DNA of 64,000 bases, taken from NCBI GenBank assembly GCA_951812955.1, contig OX638340.1, forward strand, positions 576,001 through 640,000, in the 5' to 3' direction. Within the stretch, counting starts at the first letter, position 1; every line of letters starts with the position of its first letter. The translations under genes and the position numbers were made by a program. The notes beneath the pieces were generated by a model. The model worked only from the letters and a program-made list of their open reading frames with translations. It made no database searches and was not told the origin of the DNA. Origin of the DNA: an uncultured Gemmatimonadota bacterium (lineage in GTDB: Bacteria; JAAXHH01). Positions 1-64,000 of the stretch are shown here, piece by piece.

Positions 1-569
1 TCGATCCTGATATTCATCTGAACCGGGTCGGCGTAATCAACCAGACTACCATGCTCGCCAGCGAGACGCATGAAATCGCGCGGTTAATCAGAGAAGCGCT
101 GGAGGTACGGCATGGCACCGAACTTATATCCGATCATTTCGCCGATACCTCGGATACCCTGTGCTACGCCAGCAACGAAAATCAGAATGCCACATACGCC
201 ATGATTGACAAGGGGGCTGACGTCGCCCTTGTCGTCGGGGGCTACAACTCGTCCAACACTTCTCATCTCGTAGAGCTTTGCGGGGAAACGATCAGCACCT
301 TCTTCATCAACAGCAGCAAAGACATCCTCTCCGACAGGCAGATCCGCCACTTCGACCTGGAATCCAAGTCGATCCTCGCCACCATTGACTGGCTCCCGGC
401 CGCCCGGCCCGTGGACATCATCCTGACCTGCGGCGCTTCGTGTCCCGATATCATGCTGGACAACGTGCTGCTGCGCATTCTTTCATTCTTTCCCAATGCA
501 CCGCCGGTAGCGGAAGTCCTTGCCGATTACGAAAACACCGTACGGAAGCCGGTGGTTGCAGAATCGTGA
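1..569 (+). CDS. ispH: 4-hydroxy-3-methylbut-2-enyl diphosphate reductase, C-terminal part (5' end lies outside the window)
   Basis: Translation contains 'VVGGYNSSNTSHLVEL', matching the conserved IspH/LytB C-terminal region. The ORF runs from the window edge to a stop at 569. Confidence 0.7.
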   Translation, partial: DPDIHLNRVGVINQTTMLASETHEIARLIREALEVRHGTELISDHFADTSDTLCYASNENQNATYAMIDKGADVALVVGGYNSSNTSHLVELCGETISTFFINSSKDILSDRQIRHFDLESKSILATIDWLPAARPVDIILTCGASCPDIMLDNVLLRILSFFPNAPPVAEVLADYENTVRKPVVAES

Positions 570-675
570 ACTGGCCGCCGTCCCTTGAACGGCGGCGTGG
601 CGGAAGATCGCCTTGTGCCCGGTCGCCCGTACATTCGAGACACACTCGAGACACATTTCACTACAGGGGAGTTTC

Positions 676-1542
676 ATGCAGATCGGGGTGAGTTCATACA
701 GTTACAGCAGATTGATCCGAAGCGGTGCGATGACGGAATTCGACGCGGTCCGCCAGACGGCGGAACTCGGATTCGACGTGATCGAATTCTCCTCACTGAA
801 CCCGCCCGGGAACCAGTCATTCGAGGAGTATGCCCCTGAGATACGCGCGGCCTGCGACGAGGCGGGTCTGCCCATCGCCAACTACACGGTCGGAGCGGAT
901 TTCATCAACGGAAGCGAAGGAAACCGGGACGTCGAGGTTGAACGGGTGAAGGACGAGGTGCGTATCGCCCACTTGCTCGGTGCACCCGGCATGCGCCACG
1001 ACGCCACCCGGGGGTTTCCTGGAAGCCGTCCCGGCGAACGATCATTCGACGACGCCCTTGCCATCCTCGTGCCGGCGATCCGGGCGGTCACGGAGTTTGC
1101 CGAGGACCTGGGTGTCCGTACCATGGTGGAGAATCACGGGTTGTTCTGCCAGGACAGCGATCGCGTGGAGAAACTGGTCAATGCGGTAAATCACGAGAAC
1201 TTCGGTGTGCTCATCGACATGGGCAATTTCCTGTGCGTGGATGAACAGCCTGACATCGCCGTGGGACGTTTGATTCCGTACGCTTTTCACGTCCACGCCA
1301 AGGACTTCCACACCAAGCCGGGCACGGCGCCCGATCCCGGCGAGGGATGGTTCCGAACGCGGGGGGGCAACTATCTGAAGGGTGCTGTCGTCGGCCACGG
1401 CGAAGTACCCCTGACTTCGTGTCTGCAGGTGCTATCGCGGCACGGGTACGATGGCGTGCTTTCCATCGAATTCGAAGGCATGGAATATCCCGTCGACGGC
1501 GTTCGCATCGGGCTCGAAAACCTCAAGCGCTATCTGGGCTGA
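676..1542 (+). CDS. sugar phosphate isomerase/epimerase (xylose-isomerase-like TIM barrel) family protein
   Basis: 289-aa ORF starting 'MQIGVSSYSYSRL', preceded by a GGGGAG RBS. Residues such as 'VENHG', 'HVHAKD' and 'LSIEFEG' are typical of the AP-endonuclease-2/xylose-isomerase-like fold. Confidence 0.65.
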   Translation: MQIGVSSYSYSRLIRSGAMTEFDAVRQTAELGFDVIEFSSLNPPGNQSFEEYAPEIRAACDEAGLPIANYTVGADFINGSEGNRDVEVERVKDEVRIAHLLGAPGMRHDATRGFPGSRPGERSFDDALAILVPAIRAVTEFAEDLGVRTMVENHGLFCQDSDRVEKLVNAVNHENFGVLIDMGNFLCVDEQPDIAVGRLIPYAFHVHAKDFHTKPGTAPDPGEGWFRTRGGNYLKGAVVGHGEVPLTSCLQVLSRHGYDGVLSIEFEGMEYPVDGVRIGLENLKRYLG

Positions 1543-1572
1543 GGATCAGACCGGACAGCTGCTCCGCGTTTC

Positions 1573-2538
1573 TTATCCGAGCCGGACGACCTCGCCCGTC
1601 TCCATGGATTCATTCGCTGCAAGCGTGACCGCCAGACTGTCGACCACGTCTCCGTAAGCCGACCGGATCAGAGACGGATTCTCTTCTTCGACGGCCTGCA
1701 GGAAGAGTTCGTTCTCGAGCTGGTAGGGGTTGTTCCGGCCCGGGTACCTTACCGTTTCATCTTCCCTTACGACCACGAGTTCTCCCCGCACGATCTCGAC
1801 CGTCAATCCGCGGGCGATGACCTGGAGTCCGGTGCCATACCCCTGTTCGGCGACACAGGACGAGAGAATCGTGGCCACGGCGCCGCTCGCGAAGGTAAGC
1901 GATACGGTGCTGGCATCCTCCACGTCGTAATTTTGCAGGTCTTCCATAAGGCCCTTCGTACCCGCGGCGTATACGCTGACCACGTCGCCCATGAGATACC
2001 GCGCGCAGTCGTACACGTGCGTGGTCTGTTCCACGATCTGTCCACCTGACTTGGATTTTACGCGCCACCAGGGTGAGCCGGGCGTGTTGCCGATCCAGTA
2101 TCCATAGGCCAGGGCCGGGCGAACGCCGGACAACAGCTCCCGTGCCTTCTGCGTTACGTCGAGGTACCGCCAGTTGTATCCGACGCAGGAGAGCACCCCG
2201 CTTTCCTCGACCTTCGCCGCGATAACCCGCGCGGTATCCATGTCCAGCGCCTGCGGTTTCTCGACGAACAGGTGGAGGTTGCGTTCCAGCACGGCCAACT
2301 CGGGCTCGCCATGGGCGAAGGGCGGGAGGCATACGTACACGGCATCCAGCTCTTCCCTGTCCAGCATCTCACGGTAGTCGCCGTATGCGCGACCGCCGCA
2401 CCGGTCAGCCGCCGCCTGCGCGCGATCGATAGAGATATCCGCGTACGCCACGAGTTCGGCCCGATCGATATCCGGCAAGAGCCCCAGATGCATGCCCGCT
2501 ATGCCGCCGGTTCCTATAAAACCAATACGAACGCCCAT
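1573..2538 (-). CDS. Gfo/Idh/MocA family NAD(P)-dependent oxidoreductase
   Basis: N-terminus 'MGVRIGFIGTGGIAGMH' (Rossmann GxGxxG) with a GGAGGA RBS 6 nt upstream. 'LFVEKP' motif. Internal start chosen over the longer ORF (2637) because of the RBS and family length. Confidence 0.8.
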   Translation of the reverse strand: MGVRIGFIGTGGIAGMHLGLLPDIDRAELVAYADISIDRAQAAADRCGGRAYGDYREMLDREELDAVYVCLPPFAHGEPELAVLERNLHLFVEKPQALDMDTARVIAAKVEESGVLSCVGYNWRYLDVTQKARELLSGVRPALAYGYWIGNTPGSPWWRVKSKSGGQIVEQTTHVYDCARYLMGDVVSVYAAGTKGLMEDLQNYDVEDASTVSLTFASGAVATILSSCVAEQGYGTGLQVIARGLTVEIVRGELVVVREDETVRYPGRNNPYQLENELFLQAVEEENPSLIRSAYGDVVDSLAVTLAANESMETGEVVRLG

Positions 2539-2614
2539 GTGCAGTCCTCCGCTGTTTCTGGTACGTGAAACCCTGGATGACCGGTCATACCCACCGCCGT
2601 TCATCCTTAAAAAG

Positions 2615-4369
2615 TCACTGTTCCCTCTTTGCGACAATCATCGTCGTGTCGTCGTCCTGGCTGTCGCCACCCACGAAGGCGCGCCACACTTCGATCACGT
2701 GGTCCCGGATCTCCTCGACCGTGCATGAATGGCAGTCCTTGATCGCCTGCTCCAGCCGGTCGATTCCGAAGATCTCGTCCCTGTCGTTGGATTTCTCGAT
2801 GAGACCATCGGAATACAGGACCACGACATCGCCTTCGTCCAGGTACACGCGTCCGTCCTCGAAACTCGCGTAGTCGAAGGAACCCACGATCAGGCCCCCG
2901 GTGTAAAGGTTGACCGTTTCGCCGGATTTCCTGCACAGCAAGGGCGGCGGATGGCCGGCATTGCAGTAGACGAAGGTGTTTTCCTGCAGGTTCGCGATGC
3001 CGTAGAACAGGGTGGCGAACCGGTCCGCGGACGTGACCTCGTACAGGACCTCGTTGACGTGCCCGATTACGTAACTCGGCAGGTATACGTAGTAATTGGC
3101 AAATTCGTGGAATGACGTGTAGAGCGAAGCCATGGTCAGCGCGGCGGGAATGCCCTTGCCGACCACGTCGCCCACGGCTAGGCCCAGTTGCTTGTCCGAA
3201 AAGGGAATGAAATCGTAGAAGTCGCCCCCGACCTCCCTGCTGGGCTCGCTGAATACGGCCAGGGAAAGGCCGGGCACTTCAGGCACGGCGCGCGGCAAAA
3301 GGGCGCGCTGGATCTCACCGGCGACCTCCAGCTCCCTGTCCAGCAACCGGCTTCGGCGCGCGTCCTCGAACAGGCGCGCGTTCTGTATAGCGATACTTGC
3401 CTGGGAAGCGAAGGCTTCGAGCAGGAACTGGGCTTCCTCGTTGTAAGCGTTTGCCTCGTCGTTTTCGATGTTGAAGACCCCGATCACCTGATCTCCTGAA
3501 AGTATAGGCACGGCCATCTCCGATTTGGTGCCCGGCCGGTGTTGCACGTACCGGTCGTCCCGGGACACGTCCGACACGATGATCGCCCGGCCGGTCTCGG
3601 CCGCTGATCCGCTGATGCCTTCGCCCATTTTCAGGTTGATCGCGTCCAGATCCGGCGAATATCCCCTGATGGTCCGTTCGACCACCGCGTTCCGGTCTTT
3701 GTCGAGAAGAAAGATGGCCGCTGCGTCGTAGGGCACCACGGTCTGCAGCGCATCGATGATCAGGTTCAGCACCTCGCTCAGATCCAGCGAACTGCTAATC
3801 CGCTTTCCCACCTCGTACAGGGCGGTTCGGTGAATCATCTGCTGACGGGCCAGCTTGAAATGCAAAAGGCGCGTGACCGAGTAGCCCGCGTGGCGCGCCA
3901 GAGAAATGGTGACTTCAAGGCGTTCGGAATCAAATTCGGTCTCGCCGGAATCCATGACCGCCAGCAGTACGCAGTGAAACCGGACGTCGATCTGGTGATG
4001 AAACAACACGGCATGGCCGGAGAGGGCATTCCGGTCAGTCATGGCATGCAGGGGCCAGTCCAATTGCTGCACGTCCTCGATCAACCGGGTACTCGGCTGC
4101 GGTCGCAGCCAGGACAGCAATAATTCGACTTCCCGCTCCTCAATGGGTTGGAAAAACCCGCATCCTGCAGTTTCGAAGACGATCCGATTCGAGTCACAGT
4201 CCACCATGAAGAATCGGCAGACTTCCGCGCCGGACAGCTCCAGCGTGATTTCTTCGATGGCGGCGGACAGGTCGGCTTCGTCCGTTGCGGCCGTCATCCG
4301 GGTCAGGCCCTCGACCACGCGGTGCCACAGGATGTCCGATCGCGCTTCTACGATATTTGGTTCCAGCAT
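2615..4369 (-). CDS. GAF-domain-containing PP2C/SpoIIE-type serine phosphatase (RsbU-like)
   Basis: C-terminal 'GGDFYDF...GLAVGDVVGKGIPAAL...NAGHPPPLL...YSDGLIE' PP2C motifs. A central GAF-like region follows about 170 aa of unknown N-terminal domain. Confidence 0.8.
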   Translation of the reverse strand: MLEPNIVEARSDILWHRVVEGLTRMTAATDEADLSAAIEEITLELSGAEVCRFFMVDCDSNRIVFETAGCGFFQPIEEREVELLLSWLRPQPSTRLIEDVQQLDWPLHAMTDRNALSGHAVLFHHQIDVRFHCVLLAVMDSGETEFDSERLEVTISLARHAGYSVTRLLHFKLARQQMIHRTALYEVGKRISSSLDLSEVLNLIIDALQTVVPYDAAAIFLLDKDRNAVVERTIRGYSPDLDAINLKMGEGISGSAAETGRAIIVSDVSRDDRYVQHRPGTKSEMAVPILSGDQVIGVFNIENDEANAYNEEAQFLLEAFASQASIAIQNARLFEDARRSRLLDRELEVAGEIQRALLPRAVPEVPGLSLAVFSEPSREVGGDFYDFIPFSDKQLGLAVGDVVGKGIPAALTMASLYTSFHEFANYYVYLPSYVIGHVNEVLYEVTSADRFATLFYGIANLQENTFVYCNAGHPPPLLCRKSGETVNLYTGGLIVGSFDYASFEDGRVYLDEGDVVVLYSDGLIEKSNDRDEIFGIDRLEQAIKDCHSCTVEEIRDHVIEVWRAFVGGDSQDDDTTMIVAKREQ

Positions 4370-4441
4370 GGGATGTAGGTGCTGTGTGCCCCGAGTCAGC
4401 GGGCGGTTTCCGGACCTTCTGGTTCGATCGGGGTCGATCGA

Positions 4442-5440
4442 TCAGATGCGGTCCGACAGTAAGGCGACAGCCTGTTGCATGTCGTCAGGCACAGGCGCGC
4501 TAAAGGTATGGGTCCGGCCCGAGTAGGGATGAATAAACTCCAGTTCGGATGCATGTAGCGCTTGCCGCTTCAGGATATCCAGCATCATGCGCAACCGGGG
4601 ACGGCGCCGTGGCGCAATACGGGCCAGCCGTTTGATCCTTCCCCCGTAGACAGGATCCCCGATGACGGGATGGCCCAGATGGGCAAGGTGGACCCTGATC
4701 TGGTGGGTACGGCCGGTTTCCAGCGCCAGGGCCAGCAACGTCCCGTCCTCCATGGAATCACGTACCCGGAAGTGGGTTACGGCCCGGCGGCCTCGGTCCT
4801 CTTCCACTACGGCCATCCGTTGTCTGTACCGTGGATGCCTGCCGATCGGCGCGTCTACCGTACCCGAAGACTCGGCGAACTGGCCCCACACCAGCCCGGT
4901 ATATCCGCGCTTGATGCGGCGCTCGGCCAGTTGGCGGGAAAGAAACGCATGGGCGTCTTCGCGTTTCGCTACGATCATCAGGCCGGACGTATCCTTGTCC
5001 AGACGATGCACGATTCCGGGCCGGACGGGATCGTCAAACCACTTCAGACTCTTGCAGTGGTGCAGCAACGCATTTACCAGCGTAGAACGCGAATGTCCAT
5101 ACGCGGGATGTACGACCATTCCCGCCGCCTTGTTCACAACCAGGAACGCTTCGTCTTCATAGACGATGTCCAGCGGGATGGACTCCGGTTCCACGGTAGA
5201 AGGAGGGGGATCTGGAACGGTCACGATGACGACGTCGCCTTCGCAAACACCGTGTCCACACTTCTCGACGACGATCGAGTTGACCGAAACCGCACCGGCC
5301 CGTATCCAGCGCTGAATCTTCGACCGGGTTACCGGCAGGTCCGTATCCGAAAGATACTGGTCCAGTCGCCTCTGGGACTGCGCGGCGGGCACCACGGTCT
5401 CAACGATGGATCCCTCGCTGTCATCCGGAAGGCGCTTCAT
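4442..5440 (-). CDS. rluD: RluA/RluD-family 23S rRNA pseudouridine synthase
   Basis: 'HRLDKDTSGLMIVAKRE' catalytic-Asp motif and an S4-like N-terminus ('LDQYLSD...'). Overlaps the lspA stop by 20 nt, in conserved lspA-rluD order. Confidence 0.85.
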   Translation of the reverse strand: MKRLPDDSEGSIVETVVPAAQSQRRLDQYLSDTDLPVTRSKIQRWIRAGAVSVNSIVVEKCGHGVCEGDVVIVTVPDPPPSTVEPESIPLDIVYEDEAFLVVNKAAGMVVHPAYGHSRSTLVNALLHHCKSLKWFDDPVRPGIVHRLDKDTSGLMIVAKREDAHAFLSRQLAERRIKRGYTGLVWGQFAESSGTVDAPIGRHPRYRQRMAVVEEDRGRRAVTHFRVRDSMEDGTLLALALETGRTHQIRVHLAHLGHPVIGDPVYGGRIKRLARIAPRRRPRLRMMLDILKRQALHASELEFIHPYSGRTHTFSAPVPDDMQQAVALLSDRI

Positions 5441-5897
5441 CGTTCAAGATCCGGTTGATCGCGGGCAGCCGGGTGAACAGCAGGATGATTCCGATGGTAA
5501 TGGCAGTGTCCGCCACGTTGAATACGGGCCATCGGTACGCTCCCATCCCGATATCTATGAAATCCGTGACCTCGCCATAGAGCGCGCGATCGATCAGGTT
5601 GCCAAAGGCGCCGCCCAGGATACCCATCATGGCATAACGGCCCCACCGCTCGGCGGATGGAAGCCTTATAAGGTAATAGAGCATGACCACACAGGCAATG
5701 ACCGACAGAACCAGGTAGATCCATCGGCCGCCCAGCGTGATTCCGAACGCGGCCCCGGGATTCCGTATGTAGGTTAACTGGACCATTTCCCCAAGGAGGG
5801 GATAGGACTGGTGCAGCGCCATCCCCTGCTGAACGGCGATCTTGGTAATCTGGTCCAGGATCAGGATGACGGCGCAGACGACGGCCGGCTTTGTCAA
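5421..5897 (-). CDS. lspA: lipoprotein signal peptidase II
   Basis: 158 aa with four TM segments. Conserved 'NPGAAFG' and 'FNVADTAITIGIILL' LspA boxes. Confidence 0.9.
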   Translation of the reverse strand: MTKPAVVCAVILILDQITKIAVQQGMALHQSYPLLGEMVQLTYIRNPGAAFGITLGGRWIYLVLSVIACVVMLYYLIRLPSAERWGRYAMMGILGGAFGNLIDRALYGEVTDFIDIGMGAYRWPVFNVADTAITIGIILLFTRLPAINRILNDEAPSG

Positions 5898-5916
5898 TGC
5901 TTGCAGTCTGGAGATG

Positions 5917-6291
5917 TTAGATCAGACCTCGTTCTTCTTTGGATTTACACTCAATGCACATCCGGGCGTGGGGTACGGCCTCGAGCCGCGCCTTGCCGAT
6001 ATCACTGTTACACACGTAGCAAAGGCCGTAGGCGCCGTTCTTGATTCGCTCCAGGGCTTCGTCGATATGAAACAGGAATCTGCCCTCCCGGGAGGCGAGA
6101 TCATAGGCCTGTTCCTGCTCCATGGACTCGGTGCCCTGGTCTGCCGGGTGTTCCGAGAAAGGATAGCTGCCCGCGACATCGCGCGCAGCGGAATTAATCG
6201 TCTTGTCACCGAAATAGCCCAGCTCATGCAACAGGGTTTCACGTTTCTCGAGCAGGAGCTTTTCGAATCGTTTCAAATCTGCACCCGTCAT
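5917..6291 (-). CDS. DksA/TraR-family C4-type zinc-finger protein (ylyA-like position)
   Basis: 'CYVCNSDIGKARLEAVPHARMCIECKSKEE' gives a C4 zinc finger at the C-terminus, with a coiled-coil N-terminus. Start 'MTGADLKRFEK' has a GGAGG RBS. The longer upstream ORF extension (to 6411) has no RBS. Confidence 0.7.
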   Translation of the reverse strand: MTGADLKRFEKLLLEKRETLLHELGYFGDKTINSAARDVAGSYPFSEHPADQGTESMEQEQAYDLASREGRFLFHIDEALERIKNGAYGLCYVCNSDIGKARLEAVPHARMCIECKSKEERGLI

Positions 6292-7063
6292 CCATACCTC
6301 CACGACAAAGAAGACATTGATTGATGATTTCCGCCAGCCTTCCGTATACCTCACTTTGCGCGGGTATCGACGAAAATAAGGCATTTCCGTCGACCGGCCA
6401 ACACTTTTCAACGACCCCCACCGCGGCGACCGGCAAACCGCAATGCACGGCCGCGATCACTTCATCCAGCAATCCTTCGCCGACCACATCTATACCCGCA
6501 TCGATACCCGACTGCAACCACGTAGATGGATCGTCACCGGCCGTGGACCCGCCGATCCGGCCATACACAACGCTCCGCAAGTCAAGGCCCATCGATGCCG
6601 CACCGCGCTTCAGCCTGAACGACCAGAGCGCGTCATAAGGTTCGCTCATGTCGGGATAACGCGGACCCAGCCGTTCGTCGTTGGGGCCCCGCAGCGGGCT
6701 CTCACCTGTGCAGTTTACGTGATCGCCCACAAGCACGTAAGAACCGGCTTCGTATTCGTTATTCAGTGCGGTACAGCCTGCCGCGATTACCAGGCTCTCT
6801 GCGCGCAATATACGCAGGACCCGCACCGCATCGATTCTGCGTTCCGGTTCCACGTCGAATCCAAGGAAGGGAAGCACCACCGGTCCAGCCCGGTATACAG
6901 TCTCAAAGGGCGACCAGGATCCGGACGTCTTCATTTCCTTCCAGTTAAAGGCATGCGATGATTCACGGGGAAGCATCAGACCGACAATTCTGTTGCCCCG
7001 CAGTTGTTCTTCCATCCTGCCGGCCAGCATAGTAATTCGGTCGTAGGTCATCCTGCTGCGCAA
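6239..7063 (-). CDS. purine nucleoside phosphorylase (PNP-I) family protein, divergent
   Basis: '[25 protein letters not shown]' and '[26 protein letters not shown]' align with the PNP motifs '[23 protein letters not shown]' and '[24 protein letters not shown]'. The canonical 'GPSFET' and N-terminal GSGLG boxes are not recognisable. The 3' end overlaps the dksA-like start by about 50 nt. Confidence 0.55.
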   Translation of the reverse strand: [274 protein letters not shown]

Positions 7064-7087
7064 GTCAGCCCCTGGATATCGAGTGAA

Positions 7088-7606
7088 TCACGGAACTCGG
7101 CCCGATTGGGACTGCGGACCGGGTTCCAGCGTCTGGTTCTCGCCGCTTTCTTTCTTCATGCTCAGCATGGTGTCGAGCTGTTCCTGGTGAGATTCGAGCA
7201 GAATCCGGAATTTAACCTCGTAGTCTTTTCTCAAGGAAGTGAGCTCACGGAGTTCCCGTTTGATTTCGGTGACCTGGTTATTCGCGTCGGATATCCAGCG
7301 GTCCGCCTGGTTTTCCGCTTCCTTCAACACGTTCTCCGCTTCCTTCATGGCATTGGCTTTCATGTCGTGAATGACCCGCTGCGCCGACACCAGGGCGTCT
7401 TCGAGCAGTTTCCGCCGCCTGCCGACATCGGATAGCTCGTGATCCATCTTCGCCACCTGGCCGCGCAACGTTTCATTGTCCCTGACCAGTATTTCGAGCG
7501 CGGCGGCGGTAGAATTCAGAAACGCCTCCACTTCATCCATATCATATCCACTGACCCAACGTGTCTTGAATTTCTGACTCCGTATTTCATCGGGATTGAT
7601 GTCCAT
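7088..7606 (-). CDS. divIVA: cell-division/polar-scaffold protein DivIVA
   Basis: N-terminus 'DINPDEIRSQKFKTRWVSGYDMDEVEAFL' is the DivIVA signature, followed by coiled coil. Confidence 0.85.
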   Translation of the reverse strand: MDINPDEIRSQKFKTRWVSGYDMDEVEAFLNSTAAALEILVRDNETLRGQVAKMDHELSDVGRRRKLLEDALVSAQRVIHDMKANAMKEAENVLKEAENQADRWISDANNQVTEIKRELRELTSLRKDYEVKFRILLESHQEQLDTMLSMKKESGENQTLEPGPQSQSGRVP

Positions 7607-7637
7607 GTATCACCTCTATTTCTAGTTCGCGCTCCGG

Positions 7638-8462
7638 TCAGATCCGAAGCAACAGGGGCAGGAGACTTACCTGGATAAACCTGAGGATCAGGATAGCGAT
7701 CAACGGCGAAAAATCGATGCCGTACGTCGTCGGAAGTAACCTGCGGATCGGTTCCAAAATGGGATCGCTGTACAGGATGAGCATTTGAAAGAGCGCGTTG
7801 CTCGTGTCCGGGTTGAAGAACGAGAGCACCGCGCGTACGAGTATCACGATAAAGAGCACGTCGAATATGAAGTCGACCAGGTAGACGATGCTTCCGAGGA
7901 TCATCCCCGCCGCCGAACCGGCCGCCTGTGCCGCCAGCACGCCGACCTGGTAAAACACCATACCGTGCAGAACACCCAGGAGCACGATGCCCAGCAGTGC
8001 GGAAACGTCCGCGCGACCGATACGGTAGCCGGTGAAGCGGCGGATTGGAGCAAGGAAGAAGTGGGCGATGTTGTGCATCATGTGCCCGGACTGGCTGAAT
8101 GCGAACGGAGACTCGATCGAGATGAAAAAGGCGCCTAGGAACAGGATGGCCAGCACCCGCACTGAAAAATCGAATACATCCAGCAATCCGGAAGTCATGG
8201 AGACGGTGAAGGGGACGCCCATGACGACTGTCGTGAGCATTCCCTGCACTACGACGAGCAAAAGAATGGCAAAGACGGGCGACCAGTCGAAACGGGGCTC
8301 GCCGCGCATGATGACCTGGCGAATCGGCCGCAGCACGGGTTCGGTCGCGGTGTACAGGCCCCTTTGGATCGGATTCTCGCTAAAGGGACTCGCAGCAGGC
8401 ATGAACAGGCGAATTCCGAAGGCCAGCATGTATATGTTGATGATTAACTCGATCAGTCCCAT
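7638..8462 (-). CDS. YggT/Ycf19-family membrane protein (duplicated YggT domain)
   Basis: Two internally repeated YggT-like hydrophobic modules ('LIELIINIYMLAFGIRL...' and '...VDFIFDVLFIVILVRAVLSF'). Internal ATG start chosen at the first YggT module. Lies downstream of yggS as in ylmE-ylmG clusters. Confidence 0.7.
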   Translation of the reverse strand: MGLIELIINIYMLAFGIRLFMPAASPFSENPIQRGLYTATEPVLRPIRQVIMRGEPRFDWSPVFAILLLVVVQGMLTTVVMGVPFTVSMTSGLLDVFDFSVRVLAILFLGAFFISIESPFAFSQSGHMMHNIAHFFLAPIRRFTGYRIGRADVSALLGIVLLGVLHGMVFYQVGVLAAQAAGSAAGMILGSIVYLVDFIFDVLFIVILVRAVLSFFNPDTSNALFQMLILYSDPILEPIRRLLPTTYGIDFSPLIAILILRFIQVSLLPLLLRI

Positions 8463-8496
8463 GTAGAGTCCCGTTCCATGCCAGGTCGGTGTCGCG

Positions 8497-9246
8497 TCAC
8501 GCCGGGCGTGCGCCGAAAATCGCCGTACCAACCCGGATCATATCCGCGCCTTCTTCAATGGCTACTTCAAAGTCATGGGACATGCCCATGGAGAGAACGT
8601 CCATGCCGATGCCCGTGACACCGGCGGAAGCAATGCGATCTCGCGTATCCCGGAGCATCCGGAAAGCAGGCCGGACATCTTCAGGATCGGGCGAGAAGGC
8701 GGGGATCGTCATCAGTCCCCTGACGGACAGCCCGGAGAGGACGGACAACTGCTCCGCGAGTTCCAGCGCGCGGTCAGGCTCCACACCTGCCTTCGTCTCC
8801 TCCGACGATGTGTTGACCTGGATCAGCACGGGCATGATCCTTCCCGCGGTCTGGAGACGCCGATCCAGTTCCTGTCCGAGCGAAAGGCGGTCGACTGAGT
8901 GGATCATGTCGAAAATCCGCACGGCAGACTTCGCCTTGTTACGCTGCAGCGGACCGATCATGTGCCACGTGGCGCCGTCTTCCGGACGGGCCTTCTCAAG
9001 CGCTTCCTGCACCCTGTTTTCACCGAAATCCGTGACACCGGCCCGCAAGGCTTCTTCGATCATCGCAAGGGGCTTGGTCTTCGATACCGCAATGAGGTGA
9101 ATGGACGAGGCCTCGCGGCCGGTTCGTTCGGCAGCCTTGGATATACGGTCGTACACCCGGACCAGATTGTCTTTGATCGTGGACAAAGGATCAGCCTCAT
9201 CGAAAAACAAGTCTGATAATATATGCGACCCGGGACTACGTCGCAA
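8497..9246 (-). CDS. yggS: YggS-family pyridoxal-phosphate homeostasis protein (alanine-racemase-N fold)
   Basis: 'LIAVSKTKP' PLP-lysine motif, plus 'GENRVQE', 'HMIGPLQRNKA' and 'SMGMSHDFEVAIEEG'. The exact start is uncertain; a TTG near 'LSTIKDNL' is possible. Confidence 0.8.
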   Translation of the reverse strand: MRRSPGSHILSDLFFDEADPLSTIKDNLVRVYDRISKAAERTGREASSIHLIAVSKTKPLAMIEEALRAGVTDFGENRVQEALEKARPEDGATWHMIGPLQRNKAKSAVRIFDMIHSVDRLSLGQELDRRLQTAGRIMPVLIQVNTSSEETKAGVEPDRALELAEQLSVLSGLSVRGLMTIPAFSPDPEDVRPAFRMLRDTRDRIASAGVTGIGMDVLSMGMSHDFEVAIEEGADMIRVGTAIFGARPA

Positions 9247-9396
9247 TAGAAATCAGAAATTGTCGAGATTGCATCGGTGAACGAGATTCTGCCCGGCTTC
9301 TCCGACTGTAACAAAAGTGCAAACGGCTGCGATGCCGCGTTTCCGGACCGGCCGGCCGGCATGAGTGACGCAGCCTGAAATCGGAAAGGGAACATC

Positions 9397-10938
9397 TTGC
9401 TATCGCGAGTCTCAAGTGGCGCCGTGCAGGGCATCGACGCTATTCACGTAGCCGTGGAAACCCATATCACCAACGGCCTCCCTCATTTTTCCACCGTTGG
9501 GCTTCCGGACAGCGCCGTACGGGAGAGCAAGGATCGCGTGATGGCCGCAATCAAGCAGTCCGGTTTTAACTATCCGTACCGCCGGATCACCATCAACCTT
9601 GCGCCCGCGGACGTGCGGAAGGCGGGTACCTCCTTCGATCTCCCCATCGCCGTCGGCATTCTCGCCGCGTCGGCGCAGTTGCCGGCCCAGTCCCTTGAAG
9701 ATACGGTTCTGCTGGGCGAACTGTCATTGGACGGCGCCCTCCGGCCGGTCAGAGGCGCGCTATCCGTCGCGCTTGCGGCGCGGCGTCTGGGCGCGCGCAG
9801 GGTGATTGTTCCGCGCGAGAATGCCGATGAGGCCGCAATGGCCCGCGACATCGACGTTTACGGCGTACCGACTCTGGAATCCGCGGCCCGCTTCCTCCAG
9901 GGACGAACCGGTTTTGTCCGGTCCCGCCGCGATGCCTGTCAACTCCTCTCGTCCAACGGGGAGTATCCCTTCGATTTCGCCGAAGTAAAAGGACAGGATC
10001 ACGCGAAACGCGCCATAGAAGTAGCTGCCGCGGGATCACACAATCTGCTGCTCATCGGCCCACCGGGTTCGGGCAAAACGATGCTTGCCCGCTGCTTGCC
10101 GTCCATACTTCCCGATTTCACCCTGTCGGAGGCGTTGGAGACTACCCGGATTCATAGTGTGGCGGGCAAGATACCTGCGTTCTCTTCCCTGGTGACCTCA
10201 CGGCCCTTCCGTGCGCCTCACCACACCATTACCGAGGCGGGACTGATCGGCGGCGGGAGGAATCCTAAGCCCGGAGAGGTGTCCCTGGCTCACAACGGCG
10301 TGCTTTTTCTGGATGAACTGCCCGAATTCCGAAAGCACGTGCTGGAAATGCTCCGGCAACCCCTCGAAGACGGAAAAGTCAATCTTTCACGCGCTTCGAG
10401 GTCGCTGGCCTATCCAGCTCGATTTACCCTGGTCGCCGCCATGAATCCCTGTCCATGCGGATACTTCGGCGATCCGGCCCACGAATGCATCTGCCCGCCC
10501 AACCGGATTCATCAATACATGTCCCGGATTTCCGGACCGCTGCTCGACCGGATCGATTTGCACGTCGAGGTACCCCCGGTACCGTACGGGCTCCTCAGCG
10601 GCCGTTCCGGCGGCGAACCGTCCGATCGAATCAGAGATCGGGTCAACCGCTCCAGGGAACGCCAGTTGCCGCGTTTTTCCAACCATCCCGGCTCCTTTGG
10701 CAACGCGCACATGACGCCCCGCGATCTTCACCGCTATTGCAGTATGGACGGAAGCGCCCACGACCTGTTGCGGAGCGCCATCGCCCGTCTGGGTCTCTCC
10801 GCCAGGGCCTACGATCGTATTCTGAAAGTCGCCAGAACCATCGGCGACCTGGCCGGTGCGGAAGAGATCAACGCGGAACACGTGGGCGAAGCTATACAGT
10901 ACCGGTCACTCGACCGCGGCAAATGGATGGACTTCTGA
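9397..10938 (+). CDS. comM: YifB/ComM-family Mg-chelatase-like AAA+ ATPase
   Basis: N-terminal Lon-like domain ('GIDAIHVAVETHITNGLPHFSTVGLPD'). Walker A 'LLLIGPPGSGKTMLA' and 'LFLDELPEF'. TTG start with an AAGGGA RBS. Confidence 0.85.
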   Translation: MLSRVSSGAVQGIDAIHVAVETHITNGLPHFSTVGLPDSAVRESKDRVMAAIKQSGFNYPYRRITINLAPADVRKAGTSFDLPIAVGILAASAQLPAQSLEDTVLLGELSLDGALRPVRGALSVALAARRLGARRVIVPRENADEAAMARDIDVYGVPTLESAARFLQGRTGFVRSRRDACQLLSSNGEYPFDFAEVKGQDHAKRAIEVAAAGSHNLLLIGPPGSGKTMLARCLPSILPDFTLSEALETTRIHSVAGKIPAFSSLVTSRPFRAPHHTITEAGLIGGGRNPKPGEVSLAHNGVLFLDELPEFRKHVLEMLRQPLEDGKVNLSRASRSLAYPARFTLVAAMNPCPCGYFGDPAHECICPPNRIHQYMSRISGPLLDRIDLHVEVPPVPYGLLSGRSGGEPSDRIRDRVNRSRERQLPRFSNHPGSFGNAHMTPRDLHRYCSMDGSAHDLLRSAIARLGLSARAYDRILKVARTIGDLAGAEEINAEHVGEAIQYRSLDRGKWMDF

Positions 10939-11056
10939 GCGGGGTACGCGTTCCATAAACAGCTTTGAATCCACCTTGACCCGTGCTATAGTTAACAGGA
11001 TGGAAGAGGGGGGCGCACCGAGCAGACCAATCACCGCAGGCGCGGAGTCCGAATCC

Positions 11057-12187
11057 ATGTCCAGAACTGGAACGAAGTTTATCGGTCTTTCCGTCGTGTT
11101 CCTGCTGATTGCGGGATGTGGATTTCCCGGGCAGGCGGATCCGGCCGTCTCATTTTCCCCGGAACGCTACGCGGCCCTGGTGGACAGCCTTTCCGAGCAG
11201 GGCGGCTTTTTCGACAGCGACAACCTCGTATCGAACGAGGCCGGTTATCTGCACGTTAAGCATGCGCTTAAGCGGATCGGCGTCGAAGGCGGGGTCTACA
11301 TCGGCGTGGGTCCTGATCAAAATTTCACCTACATTGCGCAGATCCGGCCCCGGTACGCTTTCATACTCGATATTCGCCGGGACAACCTCATCGAGCACCT
11401 GCTGTACAAGGCCATCTTCGCCCTGGCGGAATCGCGTACCGAATTTCTTTCCATCCTCTTCAGCAAACCCGTTTCGAACGCCCGATTCACCGGCGGTACG
11501 CCCACAATTGAAGAACTGGTTACGTATTTCGATCGTACCGAAGGGGACGCAGGTCTGTTCCGCCGCAATCAGGAACGCGTTCTGGCGCGCTTAGGTGCTT
11601 TCAAGGTCCTGTCGAGTGAAGCGGAGATGCAGCGGGTGTCCGAACTGTACCGCGCTTTTTTCGAGCGGCATCTGAACCTGAGGTGGGAGTACCGGTCGGA
11701 CGGAGACCGGGGTATCTCCTTTATTTCCTACAAATCGTTCCTGCTGGGCCAGGACCTCGATGGCGTCCACGGGAATTTCCTGGCATCGGACGAAGACTAC
11801 CAGTTCATCCGGGATATGCAGGAGCGAAACGCCATCATACCCGTAACGGGAGACTTTGCAGGCAGCCATGCCCTCAGGGCCATCGGGGATTTCGTTCGGG
11901 AAAGGGGAGATAGAGTATCTGCGTTCTATCTTTCGAATGTCGAGTACTACCTATATCCCGACGGACGTCTTGACGAATTCGCGGATAACGTCCGGTATCT
12001 GCCGACGGACGGCGGGAGCGTACTGATTCGCGCCTTCGTGAATCTGAGACAGCAGGCCCATCCGTTGCGGGTGGAACGGCACCTGATGACCACCGTACTC
12101 CAGTACACGCGATCCTTCAGCCAACTGTACGCCGACGGGGCCTACTCTTCCTACCTGGACCTGGGCGTGAAAAACTACATGCAGTAG
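11057..12187 (+). CDS. hypothetical lipoprotein
   Basis: Start 'MSRTGTKFIGLSVVFLLIAGCG' gives a signal peptide with an L-I-A-G-C lipobox. No family recognised for the rest. The upstream in-frame extension of the ORF is considered untranslated. Confidence 0.5.
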   Translation: MSRTGTKFIGLSVVFLLIAGCGFPGQADPAVSFSPERYAALVDSLSEQGGFFDSDNLVSNEAGYLHVKHALKRIGVEGGVYIGVGPDQNFTYIAQIRPRYAFILDIRRDNLIEHLLYKAIFALAESRTEFLSILFSKPVSNARFTGGTPTIEELVTYFDRTEGDAGLFRRNQERVLARLGAFKVLSSEAEMQRVSELYRAFFERHLNLRWEYRSDGDRGISFISYKSFLLGQDLDGVHGNFLASDEDYQFIRDMQERNAIIPVTGDFAGSHALRAIGDFVRERGDRVSAFYLSNVEYYLYPDGRLDEFADNVRYLPTDGGSVLIRAFVNLRQQAHPLRVERHLMTTVLQYTRSFSQLYADGAYSSYLDLGVKNYMQ

Positions 12188-12189
12188 GT

Positions 12190-13482
12190 TCAGAGCGTCC
12201 GCTCCACCGCTTCCACCGCTTCCCCGAGCACCGTGGCTATTCGTACAATCTCATCCTCGGTGACGGTGTAGGGCGGACTGATCGCGACGTGATCGCCGTT
12301 CACTCCATCCAGGGGACCAGGTGCGCCCGGCATGATCAACACGCCCCGTTCAAAGGCTTCCCGCACCACCCGGCCCGTCACGCCGAGCGACGGATCGAAG
12401 GTTGTGCCCCGCTCAGCGTCCGCCGCGAACTCGACTCCGCAGAGCAGGCCCTTACCACGCACTGTCCGCACCATGGACAGTCCGGTCAGCGCCTGCAGCT
12501 GGTCAAGCAGCGCTTCTCCCATTTCCGCGCACCGTGCAACGAGGTCATGGTTTTCGACATACTCCTGCACCGCCAGCGCGGTGGCGCAGGACAGGGGATT
12601 GCCGCCGTAAGTATGGCCATGCGCGAAGGCCGGCGCGGTTTCGTAGATGGTATCGTAAATCTCGTCCCTTGCGAGGGTCGCGGCGATCGGCGTGTATCCG
12701 CTGCTGAGTCCCTTCCCGGTGGCCATCAGGTCCGGGACGACCCCCCAGTGATCGATCCCGAAATTTACCCCGGTCCTTCCGTACCCGGTGACGACTTCAT
12801 CGACGATCAGGAGAATCCCGTAGTGATCGCAGATGTCCCTGACTGTGCGGAAGTAGTCGTCCGGCGGCGCCAGTCCGGCGGAGGAAGTCCCCAGGATGGG
12901 TTCGACGATAAAGGCGGATATGTATTCCGCGCCGACCTGAAGGATCTCGCGCTCCAGTTCGTCGGTGCTGTGTTGCGATATGTGGGGGAAATCCAGCAGG
13001 TACGGCGTGTAGTCCTTCCTCCAGGCCGATCGGCCCGACATGGACAGGGCGCCGATCGTGTTTCCGTGCCAGCTCTGCCAGCAGGAAATGACCTTGTATT
13101 TAGACGGGTTGCCGGATTCCACGTGGTATTTCCGCGCGATCTTCATCGCCGCTTCCGTGGCCTCCGACCCGCCGGATACGAAAAACACCCGGCTCATCCC
13201 TTCCGGCGCCAGATCGGTGATCTTCCGCGCCAGGTCGATCTGCGGCTGGCTGATGAACTGTCCATAGGCAAAGGTGATCTTCCGGGCCTGTTCGGACATG
13301 GCCTCGGCGATTTCCTCTACGCCGTGGCCGATGCTGACGACGTGCACCCCCGCGCAGGCATCCAGGTAGGCCATGCCTTCCGTATCATAAAGGTAGCACC
13401 CCCTTCCGTGTGATATCCGCGGCCAACGGTCCCTGCGCGCACGGTGGAAGATGCGCTCTCCCGGTTCGCCTCGATGTACCAT
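12190..13482 (-). CDS. class-III (omega-type) PLP-dependent aminotransferase
   Basis: 'YLDACAGVHVVSIGHG', 'FVSGGSEATEAAMKIARKYH', 'LIVDEVVTGYGRTG' and 'ATGKGLSSGYTP' (PLP-Lys). Start 'MVHRGEPGE' has a GGAG RBS and lies downstream of the stop of the preceding ADC-like gene. Confidence 0.8.
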   Translation of the reverse strand: MVHRGEPGERIFHRARRDRWPRISHGRGCYLYDTEGMAYLDACAGVHVVSIGHGVEEIAEAMSEQARKITFAYGQFISQPQIDLARKITDLAPEGMSRVFFVSGGSEATEAAMKIARKYHVESGNPSKYKVISCWQSWHGNTIGALSMSGRSAWRKDYTPYLLDFPHISQHSTDELEREILQVGAEYISAFIVEPILGTSSAGLAPPDDYFRTVRDICDHYGILLIVDEVVTGYGRTGVNFGIDHWGVVPDLMATGKGLSSGYTPIAATLARDEIYDTIYETAPAFAHGHTYGGNPLSCATALAVQEYVENHDLVARCAEMGEALLDQLQALTGLSMVRTVRGKGLLCGVEFAADAERGTTFDPSLGVTGRVVREAFERGVLIMPGAPGPLDGVNGDHVAISPPYTVTEDEIVRIATVLGEAVEAVERTL

Positions 13483-13529
13483 GTATACTCCAGGATTCGA
13501 TTGCCCACTTCGGAAGTGGTACATCCCAT

Positions 13530-14417
13530 CTACTTCAAAATGCGCTGGTCGCTCAGGTCCTTGCCCCCGACGGTTTCCACGATATTCGCGCCCCGGAAGG
13601 CGACCTGCTCCAGTTCCGAAAAAGCGTTTACTATATGATACTGCGTAGGAAGGTCCTGCCATTCCGCCCGGTGGAACCGCACGCTTCCCCGGCCTGTCTG
13701 CTGCGCCGTCACCCGGCGGTTCGGAGTATGGGAAGGGGTTAAAACGGCATAGGCAGCGTCGGCCCTGCCCCATTCCCCGGTACGTGGTATGTACTTGTAG
13801 TGAAGCGTTCCCGTCAAAGGCTCCTGGCCAGTCTCGGCCGCGACGTCTTCGTCTACGCCGTCCGGCGCAACTTCCACCGCCGCTTCACCTTCTGTCTCCG
13901 ATGCGGGGACTCCTGTCATCTCCGCCAGGCACATGTCCATGAAGACGAAACCGAGCCAGTCAGCCGTGCAGCGTGTGTGCCCGTTCAGGACAACCGGTGG
14001 CTGGATCGCGCAGTAGATCTTCGAGAACCCCAGTTGTTCCCTGCCGGTGAGAATGGGATCGGCAAGGTTTTCCCACAACACCGCAAGGAAGGATCCCCGG
14101 GCACGGTCCCGTTCCCCCGTGTATTCCGCAGGGAAACTCACTCCGAGGGTGTTGTATCCCCTGCCGGCCAGCCATTCGATTTCGGTGATGTAGGAAACCG
14201 TCACGGTAATCACGGGCTCTCCGGCCAGACTGAATCCCTGGGGAAGCAGCGCGTCCAGCTGATCCGCCCTGGTCAGGAAGCTCACGGAATACGAAGTGGT
14301 CCTCGGCGAATCCTTGCAGTCGAATCCGCGCCCGTCGGGTCCCTGCCGGGGTCCCGCCCCAGGCCCGAAATGAGTCGGCATCATATACATACGTCCGGGC
14401 TGAAGCTTATAGGGCAT
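13530..14417 (-). CDS. acetoacetate decarboxylase (ADC/MppR-like) family protein
   Basis: 295-aa ORF of matching size with a 'MPYKLQPGRMYMMP...' N-terminus resembling the ADC fold family. Assignment by resemblance only. Lies immediately upstream of, and co-oriented with, the aminotransferase. Confidence 0.5.
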   Translation of the reverse strand: MPYKLQPGRMYMMPTHFGPGAGPRQGPDGRGFDCKDSPRTTSYSVSFLTRADQLDALLPQGFSLAGEPVITVTVSYITEIEWLAGRGYNTLGVSFPAEYTGERDRARGSFLAVLWENLADPILTGREQLGFSKIYCAIQPPVVLNGHTRCTADWLGFVFMDMCLAEMTGVPASETEGEAAVEVAPDGVDEDVAAETGQEPLTGTLHYKYIPRTGEWGRADAAYAVLTPSHTPNRRVTAQQTGRGSVRFHRAEWQDLPTQYHIVNAFSELEQVAFRGANIVETVGGKDLSDQRILK

Positions 14418-14442
14418 GGCGCACGCTCACACGAAAATCCGG

Positions 14443-14480
14443 CGGACCGCCTGGGTCGCACTCTGTCGGACCGCCTGGGT
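14443..14480. promoter_or_regulatory. 14-bp direct repeat CGGACCGCCTGGGT x2 (24 bp apart)
   Basis: In the divergent region between the ADC-like gene (start 14417) and the AKR gene (start 14619). Confidence 0.4.
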
Positions 14481-14618
14481 TTCCATCGGGTTCCGTTTCG
14501 TACCGAATTGCGCTAAAACAGTCCGAACATCCAGTTTTGTCTGGCATTGCATTGGTCCGACTATATACAATTCCTACAGTTCATGTCAAGTTCAGGGTAT
14601 ACCTCCGGCGGGACAATC

Positions 14619-15605
14619 ATGCGGCACAGAATCCTCGGCAGGACAGGTATTCGGGTAAGTGAAATCGGAATGGGCGGGCTGTTCGTTTCAAAGCACGGTT
14701 CGGAACGAGCCGGCGGGATTCGGGCGGTTCGGCGAGGACTGGAACTCGGCATTAACTACGTTGATACGGCCCCGTCATACATGGACTCCGAGGAAGTGAT
14801 GGGTCAGGCCCTGGACGGGGTTGCGCAGAATTACATCCTTTCTACCAAGCTGGGAGGGCGCCCAGATCCCTTCGATCCCCGGGACCGGAAACAGTTGCGG
14901 CAGTCGGTGGAAACCAGCCTGGAGCTGTTGAAGCGAGATAAAATCGATATTCTTATGATCCATGAACCGGATCGTCCCGGCCAGTACGACTGGTTTAACG
15001 ACTGGGAACGGTTTCATGGCCCGGTCTGCGATCTACTGACGGAATTGAAATCCGAAGGCGTAATCCGTTACACCGGCCTGGGAGGCACCACGGCGTATAC
15101 GCTGCCCGATATCATGGCGACCGGCGCGTACGATGTCGTGCTCACGGCTTTCAATTATAGTCTGCTCTGGCAGGAAGCGCTTCACGTGGTACTCCCTGAA
15201 GCGGTGAAACAGAACATGGGGATCGTCGTGGGATCCCCCCTGCAGCAAGGCGCGCTCTCCGCCTGTTTCACCGAGGAGGTGGAGCACGGAGCGCCGTGGC
15301 TGTCCCCACCACGGCGCGAGCAGTTCAGACAGCTTTACGACCTGGTGGCGGAACTGGATATGCCCCTTCCGGAACTGGCGATCCGCTGGGTGATCTCCAA
15401 TCCCATCGTCTCCACGGTCCTGTCGGGTTCGCGGTCGGTCGAGGAGGTAGAACAGAACGTTGGATACGTGGATTCGGGGCCCCTGCCGGACGCAGTCATG
15501 GAACGGGTGCAGGAGATCGCCGACCTGGTGCCTTTTCGGCCCTTCGAGGAGCCCTTTGGCCTGCCCTTCACGCGCGCTTACCGGGGGCCCGGAATGGCGC
15601 GTTAG
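14619..15605 (+). CDS. aldo/keto reductase
   Basis: 'MRHRILGRTGIRVSEIGMGG...INYVDTAPSY' is the canonical AKR N-terminus. 'IHEPD' and 'LGGTTAY' motifs. Confidence 0.8.
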   Translation: MRHRILGRTGIRVSEIGMGGLFVSKHGSERAGGIRAVRRGLELGINYVDTAPSYMDSEEVMGQALDGVAQNYILSTKLGGRPDPFDPRDRKQLRQSVETSLELLKRDKIDILMIHEPDRPGQYDWFNDWERFHGPVCDLLTELKSEGVIRYTGLGGTTAYTLPDIMATGAYDVVLTAFNYSLLWQEALHVVLPEAVKQNMGIVVGSPLQQGALSACFTEEVEHGAPWLSPPRREQFRQLYDLVAELDMPLPELAIRWVISNPIVSTVLSGSRSVEEVEQNVGYVDSGPLPDAVMERVQEIADLVPFRPFEEPFGLPFTRAYRGPGMAR

Positions 15606-15622
15606 ACCGAATCAGGAACAAT

Positions 15623-16975
15623 TTACCGATTATCGGGGCGAACATCCGTCATGCCCAGCACGTTCCTGAGCTTTGCGGCGGCCGTGGCGAGATCATATTC
15701 CGCCGTTACGTGATCGGTCTCGGCCTGTTTCAGGATGAGCTGGGCATCGATGAGTTCGAGCTGCGTGCTGACTCCGCCTTCGAACTGAACCTGGGCGATG
15801 GTCAGGCCTCGGCTGGCCAGTTCAACGGCCTCCGCGCCTGCCAAAACGCGTTCCGATGCTTCCACCAGGTTGAGCAGGGCCTCGGTGACGTCGACTTCGA
15901 TCTGCTTCCGAAGCTGGCGCTCGAAGTATCGTGACAGCTCATAGTCCGCCTGGGCCTGCATGATCCGGCCCGAATTCTCCCTACCGTCAAAGACCGGAAA
16001 CGACACGTTGATCAGCGTGTTCCAGCTCCGGGAGAAATCGTTGAATCCGAGTGACTTGAAACCCGGGTCGTTCACCTGGGCCTGCATGAGGTAGCCGGCG
16101 GAAAGCGATACGTCGGGACGGTTTTCGCCCCTGGCGAGCCGGATGGACGCATCGTTCATCGCCGCCTGCAGTTGGGCGGCTTTAAGGTCCGAACGGTTCG
16201 ACAGCGCCACGGCCACGGCCGATTCGATGTCGCCCGGCAAACCGGACACATCCACATCGAGACTGCCGGTACATCGAATCGGTACCTGCCGCGGCAACCC
16301 AATCAGGCGCTTGAGGTCCGCTTTTGCAATGGCGAGTCGGTTTTTGGCCTGGGTGACCGGCGGGTGGGCGTTGGTCACCTCCACCTTCGACCTGAGCACG
16401 TCGTATTCGGACACCGTTCCGGCCTCATAGAACCGCTGTATGCCTTCGTACTGGGCTACGGCGCGGTCATAGGCCGCCGTGGCGACCTCTACGATGGCTT
16501 CGGCCAGCAGGACGTCGTAGAACCCGTTACGTACCTGGTGCAAGGTGTTTTCGCGCATCTGGTCCGTGTTGGATTCGGAGATCTGTTGATAGAAACGCGC
16601 CATCTTCAGGCCGGCGCCAACCTGTCCCCCCCGGTAGATGGTCTGGGAAAGATCGAGCCCGAAGTTGATCACGTTGTCGGTGCCCACCTTGAAAGTCTGG
16701 CCGCCGAAATTGAACTCCGGCAGAGACCAGTTACGCGTGACCGTACTGCTGAAATCCAACTTGGGCAGCGCTTCGGAGTAGGCTTCCCGCACGCGCGCAC
16801 GCGCCCGGTCTTCTTCAAGCCTGGTGCTCAACAGGGATTCGTTATTCTTCAGCGCGAGTTCGAACGCCCGGTCGAGCGTAAGCACGATCTCATCGCCCTG
16901 CTGGGCGGAAGACGGGAATGCGATGCTTGTCGCGCATGCGACGGACACCAGTGTTTTCAGCATGGCGCGAATCAT
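15623..16975 (-). CDS. TolC-family outer-membrane efflux factor
   Basis: Signal peptide 'MIRAMLKTLVSVACATSIAFPSSAQQ' with a GGAGGA RBS. Two repeated alpha-helical/beta-barrel halves. Last gene of the MFP-RND operon. Confidence 0.8.
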   Translation of the reverse strand: MIRAMLKTLVSVACATSIAFPSSAQQGDEIVLTLDRAFELALKNNESLLSTRLEEDRARARVREAYSEALPKLDFSSTVTRNWSLPEFNFGGQTFKVGTDNVINFGLDLSQTIYRGGQVGAGLKMARFYQQISESNTDQMRENTLHQVRNGFYDVLLAEAIVEVATAAYDRAVAQYEGIQRFYEAGTVSEYDVLRSKVEVTNAHPPVTQAKNRLAIAKADLKRLIGLPRQVPIRCTGSLDVDVSGLPGDIESAVAVALSNRSDLKAAQLQAAMNDASIRLARGENRPDVSLSAGYLMQAQVNDPGFKSLGFNDFSRSWNTLINVSFPVFDGRENSGRIMQAQADYELSRYFERQLRKQIEVDVTEALLNLVEASERVLAGAEAVELASRGLTIAQVQFEGGVSTQLELIDAQLILKQAETDHVTAEYDLATAAAKLRNVLGMTDVRPDNR

Positions 16976-17007
16976 GTTATCCTCCGGATTCACTCTCTGG
17001 CTTCCGG

Positions 17008-20000
17008 TTACACCGCAGCCACGGGTTGTTCCACGGCGGTCCCGGTATCCGGGCCGCGCTCTTCCTCTGCCTCTCCGCCACCTCCACCACCCCGTTCCGC
17101 CCATCCCGATATGAAGTCATACATCACGGGAACCACGATCAGCGTCAGTACCGTGGCAATGGCCAGGCCGAAGATCACGGCCACCCCCATGGGCCCCCAC
17201 CACTGCGAGCTTTCTCCGCCGATTTCCAGGGTCAAAGTCCAGAAATTGAAACTCAACCCCGTGGTCAGGGGTATGAGCCCGAGAATCGTGGTAATTGCAG
17301 TCAACAAGACGGGGCGCAGACGGGTAACGCCTCCCTGGACGATCGCTTCCCGTTTGCGGAGTCCCCGGTTGCGCAGCTTTCGGATATAGTCGATCAGCAC
17401 GATAGCGTTGTTCACTACCACGCCCGCCAGGCTGATCACTCCGATGCCGGTCATGATGATTCCGAAAGGGGTCGCGGTAACAATCAATCCGAATAGGACG
17501 CCGATCAGCGAGAGCACCACGGACATCATGATGATGAGGGGCATGGTGACGGAATTGAACTGTGTGACGAGCACGAGCGTAATCAGGATCAGGGCGATGA
17601 GAAAGGCCTTGGATAAAAAGTCGGTGGCTTCGTCCTGCTCCACGTTTTCCCCGGTGTACCGCAGGCTGTATCCTTCTGGTAGCGACAGATCCGCGAGGGT
17701 AGTTTGCACGTCCTCGAGCACGTCGTTCGCCAGCCGGCCTTCCACGTCGCCCGCGATGGTCAGCACGCGTTCCTGGTCCTTCCGCTTGATGGATCCTACC
17801 CCGCCGGTCACGCGGGTCTGCGCCAGGGAACTGAGCGAGACCAGTTCGTCATCATGGATGATGTGGATTCTCTCCAGATCGGCGAATGTGGATCGCTCGG
17901 GTTCCGCGAACCGTACTATGATATCGTATTCTTCCTCCCCCACTCTGTATTTGGAGGCTTCCGTGCCATTGATGGCCGTACGCACCGCGCGGGCGATCTT
18001 GGCCGTGTTCAATTCAAGTAGCGCGGCCTGTTCTCTATCGATTTCCACCGTGAGTTCGGGCTTGCCCGAATCGTAATCGTCCTTGAGATCCACCAGGCCG
18101 GGTATATTCTCGATCATCAGCATGGCCTCGTCGGCAAGCCGGCCGAGCACGGAGAAATCCTCCCCGACGAATTCGATGTTTACGGGCGCCGCGGTGGGCG
18201 GTCCGGCCTGAGGCGTAATGATCTCCACGTCGGCGCCGATGAGACGTTCCATCCTTTGCCTGATCATTTCCACGGTCAGGAAAGAGGATTGCGTGCGGTC
18301 TTGCCGTTCGAAGAAGTCCACGATGATCCTGGACTTGTGCGGCGTACCGCCGCCTGCTGCGCTGAAGTCCTGTGGATTCGGCGATGCGCCTACGCTGGCG
18401 ACGTATTGTTTCATGTCCGGTACGTCCCGGATGTAATCCTCCGCCTGGCGTACGATATCATTTGATACGTCCAGCTTGGTGCCGATCGCAGAATTCACGT
18501 CGATATACGCCTGGTTGGGTTCGGTCTCGGGAAAGAACTCCACGCCCTTGCCGATCGCGGCGTAGAGTACGATCATTCCGAAGAGCGAGGCGCAGGTGAC
18601 CAGCATGACCACGGCCCTGTGCGCAAGCGCCCACATGAGAAACCGGCTGTAGCGGCGCCGCAGAACCATCAGCCAGCGTTGGTCCTCGCGTTTGCGGGTC
18701 ACACTGAGCAAAACCGAACAGACGGTAGGATTGATAATGAGACCGACGAACAGGGAAGCAGAGAGCGTGATGATCAGCGTGGCGGGCAGGTAGCTCATGA
18801 AATCACCGATTATGCCGGGCCAGAATAGCATGGGGGCGAAGGCGCACAACGTGGTCAGCGTGGAAGTGCACACCGGCACTGCCACCTCTCCCACGCCCTC
18901 TCGCGCGGCACGAACCAGGGGAGTTCCTTCCTCGCGGTGGCGATAAATGTTCTCGACTATGACGATGGCGTTATCCACGAGCATGCCCAGCGCCAGGATG
19001 AGGCTGAACAACACGACCATGTTCAGGGTGTAGCCGAGGATATCGAGTACGATGAAGGAGATCAGCATGGACAGCGGAATCGCAATAGCCACGAATAGTG
19101 CGTTGCGCACGCCCATGAACATGAACAGTACGCAGACCACCAGGATCAGCCCCGAGATGATGTTGTTCTCGAGGTCGCTGATCATGGACCTGATGTCCTT
19201 AGACTGGTCGGCCAGGACGGCCAGGTTGATGGTCTTCGGCAACCGTTCCCGTTCTTCGTCCAGCAATTCCTTCACGGCGTCGGCAATCTGTATCAGGTTC
19301 TCTCCGCTGCGTTTCTGCACATTCAGCGATACACACGGCAGTCCGTCCAGCCGCGCGTAGGTGGATACTTCCTTGAACCCGAACCGCACCTCCGCCACGT
19401 CCCCGATGGCGATAGGCTGACGATTGAAGGTCTTGATGACAAGCGCTCCGATCTCTTCCGGTGTCGTAAATTCGCCCGGCACCCTGACCGCGTATCTCAG
19501 CGTTCCGGTCTTGATCGAACCGCCGGGCATGTTGAGATTTTCCTGCCGGATCGTTTCGATGATATCCTCGAGTTCCAGCCCGTAATACACCATCCGATCC
19601 GGATCCACGTTGACCTGGACTTCCCTTTCCAACCCGCCCGCGACCGTAACGTCCAGTACGCCCGCGATCTGTTCGATCCGCTGTTCCAGGTCTTCCGCGA
19701 TATCCTTCAGCGTCACGAGGCTGTGCGTGCCGGCGACGTTGATCACCAGAATGGGGATATCGTCGAAGTTGATCTCCCGGATGGTTGATTCTTCCGCGTC
19801 GTCCGGGATCTCGGATCGCGCGAGGTCGACCTCTTCCCGCACCTTCTGGAGCGCGTTGTTGATGTCCACGTCGGTCTCGAATTCGATCACGACCGTCGAG
19901 ATGCCTTCACTGGAGGTCGAGGAGATCTCCTTCACGTTGGCAAGTTCTTCGAGGTGTTTCTCGAGCGGCTGGGTAACCAGGTTCTCTATGTCCGCTGGAG

Positions 20001-20163
20001 ACACCCCGAAATAGGGGGTGGCGACGAACACGATCGGTATGGTGATTGAAGGAGTGGATTCGCGCGGCAGCGAAAGGTAGGACATGAAACCGAGGAAGAT
20101 GACGGCCCCGGTCATGACGAAGATGCTGATTTTGTTTTTTATGGCGAGGTCAGAAACTCTCAA
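17008..20163 (-). CDS. RND-family (AcrB/HAE1-like) efflux pump inner-membrane permease
   Basis: 1051 aa with 12-TM RND architecture, two large periplasmic loops and a Gly/Glu-rich C-terminal tail. Confidence 0.9.
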   Translation of the reverse strand: MRVSDLAIKNKISIFVMTGAVIFLGFMSYLSLPRESTPSITIPIVFVATPYFGVSPADIENLVTQPLEKHLEELANVKEISSTSSEGISTVVIEFETDVDINNALQKVREEVDLARSEIPDDAEESTIREINFDDIPILVINVAGTHSLVTLKDIAEDLEQRIEQIAGVLDVTVAGGLEREVQVNVDPDRMVYYGLELEDIIETIRQENLNMPGGSIKTGTLRYAVRVPGEFTTPEEIGALVIKTFNRQPIAIGDVAEVRFGFKEVSTYARLDGLPCVSLNVQKRSGENLIQIADAVKELLDEERERLPKTINLAVLADQSKDIRSMISDLENNIISGLILVVCVLFMFMGVRNALFVAIAIPLSMLISFIVLDILGYTLNMVVLFSLILALGMLVDNAIVIVENIYRHREEGTPLVRAAREGVGEVAVPVCTSTLTTLCAFAPMLFWPGIIGDFMSYLPATLIITLSASLFVGLIINPTVCSVLLSVTRKREDQRWLMVLRRRYSRFLMWALAHRAVVMLVTCASLFGMIVLYAAIGKGVEFFPETEPNQAYIDVNSAIGTKLDVSNDIVRQAEDYIRDVPDMKQYVASVGASPNPQDFSAAGGGTPHKSRIIVDFFERQDRTQSSFLTVEMIRQRMERLIGADVEIITPQAGPPTAAPVNIEFVGEDFSVLGRLADEAMLMIENIPGLVDLKDDYDSGKPELTVEIDREQAALLELNTAKIARAVRTAINGTEASKYRVGEEEYDIIVRFAEPERSTFADLERIHIIHDDELVSLSSLAQTRVTGGVGSIKRKDQERVLTIAGDVEGRLANDVLEDVQTTLADLSLPEGYSLRYTGENVEQDEATDFLSKAFLIALILITLVLVTQFNSVTMPLIIMMSVVLSLIGVLFGLIVTATPFGIIMTGIGVISLAGVVVNNAIVLIDYIRKLRNRGLRKREAIVQGGVTRLRPVLLTAITTILGLIPLTTGLSFNFWTLTLEIGGESSQWWGPMGVAVIFGLAIATVLTLIVVPVMYDFISGWAERGGGGGGEAEEERGPDTGTAVEQPVAAV

Positions 20164-20208
20164 AGAATGACACTCCAGTGGATGCCGGTGGTGAATGCCG
20201 CCATCGCT

Positions 20209-21276
20209 TTACATTCTATCGTCTCTGACCTGAATGGACTCGCCGTTCACCAGGTTACGGTGGCCGACGACAATCAGGGTGTCACCGGCGGCCAGTCCAT
20301 CCGTTACAAGCACCTGGTCTCCCGAAATCGACCCCAGCGAAATCGGGACGGAACGTGCGACGCTTCCGTCCGCGACGAACACAATCCGGCCCTGATCGGT
20401 ATCGATCACCGCGTCCTGTGGAATGACGATCGCTTCCGGGATATAATCTTTGACGACGCGAATCGTTACGGCCATTTCAGGTTTCAGCAGGTGATCGGGG
20501 TTATCGAGCGTGATCTCAACCGGTACGGTGCGGCTGTCCGGATCCAGGGTCGTTCCGACGTAGGTTACGTCCGCCTCCACGCTGACGTCCGGATAGGCCG
20601 GAAACGCCAGTGCGGCGCGCGTGCCCACCGAGACGTGCTTCAGGTGGCGTTCAGGGACACCGGCCACGACTTTGACCCGGTCGATATCGACCACCTCCAC
20701 GAACTCCCGCCCTGGCGTGGCCAATTCACCCACCTCCATCATACGGCTGTCCACCACGCCGGAGATCGGCGACCGGATCACCGTTTTTCCCAGGTATGTC
20801 AGTGCCTGCTGGTGCCGCGCCCGGTCCATGTCGTTCCTGTACTGGGTGTCCAGGTACACGGATTCCGCAAGCGCCTTTTGTTCAAACAGTCTTTTCTGAT
20901 TGCGCAGGGCCAGGTCGCTGGCGTTAACCGCCGCTTCGGCTTCGTCCACCGCGGCTCTGAGCAACTCGTCGTCCAACCGCGCCAGTATGGTGTTCCGCGT
21001 AACCGATTCGCCTTTTTCAATCTCGATTTCCGTAATCAATCCGGTCGCTTCGATACTCACCACGACGCGCCGGGCCGGCTTGATCTCGCCCACGAGCCGG
21101 AGGTGATTGATGAATTCCCGAGGCTGGACGACCCGGGTCACCACATTCACGGCCCGCGTCTCCTTCACGGCGCCCGTATCGTTGGCGGCGCTGCCACTTT
21201 CACTGCAGCCCGCGGCCATCAGTACGCCTGCCAGGCATGCGGCCGAACCGAACCATTGCCAAACGCGGGTGATCAT
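20209..21276 (-). CDS. RND efflux periplasmic adaptor (membrane fusion protein)
   Basis: Lipoprotein-like N-terminus 'LMAAGCSE'. Coiled-coil hairpin, lipoyl and beta-barrel domains ('VSIEATGLITEIEIEKGESV'). Confidence 0.85.
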   Translation of the reverse strand: MITRVWQWFGSAACLAGVLMAAGCSESGSAANDTGAVKETRAVNVVTRVVQPREFINHLRLVGEIKPARRVVVSIEATGLITEIEIEKGESVTRNTILARLDDELLRAAVDEAEAAVNASDLALRNQKRLFEQKALAESVYLDTQYRNDMDRARHQQALTYLGKTVIRSPISGVVDSRMMEVGELATPGREFVEVVDIDRVKVVAGVPERHLKHVSVGTRAALAFPAYPDVSVEADVTYVGTTLDPDSRTVPVEITLDNPDHLLKPEMAVTIRVVKDYIPEAIVIPQDAVIDTDQGRIVFVADGSVARSVPISLGSISGDQVLVTDGLAAGDTLIVVGHRNLVNGESIQVRDDRM

Positions 21277-21334
21277 CGATGACTGCTCCTCGTGTTCCTG
21301 CCATGTACCGTGTCAGCCCGTCAATACCGACTTG

Positions 21335-21348
21335 TGGGGCCGGCCCCA
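21335..21348. promoter_or_regulatory. perfect 14-bp palindrome TGGGGCCGGCCCCA in the RND-operon/GT9 divergent intergenic region
   Basis: Read directly from the sequence. Lies about 60 bp upstream of the MFP start (21276). Candidate operator. Confidence 0.4.
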
Positions 21349-21481
21349 ATAACGTAATATCAGGTAATCCTGTCAAGTACATCTATACAAGCGGGGAAGG
21401 CCCTTCATTCAATAAAACCGCGGTCCGTGCCGAAGCAGATTCTATCGGCCGGCGGCACGACGGGCCCGGCCTCGAATAGCC

Positions 21482-22699
21482 ATGTGGAAACAGTTCAACA
21501 ACCTAGCCTACCGGATCTTCTTCGCATACCGAAACCGGAAATCGCGCAGCAGGAGCCGGGGATGGGCGGTCCGGGCTCCACTCGCGGCCGAGGCGGGACC
21601 CAGGCCCGTGCTGTATGTGGCGTGGGGCCGCGTCGGGGACGTGGTTCTGAGCACGGGGCATCTGAAATGGTTGCGCCGGTGGTTTCACCCCAGTCCGGTC
21701 TGGTTCCTCGGAAGGTCGAGCGTGAAACCGATCGTCGAACCCCATGTCGACGTCTTCCTGCCGTTCCCGGTACCGTTTGAGCGGAATACCGGCTTCGGCA
21801 ACGTCCCCGCCGCGTCGCTCGGCCGCATGGCGAACCGATCGTTCCAATACCTCATTACGGACATCCACACGTTTTACGGCGGCCTGTTCACTCTGGATGG
21901 CCTGCTGGCCTCCGTGCGGGCGGAACGGAAGTTCGTCTACGAAGGATACCACCTGGGAAAAGACCTGGCTCCGGAGCGGCCTTATCCGGACGATTACGAG
22001 ATCGTGCCGAAGTACGGGGACCGGGATGACCGGGATACGGATTTCGCTGGTGGCCATATGTTGACACACAACGGCCATTACATCCGCCACGTGTTGGACC
22101 GCTGCGGTGTCGAGCCGGATGACGGGGCGCAGTGGCGTCCGGACCTTGGCCATGTCGGAGAGGGGACGGAGGAATGCCGCCGGTTGGGGATCGAACCGGG
22201 TGAATTCGTGGCCTGGCAGCCCACCAGCGCAAACAGGAGGAAAGACTACCCGTTGTCATGCTGGGCGGAGACGATCCGCGCATTTCCGGATCAGCAGTTT
22301 GTCGCGCTGGTCGAGCCGGGCGCCGCCGCCGGTCTGGACCAGGCCGCCTTGCCGGGCGTGCGCGTCGTCGAATCGGGTTTAGCCGTGGCGATGAAGCTGA
22401 TCAGGGAGGCGCGCCTGTTTGTCGGACTGGATTCCGGGCTGAGCCATATCTCGACGGTGCTGGGAACACCGACGGTGTGTGTCTGTCCGGACAGCCATCT
22501 CGGATACTTCTTTCCCTATCCCGACGGCTACGGCTTCACGAACCTGCGCACCGTCGCCCATCCGGACTACCTGTCGTGCCGGGGATGTTTCATGACTTGC
22601 GAACACGAACCCCTCATGTCGACGATCAGCCGGGGCGCGCTTTGCCTGCGCACATTGCCTCCCCGCCAGGTCATCGATGCGATAAAAGCCGCATTATAG
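21482..22699 (+). CDS. glycosyltransferase family 9 (heptosyltransferase-like)
   Basis: 'VLYVAWGRVGDVVLSTGHLKWL' (N-terminal GT9 box) and 'LFVGLDSGLSHISTVLGTPTVCV' (C-terminal GT9 box). Confidence 0.7.
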   Translation: MWKQFNNLAYRIFFAYRNRKSRSRSRGWAVRAPLAAEAGPRPVLYVAWGRVGDVVLSTGHLKWLRRWFHPSPVWFLGRSSVKPIVEPHVDVFLPFPVPFERNTGFGNVPAASLGRMANRSFQYLITDIHTFYGGLFTLDGLLASVRAERKFVYEGYHLGKDLAPERPYPDDYEIVPKYGDRDDRDTDFAGGHMLTHNGHYIRHVLDRCGVEPDDGAQWRPDLGHVGEGTEECRRLGIEPGEFVAWQPTSANRRKDYPLSCWAETIRAFPDQQFVALVEPGAAAGLDQAALPGVRVVESGLAVAMKLIREARLFVGLDSGLSHISTVLGTPTVCVCPDSHLGYFFPYPDGYGFTNLRTVAHPDYLSCRGCFMTCEHEPLMSTISRGALCLRTLPPRQVIDAIKAAL

Positions 22700-22767
22700 T
22701 TCGAATGTCGCCTCCCGCGTCCGCCTTTCCTGTTGTTCGCCTCCCGCGTCCGCCTTACCCGTCCGGC

Positions 22768-24711
22768 TCACGCGTCCGCGTCCGTTCTCAGATCGACCCG
22801 GACCGGGTGGGCCAGCGCGATGAGATCTTCGATATCGAACGAGGCGAGCAGGCCGAAACAGAAGAGCGGCGACAGCGTTTCATACCGTCCCGGTTCATCG
22901 ATCAGCCGTTGAAGGCTTGCAAGTCCCCGGCGCAGCTCGATTTCTTCCACCGCGTGACTGCTCAGGGACGATGCCATGAGCGCGACTACAGAAGAAGCGG
23001 GACCCACGGCCGTCAAGCCGGACAGGGCTGCTGCCTCGTGATCCAAGACCGCCGCGAGCTGCGCGACCTGCAGCCCCAGCATCCTTTCGCCGCCCGATGA
23101 GAGCATCATCGTCCACTGATGCGGCGCCTTGCCCAGTTCACACGCGCCCTGCATGACCACTTCCACCACCATGGCCGCGTTCCCTTCCCGCAGGGCTTCC
23201 GCTACCGGGGCCGACGCGCCCCGGCTTCCGGCGTCCGTCAGGATCAGTCGCTTTTTCGCGTATTCCCGCGTCGATGGAACGGTGGTACGGACAGGAAGCA
23301 CCCAGCCGTCCCGCAAATGGCAATGGCTGTAAGTCGTTTGGCGGCCGTCGCCGGATTCCGATGCCTGCTTGATCATTTCTTCAACCGGGAAGGGCCGGTA
23401 ACGTAGAATGGATCTGAGCCGGTCCCGTCCCGCCTTCTGCCATCGGCGCATCGCGGCCGGTTCCCCTGGTGGCTTTACGCGTTTCAGCCCAAGCGCCTCG
23501 GACCGGGCCAGGGTAACGAAATCGGCGTTTCCAATCGGCGTTCCTACGGTCAGTTCTTCTTCGGAACGCACCTCGTCGGCCGAGGGGATCTCCTCGTCGC
23601 GGCCGCACGCGCCCGGCAGAAAATGCCGGTTCAGGAACCGGTAGAAACTCTCCCTGTGCTCCCGTTCGTAGTTGTGGGTGCCCGGGTCGATGTTGTTGTG
23701 GAATTCAAAGGCATCCTGCCTTCCGTACGACGCGTAAAGCGGCCGGACCGGTTCGTAGACGGATGGTCTGGCCCTGGCGGTCTGGAAGCAGCAGTCGTCA
23801 TATTCGTTATACAGCAGCAGGGCCGGGCGCGGCGCAAGCATGGCCGTGAGTACAGGATAATCGGCCGTGGAGGCGAGATCCGCGGCATTCTGTTCGATGT
23901 CGCCGCGGTCGGCCGGGTGTTTGATCCGGCTGTCCAGGCCGATGTAACCGGCATTGGGCGCGGCGAGACGCACCCGCGTGTCCAGGGCGGCCAGGATAAT
24001 CGTCTGCCATCCGCCGCCGGACAGTCCGGTCACGGCTATACGCTCCGGATCGACATGTTCCTGATTCAGCAGCACGTCCAGCGCTCGGCTCATGGCGAGG
24101 TAGAAAACGGCGATACCGGCAACTCCGCACAGGTCCAGGTAAGCTGCGTTGTTGTGCTGGTAGCCCGGTCCCTGCAACTCGCCGAACCCCAGCCACTCGG
24201 GGTTCAGCGCTACCATGCCCCGCTTGGCCAGGTTGATGCATCGTTCCTGCTTGTAGTCCACCGCTTTGCCCGGGGGACCGACATGCCCGTTCAGGTTCAG
24301 CACCCCCGGCGTTGTATCTCCTAAATCATCCGGTTCATAAAGCAGCGCCGGGATGACGAGACCGGGCTGACCGGGCCAACCGGGCCGACCAGTACTGGCA
24401 GGACTACCGGGCAACGCGTGGTAGGTCAGCTTGCGGATCCGGTATCCTTTGCCGGTCTCGATCACGTCTTTCCACTCGACACGGAGCGCTCCCTCTCGCC
24501 ATTCGTCGGGAACGCCCTTGAAAATAACCTCCTCCAGCATGGTCCGACGCATCTTCGCGGCTTCTGCGTCCCAGGTATTCGCATCTGGAAGCCTGAAACC
24601 GGGAATACGGCCCAGCATATAAGTTCGGAGGGTCTCCATGGCATCGGGTTCACTGCGTGACGGCGATGGCCGCATTACCGCCCTGTCGTCATCCCGATCC
24701 GTTTCATTCAT
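22768..24711 (-). CDS. alpha/beta-hydrolase-fold protein (AXE1/dienelactone-hydrolase-like) with about 300-aa C-terminal extension
   Basis: Nucleophile elbow 'VTGLSGGGW' in the N-terminal ~350-aa hydrolase core. The start ATG overlaps the stop of the transglutaminase gene (ATGAATGA). Confidence 0.55.
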   Translation of the reverse strand: MNETDRDDDRAVMRPSPSRSEPDAMETLRTYMLGRIPGFRLPDANTWDAEAAKMRRTMLEEVIFKGVPDEWREGALRVEWKDVIETGKGYRIRKLTYHALPGSPASTGRPGWPGQPGLVIPALLYEPDDLGDTTPGVLNLNGHVGPPGKAVDYKQERCINLAKRGMVALNPEWLGFGELQGPGYQHNNAAYLDLCGVAGIAVFYLAMSRALDVLLNQEHVDPERIAVTGLSGGGWQTIILAALDTRVRLAAPNAGYIGLDSRIKHPADRGDIEQNAADLASTADYPVLTAMLAPRPALLLYNEYDDCCFQTARARPSVYEPVRPLYASYGRQDAFEFHNNIDPGTHNYEREHRESFYRFLNRHFLPGACGRDEEIPSADEVRSEEELTVGTPIGNADFVTLARSEALGLKRVKPPGEPAAMRRWQKAGRDRLRSILRYRPFPVEEMIKQASESGDGRQTTYSHCHLRDGWVLPVRTTVPSTREYAKKRLILTDAGSRGASAPVAEALREGNAAMVVEVVMQGACELGKAPHQWTMMLSSGGERMLGLQVAQLAAVLDHEAAALSGLTAVGPASSVVALMASSLSSHAVEEIELRRGLASLQRLIDEPGRYETLSPLFCFGLLASFDIEDLIALAHPVRVDLRTDADA

Positions 24712-25621
24712 CGGCGCGTCTCCTCTCGACCGGATTGCGCCGTATCGGGTTATTTTCCGAAAGAGGCCGCATGGTCACAGCTACTTCGATCTCGATCTCA
24801 CCACCGCCCTGCAACACGCCGTGCGTGGGAGAAACGTCCCTGTAATCTCTACCCACGGCCACGCGCACATACCGCTCATCGACCAGGGTTGCATTCGTGG
24901 GATCGAATGCGGTCCAGCCGAGTTCGGGCAACTGGCACTCCACCCAGGCGTGCGTGGTCGTCATTCCATCTCCGCTGACTTCCGCTGCAACGTCATGGAG
25001 ATAGCCGGATACGTACCGGGCGGGTATGCCCCAGGTACGCGCGATGGCGATCATGACGTGGGCGTAATCCTGGCAGACGCCGCGTCCGCTATCCAGTATA
25101 TGTTCAATTGTCGAGGAAAACGTAGTGGTTCCAGGATCATAGTGGAAGCGATCGTACAGCGTGGCCGAAAGCCGCCCCAACGCGTTCAGCGGGTCGTCCG
25201 TGGGCTTGATCCCGTTCTCTCGAACGAAGCGTTCAAGGACTGATGAAGGCCTGGCCAGGGCGCTATGGTCCAGAAAAACCCGATGATGAAACGAGTTGCG
25301 CCAACCCCTGATGGTCGCCCATGCCTCGTCTTCTATACGCTCCGAAGATGATTCGCAAGGAGTCACATCGACCGTGGATCGTGCCGTGATTACCAGTGAC
25401 CGGTGTTCGCGGTACAGGTGAAACTGGTGCCTGGTATTTCCGAAACTGTCCTCGACTTGAAAGAGCGATCCGGTCGGCTCCGTATCGATCCGGAAACCAG
25501 ATACGCGCTGTCTGCGGTCTTCCGTCGGTTTCAAAGCCAGCGACATCGCGCAGTTGCGCACGGGAATGCCGTAGCGGTATTTCGTGACGTGTTCGAGTTC
25601 GTAACGTACGTTTCCGACCAT
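24704..25621 (-). CDS. transglutaminase-like protein (bacterial transglutaminase N-domain plus Cys-protease-like core)
   Basis: N-terminus 'VRYELEHVTKYRYGIPV' matches the Bact_transglu_N domain. Core 'GRGVCQDYAHVMIAIARTWGIPARYVSGY...HAWVECQLPELGWTAFDPTN' carries the Cys-His-Asp triad. Confidence 0.85.
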   Translation of the reverse strand: MVGNVRYELEHVTKYRYGIPVRNCAMSLALKPTEDRRQRVSGFRIDTEPTGSLFQVEDSFGNTRHQFHLYREHRSLVITARSTVDVTPCESSSERIEDEAWATIRGWRNSFHHRVFLDHSALARPSSVLERFVRENGIKPTDDPLNALGRLSATLYDRFHYDPGTTTFSSTIEHILDSGRGVCQDYAHVMIAIARTWGIPARYVSGYLHDVAAEVSGDGMTTTHAWVECQLPELGWTAFDPTNATLVDERYVRVAVGRDYRDVSPTHGVLQGGGEIEIEVAVTMRPLSENNPIRRNPVERRRADE

Positions 25622-25625
25622 GGCG

Positions 25626-26594
25626 TCAGTGAGCCGGTAGAATCTCCAGCGGGTAGTCTATGTATGCGTCTATGACAAGGTGATGGAGTTTTTTGCTGTC
25701 GGCATGTACCCGGTCGAGTACCGGTTGCCATACCGCTACGTCGTTCCGGCGTGCCGTTACGCATTTGCACAGCGTGTCGCCCAGTCCAAGCGCTTCCCGG
25801 CTCGAATTCGGCGCCGGACCGTGGCCTATGGCGCGCAAAACTTCGGCGGCCGAATCGACGGAACGGCGGATCGAAGCAGGAAGCAGGCCATCTGTTACGA
25901 GCAGATCCAGCACCTGGCCGGGCTGGACCACCACGCTGTAGGTATGCACGTAGGCGTCGAATGCGTGAAACGCGTGCAGCAGGTTCGCCCAGTCCGCGTC
26001 GAAGGATTCGTCCTGCCGGCCGTGATCGGCGATCTGCGCGAGCATGACCGCGGCGGAGAGCTGCACCCTTTCGATATATCTACCCAGCTGAATGAAATGC
26101 CAGCCTTCGTCGCGGTACATGGTGGCGTCGGTCACGCCGGCAAACGTGTTGATTTCCACTGAAGTGCCGGCGTAAAACGACTCGGGGGTCGTCTTCCAGA
26201 TTTCCTGGATGTTCAGCTTCTGCAGGTGCAGATAGGCCGTGTTTAATGAAAGCCACATCTCCGCGCTGATGTAGTTGCGGACCTGCCTGGCGTTTTCCCT
26301 TGCGTACACGAAACAATTCCAGATGGAATCCGGATTCGTGGGCTCGAAGGTAAGATGGTCGGCAAGGGTGTACGAATCAGCGAGTGTGTAGTCATCACTG
26401 CGGAAGGCTTCAAGTGTGCCCGCGGGCGGCGCCTGGTTCATGCTGCGGTAAACCCGGTTCCAGCCGAAGTGGATTTCCCTCAGCGGACGATCCACGAGCG
26501 TTTCCACCTGCAGTTGCATCAAACGACACAGGTGCGCCGCACGTTCCAGGTATCTCCCCATCCAATAAAGACCTTGAGCGCTTCTGGACAGCAT
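25626..26594 (-). CDS. alpha-E domain protein (DUF403)
   Basis: 'MLSRSAQGLYWMGRYLERAAH' is the hallmark N-terminus of the alpha-E family. All-helical composition. Confidence 0.8.
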   Translation of the reverse strand: MLSRSAQGLYWMGRYLERAAHLCRLMQLQVETLVDRPLREIHFGWNRVYRSMNQAPPAGTLEAFRSDDYTLADSYTLADHLTFEPTNPDSIWNCFVYARENARQVRNYISAEMWLSLNTAYLHLQKLNIQEIWKTTPESFYAGTSVEINTFAGVTDATMYRDEGWHFIQLGRYIERVQLSAAVMLAQIADHGRQDESFDADWANLLHAFHAFDAYVHTYSVVVQPGQVLDLLVTDGLLPASIRRSVDSAAEVLRAIGHGPAPNSSREALGLGDTLCKCVTARRNDVAVWQPVLDRVHADSKKLHHLVIDAYIDYPLEILPAH

Positions 26595-28028
26595 TTAATC
26601 TCCCAGGACCCAGATGTCTTTGCCTCCCCCGCCCTGGCTGGAGTTCACGACGAGACTTCCCTCACGCAGCGCCACACGGCAGAATGCCCCCGGGACGATG
26701 CGCGTCTCGCGTCCGTGCAGGACAAAAGGGCGCAGGTCCACGTGTCGCGCCGCGGCGCGGCCCTCGATCATGCAGGGAGCGCGTGAAAGGTCGAGCACGG
26801 GTTGCGCAATGAAATCGGCCGGATTTTCCAGGATCTCGCGGATGTAGGCATCCCGCACCGCAGAGGTCGATCGGGGACCGACCAGCATGCCATAGCCCCC
26901 GGACTCGCCCACCCTTTTAACGATGAGATCCTCCAGATTGTCCAGCGTGTATTCCAGGTCTTCCTCCCTCCGGCAGATGTAGGTTTTTACGTTCATAAGC
27001 AGCGGTTCTTCGCCCAGATAGTAACGTATCATGTCCGGAACGTAGGCGTACACGCTCTTGTCGTCTGCAACCCCCGTGCCCGGTGCATTCGCCAGGGTAA
27101 CGTTTCCGGCCCGATAGACTCCCATCAGCCCGGGAAGTCCCAGCAGAGAGTCCGGACGGAAAACCAAAGGGTCAAGGAAGTCGTCGTCCACCCGCCGGTA
27201 TATGACGTCCACCTTGCGCAGGCCCGACGTGGTGCGCATGTACACGTAACCCCCGTTGACAAGCAGGTCCCGGCCTTCTACCAGGGTCGCACCGATCTCT
27301 TCGGCCAGGTAAATATGTTCGTAGAACGCCGAATTGTATACGCCAGGCGTCAGCAAAACCACGCACGGATCGGGATCTTCCCGGGGTGCGAGTTCCTTCA
27401 GGATTTCACGAAGCAGGCGGCCGTAGTGCTCGACCTCCTGTACCCGGCAACTGCGATAAAGCCTTCGAAGATTGGCCTTCACCGCCTTCCGGTTGGCGAC
27501 CATGTAGGACACGCCGGAGGGCACACGGAGGTTGTCCTCGAGGACGTGGAACCCCTCGTTCGTGCGCACCAGATCCGTTCCACAGACGGCGACATACGTG
27601 CCGTGGGGGACGTTTATGCCCCGCATTTCCACGCGATACTGGGGACAACCGTGCACCATGTCGACGGGAATGACCCCGTCCTCGACGATACGGGCTGATC
27701 CGTAGATGTCGGCCAGGAAAAGGTTCAGGGCTTTCAGGCGCTGGGTAAGTCCGGCTTCGAGTTGCCGCCATTCCCCGGCTGTGATAAGACGGGGTAGACA
27801 GTCGACCGGCATAATTCGTTCATTGGCCTCATCGCCGCCGTAGACTGTAAACGTGATGCCTTCGCTGGAAAAGGAATGGGTGACCCTTTCCTGCATGCGA
27901 ACGAGTTCTTCAACAGGAAGCCTGAGCAGGGAATCGTAGAGCGTACGGCAGTGATCACGGGGGTTGCCGTCGGGCTGGAACATCTCGTCGTAGAAAGCGC
28001 TGTCGATTTCGTAATCTTCAAAGTCCAT
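26595..28028 (-). CDS. circularly permuted type-2 ATP-grasp protein
   Basis: 477 aa with the N-terminus and architecture typical of cpATP-grasp-2 (DUF404/DUF407) proteins. Its stop abuts the alpha-E start (26595/26594). Confidence 0.8.
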   Translation of the reverse strand: MDFEDYEIDSAFYDEMFQPDGNPRDHCRTLYDSLLRLPVEELVRMQERVTHSFSSEGITFTVYGGDEANERIMPVDCLPRLITAGEWRQLEAGLTQRLKALNLFLADIYGSARIVEDGVIPVDMVHGCPQYRVEMRGINVPHGTYVAVCGTDLVRTNEGFHVLEDNLRVPSGVSYMVANRKAVKANLRRLYRSCRVQEVEHYGRLLREILKELAPREDPDPCVVLLTPGVYNSAFYEHIYLAEEIGATLVEGRDLLVNGGYVYMRTTSGLRKVDVIYRRVDDDFLDPLVFRPDSLLGLPGLMGVYRAGNVTLANAPGTGVADDKSVYAYVPDMIRYYLGEEPLLMNVKTYICRREEDLEYTLDNLEDLIVKRVGESGGYGMLVGPRSTSAVRDAYIREILENPADFIAQPVLDLSRAPCMIEGRAAARHVDLRPFVLHGRETRIVPGAFCRVALREGSLVVNSSQGGGGKDIWVLGD

Positions 28029-28257
28029 AACGAGGGTCTCCTATCTTTGGACCAGCGAGATCCTTGTCCTGGAACGGCAGGATATTTCGGGCTCAAAGGC
28101 GCCCTTCATACCTTGCTCATGCATTTATCACATCTTTCTCATGCTTTCTACTGCATAAGCATGTTATATGTGGTCATGCAATAGATCAAGCGAAGTTCTG
28201 AATCATCGCGATGCCGGCCAGACACGCAGAATTGATCCTGCACATTTGGAGAATTTC

Positions 28258-28298
28258 CAAACATTTTCAATACTGAAGTAAATTGAAACATTTTCATT
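28258..28298. promoter_or_regulatory. direct repeat 'AAACATTTTCA' (x2, 27 bp apart) in a 420-bp AT-richer divergent region
   Basis: 'ccaaacattttcaatactgaagtaaattgaaacattttcattg', between the cpATP-grasp operon start (28028) and the permease::SPFH start (28452). Confidence 0.4.
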
Positions 28299-28451
28299 GC
28301 GCTTTCCCTGTGCAGGGGTATTTTGCGTTTTAGTTCGAGTTAGCCAGCCGGTTTTCGTCACAGAATAGACAATTCAACAACCTCAAATTGCTACGCTTTA
28401 ATGTAATATGTTGATAACCGCGGGTTTATCCATCGTGCGGGAGGCGGACGA

Positions 28452-30788
28452 ATGGTAATGGAGTTTGGCAATATCCTTACCGCTTACTTCGATTTCATCT
28501 GGATGTCGTTCCTGCTTCTGGGTCCGATGTTGATGCTGGGTCTGCTGCTTTCGGGCCTGATCCACGTTTTCATCTCCCGGGAAGCGATACTCAGATGGCT
28601 TCAGGACGACAGCCTTCGCTCGGTCTCAATCAGTTCCGCCGTAGGCGTTCCGGTACCGCTCTGCAGCTGTTCCGTCGTTCCCGTAGTTGCCGAAATGCGA
28701 CGAAAGGGGGCTTCCCGCTCATCCTGCATGGCCTTCCTGATTACGGCGCCTGAAACCGGGGCCGACTCCATCCTCGTCACGAACGCTTTTTTCGGCTTCA
28801 TCGCCGCCGTTGTGCGACCTGTCATCAGTTTTATCACAGCCGTCGTGGCGGGTATTTTCTGCATCGGCCTGATCCGGGACGATAGTGGCGAGGCCAAGCC
28901 GGAGGAGGAAGACCACGGACACGCCCACCACGACCATGACCACGGTCACGACCATGGACATGACCACGATCATGACCACGATCACTCGGTCCACGATCCG
29001 CTGCTGTCGGACAAGGATGACTGCTATGTAAGCCCCTCCGCCATGAAGATCCTCATGACGAAGTGGATCAAGGGGTTGACTACCGTGGCGTCCACCTGGA
29101 GGTTCGGATCGTGGATCAAACCGGAATTCTACCGGGAGATCATCGGAGAGCAACCGGCGAAATCCGCGAATCGGACCGAACTGGATGAGGTGGAAGAAAA
29201 ATACCCCGGGCTCGATTTCAAGAAGATCGTCAAGCATATCTTCCACTACGGCTTTGTCGAGATCGCCGATGATATACTCTTCGCGCTGCTCGTCGGTATC
29301 GCGCTGGGCGGCGTGCTGTTCCTGGTCATACCGGCCGACCTGATGTCCAACGAATACGCACGCTGGCTTTCCTACCCCGTAATGATCATCGTCGGCGTGC
29401 CCCTTTACATCTGCGCCTCCGCCAGCACGCCGATTGCCGCCGCGCTGGTCGCCCGGGGCGTCAGTCCAGGGGCCGCCCTGATATTCCTGATGACAGGCCC
29501 CGCGACCAACACAAGCACCATCGCCATCATCATGAGTCAGTTCGGCGCGCGTTTCGCGGCCGTATACGTCACGTCAGTCATCGCGGTCACCGCGGTGATC
29601 GGCATAGCCATCGATTTCATACTGGTGGCCACCGGGTTTGCCATTTCCGTCAACCTGTTGCCTTCCGATTCCCCCACGCTTCAAATTCTGCAGTGGGGCG
29701 GCGCGCTCGGGCTGATCGCGCTTATCGTCTGGAGGTACCGCGCCGGCGCCATGCGCAGCGGTTACGAAGACCTCATGCTCAACATCCGACCCTTCTCCCG
29801 GCCATGGCGGAACACGTGGAAGCGGCTGACCCGTGACCGGTCGTTCCGGGGTACGATTTCACCCACCACACCCATGGGCATGATGCTGTGGGGCTTGCTG
29901 CTGGTCCTCTTTCTTGGCAGCGGGTTCACGGCCGTGCCGCCGGGTCACGTCGGATACGGCCGGTTGTTCGGCGAGGTATACTGGAAAGACCTTCAGCCCG
30001 GGCTTCATTACCTGGCGCCGCGCCCCCTCGTCCAGGTCGACAAGTGGCCAGTCAGGGAAGTAAAATCAATTATGTCCGAGACACCGTACGAGTACGTGTC
30101 GGGCGACCTGAACATGCTCACGCTCACCCTGGACGTCCAGTACCGGGTAAACGACCCGTACACGTATCACTACCGTACGGTCGATCCGGAAGAGATCATC
30201 GAAGACGCGGTGCGCGAGCACGTTCGTACTTTTGTCAACGCACGTGACCTGGATCGGCTCCTCACTGCATACCGGGCGGAACTGGAAGATGAGCTGACGA
30301 ATCTCTTCGTGACGGATGCCCGGATGCACGGCGACAAGTCGGTGCTTGGCACCGTCGACCTCGTGAAGGTCAGCCTGCTGAACGTCACCCCGGCGGCGGA
30401 AGCCCTGAGTTCCTTCCGGGAGATTTCAAGCGCCCAGGAAGACAGGGAAAGAATCATCGTCAACGCGCAACGGTTCATGGTGTCCCTGGTGCCGCGCGCT
30501 CACGGCAATGCCGAGTATGAGAAAGAACAGGCCGATGGAGAGGCATTTCGCAAGGTGGCGACCTCCGCGGCGGAAGCGGATGCCATTATGGTCATTTCTT
30601 CTGCCATGCAGACGGCGCCGGAAGTCCTGCGGAACATGCTGTGGCGGGAAAAGTTGGAATCCGCTCTCGCCGGCAATCCCAAGATTATCGTGCCCAACAG
30701 ACAGAGTTTCAACAAGGTCGCGATCTGGAAAAAGAGGCCGGCGGAAGCCGCCGCCCCATCCGCCAAGACAGGAGGTAAAGGCAAATGA
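28452..30788 (+). CDS. fusion protein: DUF318/ArsP-like, His-rich metal permease (N, ~460 aa) :: HflK-like SPFH/band-7 domain (C, ~320 aa)
   Basis: GGGAGG RBS. N-terminus has at least 8 TM helices, 'VPVPLCSCSVVPV' (like the ArsP 'TPFCSCS' motif) and a cytoplasmic 'HGHAHHDHDHGHDHGHDHDHDHDH' tract. From about residue 455 there is one TM ('MGMMLWGLLLVLFLG') followed by the band-7 core 'VPPGHVGYGRLFGEVY...'. Confidence 0.7.
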   Translation: MVMEFGNILTAYFDFIWMSFLLLGPMLMLGLLLSGLIHVFISREAILRWLQDDSLRSVSISSAVGVPVPLCSCSVVPVVAEMRRKGASRSSCMAFLITAPETGADSILVTNAFFGFIAAVVRPVISFITAVVAGIFCIGLIRDDSGEAKPEEEDHGHAHHDHDHGHDHGHDHDHDHDHSVHDPLLSDKDDCYVSPSAMKILMTKWIKGLTTVASTWRFGSWIKPEFYREIIGEQPAKSANRTELDEVEEKYPGLDFKKIVKHIFHYGFVEIADDILFALLVGIALGGVLFLVIPADLMSNEYARWLSYPVMIIVGVPLYICASASTPIAAALVARGVSPGAALIFLMTGPATNTSTIAIIMSQFGARFAAVYVTSVIAVTAVIGIAIDFILVATGFAISVNLLPSDSPTLQILQWGGALGLIALIVWRYRAGAMRSGYEDLMLNIRPFSRPWRNTWKRLTRDRSFRGTISPTTPMGMMLWGLLLVLFLGSGFTAVPPGHVGYGRLFGEVYWKDLQPGLHYLAPRPLVQVDKWPVREVKSIMSETPYEYVSGDLNMLTLTLDVQYRVNDPYTYHYRTVDPEEIIEDAVREHVRTFVNARDLDRLLTAYRAELEDELTNLFVTDARMHGDKSVLGTVDLVKVSLLNVTPAAEALSSFREISSAQEDRERIIVNAQRFMVSLVPRAHGNAEYEKEQADGEAFRKVATSAAEADAIMVISSAMQTAPEVLRNMLWREKLESALAGNPKIIVPNRQSFNKVAIWKKRPAEAAAPSAKTGGKGK
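28915..28990 (+). repeat. low-complexity CAC/GAC codon repeat encoding the His/Asp/Gly tract of the permease
   Basis: Visible run 'cacgacggacacgcccaccacgaccatgaccacggtcacgaccatggacatgaccacgatcatgaccacgatcac' within the CDS. Confidence 0.8.
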
Positions 30789-31678
30789 CCGGTAAGGGAC
30801 GTGGCATCCGAACGGCCATCGTCGCGCTCGTGCTGGCGGCGATCGTTTACGACTGTTTCTATGTGATCAACGAAACCCAGCAGGGGGTCCTGACGAACTT
30901 CGGCCGGATTTCGCCTCCGGTGAAGCAGCCCGGACTACATGTCAAGTGGCCCCGACCGATTTCAAGAGTCTACAAGGTGGACCGGAGGCTGCAGACACTC
31001 ACCGACGTGTCCCATGAGTTGATTACCGAAGATCAGAAGAACATCCTGATCAGCGGCTACCTGCTCTGGCGCATCGTAGACCCAATCCTGTATGTCGAGG
31101 CGATACGCACGGGCGCCAATGCAGCCGAACGTCTGCGGGATCTCTACCTTTCGAGCAGTGGGATCGTGATCAGTAACAAGGCCCGTGATGCATTCATCAG
31201 CCTTGGGCTGGAACACGAAGACCTGCACGAAGCGGCCCGTGACATCCTGAGCAGTGTCGCCCCGATTGCCAGTACCAACTATGGTATCGAGGTGCTGAAA
31301 GCCGGTATCATCGAATACACGCTGCCCATGGAAAACCGCCCGGCCGTGATCCAGCGTATGATATCGGAGCGCGCGCGCATCGCGGCCCGGTACCGCAGCG
31401 AGGGCGAGGAGATGGCCATCCGCATCGAAGCGCTGGCAATAAACGAACATGAGAAGCTTATGGCGGAGGCGCACGCGGAAGCCACGGCCATACTCGGTGA
31501 GGCCGAAGCGGAAGCGATGGCTTTGCTGGGCAGGGCTTACCGGAGGGACCCGGCGTTCTACCGGTTCATCCGGGCCCTTGACAGTTATGATCTGATTATC
31601 GACAAAAACACGACCCTTATGTTGCCGGCCGACAACGAACTGTTCAGATACCTGGACAGCAGAACGGTTCCCAGGTAG
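30785..31678 (+). CDS. HflC-like SPFH-domain protein
   Basis: ATGA start/stop overlap with the preceding gene and an AGGAGG RBS. N-terminal TM, then 'QQGVLTNFGRISPPVKQPGLHVKWP' band-7 start. Confidence 0.8.
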   Translation: MTGKGRGIRTAIVALVLAAIVYDCFYVINETQQGVLTNFGRISPPVKQPGLHVKWPRPISRVYKVDRRLQTLTDVSHELITEDQKNILISGYLLWRIVDPILYVEAIRTGANAAERLRDLYLSSSGIVISNKARDAFISLGLEHEDLHEAARDILSSVAPIASTNYGIEVLKAGIIEYTLPMENRPAVIQRMISERARIAARYRSEGEEMAIRIEALAINEHEKLMAEAHAEATAILGEAEAEAMALLGRAYRRDPAFYRFIRALDSYDLIIDKNTTLMLPADNELFRYLDSRTVPR

Positions 31679-31695
31679 AGCGAGATCTCAAACCC

Positions 31696-33033
31696 ATGAC
31701 GAACGAAAAGCGACCTTTACCTTACAGCACGCGCGTAATCTATGCCATGTTCGATTGGGCGCGCACCTACGGCTGGAACCGGCTGTTCTGGAGCGTGATC
31801 GCCTTTTCCATCGTGGCCGTGCTGGCCAGCGGGTTTTATATCATAAAGAAAGAAGAGCAGGGCGTCCTCGTTCGTTTCGGCAAGGTGGTGGACGAGAACC
31901 TTGGTCCGGGCATTCATTACTGCGTTCCGTTCATATACGAAACCCACATACGCAAGGTGAAGCGCATCGTCCGTGTCTCTATCGTCAGCGAAGGGACGGC
32001 TGGGGATACGCACGTCACGCTGCTGTCCGGCGACACGAACCTTGTGGAGGTGGATGTGGCCGTGCAGTACAAGATAGACAACCTGCGAAACTATCTCTTT
32101 GCGGTTTCGGACCCGACGATGTTGATGACCATGATCGTACGGGAAGAAATGGTCAATATCGTGGGGCAGAATTTCATCGACCTTATACTCACGTCTAACC
32201 GGAACATCATCGAACGTCATCTCCACGACTTCCTCGCCGGACGTCTCGAAACGATTGACATCGGTATCGAACTCGTCGACCTGAACATCCTGGACATCCG
32301 CCCCATCGAAGAGACCGTAGAGGCCTTCCGGGACGTCAACGATGCCATTTCCGAGCGCATGCAGTCCATCAGCAACGCCAACCTGCGCAGGGAGAAACTG
32401 GTCGCCCGCACGAAGGGCCAGACGGAAGCGATTGTCATGGATGCGAAAGCCACGGCGAGAGAACGCGTTCTGCAGGCCGAAAGCAGTGCCGGCGCATTCT
32501 CGAAACTGCTAGACGAATACGCCAAGCAACCGGCCCAGGTGGGCATTACCCGTTACTGGCAGCGGATGCGAACGATTTTCGCCGAAGCGAACCTGGCCGC
32601 GGTTAATCCCGGCAACGACGCGAATATCGAAGTCAACCTGGTAGACAGCGGCACGGCGTTGACGCCGGTGGAAATGGCTTTCGATTCGCCGGAAGCGTTG
32701 TCGGCCGCCGGCCCCGATTCGCTGGACAGGCCGGTTTATTCGACCTTGCCCCCGGATATTCATCGATATGAGAACATCGACAGGGACGGTTTCCTGATCG
32801 AAGGCAGATTCCATAGCAGGAACACCGAACGGGATCACCTTCCCGTCGCCAGGCCTCGATCGCTCATTTTCGACACGCCTTCCATCTTCAGCCATGGACA
32901 CGTGGCGACAAGCAGCACGGACACGGCGAATCAATCAGGCGAGAAGGCCATGGTCGATACCATGCACGACGAAGAAAGCGAAGAAGAATCTAAAGAGGGC
33001 ACGGAAGGGAGCCAAAGTGATCCGAAGCAATAA
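31696..33033 (+). CDS. HflK-like SPFH-domain protein
   Basis: N-terminal TM then 'EEQGVLVRFGKVVDENLGPGIHYCVPFI' band-7 core. Long coiled coil and an acidic C-terminal tail ('DEESEEESKEGTEGSQSD'). Confidence 0.8.
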   Translation: MTNEKRPLPYSTRVIYAMFDWARTYGWNRLFWSVIAFSIVAVLASGFYIIKKEEQGVLVRFGKVVDENLGPGIHYCVPFIYETHIRKVKRIVRVSIVSEGTAGDTHVTLLSGDTNLVEVDVAVQYKIDNLRNYLFAVSDPTMLMTMIVREEMVNIVGQNFIDLILTSNRNIIERHLHDFLAGRLETIDIGIELVDLNILDIRPIEETVEAFRDVNDAISERMQSISNANLRREKLVARTKGQTEAIVMDAKATARERVLQAESSAGAFSKLLDEYAKQPAQVGITRYWQRMRTIFAEANLAAVNPGNDANIEVNLVDSGTALTPVEMAFDSPEALSAAGPDSLDRPVYSTLPPDIHRYENIDRDGFLIEGRFHSRNTERDHLPVARPRSLIFDTPSIFSHGHVATSSTDTANQSGEKAMVDTMHDEESEEESKEGTEGSQSDPKQ

Positions 33034-34180
33034 ATCGCCCGGTCTTGCCTCGCTGGCAGCCGCCATTTTCATCACATTGCTGGCACACCCCTTGCCGGCC
33101 AGGGCGGAAACAGGCATATCCTCGGATGCCATCGTATTCGGTCAAAGCGCATGCTTTACGGGTCCCAACCGGAATCTGGGACTGTACTACAGGGCAGGCA
33201 TTCTTTCCGCATTCGAGGAACGGAACCGAGAGGGCGGGATCAACGGAAGGACGTTAAGGCTGCTTTCGCTGGATGATGGATATGAGCCGGAACAGGCCGC
33301 AGCGAACGCGGAGCGGTTTGCGGCGGAAAATGACGTCTTCGCGGTAATCGGCGGCGTGGGGACGCCGACTGCAAAGCGCATCGCCCCCGTTCTCCGCTCA
33401 GCCGACATACCCTTCGTCGGTCCTTTCACTGGCGCGGATTTCCTGCGTAATTTCGACCGGTTCCCCAACGTCATCAACCTCCGGGCCGCGTACCTGGATG
33501 AAGTCGTGACCATGGTTGATTATATCGTAAATGATCTGGGAAAGAACCGGTTCGGCGTCATCTACCAGGACGACGCCTTTGGACGCTCTGTACTTCGAGA
33601 CTTCCAGATTGCGCTCAACGCCCATGACCTGCCAATCCTTGCAAAGACCGCCCATTCCCGGAACACCCACGCGGTACACGCGGGGTTGTTTATGATCTCC
33701 AAGGCGGACCTCGATGCCATTCTGATTGTGGGATCGTATGCCGCAAACTCTGAGATCATCAACCTGTCCCACTCCCTGGGTCATGACTACATCGTTGCGA
33801 ATCTTTCTTTTGTCCTTTCCCACGAACTGAAGAAGCTGGTCGAAAACCATTCGAACAAAATCCTGGTGACCGAGGTAATACCGGATCCGAACAGCACTTC
33901 CAGCCTGGTAGTCCAGCGTTTCCTGGACGCGTTGCGGCCGGAATACGGAGAGGCCGAGACTGTCACGGCCCTGGTGAACGAAGTGGCCCTGGAAGGCTAC
34001 ATCCTCGGACGTTTCGTAATTGATGTGCTGGAGCGCATGGAAGGCGTTTTGACACGGGAACAATTCATGAACGTCGCGCTGTCTCCCGATAAAGTCATGA
34101 TCGACGACTGGACCCTGGAGTTCGCGCCCGGTACGAATACGGGGTCAAGATACATCCGGCTTACCAATCTGGGCGAATAG
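33017..34180 (+). CDS. type-1 periplasmic binding protein (Leu/Ile/Val-binding, Peripla_BP_6-like), orphan (no ABC permease or ATPase adjacent)
   Basis: GTG start with a GGGAG RBS, overlapping the hflK-like stop by 17 nt. Signal peptide '...AHPLPARA|ET'. 'LDDGYEP', 'AVIGGVGTPTA' and 'PFVGPFTGADFLR' are family boxes. Confidence 0.7.
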   Translation: MIRSNKSPGLASLAAAIFITLLAHPLPARAETGISSDAIVFGQSACFTGPNRNLGLYYRAGILSAFEERNREGGINGRTLRLLSLDDGYEPEQAAANAERFAAENDVFAVIGGVGTPTAKRIAPVLRSADIPFVGPFTGADFLRNFDRFPNVINLRAAYLDEVVTMVDYIVNDLGKNRFGVIYQDDAFGRSVLRDFQIALNAHDLPILAKTAHSRNTHAVHAGLFMISKADLDAILIVGSYAANSEIINLSHSLGHDYIVANLSFVLSHELKKLVENHSNKILVTEVIPDPNSTSSLVVQRFLDALRPEYGEAETVTALVNEVALEGYILGRFVIDVLERMEGVLTREQFMNVALSPDKVMIDDWTLEFAPGTNTGSRYIRLTNLGE

Positions 34181-34204
34181 CAACCTTTACACGAGGACTG
34201 ACCT

Positions 34205-34693
34205 GTGAAGAAGGTGGATGAGTTTACGGTCGAGGAAATCGGCGAGGAGTGGTTGCGCGAGCTTTACAAGGTCGTCGCGCTCCGGCGCGGTACCATGTTC
34301 AGGATGATTACTGAATCGACCCGTCTTCTCTTGTTCGGTAACGCGGGTGGCGCGGCGCTGATCATCGGCTTCATGAGCGCGGCAACGGGCGACCAGGCGT
34401 CCTCCTACCACTGGTTCAGCTTGTTTTCACTGCTCTCGTTCGCGCTAGGCACCCTTGCCTCCGCCCTGACGATGATCCTGGTGGCCGTAGTCTCGGTAAA
34501 AGAAGCCCACGGCGCCGAGAACGCGCTGAAACGTTTCGTCGATGGAGAAATCAACCGGTCACAGGTCATGTTCACCGTTGAAGAGCAAACCTTCCGTCTC
34601 GCCGATTCGGCCACCGTATCGGGTATTGTGAGTGCACTGGGGTTCATGGTGGGCGGGTTGGTCACGATAGCACTGCTTACGATTTTCTTCTAA
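34205..34693 (+). CDS. hypothetical small membrane protein
   Basis: GTG start. 162 aa with 3-4 predicted TM helices. No family recognised. Confidence 0.4.
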   Translation: MKKVDEFTVEEIGEEWLRELYKVVALRRGTMFRMITESTRLLLFGNAGGAALIIGFMSAATGDQASSYHWFSLFSLLSFALGTLASALTMILVAVVSVKEAHGAENALKRFVDGEINRSQVMFTVEEQTFRLADSATVSGIVSALGFMVGGLVTIALLTIFF

Positions 34694-34766
34694 ATCGGCA
34701 CGCCGCAGTATAGCATACGTCCTCGCAGGAACATACACGCACATAGATGGTTAGGACGCTTCCGCT

Positions 34767-35642
34767 GTGTTGAATGATATTGTATTGCTTCTCCTGACCT
34801 ACTCGGCGGCGATCTTTGCCGTATCCCTTCTGGGCGGCAAACTTTCGGCCATCGTCACCATGACCCATTTCCGCACGCAACTGGTCATGAGTCTCGTGGC
34901 GGGGTTTCTGCTGGGCGTCGCCATGTACCACCTCCTGTTGCACAGCCTGGAGGATATCCCCGGACCGTATGCCGGTGAAATCGCCGTGGGGTGTGCGGTA
35001 CTTGGCGTCATCATGATTATCGTGCTGCTGCGAATATTCCGGTTTCATCAACACGAATTCGATCACGAAGCAGTGGAGACGCCGGACCAGCATGGCCACC
35101 ACGATCATCATGGTTCGGTAAACGTCAACCCCCGCAGCGTGTTCGGTGTCGCCACGGGTCTCGGGCTGCACACGGTAACCGAAGGTATCGCCCTCGGCGC
35201 GAGCATGCGTATCGGTTTGATTCATGAAGGGGAAACGATTCTTGTCGGCCTGGGGGTATTTCTGGCGATCATGCTGCATAAGCCGTTGGACGCGTACTCC
35301 ATTATAGGATTGATGAGAGTGTCGGGCTACGGCGACCGGGCTTGTACGTTGACTAACGTCGGTTTCGCCCTGTTGTGTCCGCTCATTACGATATTGACCT
35401 ACCTTGGCGTCGGCGTGTTGAGTGAACTCAACGAGCTGCATGTCGTGGGATACATCATGGCCTTCGCCGCCGGAGTCTTTCTGTGCATCTCCCTGAGCGA
35501 TCTGCTGCCCGAGATACAGTTTCACACTCACGACCGCGGAATACTCGCCGTCGCCTTCCTCATCGGGATCGGTCTCGCCTACGCCCTGTTCTATTTCGAA
35601 TCCGACACCATGCATGGGCTGGAGACGCTGGACACCCATTAG
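34767..35642 (+). CDS. ZIP-family divalent metal transporter (ZupT-like)
   Basis: GTG start. His-rich loop 'HQHEFDHEAVETPDQHGHHDHHG'. 'GLHTVTEGIALGAS' and '...HKPLDAY...' match ZIP signature helices. Confidence 0.8.
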   Translation: MLNDIVLLLLTYSAAIFAVSLLGGKLSAIVTMTHFRTQLVMSLVAGFLLGVAMYHLLLHSLEDIPGPYAGEIAVGCAVLGVIMIIVLLRIFRFHQHEFDHEAVETPDQHGHHDHHGSVNVNPRSVFGVATGLGLHTVTEGIALGASMRIGLIHEGETILVGLGVFLAIMLHKPLDAYSIIGLMRVSGYGDRACTLTNVGFALLCPLITILTYLGVGVLSELNELHVVGYIMAFAAGVFLCISLSDLLPEIQFHTHDRGILAVAFLIGIGLAYALFYFESDTMHGLETLDTH

Positions 35643-35669
35643 CGTTCCCCCGCACTGCGAGTACTGGAG

Positions 35670-37898
35670 ATGACGACAAACTCCACGCAAGCGCAGCACT
35701 TCGACGTGGATACCGAAACCCGCGTATTCCACGTAGAGGGCATGACCTGCAGCGCGTGTTCCGCGCGGGTTGAGAAAATCCTTTCCGATGTCCCGGGTGT
35801 CGCCGCCGCCCACGTAAACCTTGCCCTTGAACGTGCGACACTTACAGTCAGGCCAACCCTGGATGTTGACACGCTGGCCGGGCCCGTGGCCGATGCCGGA
35901 TACAGGCTGACTCCCGTACAGGATGATCGATACGAACCTGAAATGGCACGCGGTCAGGCAAGCCGGGATCGTGTCGCCATGATCACCGCGATCATCGTGA
36001 CCTCCCCCTTTCTTCTGCAGATGCTGAGCAGACTGCTGCAAAGCTGGACCGGCATCGAATGGCATATGCCGGTCTACGCGGAAGCGCTGGCGGCTACTGT
36101 TCTGCAGATCGGTATCGGCGCCCGTTATTACCGGAGCGCTTTTCACGCGTTGCGCGGCGGCGGCGCGAACATGGACGTCCTGGTGGCCCTGGGCACGTCG
36201 TCCGCCTTCGCATACAGCTGGTACCTGGTGATCAGTCAGGGTTCCGGCGCGTCGGGGCAACTCTACTTCGAAGCCTCGGCGATCATCATTACTCTCGTGC
36301 TCGTCGGCAAGCACATCGAAACCCGTGCGCGGCGAAGCGCGGGCCGTGCGATACGCGAGCTGCTCGCCATCCGGCCGGTTACCGCGCAGATACGAACGGC
36401 GGACGGTACGGAGTGGGAAATGCCGGTGCACGCTTTGAAGGTGGGTGACGTCGTGATCTGCCGCCCCGGCGACCGGGTAGCCGTGGACGGCGTCGTGCTG
36501 CGGGGAGAGGCCGAAGTCGACGAGGCCCTCATCACCGGCGAGAGCGTACCCGTTCCGAAAAGCCCTGCCGACACCGCGATTGCCGGATCGTTGAATATCA
36601 ACGGCTTCATGGAAATCGAGGCCCGAGCCGTCGGAAGTGATTCGACCCTGGGCCGGGTGATCCGCCTGGTCGAAAACGCCCAGGCCGCCAAACCAGCCAT
36701 CCAGCGCCTGGTGGATCGAATCAGCGGCGTATTCGTACCTGTTGTCGTAGGCCTGGCCGTGATCACTTTTGCCGGGTGGATCCTCGCAGGGGGCGATCTT
36801 GAAACTGCTTTGATAAATGCCGTTTCCGTCCTCGTCATCGCCTGTCCCTGCGCGCTGGGACTGGCGACACCGACGGCGATCGTGGCCGGCGCCGGAGCGG
36901 CGGCCCGGGCAGGTATCCTGGTTAAGGACATCGAATCCCTGGAACAGGCTCACGGGCTGACTCACATCGTATTCGACAAGACGGGAACGCTGACCGAAGG
37001 CAGGTCAGTCCTCGCGTCCCTGGTTCCCCTGGCCGACCGAGGCGAAGAGGAGTTGCTTTCAATCGCCGCGGGGCTGCAGCAGGGCAGTGAGCATCCCTTC
37101 GCCAGGGCATTCAAGTTGGCCGCGGCCGGACGGAGCGTGTCACCCGCCGGGGTTGAACGATTCAGAAGCGTGGTGGCGCGCGGCGTCGAGGGCGAAGTCG
37201 AAGGGACGCGTTACCTGCTCGGCAACCGAAGACTCTTCCACGAGGCCTGCGGGGATACGCCACCGCCAGATTCCCCGCAATCCGGCGGCGTGTCCGCGGT
37301 CTGGCTGGCCGCCCGAGGAGATGCCGGATGCGAATACCTGGCTCGCTTCGATCTCGTCGATGCATTACGCGCCGACGCGGCTGAAGTGGTTGACAGGCTC
37401 AGGAAGCTCGGGGTAAGGATCTTGCTCGTATCGGGCGATGCGGAATCCGTAGTGGCGCAGATCGGCAGCGCGGCGGGTGTCGACGAATCGTACGGCGGCG
37501 CCACGCCGGAAGACAAGGAGCGTATCGTCGGACGATTGACGGAGAGCGGGGCGAAGGTCTGCATGGTCGGCGACGGGATCAACGACGCGCCGGCCCTCGC
37601 CCGCGCAACCGTGGGTATCGCCATGGGTTCCGGTACGGACGTGGCGATGGAAACGGCAGCGATCACGCTGATGAGACCCGAACCGGTCCTGGTGGCCGGC
37701 GCCATCGACGTGAGTCGAAGGACAATCCGGAAAATAAAGCAGAATCTGTTCTGGGCGTTTATCTACAACGTAATCGGACTTCCGCTGGCCGCAACGGGAT
37801 TCCTCTTCCCGGCGCTCGCCGCGGCCATGATGGCCTGCTCCAGCATCAGCGTCGTGCTCAACTCTATGACGCTCCGCGCATGGCGGCCCGATTCGTAA
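35670..37898 (+). CDS. heavy-metal translocating P1B-type ATPase (Cu+-type, CopA-like)
   Basis: N-terminal HMA 'GMTCSACSARVE'. TM6 'CPC', 'DKTGTLT' and 'VGDGINDAPAL'. TM7/8 'YN...MACSS', resembling the Cu+ subgroup signature. Confidence 0.85.
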   Translation: MTTNSTQAQHFDVDTETRVFHVEGMTCSACSARVEKILSDVPGVAAAHVNLALERATLTVRPTLDVDTLAGPVADAGYRLTPVQDDRYEPEMARGQASRDRVAMITAIIVTSPFLLQMLSRLLQSWTGIEWHMPVYAEALAATVLQIGIGARYYRSAFHALRGGGANMDVLVALGTSSAFAYSWYLVISQGSGASGQLYFEASAIIITLVLVGKHIETRARRSAGRAIRELLAIRPVTAQIRTADGTEWEMPVHALKVGDVVICRPGDRVAVDGVVLRGEAEVDEALITGESVPVPKSPADTAIAGSLNINGFMEIEARAVGSDSTLGRVIRLVENAQAAKPAIQRLVDRISGVFVPVVVGLAVITFAGWILAGGDLETALINAVSVLVIACPCALGLATPTAIVAGAGAAARAGILVKDIESLEQAHGLTHIVFDKTGTLTEGRSVLASLVPLADRGEEELLSIAAGLQQGSEHPFARAFKLAAAGRSVSPAGVERFRSVVARGVEGEVEGTRYLLGNRRLFHEACGDTPPPDSPQSGGVSAVWLAARGDAGCEYLARFDLVDALRADAAEVVDRLRKLGVRILLVSGDAESVVAQIGSAAGVDESYGGATPEDKERIVGRLTESGAKVCMVGDGINDAPALARATVGIAMGSGTDVAMETAAITLMRPEPVLVAGAIDVSRRTIRKIKQNLFWAFIYNVIGLPLAATGFLFPALAAAMMACSSISVVLNSMTLRAWRPDS

Positions 37899-37959
37899 TG
37901 GTAATACGCTGTTCCCGCGATGATCCGGTCATCCGACCGTTCGCCGTACTGATGAAACG

Positions 37960-40116
37960 CTAGGAGGATTCCTGCGGGGCTACGGCAGGTTCGAACGGAA
38001 GGCTAATGGCCATCTCGGTGTACTCCCCCGGTTCGGAATCCACCTCGATGTTACCCCCGTGCTCGCGGACGATATCGTTGGAGAGCGCCAGACCGAGGCC
38101 TGTGCCCTGGTCGGTAGGCTTGGTGGTAAAAAAGGGATTGAAGATCTTCTCCCGCACGTGGGGCGGTATCCCCTTGCCATTGTCCTTTATGCGCACGACG
38201 ATATGATCTTCCTCGCGGCGGGTGGACAGCCAGATCGCGGGTACGTATCCGCTTTCCGTATCCGGGTCTTCTCTTTTCTCGTTGGTCGCATGGCAGGCAT
38301 TGTTCACCATATTCAGAAACACACGGGCCATTTCCTGCGAAACGATCTCAATCTTTCCGAGATCGGGGTCGAAGTCCTCGTTGATTTCGAGTTGAAAATC
38401 CGGGTTGGATGCCCTGGCGGCGTGGTACGCCAGCCGGGCATGTTCTTCCAGTAACGCGTTTACGTCCGTGGACTGCTTGTCTCCCGATCCGCGCCCCATC
38501 TGCAACATGTCCCGCACGATCCGGTTGGCCCGTTCGCCGTGTTCCCTGATCCGGCGCAGATTATCCGTAAGATCACCGCCGATTTCCCGGATGAGATCGT
38601 TCTGCGCTTCGTCGAGCGAACCGCCGCCTTCAGGCAGTTCTTCATGCAGTTCCTCCAGCAGTTCTTCCGACGACTCCGCGAAGTTTTTTACGAAGTTCAG
38701 CGGGTTCTGGATTTCGTGGGCAACGCCTGCAGTTAGTTCGCCGAGGGCCGCCAGCTTTTCCCGCATGACGATCTGGTTCTGCGCCCGCTGCAGTTCGCCC
38801 AACGTTTCTTCCAGTTTGTCGTTCTTGCCCCGCAATTCCTCCGCGAGTTTTTCCACGAGGTTCAGCCGTTGCGCTTCGATCGAATGCAACCTGAACACTT
38901 CAAGCGCCGAGGCCATGTCCGCCACCTCGTCGCGGCCGTCCAGCTCCACTTTTTGTTTCAAGTCGCCCCCCGCCATGCGCCGCATGTGTTCGGACAGAAA
39001 ACCCAGGCGACGCAGCAGGACTTTTCCCACGAACAACCAGGCGATCAGCAAAGCGCCAATCAGGCTGACCGCGTTCAGAGCGAGCAGGAGCTGTCTTCCC
39101 ACCTGGATCGTCCGGGTCGACGCGACCGTCGCGGCCTGGGTGCTTGTCTGCGCCGAGTTTACGAGATTTTCCACCTCAGCAACCAGATCGACCGCGATAT
39201 TCCGATTGTTCTCTATCAGTGCTCGCTGCTGGTCAAGGAGTTCCAGATCTTCCGCACGAATCTGAAATATCTGCTCGTTTCCGCTTCCCAGTTCAAACAA
39301 TTGAGCGAATACCGGTTCGAGCCTCTGTCTCAGTGAAGACGTACCCAGGCCGGCGAGACTTCTTTCCACTCCCCCGCTGGCCGATTCGAACCGTTCCAGC
39401 AAGGGCTCTATCCTGTCGGCGTCGACGAGATTGAAGACATTCGACAGGATCCGGGTACTGACAGTCGCCTCGGTCTGCAATTCAGCGAGGTGGCGGTACC
39501 GCTGAAGTTCCAGCTCGGAAAGATACTCCGAACGGGGCGCCGCGGGCTCGTCGATGTTCCGGTAACCCGTCGTCGTGTAAAACAGCTGGTCGTCCAGGGC
39601 CGGGACAAGAATACCGGTCAGTTCGGATTGCAGCCGCCCCAGTTCCCTTCGTAACAACTGGCTTTGTTCTTCAAGGATGAAACGGCGCGCCACAGACTCC
39701 TCGATCATCCTGATGTTGGACATCAGCGTATTCCCGCTTTCGCTGATGCGTTGAAAGCGCTCGTTTTCCATGCTGTACGCGGCGATTGCCTCCAACTGAT
39801 CCGCGAAACTCTCCCGCTCGTTGGCAATACTCGCGGTCACGGCTTCGAAAGCCTCGGGGGTCTCCGCGGCCGCCAGACGAGGAGCGGCCGCCGCCAGCGT
39901 TCCGCTCCGCTGCGCCACCCCGAAGGCCGCGGCGATTTCGGGTACGGCTACCTCGTTCACTTCGCGCTGTGCTTCACCTACCTCGTTGAAGGCGAACCAC
40001 GCCACCAGACTTGCGAACATGGTGATCGCTACCGCAGTCCCGATACCCAGGTACAGCTGCCCCGAAATTCGGGACGGGCCCTTGTCGTATAACCACAGCA
40101 GCCACTTTTTGATCAT
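37960..40116 (-). CDS. sensor histidine kinase (2 TM, ~300-aa periplasmic domain, HAMP, HisKA, HATPase)
   Basis: 'LTAGVAHEIQNPLNFVKNF' H-box. 'DNGKGIP', 'FFTTKPTDQGTGLGLALSNDIVREHGG' G-boxes. Start overlaps the stop of the upstream binding-protein gene (ATGA). Confidence 0.85.
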   Translation of the reverse strand: MIKKWLLWLYDKGPSRISGQLYLGIGTAVAITMFASLVAWFAFNEVGEAQREVNEVAVPEIAAAFGVAQRSGTLAAAAPRLAAAETPEAFEAVTASIANERESFADQLEAIAAYSMENERFQRISESGNTLMSNIRMIEESVARRFILEEQSQLLRRELGRLQSELTGILVPALDDQLFYTTTGYRNIDEPAAPRSEYLSELELQRYRHLAELQTEATVSTRILSNVFNLVDADRIEPLLERFESASGGVERSLAGLGTSSLRQRLEPVFAQLFELGSGNEQIFQIRAEDLELLDQQRALIENNRNIAVDLVAEVENLVNSAQTSTQAATVASTRTIQVGRQLLLALNAVSLIGALLIAWLFVGKVLLRRLGFLSEHMRRMAGGDLKQKVELDGRDEVADMASALEVFRLHSIEAQRLNLVEKLAEELRGKNDKLEETLGELQRAQNQIVMREKLAALGELTAGVAHEIQNPLNFVKNFAESSEELLEELHEELPEGGGSLDEAQNDLIREIGGDLTDNLRRIREHGERANRIVRDMLQMGRGSGDKQSTDVNALLEEHARLAYHAARASNPDFQLEINEDFDPDLGKIEIVSQEMARVFLNMVNNACHATNEKREDPDTESGYVPAIWLSTRREEDHIVVRIKDNGKGIPPHVREKIFNPFFTTKPTDQGTGLGLALSNDIVREHGGNIEVDSEPGEYTEMAISLPFEPAVAPQESS

Positions 40117-41327
40117 GGCATTACGTCCCGGAGGGTATTGATGGGATGGTAACGGCCATCCTTTCCGATCACCGTGAGGAAAACGGCGTCGGAACCCTGG
40201 TTGTCCCCGGCTCCGAATTCAAGACGAAGACCGCCCATATCGATGGTCCCGGCCTGGTTCAGACTTTCCACGAGACAAGTCCGCCTTACGTCGGGACCGC
40301 AGCCTTCGAGCGCGGTGATGGCCAGTCTGCCCGCCAGGTATCCTTCGAAAGAAACGAATCCGGGTGTGGAGCCGGGCGCGTGCGCGGCGAGTGCGCGGCG
40401 ATACCGCACTGCAATGGCAATATTGCCGGCTGCAGGGAAGGGTACTACCTGGGAAACCAGTACACCCTGGCCATCGGGACCCAGCTCACCGGCCAGGGCG
40501 TTGCTTCCCACGAAGGAGATCGTCGCGAACACCGGGTTGAATCCCACGTGCCGCGCCCATGAGATGAGCGTAGCGACCGGATGGTACGCGCCGATGACGA
40601 CCACGGCGTCCGGCTTGCCGGCCTGCAGATCTAGCAGCCCCGCCTTGATCGCCGTGGTGTTCCGGGGATACACGCCGATCGCCACCGGATCCAGGTTCCT
40701 TCGATCCAGCGCTCGCCGCACACCCCGGTAACCCACCCGGCCGAAGGAATCGTTCTGGTACATCACGCCTATGCGCGTGATCCCCAGATCGCGCGAAAGG
40801 CGGTCGACGATTTCCTCGGTTTCCTGGAAATAGGAGGCGCGTAGATTGATGACGCCGGTTTCCGTGTTGTCCCTTAGGAAGATCGCGCCGGTAAATGGCG
40901 CGATATAGGGCACACCGGCCTGCGACGTGATGGGAACGGCCGAACGGGAAGTCGGCGTGCCGACCGCGCCGATCAGCGCGAATACGCCTTCGTCCTCAAT
41001 CAGCTTGCGCGTGTTTGCGATGGCGGCTTCGGGTTCGTAGGCGTCGTCGAGCGTAATGAGCGCAAGCCGCCGTCCATGTACGCCGCCCCTGCGGTTTGCT
41101 TCCTGGAAGGCCGCCTCGATGCCGAGGTTCATGTTGCGGCCGAGTTCCCTGGCAGGACCGCTGAACGCCGCCGACTGTCCGAACAGAATTTGTTCGTCCG
41201 TTACGCCGGGTTCTTCGATCTGGGAGGCGTTCGCGCCGCTGTGTGCTGGAATTAAAGCGGGAGAGAACGCCGTCGCACCAAGGGCGAGTAGTATGGCGAC
41301 CGCCCAGTGGTCACGCGTTCGTCTCAT
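40113..41327 (-). CDS. type-1 periplasmic binding protein (paralog of 33017..34180), coupled to the histidine kinase
   Basis: Signal peptide present. Shares 'ILFGQSAAFSGPARELG', 'LDDAYEP', 'ALIGAVGTPTS' and 'PFTGAIFLR' boxes with the other binding protein. 4-nt overlap with the kinase gene. Confidence 0.8.
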   Translation of the reverse strand: MRRTRDHWAVAILLALGATAFSPALIPAHSGANASQIEEPGVTDEQILFGQSAAFSGPARELGRNMNLGIEAAFQEANRRGGVHGRRLALITLDDAYEPEAAIANTRKLIEDEGVFALIGAVGTPTSRSAVPITSQAGVPYIAPFTGAIFLRDNTETGVINLRASYFQETEEIVDRLSRDLGITRIGVMYQNDSFGRVGYRGVRRALDRRNLDPVAIGVYPRNTTAIKAGLLDLQAGKPDAVVVIGAYHPVATLISWARHVGFNPVFATISFVGSNALAGELGPDGQGVLVSQVVPFPAAGNIAIAVRYRRALAAHAPGSTPGFVSFEGYLAGRLAITALEGCGPDVRRTCLVESLNQAGTIDMGGLRLEFGAGDNQGSDAVFLTVIGKDGRYHPINTLRDVMP

Positions 41328-41749
41328 CCATTTTCCTTCCGCTTGACGATCGTCAGGACGTTCTTGTCGTTTTCCCGGCGGTAGCTCAGTTCATCCATCA
41401 TGGTCCGAACCAGATAGATGCCGAGACCGCCGACGGGCCGGTCTTCAACCCCAGACTCGATATCCGGTTCCGGGGAGTCGGTAAGCGGGTTGAACGCCGG
41501 GCCTTCGTCCCGCAACTCGATGGTCAACGTTTCGGAATCGGAGTCCAGTACCACTTCGAATTCGTGTTCCGGGTCGTTGGCGTGGCCGTGGGTAACGATG
41601 TTGACGCCCAGTTCCTCAAGGACCAGCTTGACCTGGTACACCATGCCCGGCGGCCATTCTTCCGACTCGCCAAGTTCGTCCACGGCCTCGTAAATCCGTT
41701 CGAGTTGGTCCAGTCTGGTAGGCAGGCGAAGAGAGAGTTTTCTACGCAT
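41324..41749 (-). CDS. RsbW/SpoIIAB-like anti-sigma regulatory factor (GHKL Ser kinase)
   Basis: 141 aa with 'ELGVNIVTHG' (N-box) and 'DEGPAFNP...GGLGIYLVRTMMDE' (G-boxes). Confidence 0.7.
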   Translation of the reverse strand: MRRKLSLRLPTRLDQLERIYEAVDELGESEEWPPGMVYQVKLVLEELGVNIVTHGHANDPEHEFEVVLDSDSETLTIELRDEGPAFNPLTDSPEPDIESGVEDRPVGGLGIYLVRTMMDELSYRRENDKNVLTIVKRKENG

Positions 41750-41757
41750 GGGCGAAC

Positions 41758-42915
41758 CTAGCGTTGAAGCACGGTGACACAGGTTATATCATCCGACTGC
41801 GCCGTCTCCCCCGCGAAATCATGAACCGCTTTGAACACGGCCTTGTTCGCTTCTTCCGTGGTGGCGGGAGGGGAATCCGAGAATACCGCCTGCAGGCGAT
41901 CCATACCGAATTCCTCGCCGTCGGCGTTCATGGCTTCGGTAACTCCGTCCGTGTAGAGCACAAGCAAATCGCCGGGCGAGACCGAGATGGCAGACTGGCC
42001 AAACTCGACGCCGGGGAAGACCCCGAGGGCCATCCCGTCGGTTCCGGGGAGCAGGGTCGAAGAGCCATCGGGATGGACTACGAGCGGGGGATTGTGTCCT
42101 CCATTGGCGTAGTCGACCTGGCCGGTTTCGGGGGTGTACACCGCGTAGAACGTGGTGACGAACATAGCCGCTTCGTTTTCTTCAGTAAGGAGATCGTTGA
42201 CTTCCTTCAATACGGCGCCGGGATCCATGGCCCCGATTGCCGATCCCTTCAGCAGGGTCCGGCTCGACATCATGAACAGGGCCGCCGGCACGCCCTTGTC
42301 GGATACATCGGCGATGGCCAGGCCGATTCTACCGCCAGGCAAGGGAAAGACGTCGAAAAAATCGCCGCCGACTTCTCGGGCGGGCTCCATGTTCGCGAAG
42401 ATCGTGCAGTGATCGGAATCGGGAAACTCGGTCGGCAGAATCGACTGCTGCATCTTGCTGGCCACGTTCAGTTCGTTCTGCAGCCGAACCAGCTTATCCC
42501 GCGACTCCAGGGCTTCGCGCCATTCCTCCATGTTCTTCAGGGTGCGTTCGATGGTTACACGAAGGTCCTGGAAATCGATAGGCTTGGTAATGAAGTCGAA
42601 AGCACCCCGGTTCATGGCCGTCCGGATGTTCTTCATGTCCCCGTATGCGGATACCACGACGGCGCGGATGTCGGGGGCGATGTTCGGTATCTGCGCCAAC
42701 AGGGTCAGACCGTCCATCCTGGGCATGTTGATATCCGATAACACCATATCGATATCGGGGATCTCGCTCAGACGTTCCAGGGCTTCCACGCCGTTCTGGG
42801 CGAAAAACAGGGTGTATTGGCCGGAACGGACATCACGGCGCAATCGCTGACGCATGAGGTGTTCGAGATCCGGCTCATCGTCCACTACAAGGATTTTATA
42901 CGGTGTCTGCGTCAT
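41758..42915 (-). CDS. response-regulator receiver + PP2C/SpoIIE phosphatase (RsbU/HsbR-like)
   Basis: REC 'KILVVDDEP...DMVLSDINMPRMDG...FDFITKP'. PP2C 'GGDFFDVF...GLAIADVSDKGVPAAL...NGGHNPPLV...YTDGVTE'. Confidence 0.85.
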   Translation of the reverse strand: MTQTPYKILVVDDEPDLEHLMRQRLRRDVRSGQYTLFFAQNGVEALERLSEIPDIDMVLSDINMPRMDGLTLLAQIPNIAPDIRAVVVSAYGDMKNIRTAMNRGAFDFITKPIDFQDLRVTIERTLKNMEEWREALESRDKLVRLQNELNVASKMQQSILPTEFPDSDHCTIFANMEPAREVGGDFFDVFPLPGGRIGLAIADVSDKGVPAALFMMSSRTLLKGSAIGAMDPGAVLKEVNDLLTEENEAAMFVTTFYAVYTPETGQVDYANGGHNPPLVVHPDGSSTLLPGTDGMALGVFPGVEFGQSAISVSPGDLLVLYTDGVTEAMNADGEEFGMDRLQAVFSDSPPATTEEANKAVFKAVHDFAGETAQSDDITCVTVLQR

Positions 42916-43007
42916 CGCATCCCTGGACGCCGGCGCATCCGTTCGCTATCGACGCGCCCGGCATTTGAGCAGGTTTCTACCGTGAAGCGATCGGCCCGCA
43001 CGGCTAC

Positions 43008-43346
43008 TTACTGACCGATCTTATCCACGGCTTCCGCCTGGGTATCGTGGATGGAAATGATCTTGTCAAATCCGCTGATTTCGAAGACTTCACGGATCGG
43101 GTCCGACAGGGAGCACAGCGCGAAAGCGGCATTCCGCTTCTGAAGCAATCTAGCGATCAGCAGGATGACCCTCAGCCCGGCGCTGCTTATATAGGACAGC
43201 GCTCCGAAATCAAGCAACACCTTGCTGTCGTCTTCCGCAATGGCGCCGTTAAGCGCATCCTCGAATTCCCGGGCGTTCGCACCGTCGATTCGACCTTCAA
43301 CCTTCGCAATCAGTACCTCGTTTGCTCGGTCGACACTGATCTCCAT
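43008..43346 (-). CDS. STAS-domain anti-sigma-factor antagonist (RsbV/SpoIIAA/HsbA-like)
   Basis: 112 aa. 'LDFGALSYISSAGLRVIL' carries the conserved phosphorylatable Ser (underlined position: DFGALS-Y-I-S-S). Confidence 0.8.
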   Translation of the reverse strand: MEISVDRANEVLIAKVEGRIDGANAREFEDALNGAIAEDDSKVLLDFGALSYISSAGLRVILLIARLLQKRNAAFALCSLSDPIREVFEISGFDKIISIHDTQAEAVDKIGQ

Positions 43347-43485
43347 GAAACCATCCCCCTTTATCAGGTTTATAAAATCACCCTATTTGGCAAAAAGGCT
43401 TTATGTACTCCAATGGTAAAACTCGGTTGCGTATCCGGCAGGTGACCCATTGCCGGCCTGATCAATTCCCTGATACGGTACCTAC

Positions 43486-44277
43486 CTATCCCGAGGCGAG
43501 AATGGGATGCAACGGTCCACCGAACGGCTCGCCCGGTTTCAGTGTCTGGTCGCCTCCTGCGTCCCATCGGCCGTTGTAGTTCACGTATTCGGGAATATAG
43601 ATGATCGCCAGGGCTCTCCTGGGCGAATCGGTACGGTTCGATGTGGCGTAATGGAACGTGCATCCGTGATGAAAGGTGACGCCGCCTGCTTCCATTTCCA
43701 TTATGACGGGTTCAACCTCGTCATCGACGTCCGTACCTTCGATTTCTTTCAGTACGCTCGCACCCTCCGTACTCAAGGGCACGGGCGCCAGCCGGCCGTA
43801 TTGGTGCGAGCCTGGTATGAACTGCATGCAGCCGTTGTCTACAGTGACATCGTCCACGGCGATCCAGGCCGACAGCGCACCCACCTGCTCCATGGGCCAG
43901 TAAGGAGCGTCCTGATGCCAGTTGGTTTCCTTGCTCCGCTCGCCACCAGGCTTGATCAGTCCATGGTCATGGTAGATGACCAGGCGTTTGCACTTCGATA
44001 TCTTACGGGCGATCTCCGCCAGGCGCGCGTCAAAGGAATACTTGCGGATTACTTCGTGGTCCACCCACAGGTTGACCATCTGGTTGAATACGCGGTTGTA
44101 ATCCTCGTCCGTTTCACGCCCGCCGCCCAGTATGCGTTCCCTCTTCTCCGCTACCGTTTTGTCCAGCGCTTCTCTCAGTTCCGTCACTTCATCCTTCGAG
44201 AAGAACCTCGGAATCCGGAGATAACCATTCTCCTGAAAAAACTCAACCTCTTCGGCGCCAATGTGATTTGGATTCAT
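43486..44277 (-). CDS. phytanoyl-CoA dioxygenase (PhyH) family Fe(II)/2-oxoglutarate oxygenase
   Basis: 'WHQDAPYWP' (HxD) and '...FHHGCTFHYATSNRTDSPRRAL' (distal His, Arg). Confidence 0.75.
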   Translation of the reverse strand: MNPNHIGAEEVEFFQENGYLRIPRFFSKDEVTELREALDKTVAEKRERILGGGRETDEDYNRVFNQMVNLWVDHEVIRKYSFDARLAEIARKISKCKRLVIYHDHGLIKPGGERSKETNWHQDAPYWPMEQVGALSAWIAVDDVTVDNGCMQFIPGSHQYGRLAPVPLSTEGASVLKEIEGTDVDDEVEPVIMEMEAGGVTFHHGCTFHYATSNRTDSPRRALAIIYIPEYVNYNGRWDAGGDQTLKPGEPFGGPLHPILASG

Positions 44278-44501
44278 GTTAACGTAGAACCCGGGATTTA
44301 ATCGAATAAATCATATATAATCCTGGTCAACACAAATCAACAATAATAAACGTTTCAATGTCACAATCCGCACAAATCAAGTAATTTAACATTCGGTCTA
44401 TATTTATCAACCCTTTTCAAGTAGAAAGGGATATTTTACTTTATTGAACCGTACCGAAAACGCTTCGAATTTCGAATTCGTACCGCCGCAAGGAGCCGAC
44501 C

Positions 44502-45479
44502 ATGCCGCAAGACCGTTATCAAATCGGTGTCCAGGACTATATCGACTACCACCGGGATGGCTACCTGGTTGCCCGGGGACTCGTACCCGACACGGAAGTG
44601 GAGGAAATCCGCCGCCATACCGAGGAACTGATGCATGGCAGGATCATCATCGACGGTGTTGAGCCACCGCCGCCTGGCCTTACTCCCGAGCAGATGGGGC
44701 AGCACTGGCTGCGTATACACATGCTCCACCGGAAGCATGAACTGCATGAACGGTACCTGCTGCAACCCCGGATTCTGGATGTGCTAGAAGCCCTGATCGG
44801 TCCCGATGTGTCGGCGCTCCAGACCATGTTGTTTCTCAAGCCGCCGGGACGTGAGGGCCAGGGTTACCACCAGGACGCCTACTATATCCCCACCTATCCC
44901 GATACGCTGATCGGTTCGTGGCTGGCCGTGGATCCGGCGGATGAAGAGAATGGCTGCATGAAGGTCATACCGGGATCACACCATGAACCAATCTATCCGG
45001 ACGAAAACAAGCTGGGCCAAAACCATACCGACGGATCCATCGAGGATCTTGCCGTGATCGCGGGCGCCAGCGCGACGGATGAATCCGTGAACGGACTGAC
45101 GCCTGTCGCGGCAAAATACGGTGGCCGCGAGGTGGCTGCCTGCATGGCCCCGGGCGACGTCCTGTTCTTCCACAGCCATCTCCTGCACCGGTCGCACGCC
45201 AACCGGACGCAGACGCGTTTCCGCAGGGCCTTTGTAAGCCACTATTGTAACGCGAGGTCATTGGTGCCGTGGAACCACGGCGCCGAATTCGAGGGGACGA
45301 CCGCGAACAATCTCCATATCCTCGCCCGGGGAAATACTCACCTTGACTACGCGTTGCCGAAGTTCGGCACCCCGTGCGACGCGCTCAATCCCAGGGAGAC
45401 GGCCCGGGGTGTCCGCCCGGCGCGCATGATGGGCGGCATGCCTGCTTCGACCGTAAAGGGTGTTATGGTAACACGCTGA
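44502..45479 (+). CDS. phytanoyl-CoA dioxygenase (PhyH) family oxygenase, paralog
   Basis: 'YHQDAYYIP', 'GCMKVIPGSHH' and 'FFHSHLLHRSHANRTQTRFRRAF'. AAGGAG RBS. Confidence 0.75.
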   Translation: MPQDRYQIGVQDYIDYHRDGYLVARGLVPDTEVEEIRRHTEELMHGRIIIDGVEPPPPGLTPEQMGQHWLRIHMLHRKHELHERYLLQPRILDVLEALIGPDVSALQTMLFLKPPGREGQGYHQDAYYIPTYPDTLIGSWLAVDPADEENGCMKVIPGSHHEPIYPDENKLGQNHTDGSIEDLAVIAGASATDESVNGLTPVAAKYGGREVAACMAPGDVLFFHSHLLHRSHANRTQTRFRRAFVSHYCNARSLVPWNHGAEFEGTTANNLHILARGNTHLDYALPKFGTPCDALNPRETARGVRPARMMGGMPASTVKGVMVTR

Positions 45480-45564
45480 TCACTGGCAGGCCGGGCCGGT
45501 GATGGCTTTTAATGTAAACGGTGACCGGAAAGATCGTTTCAACGCGGTCGGAATGCCGCATGCC

Positions 45565-46845
45565 CTAAGCCCTGAAGAGATTCCGCGCCTTGTGAATGGC
45601 GGCGATCATGACATCGATCTCTTCGGAGGTGTTGTAGAAGTAGACACTTGCGCGCGCCGTAGCGCCATAGGGCGTGCCGAGTCGCCGCATCAGCGGTTGC
45701 GCGCAGTGATGACCCGCGCGGATGGCGACCCCCTGCCGATCCAGCACGGTGGACAGATCGCTGGGATGCATGTCTTCCAGGTTGAAAGAAACGGCGCCTC
45801 CCCTGCCCGGCGCGTGGCCGTAGACGGTCAGGCCGTCAATTTCCTCGAGCCGTCCGACCATGTAGTCCGTCAGCGCTCTTTCATGGGTATGAATCTGCTC
45901 CATGCCGACAGCTTCGAGGTAATCCACCACGTCTCCGAACACGATGGCATGGGCGATATTCGGGGTGCCTGCTTCGAATTTCTCTGGTATGTCCGCACAG
46001 GTAAACCCATCGAGGCGGACTTCGTCGATCATCGATCCCCCGCCCATGTACGGATCCATGGCTTCCAGCAGTTCCTCACGCCCGTAGAGTCCGCCGATAC
46101 CGGTCGGACCGCACATCTTGTGGCCGGAGAAGGCAAAGAAGTCGCAATCCAGACGCTGTACGTCCACCGGCATGTGAGGAACGCTTTGCGCGGCGTCTAA
46201 GAAGACCAGCGCGCTGGCCTGGCGGGCCCGCGTTACGATGTCGTCGATGGGGTTGACGGTACCGAGTACGTTCGACATGTGTGCGAGGGCGACGATGCGC
46301 GTCTTCTCCGAGATCAGCCGGTCCGCCTGTTCCATGTCGAGGGACCCGTCGTCTCGAATGTCGAAATACCGGATGACAGCGCCGGTTTCCTTCGCGAGCA
46401 TCTGCCAGGGCACGATATTGCTATGGTGCTCCATGACGGACAGCACGATTTCGTCCCCTGCCCGGACGTTCTTCCGGCCCCAGGCAGTGGCGACCAGGTT
46501 TATGCCTTCGGTGGTGTTGCGGACGAACACCAGGTTCCGGGCCGGCGCGTTGATGAATCGAGCCACTCGCTCCCGGGCGCCTTCGTAGGCATTGGTCGCT
46601 TCCTCGCTGAGCGTGTGGAGGCCGCGGTGTACATTGGCGTTGAGCCTGGTATAGTAATCGTCGAGGGCGTCGAGTACGACCCGGGGTTTCTGCGACGTCG
46701 CGCTGTTGTCCAGGTAGACCAGCGGTTTCCCGTGTATCCTGCGATCTAGAATTGGAAAATCACCGCGGTACCGCAGGGCGTGTTCGTCCGACCGGCGTAC
46801 CGCTTCATCCAGTTCTCGTGGCGTCTCAACCAGCGTTTCCGACAT
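45565..46845 (-). CDS. sufS: cysteine desulfurase, SufS subfamily
   Basis: 'FSGHKMCGPTGIGGLYG' (PLP-Lys) and 'RAGHHCAQPLMRRLG' (active Cys loop). Start 'MSETLVE' has an AAGGGA RBS. Confidence 0.85.
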   Translation of the reverse strand: MSETLVETPRELDEAVRRSDEHALRYRGDFPILDRRIHGKPLVYLDNSATSQKPRVVLDALDDYYTRLNANVHRGLHTLSEEATNAYEGARERVARFINAPARNLVFVRNTTEGINLVATAWGRKNVRAGDEIVLSVMEHHSNIVPWQMLAKETGAVIRYFDIRDDGSLDMEQADRLISEKTRIVALAHMSNVLGTVNPIDDIVTRARQASALVFLDAAQSVPHMPVDVQRLDCDFFAFSGHKMCGPTGIGGLYGREELLEAMDPYMGGGSMIDEVRLDGFTCADIPEKFEAGTPNIAHAIVFGDVVDYLEAVGMEQIHTHERALTDYMVGRLEEIDGLTVYGHAPGRGGAVSFNLEDMHPSDLSTVLDRQGVAIRAGHHCAQPLMRRLGTPYGATARASVYFYNTSEEIDVMIAAIHKARNLFRA

Positions 46846-46867
46846 AGATCCCTTACCAGCCAGGTGT

Positions 46868-47182
46868 TCAGTAGTCGATGCCAAGTTCAAGCTTGGCGTC
46901 TTCGGTCATCATGTCGATATGCCAGGTCGGTTCCCAGACGATCTCGATCAGCGCGTCCGAGACCTGTTCCAGGTCCTTCACCTTGGTCTCCACCTCGGCG
47001 GGGAGCGACTGGGCCGCCGGACAGTTCGGCGAGGTGAGCGTCATCTTGATGTTCGTCATACCGTCCTGTTGCACGTCGATCTCGTAGATCAGTCCCATTT
47101 CGTAGATGTTGACCGGGATCTCGGGATCGTAACACGACTTCAATACGTCCACGATCTGCTCTTTAACGGCATCCGTATCCAT
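46868..47182 (-). CDS. sufT: SUF-system FeS assembly protein, DUF59/MIP18 family
   Basis: 104 aa with 'DPEIPVNIYEMGLIY...TLTSPNCPAA' (DUF59 with conserved Cys). Confidence 0.8.
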   Translation of the reverse strand: MDTDAVKEQIVDVLKSCYDPEIPVNIYEMGLIYEIDVQQDGMTNIKMTLTSPNCPAAQSLPAEVETKVKDLEQVSDALIEIVWEPTWHIDMMTEDAKLELGIDY

Positions 47183-47213
47183 CCATAGACTCCTGTAAGC
47201 GTGAATGCGCCGG

Positions 47214-48584
47214 TTATCTTCCCGCCTTGTCCCTGGCCAACGAAAGATCCCGGATCGTGGTCTCGAAAAGCGTATCCAGCGAGGACCTGACCGCGTCGAT
47301 CCTGAGACGCCGTATCAGGTCCGCCGCAAACCCGTAGGTGAGTAGACTGCATGCGCTGTCGTGTGACAGACCGCGGGTTCGCAGGTAGAAAATCTGGTCT
47401 TCGTCGAGCTGGCCCACGGTGGCGCCATGGGTGCATTTCACCTGGTCCGCGTAGATTTCGAGCTGCGGCTTGGTGTGTATCATCGCATCGGGCGACAGCA
47501 TCAGATTCTTGTTCAGTTGCTTGGCATCCGTTTCCTGGGCGTCCTGGTGGACGAACACTTTGCCGTTGAATACTCCGCGCGACCGGCCTTCAAGGATGCC
47601 CTTGTAAACCTCGTAGCTATCGCAGTTGGGTACGGCATGATCAATCGCGGTGTGATTGTCCACATGCTGATTTCCCGTAACCAGGAACAGTCCGTTCATG
47701 CGAACCACCGCGTGCTCGCCGTCAAGTCGGGCATTGGTGTCGTTGCGGGTCAACGCGCCGCCCATGCACATGTTGAAGGTTGAGATCCGGCCGTTCCCTT
47801 CCAGGTGCAGTTGTGTGGTGGAAAGGTGCGCGGCTCCGGCGCCTTCCCGGTTGATCCGGTAGTGATCCACGTTGCCGTCCCGGCCCACGGCGATCTCAGT
47901 CACCGCGTTGGTCAGGTAAGCCTGTTCGGTGAGCCCGGTATAGCTTTCGACCACTTTGAGGCTCGCGCCGTCGCCCGCCGCGATGAGCGTACGCGGCTGC
48001 GTGGCCAATGGCGTATCATGACCGGCGGTGACGTAGTGGACGTGCACGGGCGTTTCAAGGTGCCCGCCACGGGGTACATAAACGAACAGCCCATTCTCGA
48101 AGAGTGCCGAGTTCAAGGCCGTCAGGCCGGTTCGTTCAAACTCGGCATATCGTGCAAGGTGAGGACGAACCAACTCCGGGTGTTCGACCAGCGCTTCGGC
48201 AAGGGTGCTCACCACGGCGCCACCGGGCAGGCCGTCTACACGCGACAACGCGGGCGAGAACACACCGTTCACAAAAACCAGCCGGTGCCAGTCGTCCTGA
48301 CCGAATTCGTAAGGCGCAAGCGCGGCCTCATCGAGTCGAGCTTCTACCGGCCCTGCGTGATAGGATGTTTCCGCGATGCCTCGAAGATCGGTGTATACCC
48401 AGTCTTCCCTGAGCGGGAAGGCAATCTCACGTGCGACCGGCATCCCCAGTTCCCTGAAGTGCGCCATGGCATCCGAGCGAAGCCGGTGCAGCCACAACGG
48501 CGCGTCCTGGGACAGGACACGGTCGAAAGCATCATAGAACGTGGTGTAACGAGCCGTCTCTGCCTGTTTTATTGCTTCTGTCAT
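47214..48584 (-). CDS. sufD: Fe-S cluster assembly protein SufD
   Basis: Beta-helix SufB/D family, C-terminal 'QLDEDQIFYLRTRGLS'. Start 'MTEAIKQ' chosen because it lies after the sufC stop. Confidence 0.8.
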   Translation of the reverse strand: MTEAIKQAETARYTTFYDAFDRVLSQDAPLWLHRLRSDAMAHFRELGMPVAREIAFPLREDWVYTDLRGIAETSYHAGPVEARLDEAALAPYEFGQDDWHRLVFVNGVFSPALSRVDGLPGGAVVSTLAEALVEHPELVRPHLARYAEFERTGLTALNSALFENGLFVYVPRGGHLETPVHVHYVTAGHDTPLATQPRTLIAAGDGASLKVVESYTGLTEQAYLTNAVTEIAVGRDGNVDHYRINREGAGAAHLSTTQLHLEGNGRISTFNMCMGGALTRNDTNARLDGEHAVVRMNGLFLVTGNQHVDNHTAIDHAVPNCDSYEVYKGILEGRSRGVFNGKVFVHQDAQETDAKQLNKNLMLSPDAMIHTKPQLEIYADQVKCTHGATVGQLDEDQIFYLRTRGLSHDSACSLLTYGFAADLIRRLRIDAVRSSLDTLFETTIRDLSLARDKAGR

Positions 48585-48612
48585 TTCGTGTTCCCGTTCT
48601 CCCTGTGATCGC

Positions 48613-49377
48613 TTAACCGGCTGCTTCCACTTCCTCCCGAATCCACTCGTAACCTCGTTCTTCCAGCTGGAGAGCGAGGTCTTTTTCACCAGACTTGACG
48701 ATCCGGCCCTCGTACATGACGTGCACGTAGTCCGGCACCACGTAATCCAGCAGTCGCTGGTAGTGGGTGATGACGATCATCGCATTGTCGGCTGATCGCT
48801 GCTGGTTGATCCCGCGCGCCACGATCCGCATGGCATCGATGTCCAGGCCGGAATCGGTCTCGTCCAGTATGGACAGAGTCGGCTCGAGCACGGCCATGTG
48901 GAAGATCTCGTTGCGTTTCTTCTCGCCGCCGGAGAAGTCCTCGTTCACCGGCCGCCTCGCCAGATCGGGGTCCATGTCGACCTGCTTCATCTTTTCGTTC
49001 ATCAACCGGCGGAACGCACCAGCGCTCATCTCCGACTCGCCCCGGTACTTCAGGCGCTCGTTCAGCGCGGCCCGCAGGAAGTAGGCATTGCTTACGCCGG
49101 GAATCTCGACGGGATACTGAAAGGCCAGGAACATGCCCTCGTTAGCCCGCTCCTCGGGTGTCAGCTCGAAGAGGTCCTTGCCATGGAACCGTACCGTGCC
49201 ACCGGTCTCCGCGTATTCCTCGTGGCCGGCCAGGATTTTGCCCAGGGTACTTTTGCCGGATCCGTTGGGACCCATGATCGCGTGCACCTCGCCCCGGTTG
49301 ACCGTCAGGTCGATCCCGTTTATGATGTCCAGGTCCTTGATGCCGCCGCGCAGATTTCTGATTTCCAGTAATGCCAT
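48613..49377 (-). CDS. sufC: Fe-S cluster assembly ATPase SufC
   Basis: 'LEIRNL' start, Walker A 'MGPNGSGKST', 'LSGGEKKRNEI' and 'LDETDSGLDIDA'. Confidence 0.9.
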   Translation of the reverse strand: MALLEIRNLRGGIKDLDIINGIDLTVNRGEVHAIMGPNGSGKSTLGKILAGHEEYAETGGTVRFHGKDLFELTPEERANEGMFLAFQYPVEIPGVSNAYFLRAALNERLKYRGESEMSAGAFRRLMNEKMKQVDMDPDLARRPVNEDFSGGEKKRNEIFHMAVLEPTLSILDETDSGLDIDAMRIVARGINQQRSADNAMIVITHYQRLLDYVVPDYVHVMYEGRIVKSGEKDLALQLEERGYEWIREEVEAAG

Positions 49378-49434
49378 GTTACGTTCCGTCTCCCGTTAAT
49401 GTATTGAACAGATTCCCGACTGCCGTCCGCTCCG

Positions 49435-50868
49435 TTAGCCTACGCTGCCTTCCAAGCTGATCCCCAGCAGCTTCTTCGCCTCCACGGCGAATTCCATGGG
49501 CAGTTCCTGAAACACTTCCTTGCAGAACCCGTTGATAATCATGGAAATGGCGTCTTCCGTGGATATGCCCCGGGTCTTGCAGTAGAATAACTGGTCTTCG
49601 CTGATCCGCGCCGTAGACGCTTCGTGTTCCACGCTCGCGGTGTTATTGCCCACGTCGATATAGGGGAAGGTGTGGGCACCGCAGCGGTCGCCGATGAGCA
49701 TCGAATCGCACTGGGTATAGTTCTTGGCTCCATCGGCCTTCTTCAGTACCTGGATCCGGCCCCGGTATACGTTCTGGCCGTTTCCGGCGGATATCCCTTT
49801 CGATACCACCGTGCTGCGCGTGTCCTTTCCCACGTGGATCATCTTGGTTCCCGTATCGGCCACCTGCTTGTTGCGGGTCAGCGCCACGGAATAGAACTCG
49901 CCGATCGAATGGTCGCCCTGCAGGATCACGCTGGGGTACTTCCAGGTGATGGCGGACCCCGTTTCCACCTGCGTCCAGGAGATCTTGGCGTTGTCCCCCT
50001 TGCAGATTCCGCGCTTGGTCACGAAGTTGTATACGCCGCCCTTTCCCTCTTCATTGCCGGGATACCAGTTCTGCACCGTGGAGTACTTGATCTGGGCGTC
50101 CTTCAGCGCAACCAGTTCCACGACGGCCGCGTGCAGTTGATTCTCGTCGCGCATCGGCGCGGTACAACCCTCGAGGTAGCTGACGTAGGAGCCCTCGTCG
50201 GCAATGATCAGCGTACGCTCGAATTGTCCCGTTCCGGCCGTGTTGATCCGGAAATAGGTGGACAGTTCCATGGGACACCGTACGCCGGGAGGGATGTAGC
50301 AGAAGGAACCGTCGCTGAAGACGGCCGAGTTCAGCGATGCAAAGTAGTTGTCCCTGTAGGGCACCACGGTACCCAGGTACTTCTCCACCAGGTCGGGATG
50401 TTCCTGCGCCGCTTCCGAGAAGGAACAGAAGATGATGCCCAGTTCTGCCAGCTTGTCCTTGAAGGTCGTGTGGACCGACACGCTGTCGAAAACCGCGTCC
50501 ACGGCCACGCCCGCTAGCATCTTCTGTTCCTCCAGCGGTATACCGAGCTTGTTGTAGGTTTCCAGCAGCTCGGGATCCACCTCGTCAAGGCTGTTGAATT
50601 CCGGCGTGTTCTTCGGCGCGGCGTAATAGACGATGTTCTGGTAATCGACCGGCGGATAGGCCATGTACTGCCAGTTGGGCTCCTTCATCTTGAGCCAGTG
50701 GCGATACGCCTTCAGACGCCATTCCAGCAGGAACCCGGGCTCATTCTTCTTTGCGGATATGAACCGGACTATATCCTCGTTGAGTCCCGGCGGCGCCGTT
50801 TCCATCTCGATATCGGTAACCCAGCCTTCTTTGTATTCCTGTTGGGCCAGGGTCTCAATGGCTTCCAT
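49435..50868 (-). CDS. sufB: Fe-S cluster assembly scaffold SufB
   Basis: 477 aa with '[21 protein letters not shown]' and '...[26 protein letters not shown]'. AAGGAG RBS. Confidence 0.9.
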
Positions 50869-50901
50869 TTTCTCTCCTTGAAACGAATGTAACCCGCCGC
50901 G

Positions 50902-51420
50902 CTAGCGGCCTATCTTGATCGTACTGCCCATCGCCTGGTCCCGCGAGGTATCCTGGGAGACCTGCTCCACCACCTCGAGTACCTGGAATTCCGTCTGCAG
51001 CAGGTCCGACAGGGATATGTGATCGAGCACACCGGACAGGTACCGGGCCAGCACCGTCCAGACGGGACGGATGGCGCATGCGTTCAGGTGCGTGCACGCT
51101 TCCAGGTGACCGGAGAAATGTTCGCACATGTGGCTGTCCGGGCTGGTGAGCACAACCCCGTCTTCCGAACTCAGGGCGCGCATGACTTCGCCCAGCGAAA
51201 TGGTGTGCGGTTCCTTCTCCAGTGCGTAGCCACCCCTGATACCCCTTACGCTTCGTACAAGACCTGACCGCCTGAGGATCATCAGCAGTTTCGAGACGTA
51301 GTCCAGGGAAATGCCTTCCGATTCTGCGATTTGACGGCCCGTGACCGGGTCACGGGAATGGTGCCGTGCCAGCTGCAGAATGCAACGAAGGCCATATTCT
51401 TCCTGGGCGGTCACTTTCAT
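50902..51420 (-). CDS. Rrf2-family transcriptional regulator (IscR/SufR-like, Cys-containing)
   Basis: wHTH 'YGLRCILQLARH...GRQIAESEGISLDYVSKLLMILRRSGLV'. Three Cys ('CEHFSGHLEACTHLNAC') could ligate a cluster. GAGGAG RBS. First gene of the suf operon. Confidence 0.8.
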   Translation of the reverse strand: MKVTAQEEYGLRCILQLARHHSRDPVTGRQIAESEGISLDYVSKLLMILRRSGLVRSVRGIRGGYALEKEPHTISLGEVMRALSSEDGVVLTSPDSHMCEHFSGHLEACTHLNACAIRPVWTVLARYLSGVLDHISLSDLLQTEFQVLEVVEQVSQDTSRDQAMGSTIKIGR

Positions 51421-51675
51421 GCCTTTGTCTCCTCTTTCCGTTCAATTTGCCTAACTGAATATAGCAAACCGGACTTTTATGTCAAGTATTAAATCCGCAG
51501 CAGTCGGCTGGGTATCCCGTGCGTGATTTGCCTGTAACGTGTGACGACGAAGCCGGATCTGCAACGGCATGCGGAATGACCTGTTCTATCTCCTTGACAT
51601 GGGGGACATCAGAAGTTACCGTCGATCCCAATCCACTTTAATCCCACTAAGCTACTAAAAGGACATTCTCATCAA

Positions 51676-52758
51676 ATGCCCAAGAAACTGGATGTACGCA
51701 TGATACCCGGCACCCGTTCCGTCGACGCGCTGACTGGCGAAGGCTATTTCCCTGTCATCACCTGTCTGGGTGGCAATGAACTGCTCCTGGCCTACCGGGC
51801 CGGCGCAGCGCACATGGGCCTGGGCGGCCGGCTGGACGTGAGACGGTCGGTCGACGGGGGCCTTAACTGGACTGCGCCTGTGACCGTGGCCGACAGCGAA
51901 AGGGACGACCGTAACCCCGCGCTGGGTCTGGCGCCGGACGGTACGCTTGTACTGGCCTATCACTGGCAGGGGTCCTACGATGACGAAGGCGCATGGAAAC
52001 TGGAATTGGGCAGGGCCGATACTCGGGTCGTATTCTCCGAGGATGGCGGCCATACCTGGACCGGTGACGAGCTCATCGATTTCACTCCGATCAACGGCGC
52101 CTCGCCCTTCGGCAAGATCTTCACGGTAGACGGCGTCATGCACATGCTGATCTATGGCGGTTCGCCCTGCTGCGAGGCCGGATCTGGAACGGTCAGGGTC
52201 GGGCCGGCTTCGACGCCGACGTACATCCTCAGATCCAGGGACAACGGGCGATCCTGGGGGGATCCCACGCTGGTCGCACTGGGACTCAACGAATCGGACG
52301 CAGCCATCCTACCCGACGGCCGCTGGCTCTTCGTCGCCCGTTCCGAGGACCGCGCCGAACAGGCGCTTTATGCCTGCGTTTCTGAGGACGGCGGGTACAC
52401 ATGGCGCAACGTGGGACGGGTCACGGACGCAAAGGAACATCCGCCGGACATCACCCTGATGTCCAACGGATGGCTGCTGCTGCTCTTCGGGCGACGGCAT
52501 CCTCCCTTCGGCGTGGAGGGCCTGATCAGCCGGGACGGCGGGATGACCTGGGATGATCGAAGACTGGTTCTGGACGACTCCCTGCCCGGCGGCGACATCG
52601 GTTATCCCTCCACTGCCCGCCTCGAAGACGGTCGTCTGGTTACCGCCTATTACACCGCGGGAACAGCGGAGAGAAAGTGGGAGATGTTCCGTGCCGCAGA
52701 CGTAGCATGCAAGGTCGTGTCTTACGACGAGTCCAGCCTTATTGATCACTGGAGCTAA
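51676..52758 (+). CDS. BNR-repeat (sialidase-like beta-propeller) protein, no signal peptide
   Basis: Five Asp-box motifs: 'SVDGGLNWT', 'SEDGGHTWT', 'SRDNGRSWG', 'SEDGGYTWR' and 'SRDGGMTWD'. Confidence 0.7.
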   Translation: MPKKLDVRMIPGTRSVDALTGEGYFPVITCLGGNELLLAYRAGAAHMGLGGRLDVRRSVDGGLNWTAPVTVADSERDDRNPALGLAPDGTLVLAYHWQGSYDDEGAWKLELGRADTRVVFSEDGGHTWTGDELIDFTPINGASPFGKIFTVDGVMHMLIYGGSPCCEAGSGTVRVGPASTPTYILRSRDNGRSWGDPTLVALGLNESDAAILPDGRWLFVARSEDRAEQALYACVSEDGGYTWRNVGRVTDAKEHPPDITLMSNGWLLLLFGRRHPPFGVEGLISRDGGMTWDDRRLVLDDSLPGGDIGYPSTARLEDGRLVTAYYTAGTAERKWEMFRAADVACKVVSYDESSLIDHWS

Positions 52759-52806
52759 ATATCGTAATGCGCTGTCCAAGAGCAGGTTACGTATCAGGAA
52801 CCTTGT

Positions 52807-53937
52807 GTGAGACTCGTTGATTCCGGTGAAATCCGCGACGGCCGTGCCATCCCGGATCACCGCAGGAACTGCGCCTTCACCACCATCAACAGGCTGAACG
52901 ACGGCACGATCCTCGTTTCAGGCCGGTGGGGAACGGCGCGGGATTCGGTGGACGGGCACGCCTGCATCTGGGCCACGTCGGACACCGGCCGTACCTGGCG
53001 CCTTCGATATGACGGAAACGGGAAGGGGACTTGGGACGGAACAGCGGGTGAAGTCAAGGGACTGACGAGTACGGAGCTGTCCCCAGGCACGCTCACGGCG
53101 ACGGCCCTGTGGGTCGACCGTTCCAATCCGGATCTTCCTTTCATCCATCCGGAAACGCAGGGCCTGCTGCCCATGCGCATCATGCACGTCGACTCGGGGG
53201 ACGGTGGCCGCACATGGGGTCCGCCGCGCCGAATGGACACAACGCCCCACCTCGCCGCTTCCCCCTGTTCACACCATATCATCCGGTTGTCCGGCGGTAC
53301 CCTTGTCCAGCCCTACGAACAGTGGAAGGAATACGGGGACACGTCGCCGGGCCGGCCCGCCGCGAGGCTGCGGTTATCACGGGACGGTGGGCGTAGCTGG
53401 CCGGATTTCGTCACCGTGGCCCGGCATCCGGACAACAAGCTCGCCTACTGGGACCAGCGGCTGGCTGTCCATCCCGTTGACGGCCGCCTGGCCGCCACCT
53501 TCTGGACCCACGATTTCGATGCGGGCGTCGACATCGACATCCATATCGCCTACGGGTCGCCGGACGGCCGTGCGTGGACGATCCCCCGCGGCACCGGACT
53601 TCCCGGCCAGCACTGCCAGCCCCTCGCCCTTGGTGGGGATCGCCTGCTGGCCGCTTATCCGCGACGCGGGGATCCTCCCGGCATCGTGCTTTCCATCAGC
53701 GAGGATTTCGGCGAAAGCTGGGACCGGAGCCGGGATCTCCTAGTCTACGACAGCATCGCCGGCAATGAGTCCGGATCCCGCGGCAGCCGTACGCAGTCCG
53801 AATTGTGGGGTGACATGGAGCGCTGGCGCTTCGGACATCCCCGGATGGTGCGATTGCCGGACGACGAGGTGTTCGTCGTCTACTACGCGGGAGATGATGC
53901 CGTCAAGACCGCGCGGTGGGCGAGGGTCCGCGTTTAG
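52807..53937 (+). CDS. BNR-repeat (sialidase-like) protein, paralog, no signal peptide
   Basis: GTG start. Asp-boxes 'SDTGRTWR', 'SGDGGRTWG', 'SRDGGRSWP', 'SPDGRAWT' and 'SEDFGESWD'. Confidence 0.7.
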   Translation: MRLVDSGEIRDGRAIPDHRRNCAFTTINRLNDGTILVSGRWGTARDSVDGHACIWATSDTGRTWRLRYDGNGKGTWDGTAGEVKGLTSTELSPGTLTATALWVDRSNPDLPFIHPETQGLLPMRIMHVDSGDGGRTWGPPRRMDTTPHLAASPCSHHIIRLSGGTLVQPYEQWKEYGDTSPGRPAARLRLSRDGGRSWPDFVTVARHPDNKLAYWDQRLAVHPVDGRLAATFWTHDFDAGVDIDIHIAYGSPDGRAWTIPRGTGLPGQHCQPLALGGDRLLAAYPRRGDPPGIVLSISEDFGESWDRSRDLLVYDSIAGNESGSRGSRTQSELWGDMERWRFGHPRMVRLPDDEVFVVYYAGDDAVKTARWARVRV

Positions 53938-54072
53938 CCCGGCTTCGACACTGTCTGCAGGGCAGTGCCGCTGAGGATACGGTCCGACGATCAGTGCAGC
54001 GCCTGGGGTGAACGACTCTGGCTCAGCCTCGCACATCCCGCCAGAGCCGCGCTTGCGGCGTTCGATCCGGGC

Positions 54073-55263
54073 TCAGCCCCTCACATCCCGCCAGGGACGA
54101 ACCATAATCCGCTCGAAACCTGCCGGATCGATGTCCACGCCGAGTCCCGGGCCCGGTGGTACCGCCACGCAGCCGTCCTCATCCAACACAAAAGGCTCGG
54201 CGAAATAACCCTTGCCGATGAACGTCCGCCCATCCTCGCGCCAGCAATTCACTTCATTGTGTTCCTGGACCAGGAAGTTCGACGCGCAGGCGTCGATCTG
54301 AATGGATGCGGCGAGGGCCAGCGGGCTTAAGGGGCAGTGCAGGGCGAGTTTCGCATAGGCGCTTTCACCCATCACCGCGATCTTGTGACACTCGGTGATG
54401 CCGCCGGCGTGGCACAGGTCCGGCTGCATCACGGACAGGGCGTTCTTGCGCAGGGCGTCGTAGAAGATCCACTTGCCCATCCAACGTTCGCCGGCTGCGA
54501 TAGGGATTTCGCTGTTGCGCGCGATGTCCGCGAGCACGTCGACCCGTTCCACGGGCATGGGTTCCTCGATGAACAGGGGCCGGTGCGGCGTCAGGGCCGA
54601 TATCATCTGTTTGGCCATCACGGGGTGTGGATTATGGATATCCACGGCCACTTCCACATCGGGCCCGGCGCCCCTGCGCACGGCGGCGAAGGCTTCGGCG
54701 ATCCGCTCCACCTCCGAGGTGGGTTCCAGTCCGGTGCCCATGCCCACGTGCAGCTTCATGCACCGGAAGCCCCACTCCTCGACAATGACCCTGGCCGCCT
54801 CCTCATGCGCCCCGGGAAAATCCACGTCCGGGTCATACGAAGGATGATAACCCGCGTCGTAGGGCTGCCCGGGTTCCACGTACCAGGGCAGTTGTCCCCC
54901 CACAGCGCGGTACATGCGTATCCGGTCGCGGCAGGCTCCGCCAAGCATGGCATGGACCGGAAGCCCTGCGGCTTTGCCGGCAAGGTCCCAGAGCGCCATG
55001 TCGATTCCGCTGATCGCGCTCATCTTCACCGGTCCGCCGACATATCCCGAACCGCCCTCGTACATGGTATGCCAGAGCGACTCGACGCGGCAGGGGTCTT
55101 TCCCGACAAGCAACGGCTCCAGGCGCCGCACCTCGGCGATGACGCTTTCCGGGTGGTTTTCCAGGTAGGGTTCGCCCCAGCCGAACAGTTCGGTGTCCGT
55201 GTGGATCTTCAGCCATACCCAACTCGGCGGAACGCGCAGGATTTCGAAGTGAGTGATTCGCAT
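54073..55263 (-). CDS. enolase-superfamily dehydratase (D-galactonate/mandelate-racemase-like, DgoD-type)
   Basis: 'MRITHFEILRVPPSWVWLKIHTDTELFGWGEP' is the typical DgoD N-terminus. 'KLHVGMG' and 'EEP' metal-ligand regions. Confidence 0.8.
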   Translation of the reverse strand: MRITHFEILRVPPSWVWLKIHTDTELFGWGEPYLENHPESVIAEVRRLEPLLVGKDPCRVESLWHTMYEGGSGYVGGPVKMSAISGIDMALWDLAGKAAGLPVHAMLGGACRDRIRMYRAVGGQLPWYVEPGQPYDAGYHPSYDPDVDFPGAHEEAARVIVEEWGFRCMKLHVGMGTGLEPTSEVERIAEAFAAVRRGAGPDVEVAVDIHNPHPVMAKQMISALTPHRPLFIEEPMPVERVDVLADIARNSEIPIAAGERWMGKWIFYDALRKNALSVMQPDLCHAGGITECHKIAVMGESAYAKLALHCPLSPLALAASIQIDACASNFLVQEHNEVNCWREDGRTFIGKGYFAEPFVLDEDGCVAVPPGPGLGVDIDPAGFERIMVRPWRDVRG

Positions 55264-55340
55264 GCTCGGCTTTGCTCCCTGTTCTTGATGGCATCATGTT
55301 CTGACGGTATCACAAATCGTGCAATGGCCAGGACGCCTAC

Positions 55341-56318
55341 CTATCGGCCATAGACCGTCTGGATCATCGCACGGATGTAGCCGTTCGCGTAGGCCTTGCC
55401 TGCCGGACCAGCCATTGATTGGGGGAAGCCCGGTGTGTGGTCCATGCCGAAGGGGCCGCTGTACCCGTTATCGCGGTAGGTTTCCATGGCCCGGCGCATA
55501 TCCACTTCGCCCTCGTCGATGAAAACCTCCGCGAACCTCGGCAGCCGGCCTCTGACGTTCCGGAAATGGACCAGGGCGATCTTTTTCCGGGAGGCCATCT
55601 CGGCGATGATATGGTAGACGTCCTGTGGACCCGCCAGTTCGGTCATGCAACCCTGGCAGAAGAGCATCCTGTGATATGCGCTGGGTACCGCGTCGAAAAT
55701 CCGGCGGAAATGCTCCACCGTGGAGCAGATCTGCGCGACGCCGCCCAGAGGCTCCGGTATGGGCGGGTCGTCCGGGTGGAGCGCCAGGTTTACCCCGGCC
55801 TTTTCGGCCGCCGGGACCGCGGCGCGCATGAAGGCGACCATGTTGTCCCACATCACCTCGGCCGAGACGGGCGGCTCGTGGGGCTGCGGGCGGCTCCGGT
55901 CGAATTCGGCATAATCGAAGGTACTGTACACCGCGCCGCCGCGGCCGATGTCGGAAATGGTGCGGAAGTTGCCCATGGGCTTGAAATTCCAGGCCAGGGT
56001 CGGTATCCCTGCCTTGCCCAGGCATTCGATAAGCCGGACGAAAGCGCCCAGTTCTTCGTCCCGTTCCGCCGTGGCCAGCGTGATCCCCTCCAGGACCGGC
56101 ATGAAGACGGTCTGCAGTTTCAGCCCATGGGACTCGGTCTTTTCCCGGGCCTGTTCGAAAAGCTCGGTACTGTCTTTGCCCGCACGAACGTGCCGTTCCG
56201 CTTCGACCTTCCCTCCGGTCCTCAGGTCCAGCTGGATCATGTCCACGCTGATCGCGCGATAGAAACTAAGGGTCTCGTCGTTGAAATCGGACCAGTTTAC
56301 GACATCATGCAGGTACAT
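55341..56318 (-). CDS. uxuA: mannonate dehydratase (UxuA family)
   Basis: 325-aa xylose-isomerase-like TIM barrel. Overall UxuA-like layout. Adjacent to the DgoD-like dehydratase and HpcH aldolase. The N-terminus is less certain. Confidence 0.65.
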   Translation of the reverse strand: MYLHDVVNWSDFNDETLSFYRAISVDMIQLDLRTGGKVEAERHVRAGKDSTELFEQAREKTESHGLKLQTVFMPVLEGITLATAERDEELGAFVRLIECLGKAGIPTLAWNFKPMGNFRTISDIGRGGAVYSTFDYAEFDRSRPQPHEPPVSAEVMWDNMVAFMRAAVPAAEKAGVNLALHPDDPPIPEPLGGVAQICSTVEHFRRIFDAVPSAYHRMLFCQGCMTELAGPQDVYHIIAEMASRKKIALVHFRNVRGRLPRFAEVFIDEGEVDMRRAMETYRDNGYSGPFGMDHTPGFPQSMAGPAGKAYANGYIRAMIQTVYGR

Positions 56319-56381
56319 CGATCGCCTCCAATGCTGGCGCTACGGGTTGGACGACTTCCGCTTCGACCTGACCTACGGGAT

Positions 56382-56427
56382 GGTGATCTGGTGATCTGGT
56401 GATCTGGTGATCTGGTGATCTGGTGAT
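56382..56427. repeat. perfect 8-bp tandem repeat (GGTGATCT) x about 5.7
   Basis: Read directly: 'ggtgatctggtgatctggtgatctggtgatctggtgatctggtgata'. Starts 64 bp upstream of the uxuA start codon, in the uxuA/HpcH divergent intergenic region. Confidence 0.95.
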
Positions 56428-56531
56428 AAGATAACCCCCCGGGCCAGTGCAGCAATTCGAAAATCGATCAGACACCACGTATATCCATATTGGGCTAACG
56501 CAAAGCGGAATCATGTATTATAATCGGTAGT

Positions 56532-56615
56532 CCGGCGCACCCGTAGGCATAGCGCATCCATAGGCTAAGCGCATCCGTAGACTGAGCGCATCCGTAAGCC
56601 GGCGCATCCGAATAT
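56532..56615. promoter_or_regulatory. about five imperfect tandem copies of a 17-bp unit (consensus AGCGCATCCGTAGRCTR)
   Basis: 'ccggcgcacccgtaggcat agcgcatccataggcta agcgcatccgtagactg agcgcatccgtaagccg gcgcatccgaatatcg'. Lies between uxuA (minus) and the HpcH aldolase (plus). Candidate iterated regulator binding sites. Confidence 0.6.
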
Positions 56616-56687
56616 CGCGTACGGAAACACGGAGTCAATCCCATCCCATTTCAATCTCGGCAGGCAAACGACACAGGAGCCCTTCCA

Positions 56688-57413
56688 ATGGCGGAACGCA
56701 ACTTGAAACAGCGCATCGGCGCGGGAGAACAGGTCATCGGCGCTAACGTCGGCATGTCCCATACAAGGGAACAGCTTAAAAAGGTAGTAGAGTCAGGTGA
56801 GTACGACTTTCTCTGGGTAGACGGACAGCACAGCGCTTTCAGCGAAGACTCCCTGGTGGAATTCTGCGACAGGGCCGATGCGCTGGATGCCGACGTCATG
56901 TTCCGCATCAAGCACACGTTTCACAGCTACCTGGTCGGTAACCTGCTCGACCTTGGGCCCGCCGGGATCGAAGTGCCCCAGGTCGAATTGGAATCAACGG
57001 TGGATGAGGCGGTCGACTTCTTCTACTATCCTCAGCAGGGCATGCGGAGCTGGGGAGGCGGAGCGCGGCGTAAAGTGGATGAACAGGGCGGCGACCGGCT
57101 GGGCTATGCCGAGTGGTGGAACAACTACGGCGTGCTGATGATGCAGCTTGAATCGATACCCGCGGTGACAGGTGCGCGGAGACTGGCCAAAGCGGGGGTA
57201 GACTGCCTGTCCTTCGGTCCAAACGATCTCATGTACAGTATCGAGGCCCATCCGCACCATCCGTTCCGCGACGTGGACGATTGCGTTCGCCACGTGGTCG
57301 AACAGCTCGCCGGTTCCGGTACGAGGGTGTGTTTCCGGAACCACCCGGCCAGCATGCGGCAGCGGTACGTTGACATGGGTGTAACGGTGTTTCTGGAGAG
57401 TCCGTCGCTGTAG
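56688..57413 (+). CDS. HpcH/HpaI-family 2-keto-3-deoxy-acid aldolase
   Basis: 241 aa. 'GANVGMSHTREQLKK...DFLWVDGQHS' and '...GVDCLSFGPNDL' are HpcH/citrate-lyase-beta-like motifs. AGGAG RBS. Confidence 0.75.
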   Translation: MAERNLKQRIGAGEQVIGANVGMSHTREQLKKVVESGEYDFLWVDGQHSAFSEDSLVEFCDRADALDADVMFRIKHTFHSYLVGNLLDLGPAGIEVPQVELESTVDEAVDFFYYPQQGMRSWGGGARRKVDEQGGDRLGYAEWWNNYGVLMMQLESIPAVTGARRLAKAGVDCLSFGPNDLMYSIEAHPHHPFRDVDDCVRHVVEQLAGSGTRVCFRNHPASMRQRYVDMGVTVFLESPSL

Positions 57414-57486
57414 AGGCTGCCGCCAGATAGAATTTGCCGATGCCGGCGGAGTTTTTCCCATTGCGGACGCGGTCCCCACGAATCTG

Positions 57487-59316
57487 TTATGCGCCGGGAC
57501 GCCCTCCGGCAATGTCGGATTTCGCATCGAAATCCAAAGACTGAGCCTCGTACATCTTCGCGAATAGACCACCCTGTTCTACCAGTTCCTTCGGCGTACC
57601 CGATTCGGCCAGTCGGCCCTCACTGATAACCAGGATGCGATCCGCGTGCCGGATCGTCGAGAGTCTGTGGGCGATGACCATGATGGTTCGGCCGGTCCTT
57701 GCCCGTTCGACGGCGATTCGGATCTCTTCTTCGGCCAGTGCATCCAGGGCCGAAGTGGCCTCGTCAAGCACGAGAATACAGGTCGAGGTCCGCATGAGCG
57801 CACGGGCCATGGCGATGCGTTGCTTTTCACCACCGGATAGCAGGATACCGTCTTCTCCCGCCTCGGTAGCGTACCCTTCCGGCAGATTCTCAACGAATTC
57901 GTGCAGTGCGGAAGAACGCGCGGCTCGCTCCACCGCCTCAATTTCATAGTCCGCAACGGGGTAAGCGATGTTGTCGGCAAGCGAAGCGTTCCACATGAAA
58001 ACATCCTGGGGCACGACGGCGATTCGCGACCTGAGAGAGGCCAGCGTCATCTCGCGTACATCCGTTCCGCCAATGGAAATGCTTCCGCTTTCTGGTTCCT
58101 GCATACGGGTCAGCAGGTCGATGATCGTGGTCTTCCCGCCGCCGCTCGGCCCCACGATGCCGACGAACTCACCCCCGTTGACCGTGAAGGAGAGATCTTT
58201 CACCTCGTATCCCCGTTCATAACTGAACCAAATGTCGGAAAACTCGATAGTCGGAGGCGTGATGTCGATCCGTTCCACCGGGCGTCCACGGCCGAATCCT
58301 TCCTCAGCGGGAAGCGCGAATAATCCGTCCAGGCTCTTCACGGAGACGTCGATGAGTTTTGTGCCGGTATAGGTCGCAATTACGGACCGCAACGCGGCGG
58401 AGGCTCTCGGCGTATAGGCCATGACGGCCACGAGACTGCCGATGGTGATATCACCGGCCATGGCCTGGAAAGCGCCATATCCGAGGAGGACGCCCAGGAC
58501 CAGTCCGCTGATCACTTCGTTCGGAAAGTTGAGCACGATATCGTGGAGGGCCGCACCACGCATCTTAACCCGGGCGTGTTTTTCTAATAGCCCCCCACAT
58601 CGCTTCCTGGTATGCGTTTCCCCATTGAACAGGCGTATCGTACGAAACGCGCCGACCATCTCGTAGAGGAAGCTCTCGACGGCCTTGCTCTGTTCGTTCG
58701 AACGGCGGTCCATTTCCTTCGAGTACCTGGACAGGAACCGGGTGGCCAGGTACGTCGCCGGCATCGCGACACAGAAAATCACCGCGAGTTCGACATTTAG
58801 CAGGAACACCATGATCAGCGTCCCCGCCAGCATGATCGAGCTTGTAAAGACGGGGAGCAGTTCCTGCGCGATGTACATCTCGCCGATCCGGCCGGTATCC
58901 CGCGTAACGCGAAAGACGATGTTCCCCCTGGGGATCTTTTCCAGGGCGTCCAGCCTGACATGCAGAAGGTGGTTCAGGACCGCCTTGCGCAGGGCAAGGG
59001 TAACCGACGCACCGATGCGGACCCGCAGATGTCCCTGTACGTAGGAGAAAGCGATCGCCACCAGCGGCGTGGCGACCATGGCCACCAGCAGTCTCCACGC
59101 CAGTGTTGTATCCGACTCCGGGATCGCCGTGTCGAAGAGCATTTTGAAGAACAGGGGCTGGATCAGCATGACCGCTGATCCAGCGAGCATCATGATAACC
59201 GCGGCGCCAATAGTATACTTATGTTGATACAGCGTCTGCCGAACGACTTTGGCGGCATGTGCCACCGGTTCTTTGTTCCTGTGGACTCGATTGGCTTTCC
59301 GATCGTCTGATGGCAT
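57487..59316 (-). CDS. ABC exporter, fused permease-ATPase (MsbA/type-I exporter fold)
   Basis: 6 TM, then NBD with 'GPSGGGKTT', 'LSGGEKQRIAMARAL' and 'ILVLDEATSALD'. Confidence 0.85.
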   Translation of the reverse strand: MPSDDRKANRVHRNKEPVAHAAKVVRQTLYQHKYTIGAAVIMMLAGSAVMLIQPLFFKMLFDTAIPESDTTLAWRLLVAMVATPLVAIAFSYVQGHLRVRIGASVTLALRKAVLNHLLHVRLDALEKIPRGNIVFRVTRDTGRIGEMYIAQELLPVFTSSIMLAGTLIMVFLLNVELAVIFCVAMPATYLATRFLSRYSKEMDRRSNEQSKAVESFLYEMVGAFRTIRLFNGETHTRKRCGGLLEKHARVKMRGAALHDIVLNFPNEVISGLVLGVLLGYGAFQAMAGDITIGSLVAVMAYTPRASAALRSVIATYTGTKLIDVSVKSLDGLFALPAEEGFGRGRPVERIDITPPTIEFSDIWFSYERGYEVKDLSFTVNGGEFVGIVGPSGGGKTTIIDLLTRMQEPESGSISIGGTDVREMTLASLRSRIAVVPQDVFMWNASLADNIAYPVADYEIEAVERAARSSALHEFVENLPEGYATEAGEDGILLSGGEKQRIAMARALMRTSTCILVLDEATSALDALAEEEIRIAVERARTGRTIMVIAHRLSTIRHADRILVISEGRLAESGTPKELVEQGGLFAKMYEAQSLDFDAKSDIAGGRPGA

Positions 59317-59470
59317 GCCCTCGCTCTCCTATGGTCGTCGATTCTCACCAGTAGAGTACGAAATCGTACACGGACAGGGATCGTTCCGGCAGATTCCACA
59401 AAAAGGCAAAGCCCCCGGCGGCATTTACCACCGGGGGCCTGGATCTGCATACCTCTGGAGCGACCTGCGT

Positions 59471-60742
59471 CTATCCCTGCCCCGATCCGCCGAGGACGTC
59501 TTCCAACTCGTTCACGAACACCTCGAGTTCGTCCGGCTTCCCGATGGTTACCCGCAGGTGATTGCTCAGGAGATTGATCTCCCTCGTCCGGTACCCGGAA
59601 CCGCCCCGTACCATCACGCCGCGTTCCATAAGCGCGGAGCCCATGCGGCGGCTGTCCCGCTTGACGTCCACGATCATGTAATTGCCGTGGCTCGGTGTGT
59701 ATGCCAGTCCCAGACGGTCGAATTCGGCGGACAGGTAGTCCTTGCCGTCGCTCACGACCTCTTTCGTACGGGCTACGAATTCGTGATCGTCCAGGGCCGC
59801 GAGGGCCGCGTGCATGCCCAGGGTGCTCAGTCCGCCGCCGAAGAACCCCATGTGCGCCATCAGCATATCCATCATGCGCTGGCTGCCGATCGCGTACCCG
59901 ATTCGCATGCCGGCCAAGCCGTAGATCTTGGAAAAAGTACGGGCGACGACCACATTGTCTCGCTCCAGGGCGAGTTTCGCGGCATCCCGGTAGTCCGGAT
60001 CCCGGACGAAGTGGATGTAGGCCTCGTCGATGAGGACGATGGCCTGCGCTGGCGCCGCGTCTACGAGGGACACCAGGTCCTCGTAGGGCACGATCGTTCC
60101 CGTGGGATTGTTGGGATTGGTGACGACGATCAGGGATGTTCTTGGAGTGATTGCCGCCTTCATGGCGTCGAGGTCGTGAACGAAGTCAGCCGTCGTGGGA
60201 ACGCGGACGGTACTGACGTCCTTGCCCATCATCTGATAGGTTTGAAAACCACGCGCGACCGATCCATAACCCGGGACCGCCTCGATGCACTCCCCGCCAT
60301 TGCTCGCGGCTATTACGGCCAGCGCCTGTAGTATCGGACCGGAACCAGGCGTGACCATTACCCGGTTCAACTCCCTGAAACGCATGAATGACCGCATGTC
60401 GCTAAAGCTCAGTTCGAAATCCTCGACACCCGGAACGCCGTGTAATTTGTTGAGACGAACGGGCAGATCGACACCGAAATCGTACCGGTTGATCTTGTGC
60501 AGGTTTTCGGCAATGGCCGCAACGGCGCGTGGCGAAGCGCCCAGGGGATTCTCGTTGGCTCCAATCTGGACCCGGCCCGGTTCCACGCCGTATCCGCGGA
60601 CGTCGCCGGCCTTCTTACCGGTCGCCATGGCCTGCGCGATCTCCCAGGCCGAACCTGAGGCGAGGGCGCCGGCACCCAGCAGGGCGCCTTTCATGAATCG
60701 ACGCCGCGTAAACCCGTTTTTTAATACACTCCCGAAACCCAT
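59471..60742 (-). CDS. Tat-signal-peptide-bearing class-II PLP aminotransferase (HisC/histidinol-phosphate-aminotransferase-like)
   Basis: N-terminus 'GFTRRRFMKGALLGAGALASGSAWEIAQA' has a twin-arginine motif, an h-region and AxA. 'GANENPLG', 'TNPNNPTG' and 'SKIYGLAGMRIGY' (PLP-Lys box). GGAGG RBS at start 'MGFGS'. Confidence 0.8.
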   Translation of the reverse strand: MGFGSVLKNGFTRRRFMKGALLGAGALASGSAWEIAQAMATGKKAGDVRGYGVEPGRVQIGANENPLGASPRAVAAIAENLHKINRYDFGVDLPVRLNKLHGVPGVEDFELSFSDMRSFMRFRELNRVMVTPGSGPILQALAVIAASNGGECIEAVPGYGSVARGFQTYQMMGKDVSTVRVPTTADFVHDLDAMKAAITPRTSLIVVTNPNNPTGTIVPYEDLVSLVDAAPAQAIVLIDEAYIHFVRDPDYRDAAKLALERDNVVVARTFSKIYGLAGMRIGYAIGSQRMMDMLMAHMGFFGGGLSTLGMHAALAALDDHEFVARTKEVVSDGKDYLSAEFDRLGLAYTPSHGNYMIVDVKRDSRRMGSALMERGVMVRGGSGYRTREINLLSNHLRVTIGKPDELEVFVNELEDVLGGSGQG

Positions 60743-60903
60743 GGTATGAACCTCCATTCAATGATTACTCGTAAATTGCATCGTATCTACAAAGTGTACA
60801 CCACCTAAGAGTCTGAACCTCCAACTAAAGATTGCCTGCGGATTTCCCACCATCCAAATGTGTAACGCCTGAATTCGAAACCTTATTTCGCTACCTTATT
60901 TCG

Positions 60904-62568
60904 TTACCTGATGTTGAGCCTTGCCATTTGCGTGACGATGTAGTCGGCGCAGCGGAACGCGAGCGCCTGTATGGTTAGCGTCGGGTTGCTCTTGCCGCTG
61001 GTGACGAAGGACGAACCGTCGACGATGAACAGGTTGTCCACGTCGTGGGCCTGGTTGAACTTGTTCACGACCGACGTCGCCGGATCGTTGCCCATTCGGC
61101 AAGTGCCCATGAGATGGGCGTCGCCATGGGGCACGAAATTCGGAGAGGCCACGATCCCATGGGCGCCGGCGGTGTCCAGCAGTTCGCGTGCGCGGTCCCG
61201 AAAGAAGTCGCCGAGTTTGTGCTCGTTCGGATGCACGTTGTACGTCACACGCGGTACCGGCAGGCCCCACTTGTCGTTTACGTCCGGGTCCAGGTCGATC
61301 ATGTTGGATTCCTGGGACATGGACTGCATGCTGGTAAGGGCGACCATGTACCGGGTGTAATTGTCCATGATCCATTTCTTGCGGCGGGCGCCCCACCTGC
61401 GGAGCCGGGGCATGTTCAGGTTGGCGAAGGAAATGGTTTCGCCGTCACCCCGCGGTTCCAGCACGCCTCCGCCGAAGAAACCGTACTTGTCCGGATCCGG
61501 GTCGTAGAAATCCTGGATAATGCGTGAATCCATGACGCCTTTGTACTCGTTGAGATCCTTTTCGTAGAATCCCCGGGCGGACTGGTAGTAGTTGAACATC
61601 AGGTGCCTTCCCACCTTGCCGCTGCTGTTGGCGAGGCCGTCCGGAAAGAGATTGGACTTCGACATGAGCAGCAGGCGCGGCGTATGGACGCCGTTACAGC
61701 AAACGATTACCGCGCGGGCTTCCAACCGGTGTTCACGCAGGTCTTTATCCAGATAGATCACTCCCTCGGCCCGGCCATCCTCGTCGACCACGATCTCCCG
61801 AACGCAGGCATCGGCCCGTATCTGGCAGTTGCCCGTCCTCAGCGCCTGGGGAATCATGGTAACCAGCATGCTGGACCGCGCGCCGATGGTACAGACGTAA
61901 CTTTCGCAGAAACCGCAATTCATGACCGGCGGCCGGCCTCCGTATTCCCGCGAGTTGATTGCCAGCGGCGCCGGATACGAGTGCCATCCCAGCTTCTGGG
62001 CGGCCATGTCTGCCAGGGCGCCCGAACTGGTTCGCGGCACCGGCGGCATGGGGTAGGGACGGCGTCGCGGCGGATCGAAGGGATTGGCGCCCGCCAGGCC
62101 GGATATCCCGACTTCGTATTCGGCCTTCTCGTAGTAATGTTCCAGGTCCCAGTAGTCGATGGGCCAGTCCTGCACGTCCGCGCCGTCCAGGTCGCCGAAA
62201 AGGCTTCTTTCCTTGAAATCGTTCTCGTGCAGCCGCCAGGAAATACCGGTGTAATGGAGCGTGCTGCCGCCCACCGTGCTTTGCATGTGAATCCCGTGAT
62301 CTTCAACGGCCTGATCGTCCGACGACTGCCGGTACGTATTGGGCTGATCGTGGCGATAGATGTTGGGATGGTCATGGTTATTGCTGGCGGGATGCATCGC
62401 CTGGAGTTCGTCCTGGTCGAAGTGGCGCGTCTTTTGAAATGATCCCATTTCCATGGCGACCACCTGCAGGCCCTTCGTGCTCAGTTCCTTGGCCATGACC
62501 GCGCCGGCGGCGCCTGTGCCGATGACGATGACGTCCGGTCGTCGAATCGTGGGATTGGGCAGGGACAT
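60904..62568 (-). CDS. GMC-family FAD-dependent oxidoreductase (no signal peptide)
   Basis: '[18 protein letters not shown]' FAD Rossmann at the N-terminus. Length and C-terminal region are GMC-like. Confidence 0.85.
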
Positions 62569-62581
62569 GGGGACTCCGAAA

Positions 62582-63262
62582 CTACGCTTCGCCGACGATT
62601 CTACTCTTCATCGGACCGTCATATGGCTTCCATTCGGGGTATTCGATCTCCGGAATGGTCATGTCGAATTCACTGAAAGGGGGATCGTAGCCAAAAGCCG
62701 CGCGACCTGGAAATCGGATCAGCTTCCATCCGGTCTCGCGATAGTTTCCGCCATAGGAGGGATCACTGAACATGCCCTCCATGGTATGCGTGACCAGCAT
62801 GCGCAGGAAATCCCTGGCGCCCATGGGGGCGTCGTCCGGCCAGTTCCGCGGGGACCTTGCACGGTCGATACCCATCAGGGCCCTGCGCTGATTTCTTGTA
62901 TCGAGATCCAGGAAGCCGGCTTCGTGCGAGAGCTGACAGTACCGGTCGAAAGCGGCCAGGCCGGAGACATAGGACTCCTTGTATTCGGCCCGGTGGCTGC
63001 CGAGGGCCCGGTCGATGTATACGATCACGCGGGCTTCCGCCGCACCGGGGTCGTTGTCGTCGGACGGCATGATCATCCGGGTCAGCGCGTCCACGGTACG
63101 GCCCTGGCGGGCGTCCAGGTTCTGCCAGGTGTATTCGAAGGGAGGTGTTTCCTGGGCGTCGATCGCACCGGTACGGGACAGCACGCCAAGTGTTATCACT
63201 CCACCGGTCGCCCGTGCGGTATTGGAAAGAAACGATCGGCGGGAAAACGGCTTTGACGTCAT
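62582..63262 (-). CDS. gluconate-2-dehydrogenase-subunit-3-family protein with Tat signal (small partner subunit of the GMC enzyme)
   Basis: 'MTSKPFSRRSFLSNTARATGGVITLGVLS' Tat motif. GGGAG RBS. Directly upstream of, and co-oriented with, the GMC gene. Confidence 0.7.
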   Translation of the reverse strand: MTSKPFSRRSFLSNTARATGGVITLGVLSRTGAIDAQETPPFEYTWQNLDARQGRTVDALTRMIMPSDDNDPGAAEARVIVYIDRALGSHRAEYKESYVSGLAAFDRYCQLSHEAGFLDLDTRNQRRALMGIDRARSPRNWPDDAPMGARDFLRMLVTHTMEGMFSDPSYGGNYRETGWKLIRFPGRAAFGYDPPFSEFDMTIPEIEYPEWKPYDGPMKSRIVGEA

Positions 63263-63460
63263 GGATTCCAGGCTCCCGACTCTATAGTTTCCATCGTTCG
63301 AATGCACATCAGGACTGTATACACATATCGCGTTGATTTATTCAATCTATCCGCTTCGAAAATACGGTTGAAAACCGGGTTGACAATAGAATTCGGCAGG
63401 GTTCTGATCGCGCGGGCAAAGAGGTTGACGGCAATACCCGCGAATCTATATTCATAAAGC

Positions 63461-64000
63461 ATGAACATTCTGAAGCCGCAGGCCCTCAAACCAGGTGATA
63501 CAATCGGGATCGTCGCACCGGCCAGCCATTCCGCGCTCCCGAGCGCGCTGCTGAACGGCCGCCGTTCACTCGAAGCCCTCGGATTCCACACGGTGACCGC
63601 ACCGCACCTGGCGGACAGGCACGGTTTTCTGGCCGGCCGGGACGCCGACCGCCTGGCCGACCTGGAAGGCATGTTCACCGATCCAGATATCCATGGAATC
63701 GTTTGCCTTCGCGGCGGATACGGGTCCGTCCGCATGCTGCAGCGCATGGATTTCGATATCGTCCGCACCAACCCCAAGGTCTTCGTCGGATACAGCGACA
63801 TAACCGCCCTCCATGGGGCAATCCATCAACGTACCGGCCTGGTCACCTTTTGGGGTCCCATGGTTGCCTCGGATATGAGTCCGGGTTTCCACCCATACAA
63901 CCGGGATGCCTTCATGAAGGCGGTTACAGGAGCCGATTCCATAGGCAGCATCGTGCATCCCGAGGACATGCCTCCCGTGCAGACCATTCATGGCGGCATG
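63461..64000 (+). CDS. LD-carboxypeptidase (peptidase S66, LdcA-like), N-terminal part (3' end lies outside the window)
   Basis: 'LKPGDTIGIVAPAS' and 'VGYSDITALH' (Ser nucleophile box). The ORF is open to the window end. Confidence 0.7.
   Translation, partial: MNILKPQALKPGDTIGIVAPASHSALPSALLNGRRSLEALGFHTVTAPHLADRHGFLAGRDADRLADLEGMFTDPDIHGIVCLRGGYGSVRMLQRMDFDIVRTNPKVFVGYSDITALHGAIHQRTGLVTFWGPMVASDMSPGFHPYNRDAFMKAVTGADSIGSIVHPEDMPPVQTIHGGM

Follow-up and report, generated by a model that had tools for sequence, protein, structure and literature searches.

Why would a bacterium encode, side by side, a flavin dehydrogenase without an export signal and a HisC-like aminotransferase that appears to carry one? 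PLP-dependent transamination is regarded as cytoplasmic chemistry, and the only characterised periplasmic transaminase that we know of is PtaA. We addressed this question in a 64,000-nucleotide stretch of DNA from an uncultured Gemmatimonadota bacterium (the window) and in the corresponding loci of related genomes.

Gene organization of the locus

Three minus-strand genes occupy positions 59471–63262: a small subunit of the Gluconate_2-dh3 family (226 aa, 62582–63262; PF13618, E = 4e-26), a signal-less GMC flavoprotein dehydrogenase (554 aa, 60904–62568; PF00732 and PF05199) and a HisC/PtaA-like PLP aminotransferase with its own predicted Tat signal (423 aa, 59471–60742; PF00155, E = 1e-47). 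The original prediction had counted four genes in this interval, including an ABC exporter, and described all of them as separated by short gaps. That description suits the 13 nt between the small-subunit and GMC genes, but not the 161 nt between the GMC and aminotransferase genes, nor the 154 nt between the aminotransferase and the exporter. The latter gap contains an intrinsic terminator that closes the trio (59409–59440, minus strand), with a 14-bp stem including 10 G-C pairs, followed by TTTGCCTTTTTG, and it lies 31 nt downstream of the aminotransferase stop codon. The exporter gene, which converges on an HpcH gene, is confined to relatives whose aminotransferase identity is 84% or more (L086 and L090) and is absent from L081, L083, L088/L089, L091, L166 and L168. 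Because of this strong terminator between the aminotransferase and the exporter, and because most relatives lack the exporter, we excluded it from the unit. The aminotransferase gene is preceded by a GGAGG Shine-Dalgarno sequence (60751–60755, minus strand) that recurs unchanged in the spacers at four loci. This ribosome-binding site of its own, the 161-nt spacer and, in L088, two genes between it and the small-subunit and GMC genes make co-transcription of the aminotransferase less than certain.

A signal-less dehydrogenase with a putative carrier

The small subunit starts at the ATG at 63262 (N-terminus MTSKPFSRRSFLSN), which is fixed by a 226-aa database protein of 100% identity. Its predicted twin-arginine signal peptide covers approximately residues 1–36 (MTSKPFSRRSFLSNTARATGGVITLGVLSRTGAIDA; 63155–63262, minus strand; cleavage site approximate) and includes the motif SRRSFL. 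All 22 homologues compared, down to 28% identity, keep R8 and nearly all keep R9, and the Tat motif was found in all eight trio loci examined. Retention of this near-N-terminal RR motif supports the Tat signal that had been proposed for the protein. The GMC protein, as also proposed, has no signal of its own. Its GxGxxG motif (GTGAAG) comprises residues 17–22, with only 16 residues ahead of it, and since the ORF is already the longest possible, an upstream extension cannot supply a signal. Orthologues share this N-terminus, all beginning 15 to 20 residues ahead of GxGxxG (14 homologues, 8 loci).

Sequence places the GMC protein in the FAD-dehydrogenase-complex family, with B. cepacia glucose dehydrogenase (BcGDH) and fructose dehydrogenase. 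It has full-length matches to the B. cepacia FAD-GDH alpha subunit (6a2u_B; 4e-62, residues 8–545) and the large subunit of fructose dehydrogenase (7w2j_A; 6e-59), and alignment to BcGDH pairs its covalent-FAD His and its catalytic His and Asn with the corresponding residues. Among the solved structures compared, these nearest relatives oxidise glucose at C1 or fructose at C5, and none ties the protein specifically to glucoside 3-dehydrogenase; the earlier label of a glucoside-3-dehydrogenase type is not supported. A Cys218-x2-Cys221-x4-Cys226 motif (61891–61917, minus strand), which provides candidate Fe-S cluster ligands, is kept without change by 14 homologues as distant as 50% identity. 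The motif sits in the loop aligned to the 3Fe-4S Cys loop of BcGDH (PMC6719666), but its spacing differs from the C-x5-C-x3-C of the BcGDH-type complex: two cysteines align to BcGDH Cys218 and Cys222, and the third is displaced.

The arrangement of a full-length, signal-less GMC protein immediately after a Tat small subunit is likewise that of the FAD-dehydrogenase complexes (6A2U, 7W2J and gluconate 2-dehydrogenase). As the gamma subunit of B. cepacia FAD-GDH has been described as a Tat hitch-hiker (PMC6719666), this analogy favours the hitch-hiker architecture originally suggested, with the PF13618 protein as the putative carrier of the GMC protein. Comparison of the small subunit with the solved gamma subunit gave no detectable match in sequence or fold. 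The trio also differs from these complexes in gene content. First, neither its operon nor the window encodes a cytochrome c subunit, CxxCH being absent from every long ORF of the window and from the long ORFs at L081, L083, L086, L087, L091, L166 and L168. Second, it adds a conserved third gene, for an aminotransferase with predicted Tat export.

A HisC-like aminotransferase with a predicted Tat signal

The aminotransferase has two possible starts, both upstream of its RR motif. The likely one is the second ATG, at 60742, which follows the GGAGG by 8 nt and gives the N-terminus MGFGSVLKNGFTRRRFMKG...AQA. We also considered an internal start downstream of the RR motif, but the Met just past RR is I, L or V in homologues and so cannot serve as one. 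The predicted twin-arginine signal peptide (residues 1–38, MGFGSVLKNGFTRRRFMKGALLGAGALASGSAWEIAQA; 60629–60742, minus strand) combines TRRRFMK, a hydrophobic stretch and AQA. PA2531 has a similar Tat signal, which has been validated (PMC6085387). R13, R14 and F16 are invariant among 19 homologues down to 38% identity, and this conserved RRxF argues for the Tat signal first proposed here. A motif of the form [ST]RRx[FLIVM][LIVMF] near the N-terminus occurs in 2 of the 51 long ORFs of the window, namely the small subunit and the aminotransferase. The alignments show far more conservation of both Tat motifs than drift would have left.

The remainder of the protein resembles HisC, with which it shares its fold and PLP-binding residues. 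D239, Y242, K272 (the PLP lysine), R280 and R397 are invariant in homologues, so that the residues for binding PLP and carboxylate are all retained. HisC structures are the top structural matches of its AlphaFold model (pLDDT 83.8; target-normalised TM ~0.84), in which residues 1–30, with a pLDDT under 50, are not part of the fold. All NCBIfam scores fall below cutoff: 228 bits for PRK09105, 223 for hisC (TIGR01141, cutoff 276.55) and 171 for PtaA (NF051461, 170.6 against 500). The enzyme is further set apart from HisC by its conserved export signal and its location outside any histidine operon.

The original prediction regarded an exported PLP enzyme as unusual, but there are precedents. The HisC-like PtaA and also PvdN are PLP enzymes known to reach the periplasm through Tat (PMC6206403), the P. 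aeruginosa PtaA, PA2531, is a validated Tat substrate (PMC6085387), and PtaA is exported folded with its cofactor bound (PMC6206403; PMC6085387). Both the trio enzyme and PtaA of fluorescent pseudomonads are PLP transaminases of fold type I that resemble HisC and begin with a twin-arginine signal. The score of the trio enzyme against the PtaA model indicates that it is not an orthologue, however, and it is found in uncultured bacteria rather than pseudomonads, has no pyoverdine genes nearby and is linked to a dehydrogenase, a linkage of which we found no description for PtaA. PtaA itself is said to lie mostly outside pyoverdine clusters (PMC6206403). More broadly, as far as their sequences tell, Tat-signal HisC-like aminotransferases make up a large family among uncultured bacteria from the sea and from soil, with at least 120 clusters listed and the motif present in 24 of the 24 that were read, down to 38% identity.

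Conservation of the trio across loci

The three genes are kept together in all nine distinct orthologue loci with both flanks readable, across aminotransferase identities from 98% to 51% (trio loci: L081, L083, L086, L087, L091, L166, L168 and the L088/L089 variant). The uncultured bacteria that supply homologues bear the labels Gemmatimonadota, Zixibacteria or Latescibacteria. Flanking genes vary among these loci, with at least four unrelated contexts; at five of them, a gene for an LdcA-like S66 peptidase is divergently oriented to the trio. The L088/L089 variant has a different internal order, running from the aminotransferase through a cytochrome c, NapC/NirT, the small subunit and the GMC protein to a multihaem (c3-like) cytochrome, so the linkage of GMC protein and aminotransferase survives rearrangement. 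It is the only variant among the trio loci with cytochromes, which are predicted to supply a route to the quinone pool. Recurrence in nine of nine loci, differing flanks and one rearranged order together indicate a real, portable three-gene unit. The suggested check of gene order in relatives comes out in favour of the trio as a linked unit; the exporter is missing from most of them.

The linkage also has limits. GMC relatives at 52% identity retain the small subunit and lack the aminotransferase, and aminotransferase paralogues at or below 46% identity have no GMC gene nearby. Within these limits, the GMC clade (at least 66% identity) and the aminotransferase clade (at least 51%) coincide, and their divergence is roughly parallel. 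As read from these comparisons, the linkage is specific to one clade.

A proposed periplasmic pathway and its alternatives

We lean, by a small measure, towards a three-gene operon with two enzymes that Tat exports with their cofactors in place and that act in sequence in the periplasm. The PF13618 subunit would bind the folded GMC dehydrogenase, carrying FAD and probably also an Fe-S cluster, in the cytoplasm, and its twin-arginine signal would take the dehydrogenase across the membrane. The aminotransferase would be exported separately with its PLP held. Once in the periplasm, the dehydrogenase would turn a hydroxyl on a sugar-type substrate (a sugar, a sugar acid or a polyol) into a carbonyl by oxidation, passing electrons to the respiratory chain, and the aminotransferase would swap the carbonyl for an amino group. 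Were the aminotransferase to act on this carbonyl, the dehydrogenase product would be the amino acceptor that restores PLP from PMP. Consecutive action of the two enzymes on one periplasmic substrate is the most likely arrangement. Points that speak against it are that amination of sugar carbonyls is not known for HisC-type enzymes, that no long ORF of the window has a CxxCH motif that would point to an electron acceptor, and that paralogous Tat aminotransferases neighbour peptidases, not dehydrogenases, in several lineages. A more tentative proposal, which we hold possible but would not bet on, is that the trio constitutes a self-contained periplasmic module in which a respiratory flavin dehydrogenase makes the carbonyl for a Tat-exported transaminase, either turning alcohols into amines or removing amines.

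The same two-step logic operates in aminoglycoside biosynthesis, in which the GMC oxidase NeoQ and the aminotransferase NeoB convert an alcohol via an aldehyde to an amine. Both enzyme superfamilies are common to that system and the trio. The GMC subfamily is a different one, in that 7dve (6'''-hydroxyparomomycin C oxidase) matches the trio GMC protein weakly and in the C-terminal domain only (E = 1.6e-12). The trio also lies in no biosynthetic cluster, its enzymes are both predicted to be periplasmic and its dehydrogenase is of a respiratory type.

Alternatively, an ordinary periplasmic sugar or sugar-acid dehydrogenase and an aminotransferase acting on unrelated amino acids or peptide N-termini, much as PtaA acts on a glutamate residue, may merely be co-inherited. 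The ribosome-binding site and long spacer of the aminotransferase gene are compatible with such independence, as is the divergent S66 peptidase gene at five loci. Tat aminotransferase paralogues that lack a GMC partner adjoin M24, M28 or S15 peptidases, an Asp/Glu racemase or amidohydrolases, and their position beside peptidases in several lineages hints at amino-acid or peptide substrates. Set against this are the adjacency of the two genes in every informative locus, through at least four flank contexts and one internal rearrangement, and the coincident, roughly parallel clades. We consider independent neighbours unlikely.

A catabolic amino-sugar route is a still less probable reading. Here, the GMC protein would oxidise glucosamine or galactosamine at C1 to a 2-amino-aldonate, and the aminotransferase would convert this to a 2-keto-aldonate for import and use by the products of the neighbouring reductase, dehydratase, kinase and aldolase genes. 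Of the solved structures, the one closest to the GMC protein (6a2u_B) is a dehydrogenase that acts on C1 of aldoses. HisC-type enzymes accept alpha-amino acids, R397 is invariant, and a 2-amino-aldonate, being an alpha-amino acid, would fit deamination by a HisC-like enzyme. Sugar-acid enzymes are found in the flanks of the window and its closest relatives, among them a galactonate dehydratase (345 bits, against a cutoff of 311) and UxuA-like, HpcH aldolase, ILVD_EDD sugar-acid dehydratase, GhrB-like 2-hydroxyacid dehydrogenase and PfkB kinase genes. At L091 and L168, the gene immediately upstream of the trio is an Amidohydro_2 gene, from a Pfam family that includes sugar lactonases. Yet only close relatives have the sugar-acid flanks, which L166 and L168 lack, the route would still require a periplasmic keto-acid acceptor, and the reading is drawn from gene context alone. 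We also know of no transaminase reaction that converts a 2-amino-aldonate to a 2-keto-aldonate.

The pathway originally envisaged, in which a glucoside 3-dehydrogenase yields a 3-keto-glycoside that the exported aminotransferase turns into a 3-amino-glycoside outside the cytoplasm, now seems very unlikely. Its architecture fits, with a hitch-hiker small subunit, a signal-less GMC protein and an exported aminotransferase, and NeoQ/NeoB and the 7dve match offer some precedent. That match is confined to the C-terminal domain, however, and matches to solved structures favour no 3-dehydrogenase over C1, C2 or C5 types. Glycosyl-transfer or antibiotic-biosynthesis genes were not found nearby. HisC-type enzymes have alpha-amino acids or histidinol phosphate as substrates; to our knowledge, they do not act on keto-sugars, and the known sugar aminotransferases are not HisC-type. 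Finally, an ordinary cytoplasmic HisC whose signal is an annotation artefact would agree with the fold and the 223 bits against TIGR01141 but is scarcely credible, since that score is under the cutoff, an N-terminal extension of 45–50 residues has RRxF invariant across several bacterial phyla, no start codon is conserved downstream of RR, and related genomes hold a separate, signal-less HisC-like gene (L096, L105 and L170).

Discussion

Part of the original prediction is supported, namely the Tat signals, the hitch-hiker layout and the linkage; the exporter, the 3-dehydrogenase and 3-amino-sugar chemistry and the novelty of an exported PLP enzyme are not. In the literature, we found no description of a Tat HisC-like transaminase conservedly coupled to a hitch-hiker dehydrogenase. 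The trio suggests an undescribed periplasmic step of oxidation and transamination, and its dehydrogenase and aminotransferase offer a concrete, testable two-enzyme system for such chemistry outside the cytoplasm. To the FAD-dehydrogenase-complex family, whose members interest biosensor developers, the trio adds a cytochrome-less three-gene form with a new partner.

For PtaA, regeneration of PLP from PMP was left open (PMC6206403). If our reading of the trio as a module is true, it would answer how a periplasmic transaminase restores PLP from PMP. One clade of the Tat-signal HisC-like family is genetically locked to a putative hitch-hiker FAD dehydrogenase, and with hundreds of uncharacterised Tat-signal HisC-like proteins in several bacterial phyla, the same reading would make periplasmic transamination a widespread and overlooked activity.

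A three-gene unit bounded by a terminator and a divergent promoter region

All genes of this finding lie on the minus strand. The first (62582-63262) encodes a small subunit of the Gluconate_2-dh3 family (PF13618, E 4e-26). We placed its start at ATG 63262, yielding MTSKPFSRRSFLSN, because a 226-aa database protein is 100% identical. Thirteen nucleotides downstream begins the GMC flavoprotein gene (60904-62568; PF00732/PF05199), and a 161-nt spacer then precedes the gene for a HisC-like aminotransferase (59471-60742; PF00155, E 1e-47). The aminotransferase gene has two candidate ATGs. The first, at 60757, overlaps a GGAGG that is properly spaced for the second, at 60742; all four spacers compared keep this GGAGG unchanged. 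A strong intrinsic terminator with a 14-bp stem (59440-59409, minus strand) lies 31 nt past the aminotransferase stop. At the other end, a divergent LdcA-like S66 peptidase gene upstream of the small subunit runs off the window end. With a terminator on one side and a divergent promoter region on the other, the unit therefore consists of three genes.

The original prediction described a four-gene module that included an ABC exporter. The three co-oriented genes stand, but the exporter, an MsbA-like half-size protein of 609 aa (57487-59316, minus strand), lies behind the terminator and is absent from most relatives, and we rejected it as a member. It converges on a plus-strand HpcH aldolase gene, looks monocistronic and follows the aminotransferase gene only in L086 and L090, relatives with identities of 84% or more.

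The exporter and HpcH genes appear to have been inserted between the aminotransferase and UxuA-like genes, and both are missing at the same position in L081, an 80% relative. The module is flanked at 54073-57413 by genes of sugar-acid catabolism: a galactonate dehydratase (NF010624, 345 bits against a cutoff of 311), a protein matching both UxuA and the xylose-isomerase-like TIM barrel, and the plus-strand HpcH-family aldolase. On the opposite flank, L081 and L086 carry an ILVD_EDD sugar-acid dehydratase and a GhrB-like 2-hydroxyacid dehydrogenase, joined in L081 by a PfkB kinase. Two neighbouring ORFs (51676-53937; 360 and 376 aa) have no NCBIfam match; their L081 counterparts have Pfam hits to BNR_2, a sialidase-like propeller.

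Scanning 56000-64000 against Rfam at E up to 1 returned no match, and thus no known riboswitch in the long GMC-aminotransferase spacer. This spacer (60743-60903) opens with a 13-nt tandem unit, GGTAGCGAAATAA, which the window has twice and L086 (98% identical; 7827-8000) three times. The spacers of L087 and L081 are shorter and lack this whole stretch of ~110 nt.

Twin-arginine motifs on the small subunit and aminotransferase

Tat signals had been predicted on the small subunit and aminotransferase, with none on the GMC protein, and comparison with homologues upholds this reading. All 24 aminotransferase homologues compared, with identities from 91% down to 38%, open with S/T-R-R-x-F-[LIVM] and continue into a hydrophobic stretch; R13, R14 and F16 are invariant in a 19-sequence alignment. 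For the small subunit, 22 homologues with identities down to 28% all keep R8 and nearly all keep R9. Within the window, such a motif occurs near the N-terminus of 2 of 51 long ORFs, these two alone. Residues 1-30 of the aminotransferase model (pLDDT 83.8) lie outside the fold, with pLDDT below 50. TRRRFMKG is downstream of both candidate aminotransferase starts. An internal start beyond the RR motif was also considered and excluded, because the Met there is I, L or V in homologues. For the GMC protein, the ORF at 60904-62568 is the longest possible and begins just before the FAD-binding GTGAAG at residues 17-22, so no signal peptide is possible. On these sequence features, the small subunit and aminotransferase would be exported by Tat.

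A putative hitch-hiker-type dehydrogenase

Two catalytic subunits match the GMC protein over its full extent: 6a2u_B, from the FAD glucose dehydrogenase of Burkholderia cepacia (E 4e-62), and 7w2j_A, from the fructose dehydrogenase of Gluconobacter (E 6e-59). The covalent-FAD histidine and His/Asn catalytic pair of the GMC protein align with those of the B. cepacia enzyme. These dehydrogenases are the type examples of an established class of hitch-hiker FAD enzymes, in which a signal-less catalytic subunit is thought to ride a Tat-signal gamma subunit and a surface 3Fe-4S cluster feeds a multihaem cytochrome c subunit (PMC6719666). An invariant C-x2-C-x4-C at 61891-61917 (GMC residues 218-226) marks the present subfamily. 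It sits in a loop aligned to the 3Fe-4S loop of B. cepacia glucose dehydrogenase, but its spacing differs; judged by this alignment, it could bind an Fe-S cluster with a different geometry. No CxxCH is present in the long ORFs of the window, and the electron acceptor of the dehydrogenase must be encoded outside it. Among GMC relatives, identity falls abruptly from 66% to about 52%, and the 52% representative examined (L167, Terriglobales-labelled) has the small subunit and GMC genes without the aminotransferase.

A predicted Tat-exported aminotransferase family

The aminotransferase scores below all NCBIfam cutoffs (PRK09105, 228 against 444 bits; hisC, 223 against 277). PtaA is also HisC-like with a Tat signal; its model yields 171 bits against a cutoff of 500. 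The protein retains the PLP lysine K272, D239, Y242, R280 and the carboxylate/phosphate-binding R397. Its model superposes on HisC structures with a target-normalised TM of about 0.84, and the closest structure by sequence is the phenylalanine aminotransferase Rv3772 (33% identity). An exported PLP enzyme, which the original prediction regarded as unusual, is not in itself new. Both PvdN and the HisC-like periplasmic transaminase PtaA precede it and are exported folded with PLP, which raises the question of how PLP is regenerated there (PMC6206403). PA2531 is a validated Tat substrate (PMC6085387).

Paralogues of at most 46% identity keep the Tat signal and are located elsewhere, beside PQQ quinohaemoprotein dehydrogenases, M24, M28 or S15 peptidases, NHL proteins or tandem copies of themselves. 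One clade, about 40-45% identical (L092, L106, L112-L118 and L169; Woeseiaceae or Pseudomonadota where named), occurs in a conserved block with a PQQ quinohaemoprotein dehydrogenase, an M24-like peptidase, an NHL-repeat protein and, varying by sub-lineage, an M28 peptidase or amidohydrolase; most products inspected have signal-peptide-like N-termini. Two or three Tat-signal paralogues stand in tandem in L097 (1836-5184), L101 and L130 (7932-10772). A second Tat-signal aminotransferase, P0035 (45% identity), appears to lie on the 1.4-Mb L081 contig that carries the trio (ctg12612_74x_l), since the two contigs share one length, 1,408,301 bases; if so, one genome encodes several exported aminotransferases.

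Linkage persists across relatives

Orthologous loci came from metagenomes and from look-ups of exact proteins; percentages for these loci are aminotransferase identities to the window. The informative sources were a single-protein metagenome scan and the look-ups. An aminotransferase-alignment scan of a genome collection gave no GMC or small-subunit gene among the 80 loci listed; these matches were mostly ordinary hisC genes, and the listing therefore carries little information on orthologues.

The order small subunit, GMC, aminotransferase is kept in L086 (98%), L087 (95%), L081/L082 (80%), L083 (64%), the Zixibacteria-labelled L091 (58%), L168 (57%) and L166, a Latescibacteria MAG (51%). In L088 and L089 (63-64%) the linkage survives in rearranged form: the aminotransferase comes first, genes for monohaem cytochrome c and a NapC/NirT-type cytochrome stand between it and the small subunit (L088 9526-10606), and downstream of GMC lies a c3-like multihaem cytochrome gene (13275-14096). 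The window has none of these cytochromes. Flanks vary by locus (S66 peptidase and 2-hydroxyacid dehydrogenase; UvrC and DUF4153; Nramp and Amidohydro_2). The nearest homologues with a name carry the labels Gemmatimonadota (small subunit, 84%), Latescibacteria (GMC, 71%) and Zixibacteria (53-58%). We rejected L084 (59%, no GMC gene upstream) as a counter-example: its contig ends 140 nt past the aminotransferase, and the genes upstream are of the L088 type, an arrangement that puts the small subunit and GMC genes downstream.

Probable consecutive action in the periplasm

Most likely, the conserved unit sends two enzymes, each loaded with its cofactor, to the periplasm for consecutive reactions: the dehydrogenase would generate a carbonyl, which the transaminase would swap for an amino group. 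The NapC/NirT and multihaem cytochrome genes of L088 and L089 show the dehydrogenase wired to the respiratory chain.

Alternatively, an amino sugar could be oxidized at C1 to a 2-amino-aldonate and then deaminated to a 2-keto-aldonate. HisC-type enzymes prefer alpha-amino acids, and this route agrees with that preference, with the nearest GMC relatives and with the sugar-acid genes flanking the window and close relatives, although this context is not conserved in distant loci. Conversion of a 3-keto-glycoside to a 3-amino-glycoside, as first proposed, is supported by nothing more than the general architecture. That the neighbouring genes work independently is less likely, because the linkage outlasts both rearrangement and altered flanks.

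We found nothing relevant in the literature on the pairing of a GMC enzyme and a periplasmic aminotransferase, on glucoside 3-dehydrogenase or on NeoQ/NeoB, no report of conserved genetic coupling between a hitch-hiker FAD dehydrogenase and a Tat PLP transaminase, and no description of how widely the Tat-HisC-like family extends in uncultured bacteria. Tat-exported PLP enzymes and hitch-hiker FAD dehydrogenases are each known singly; their conserved coupling appears to be new.
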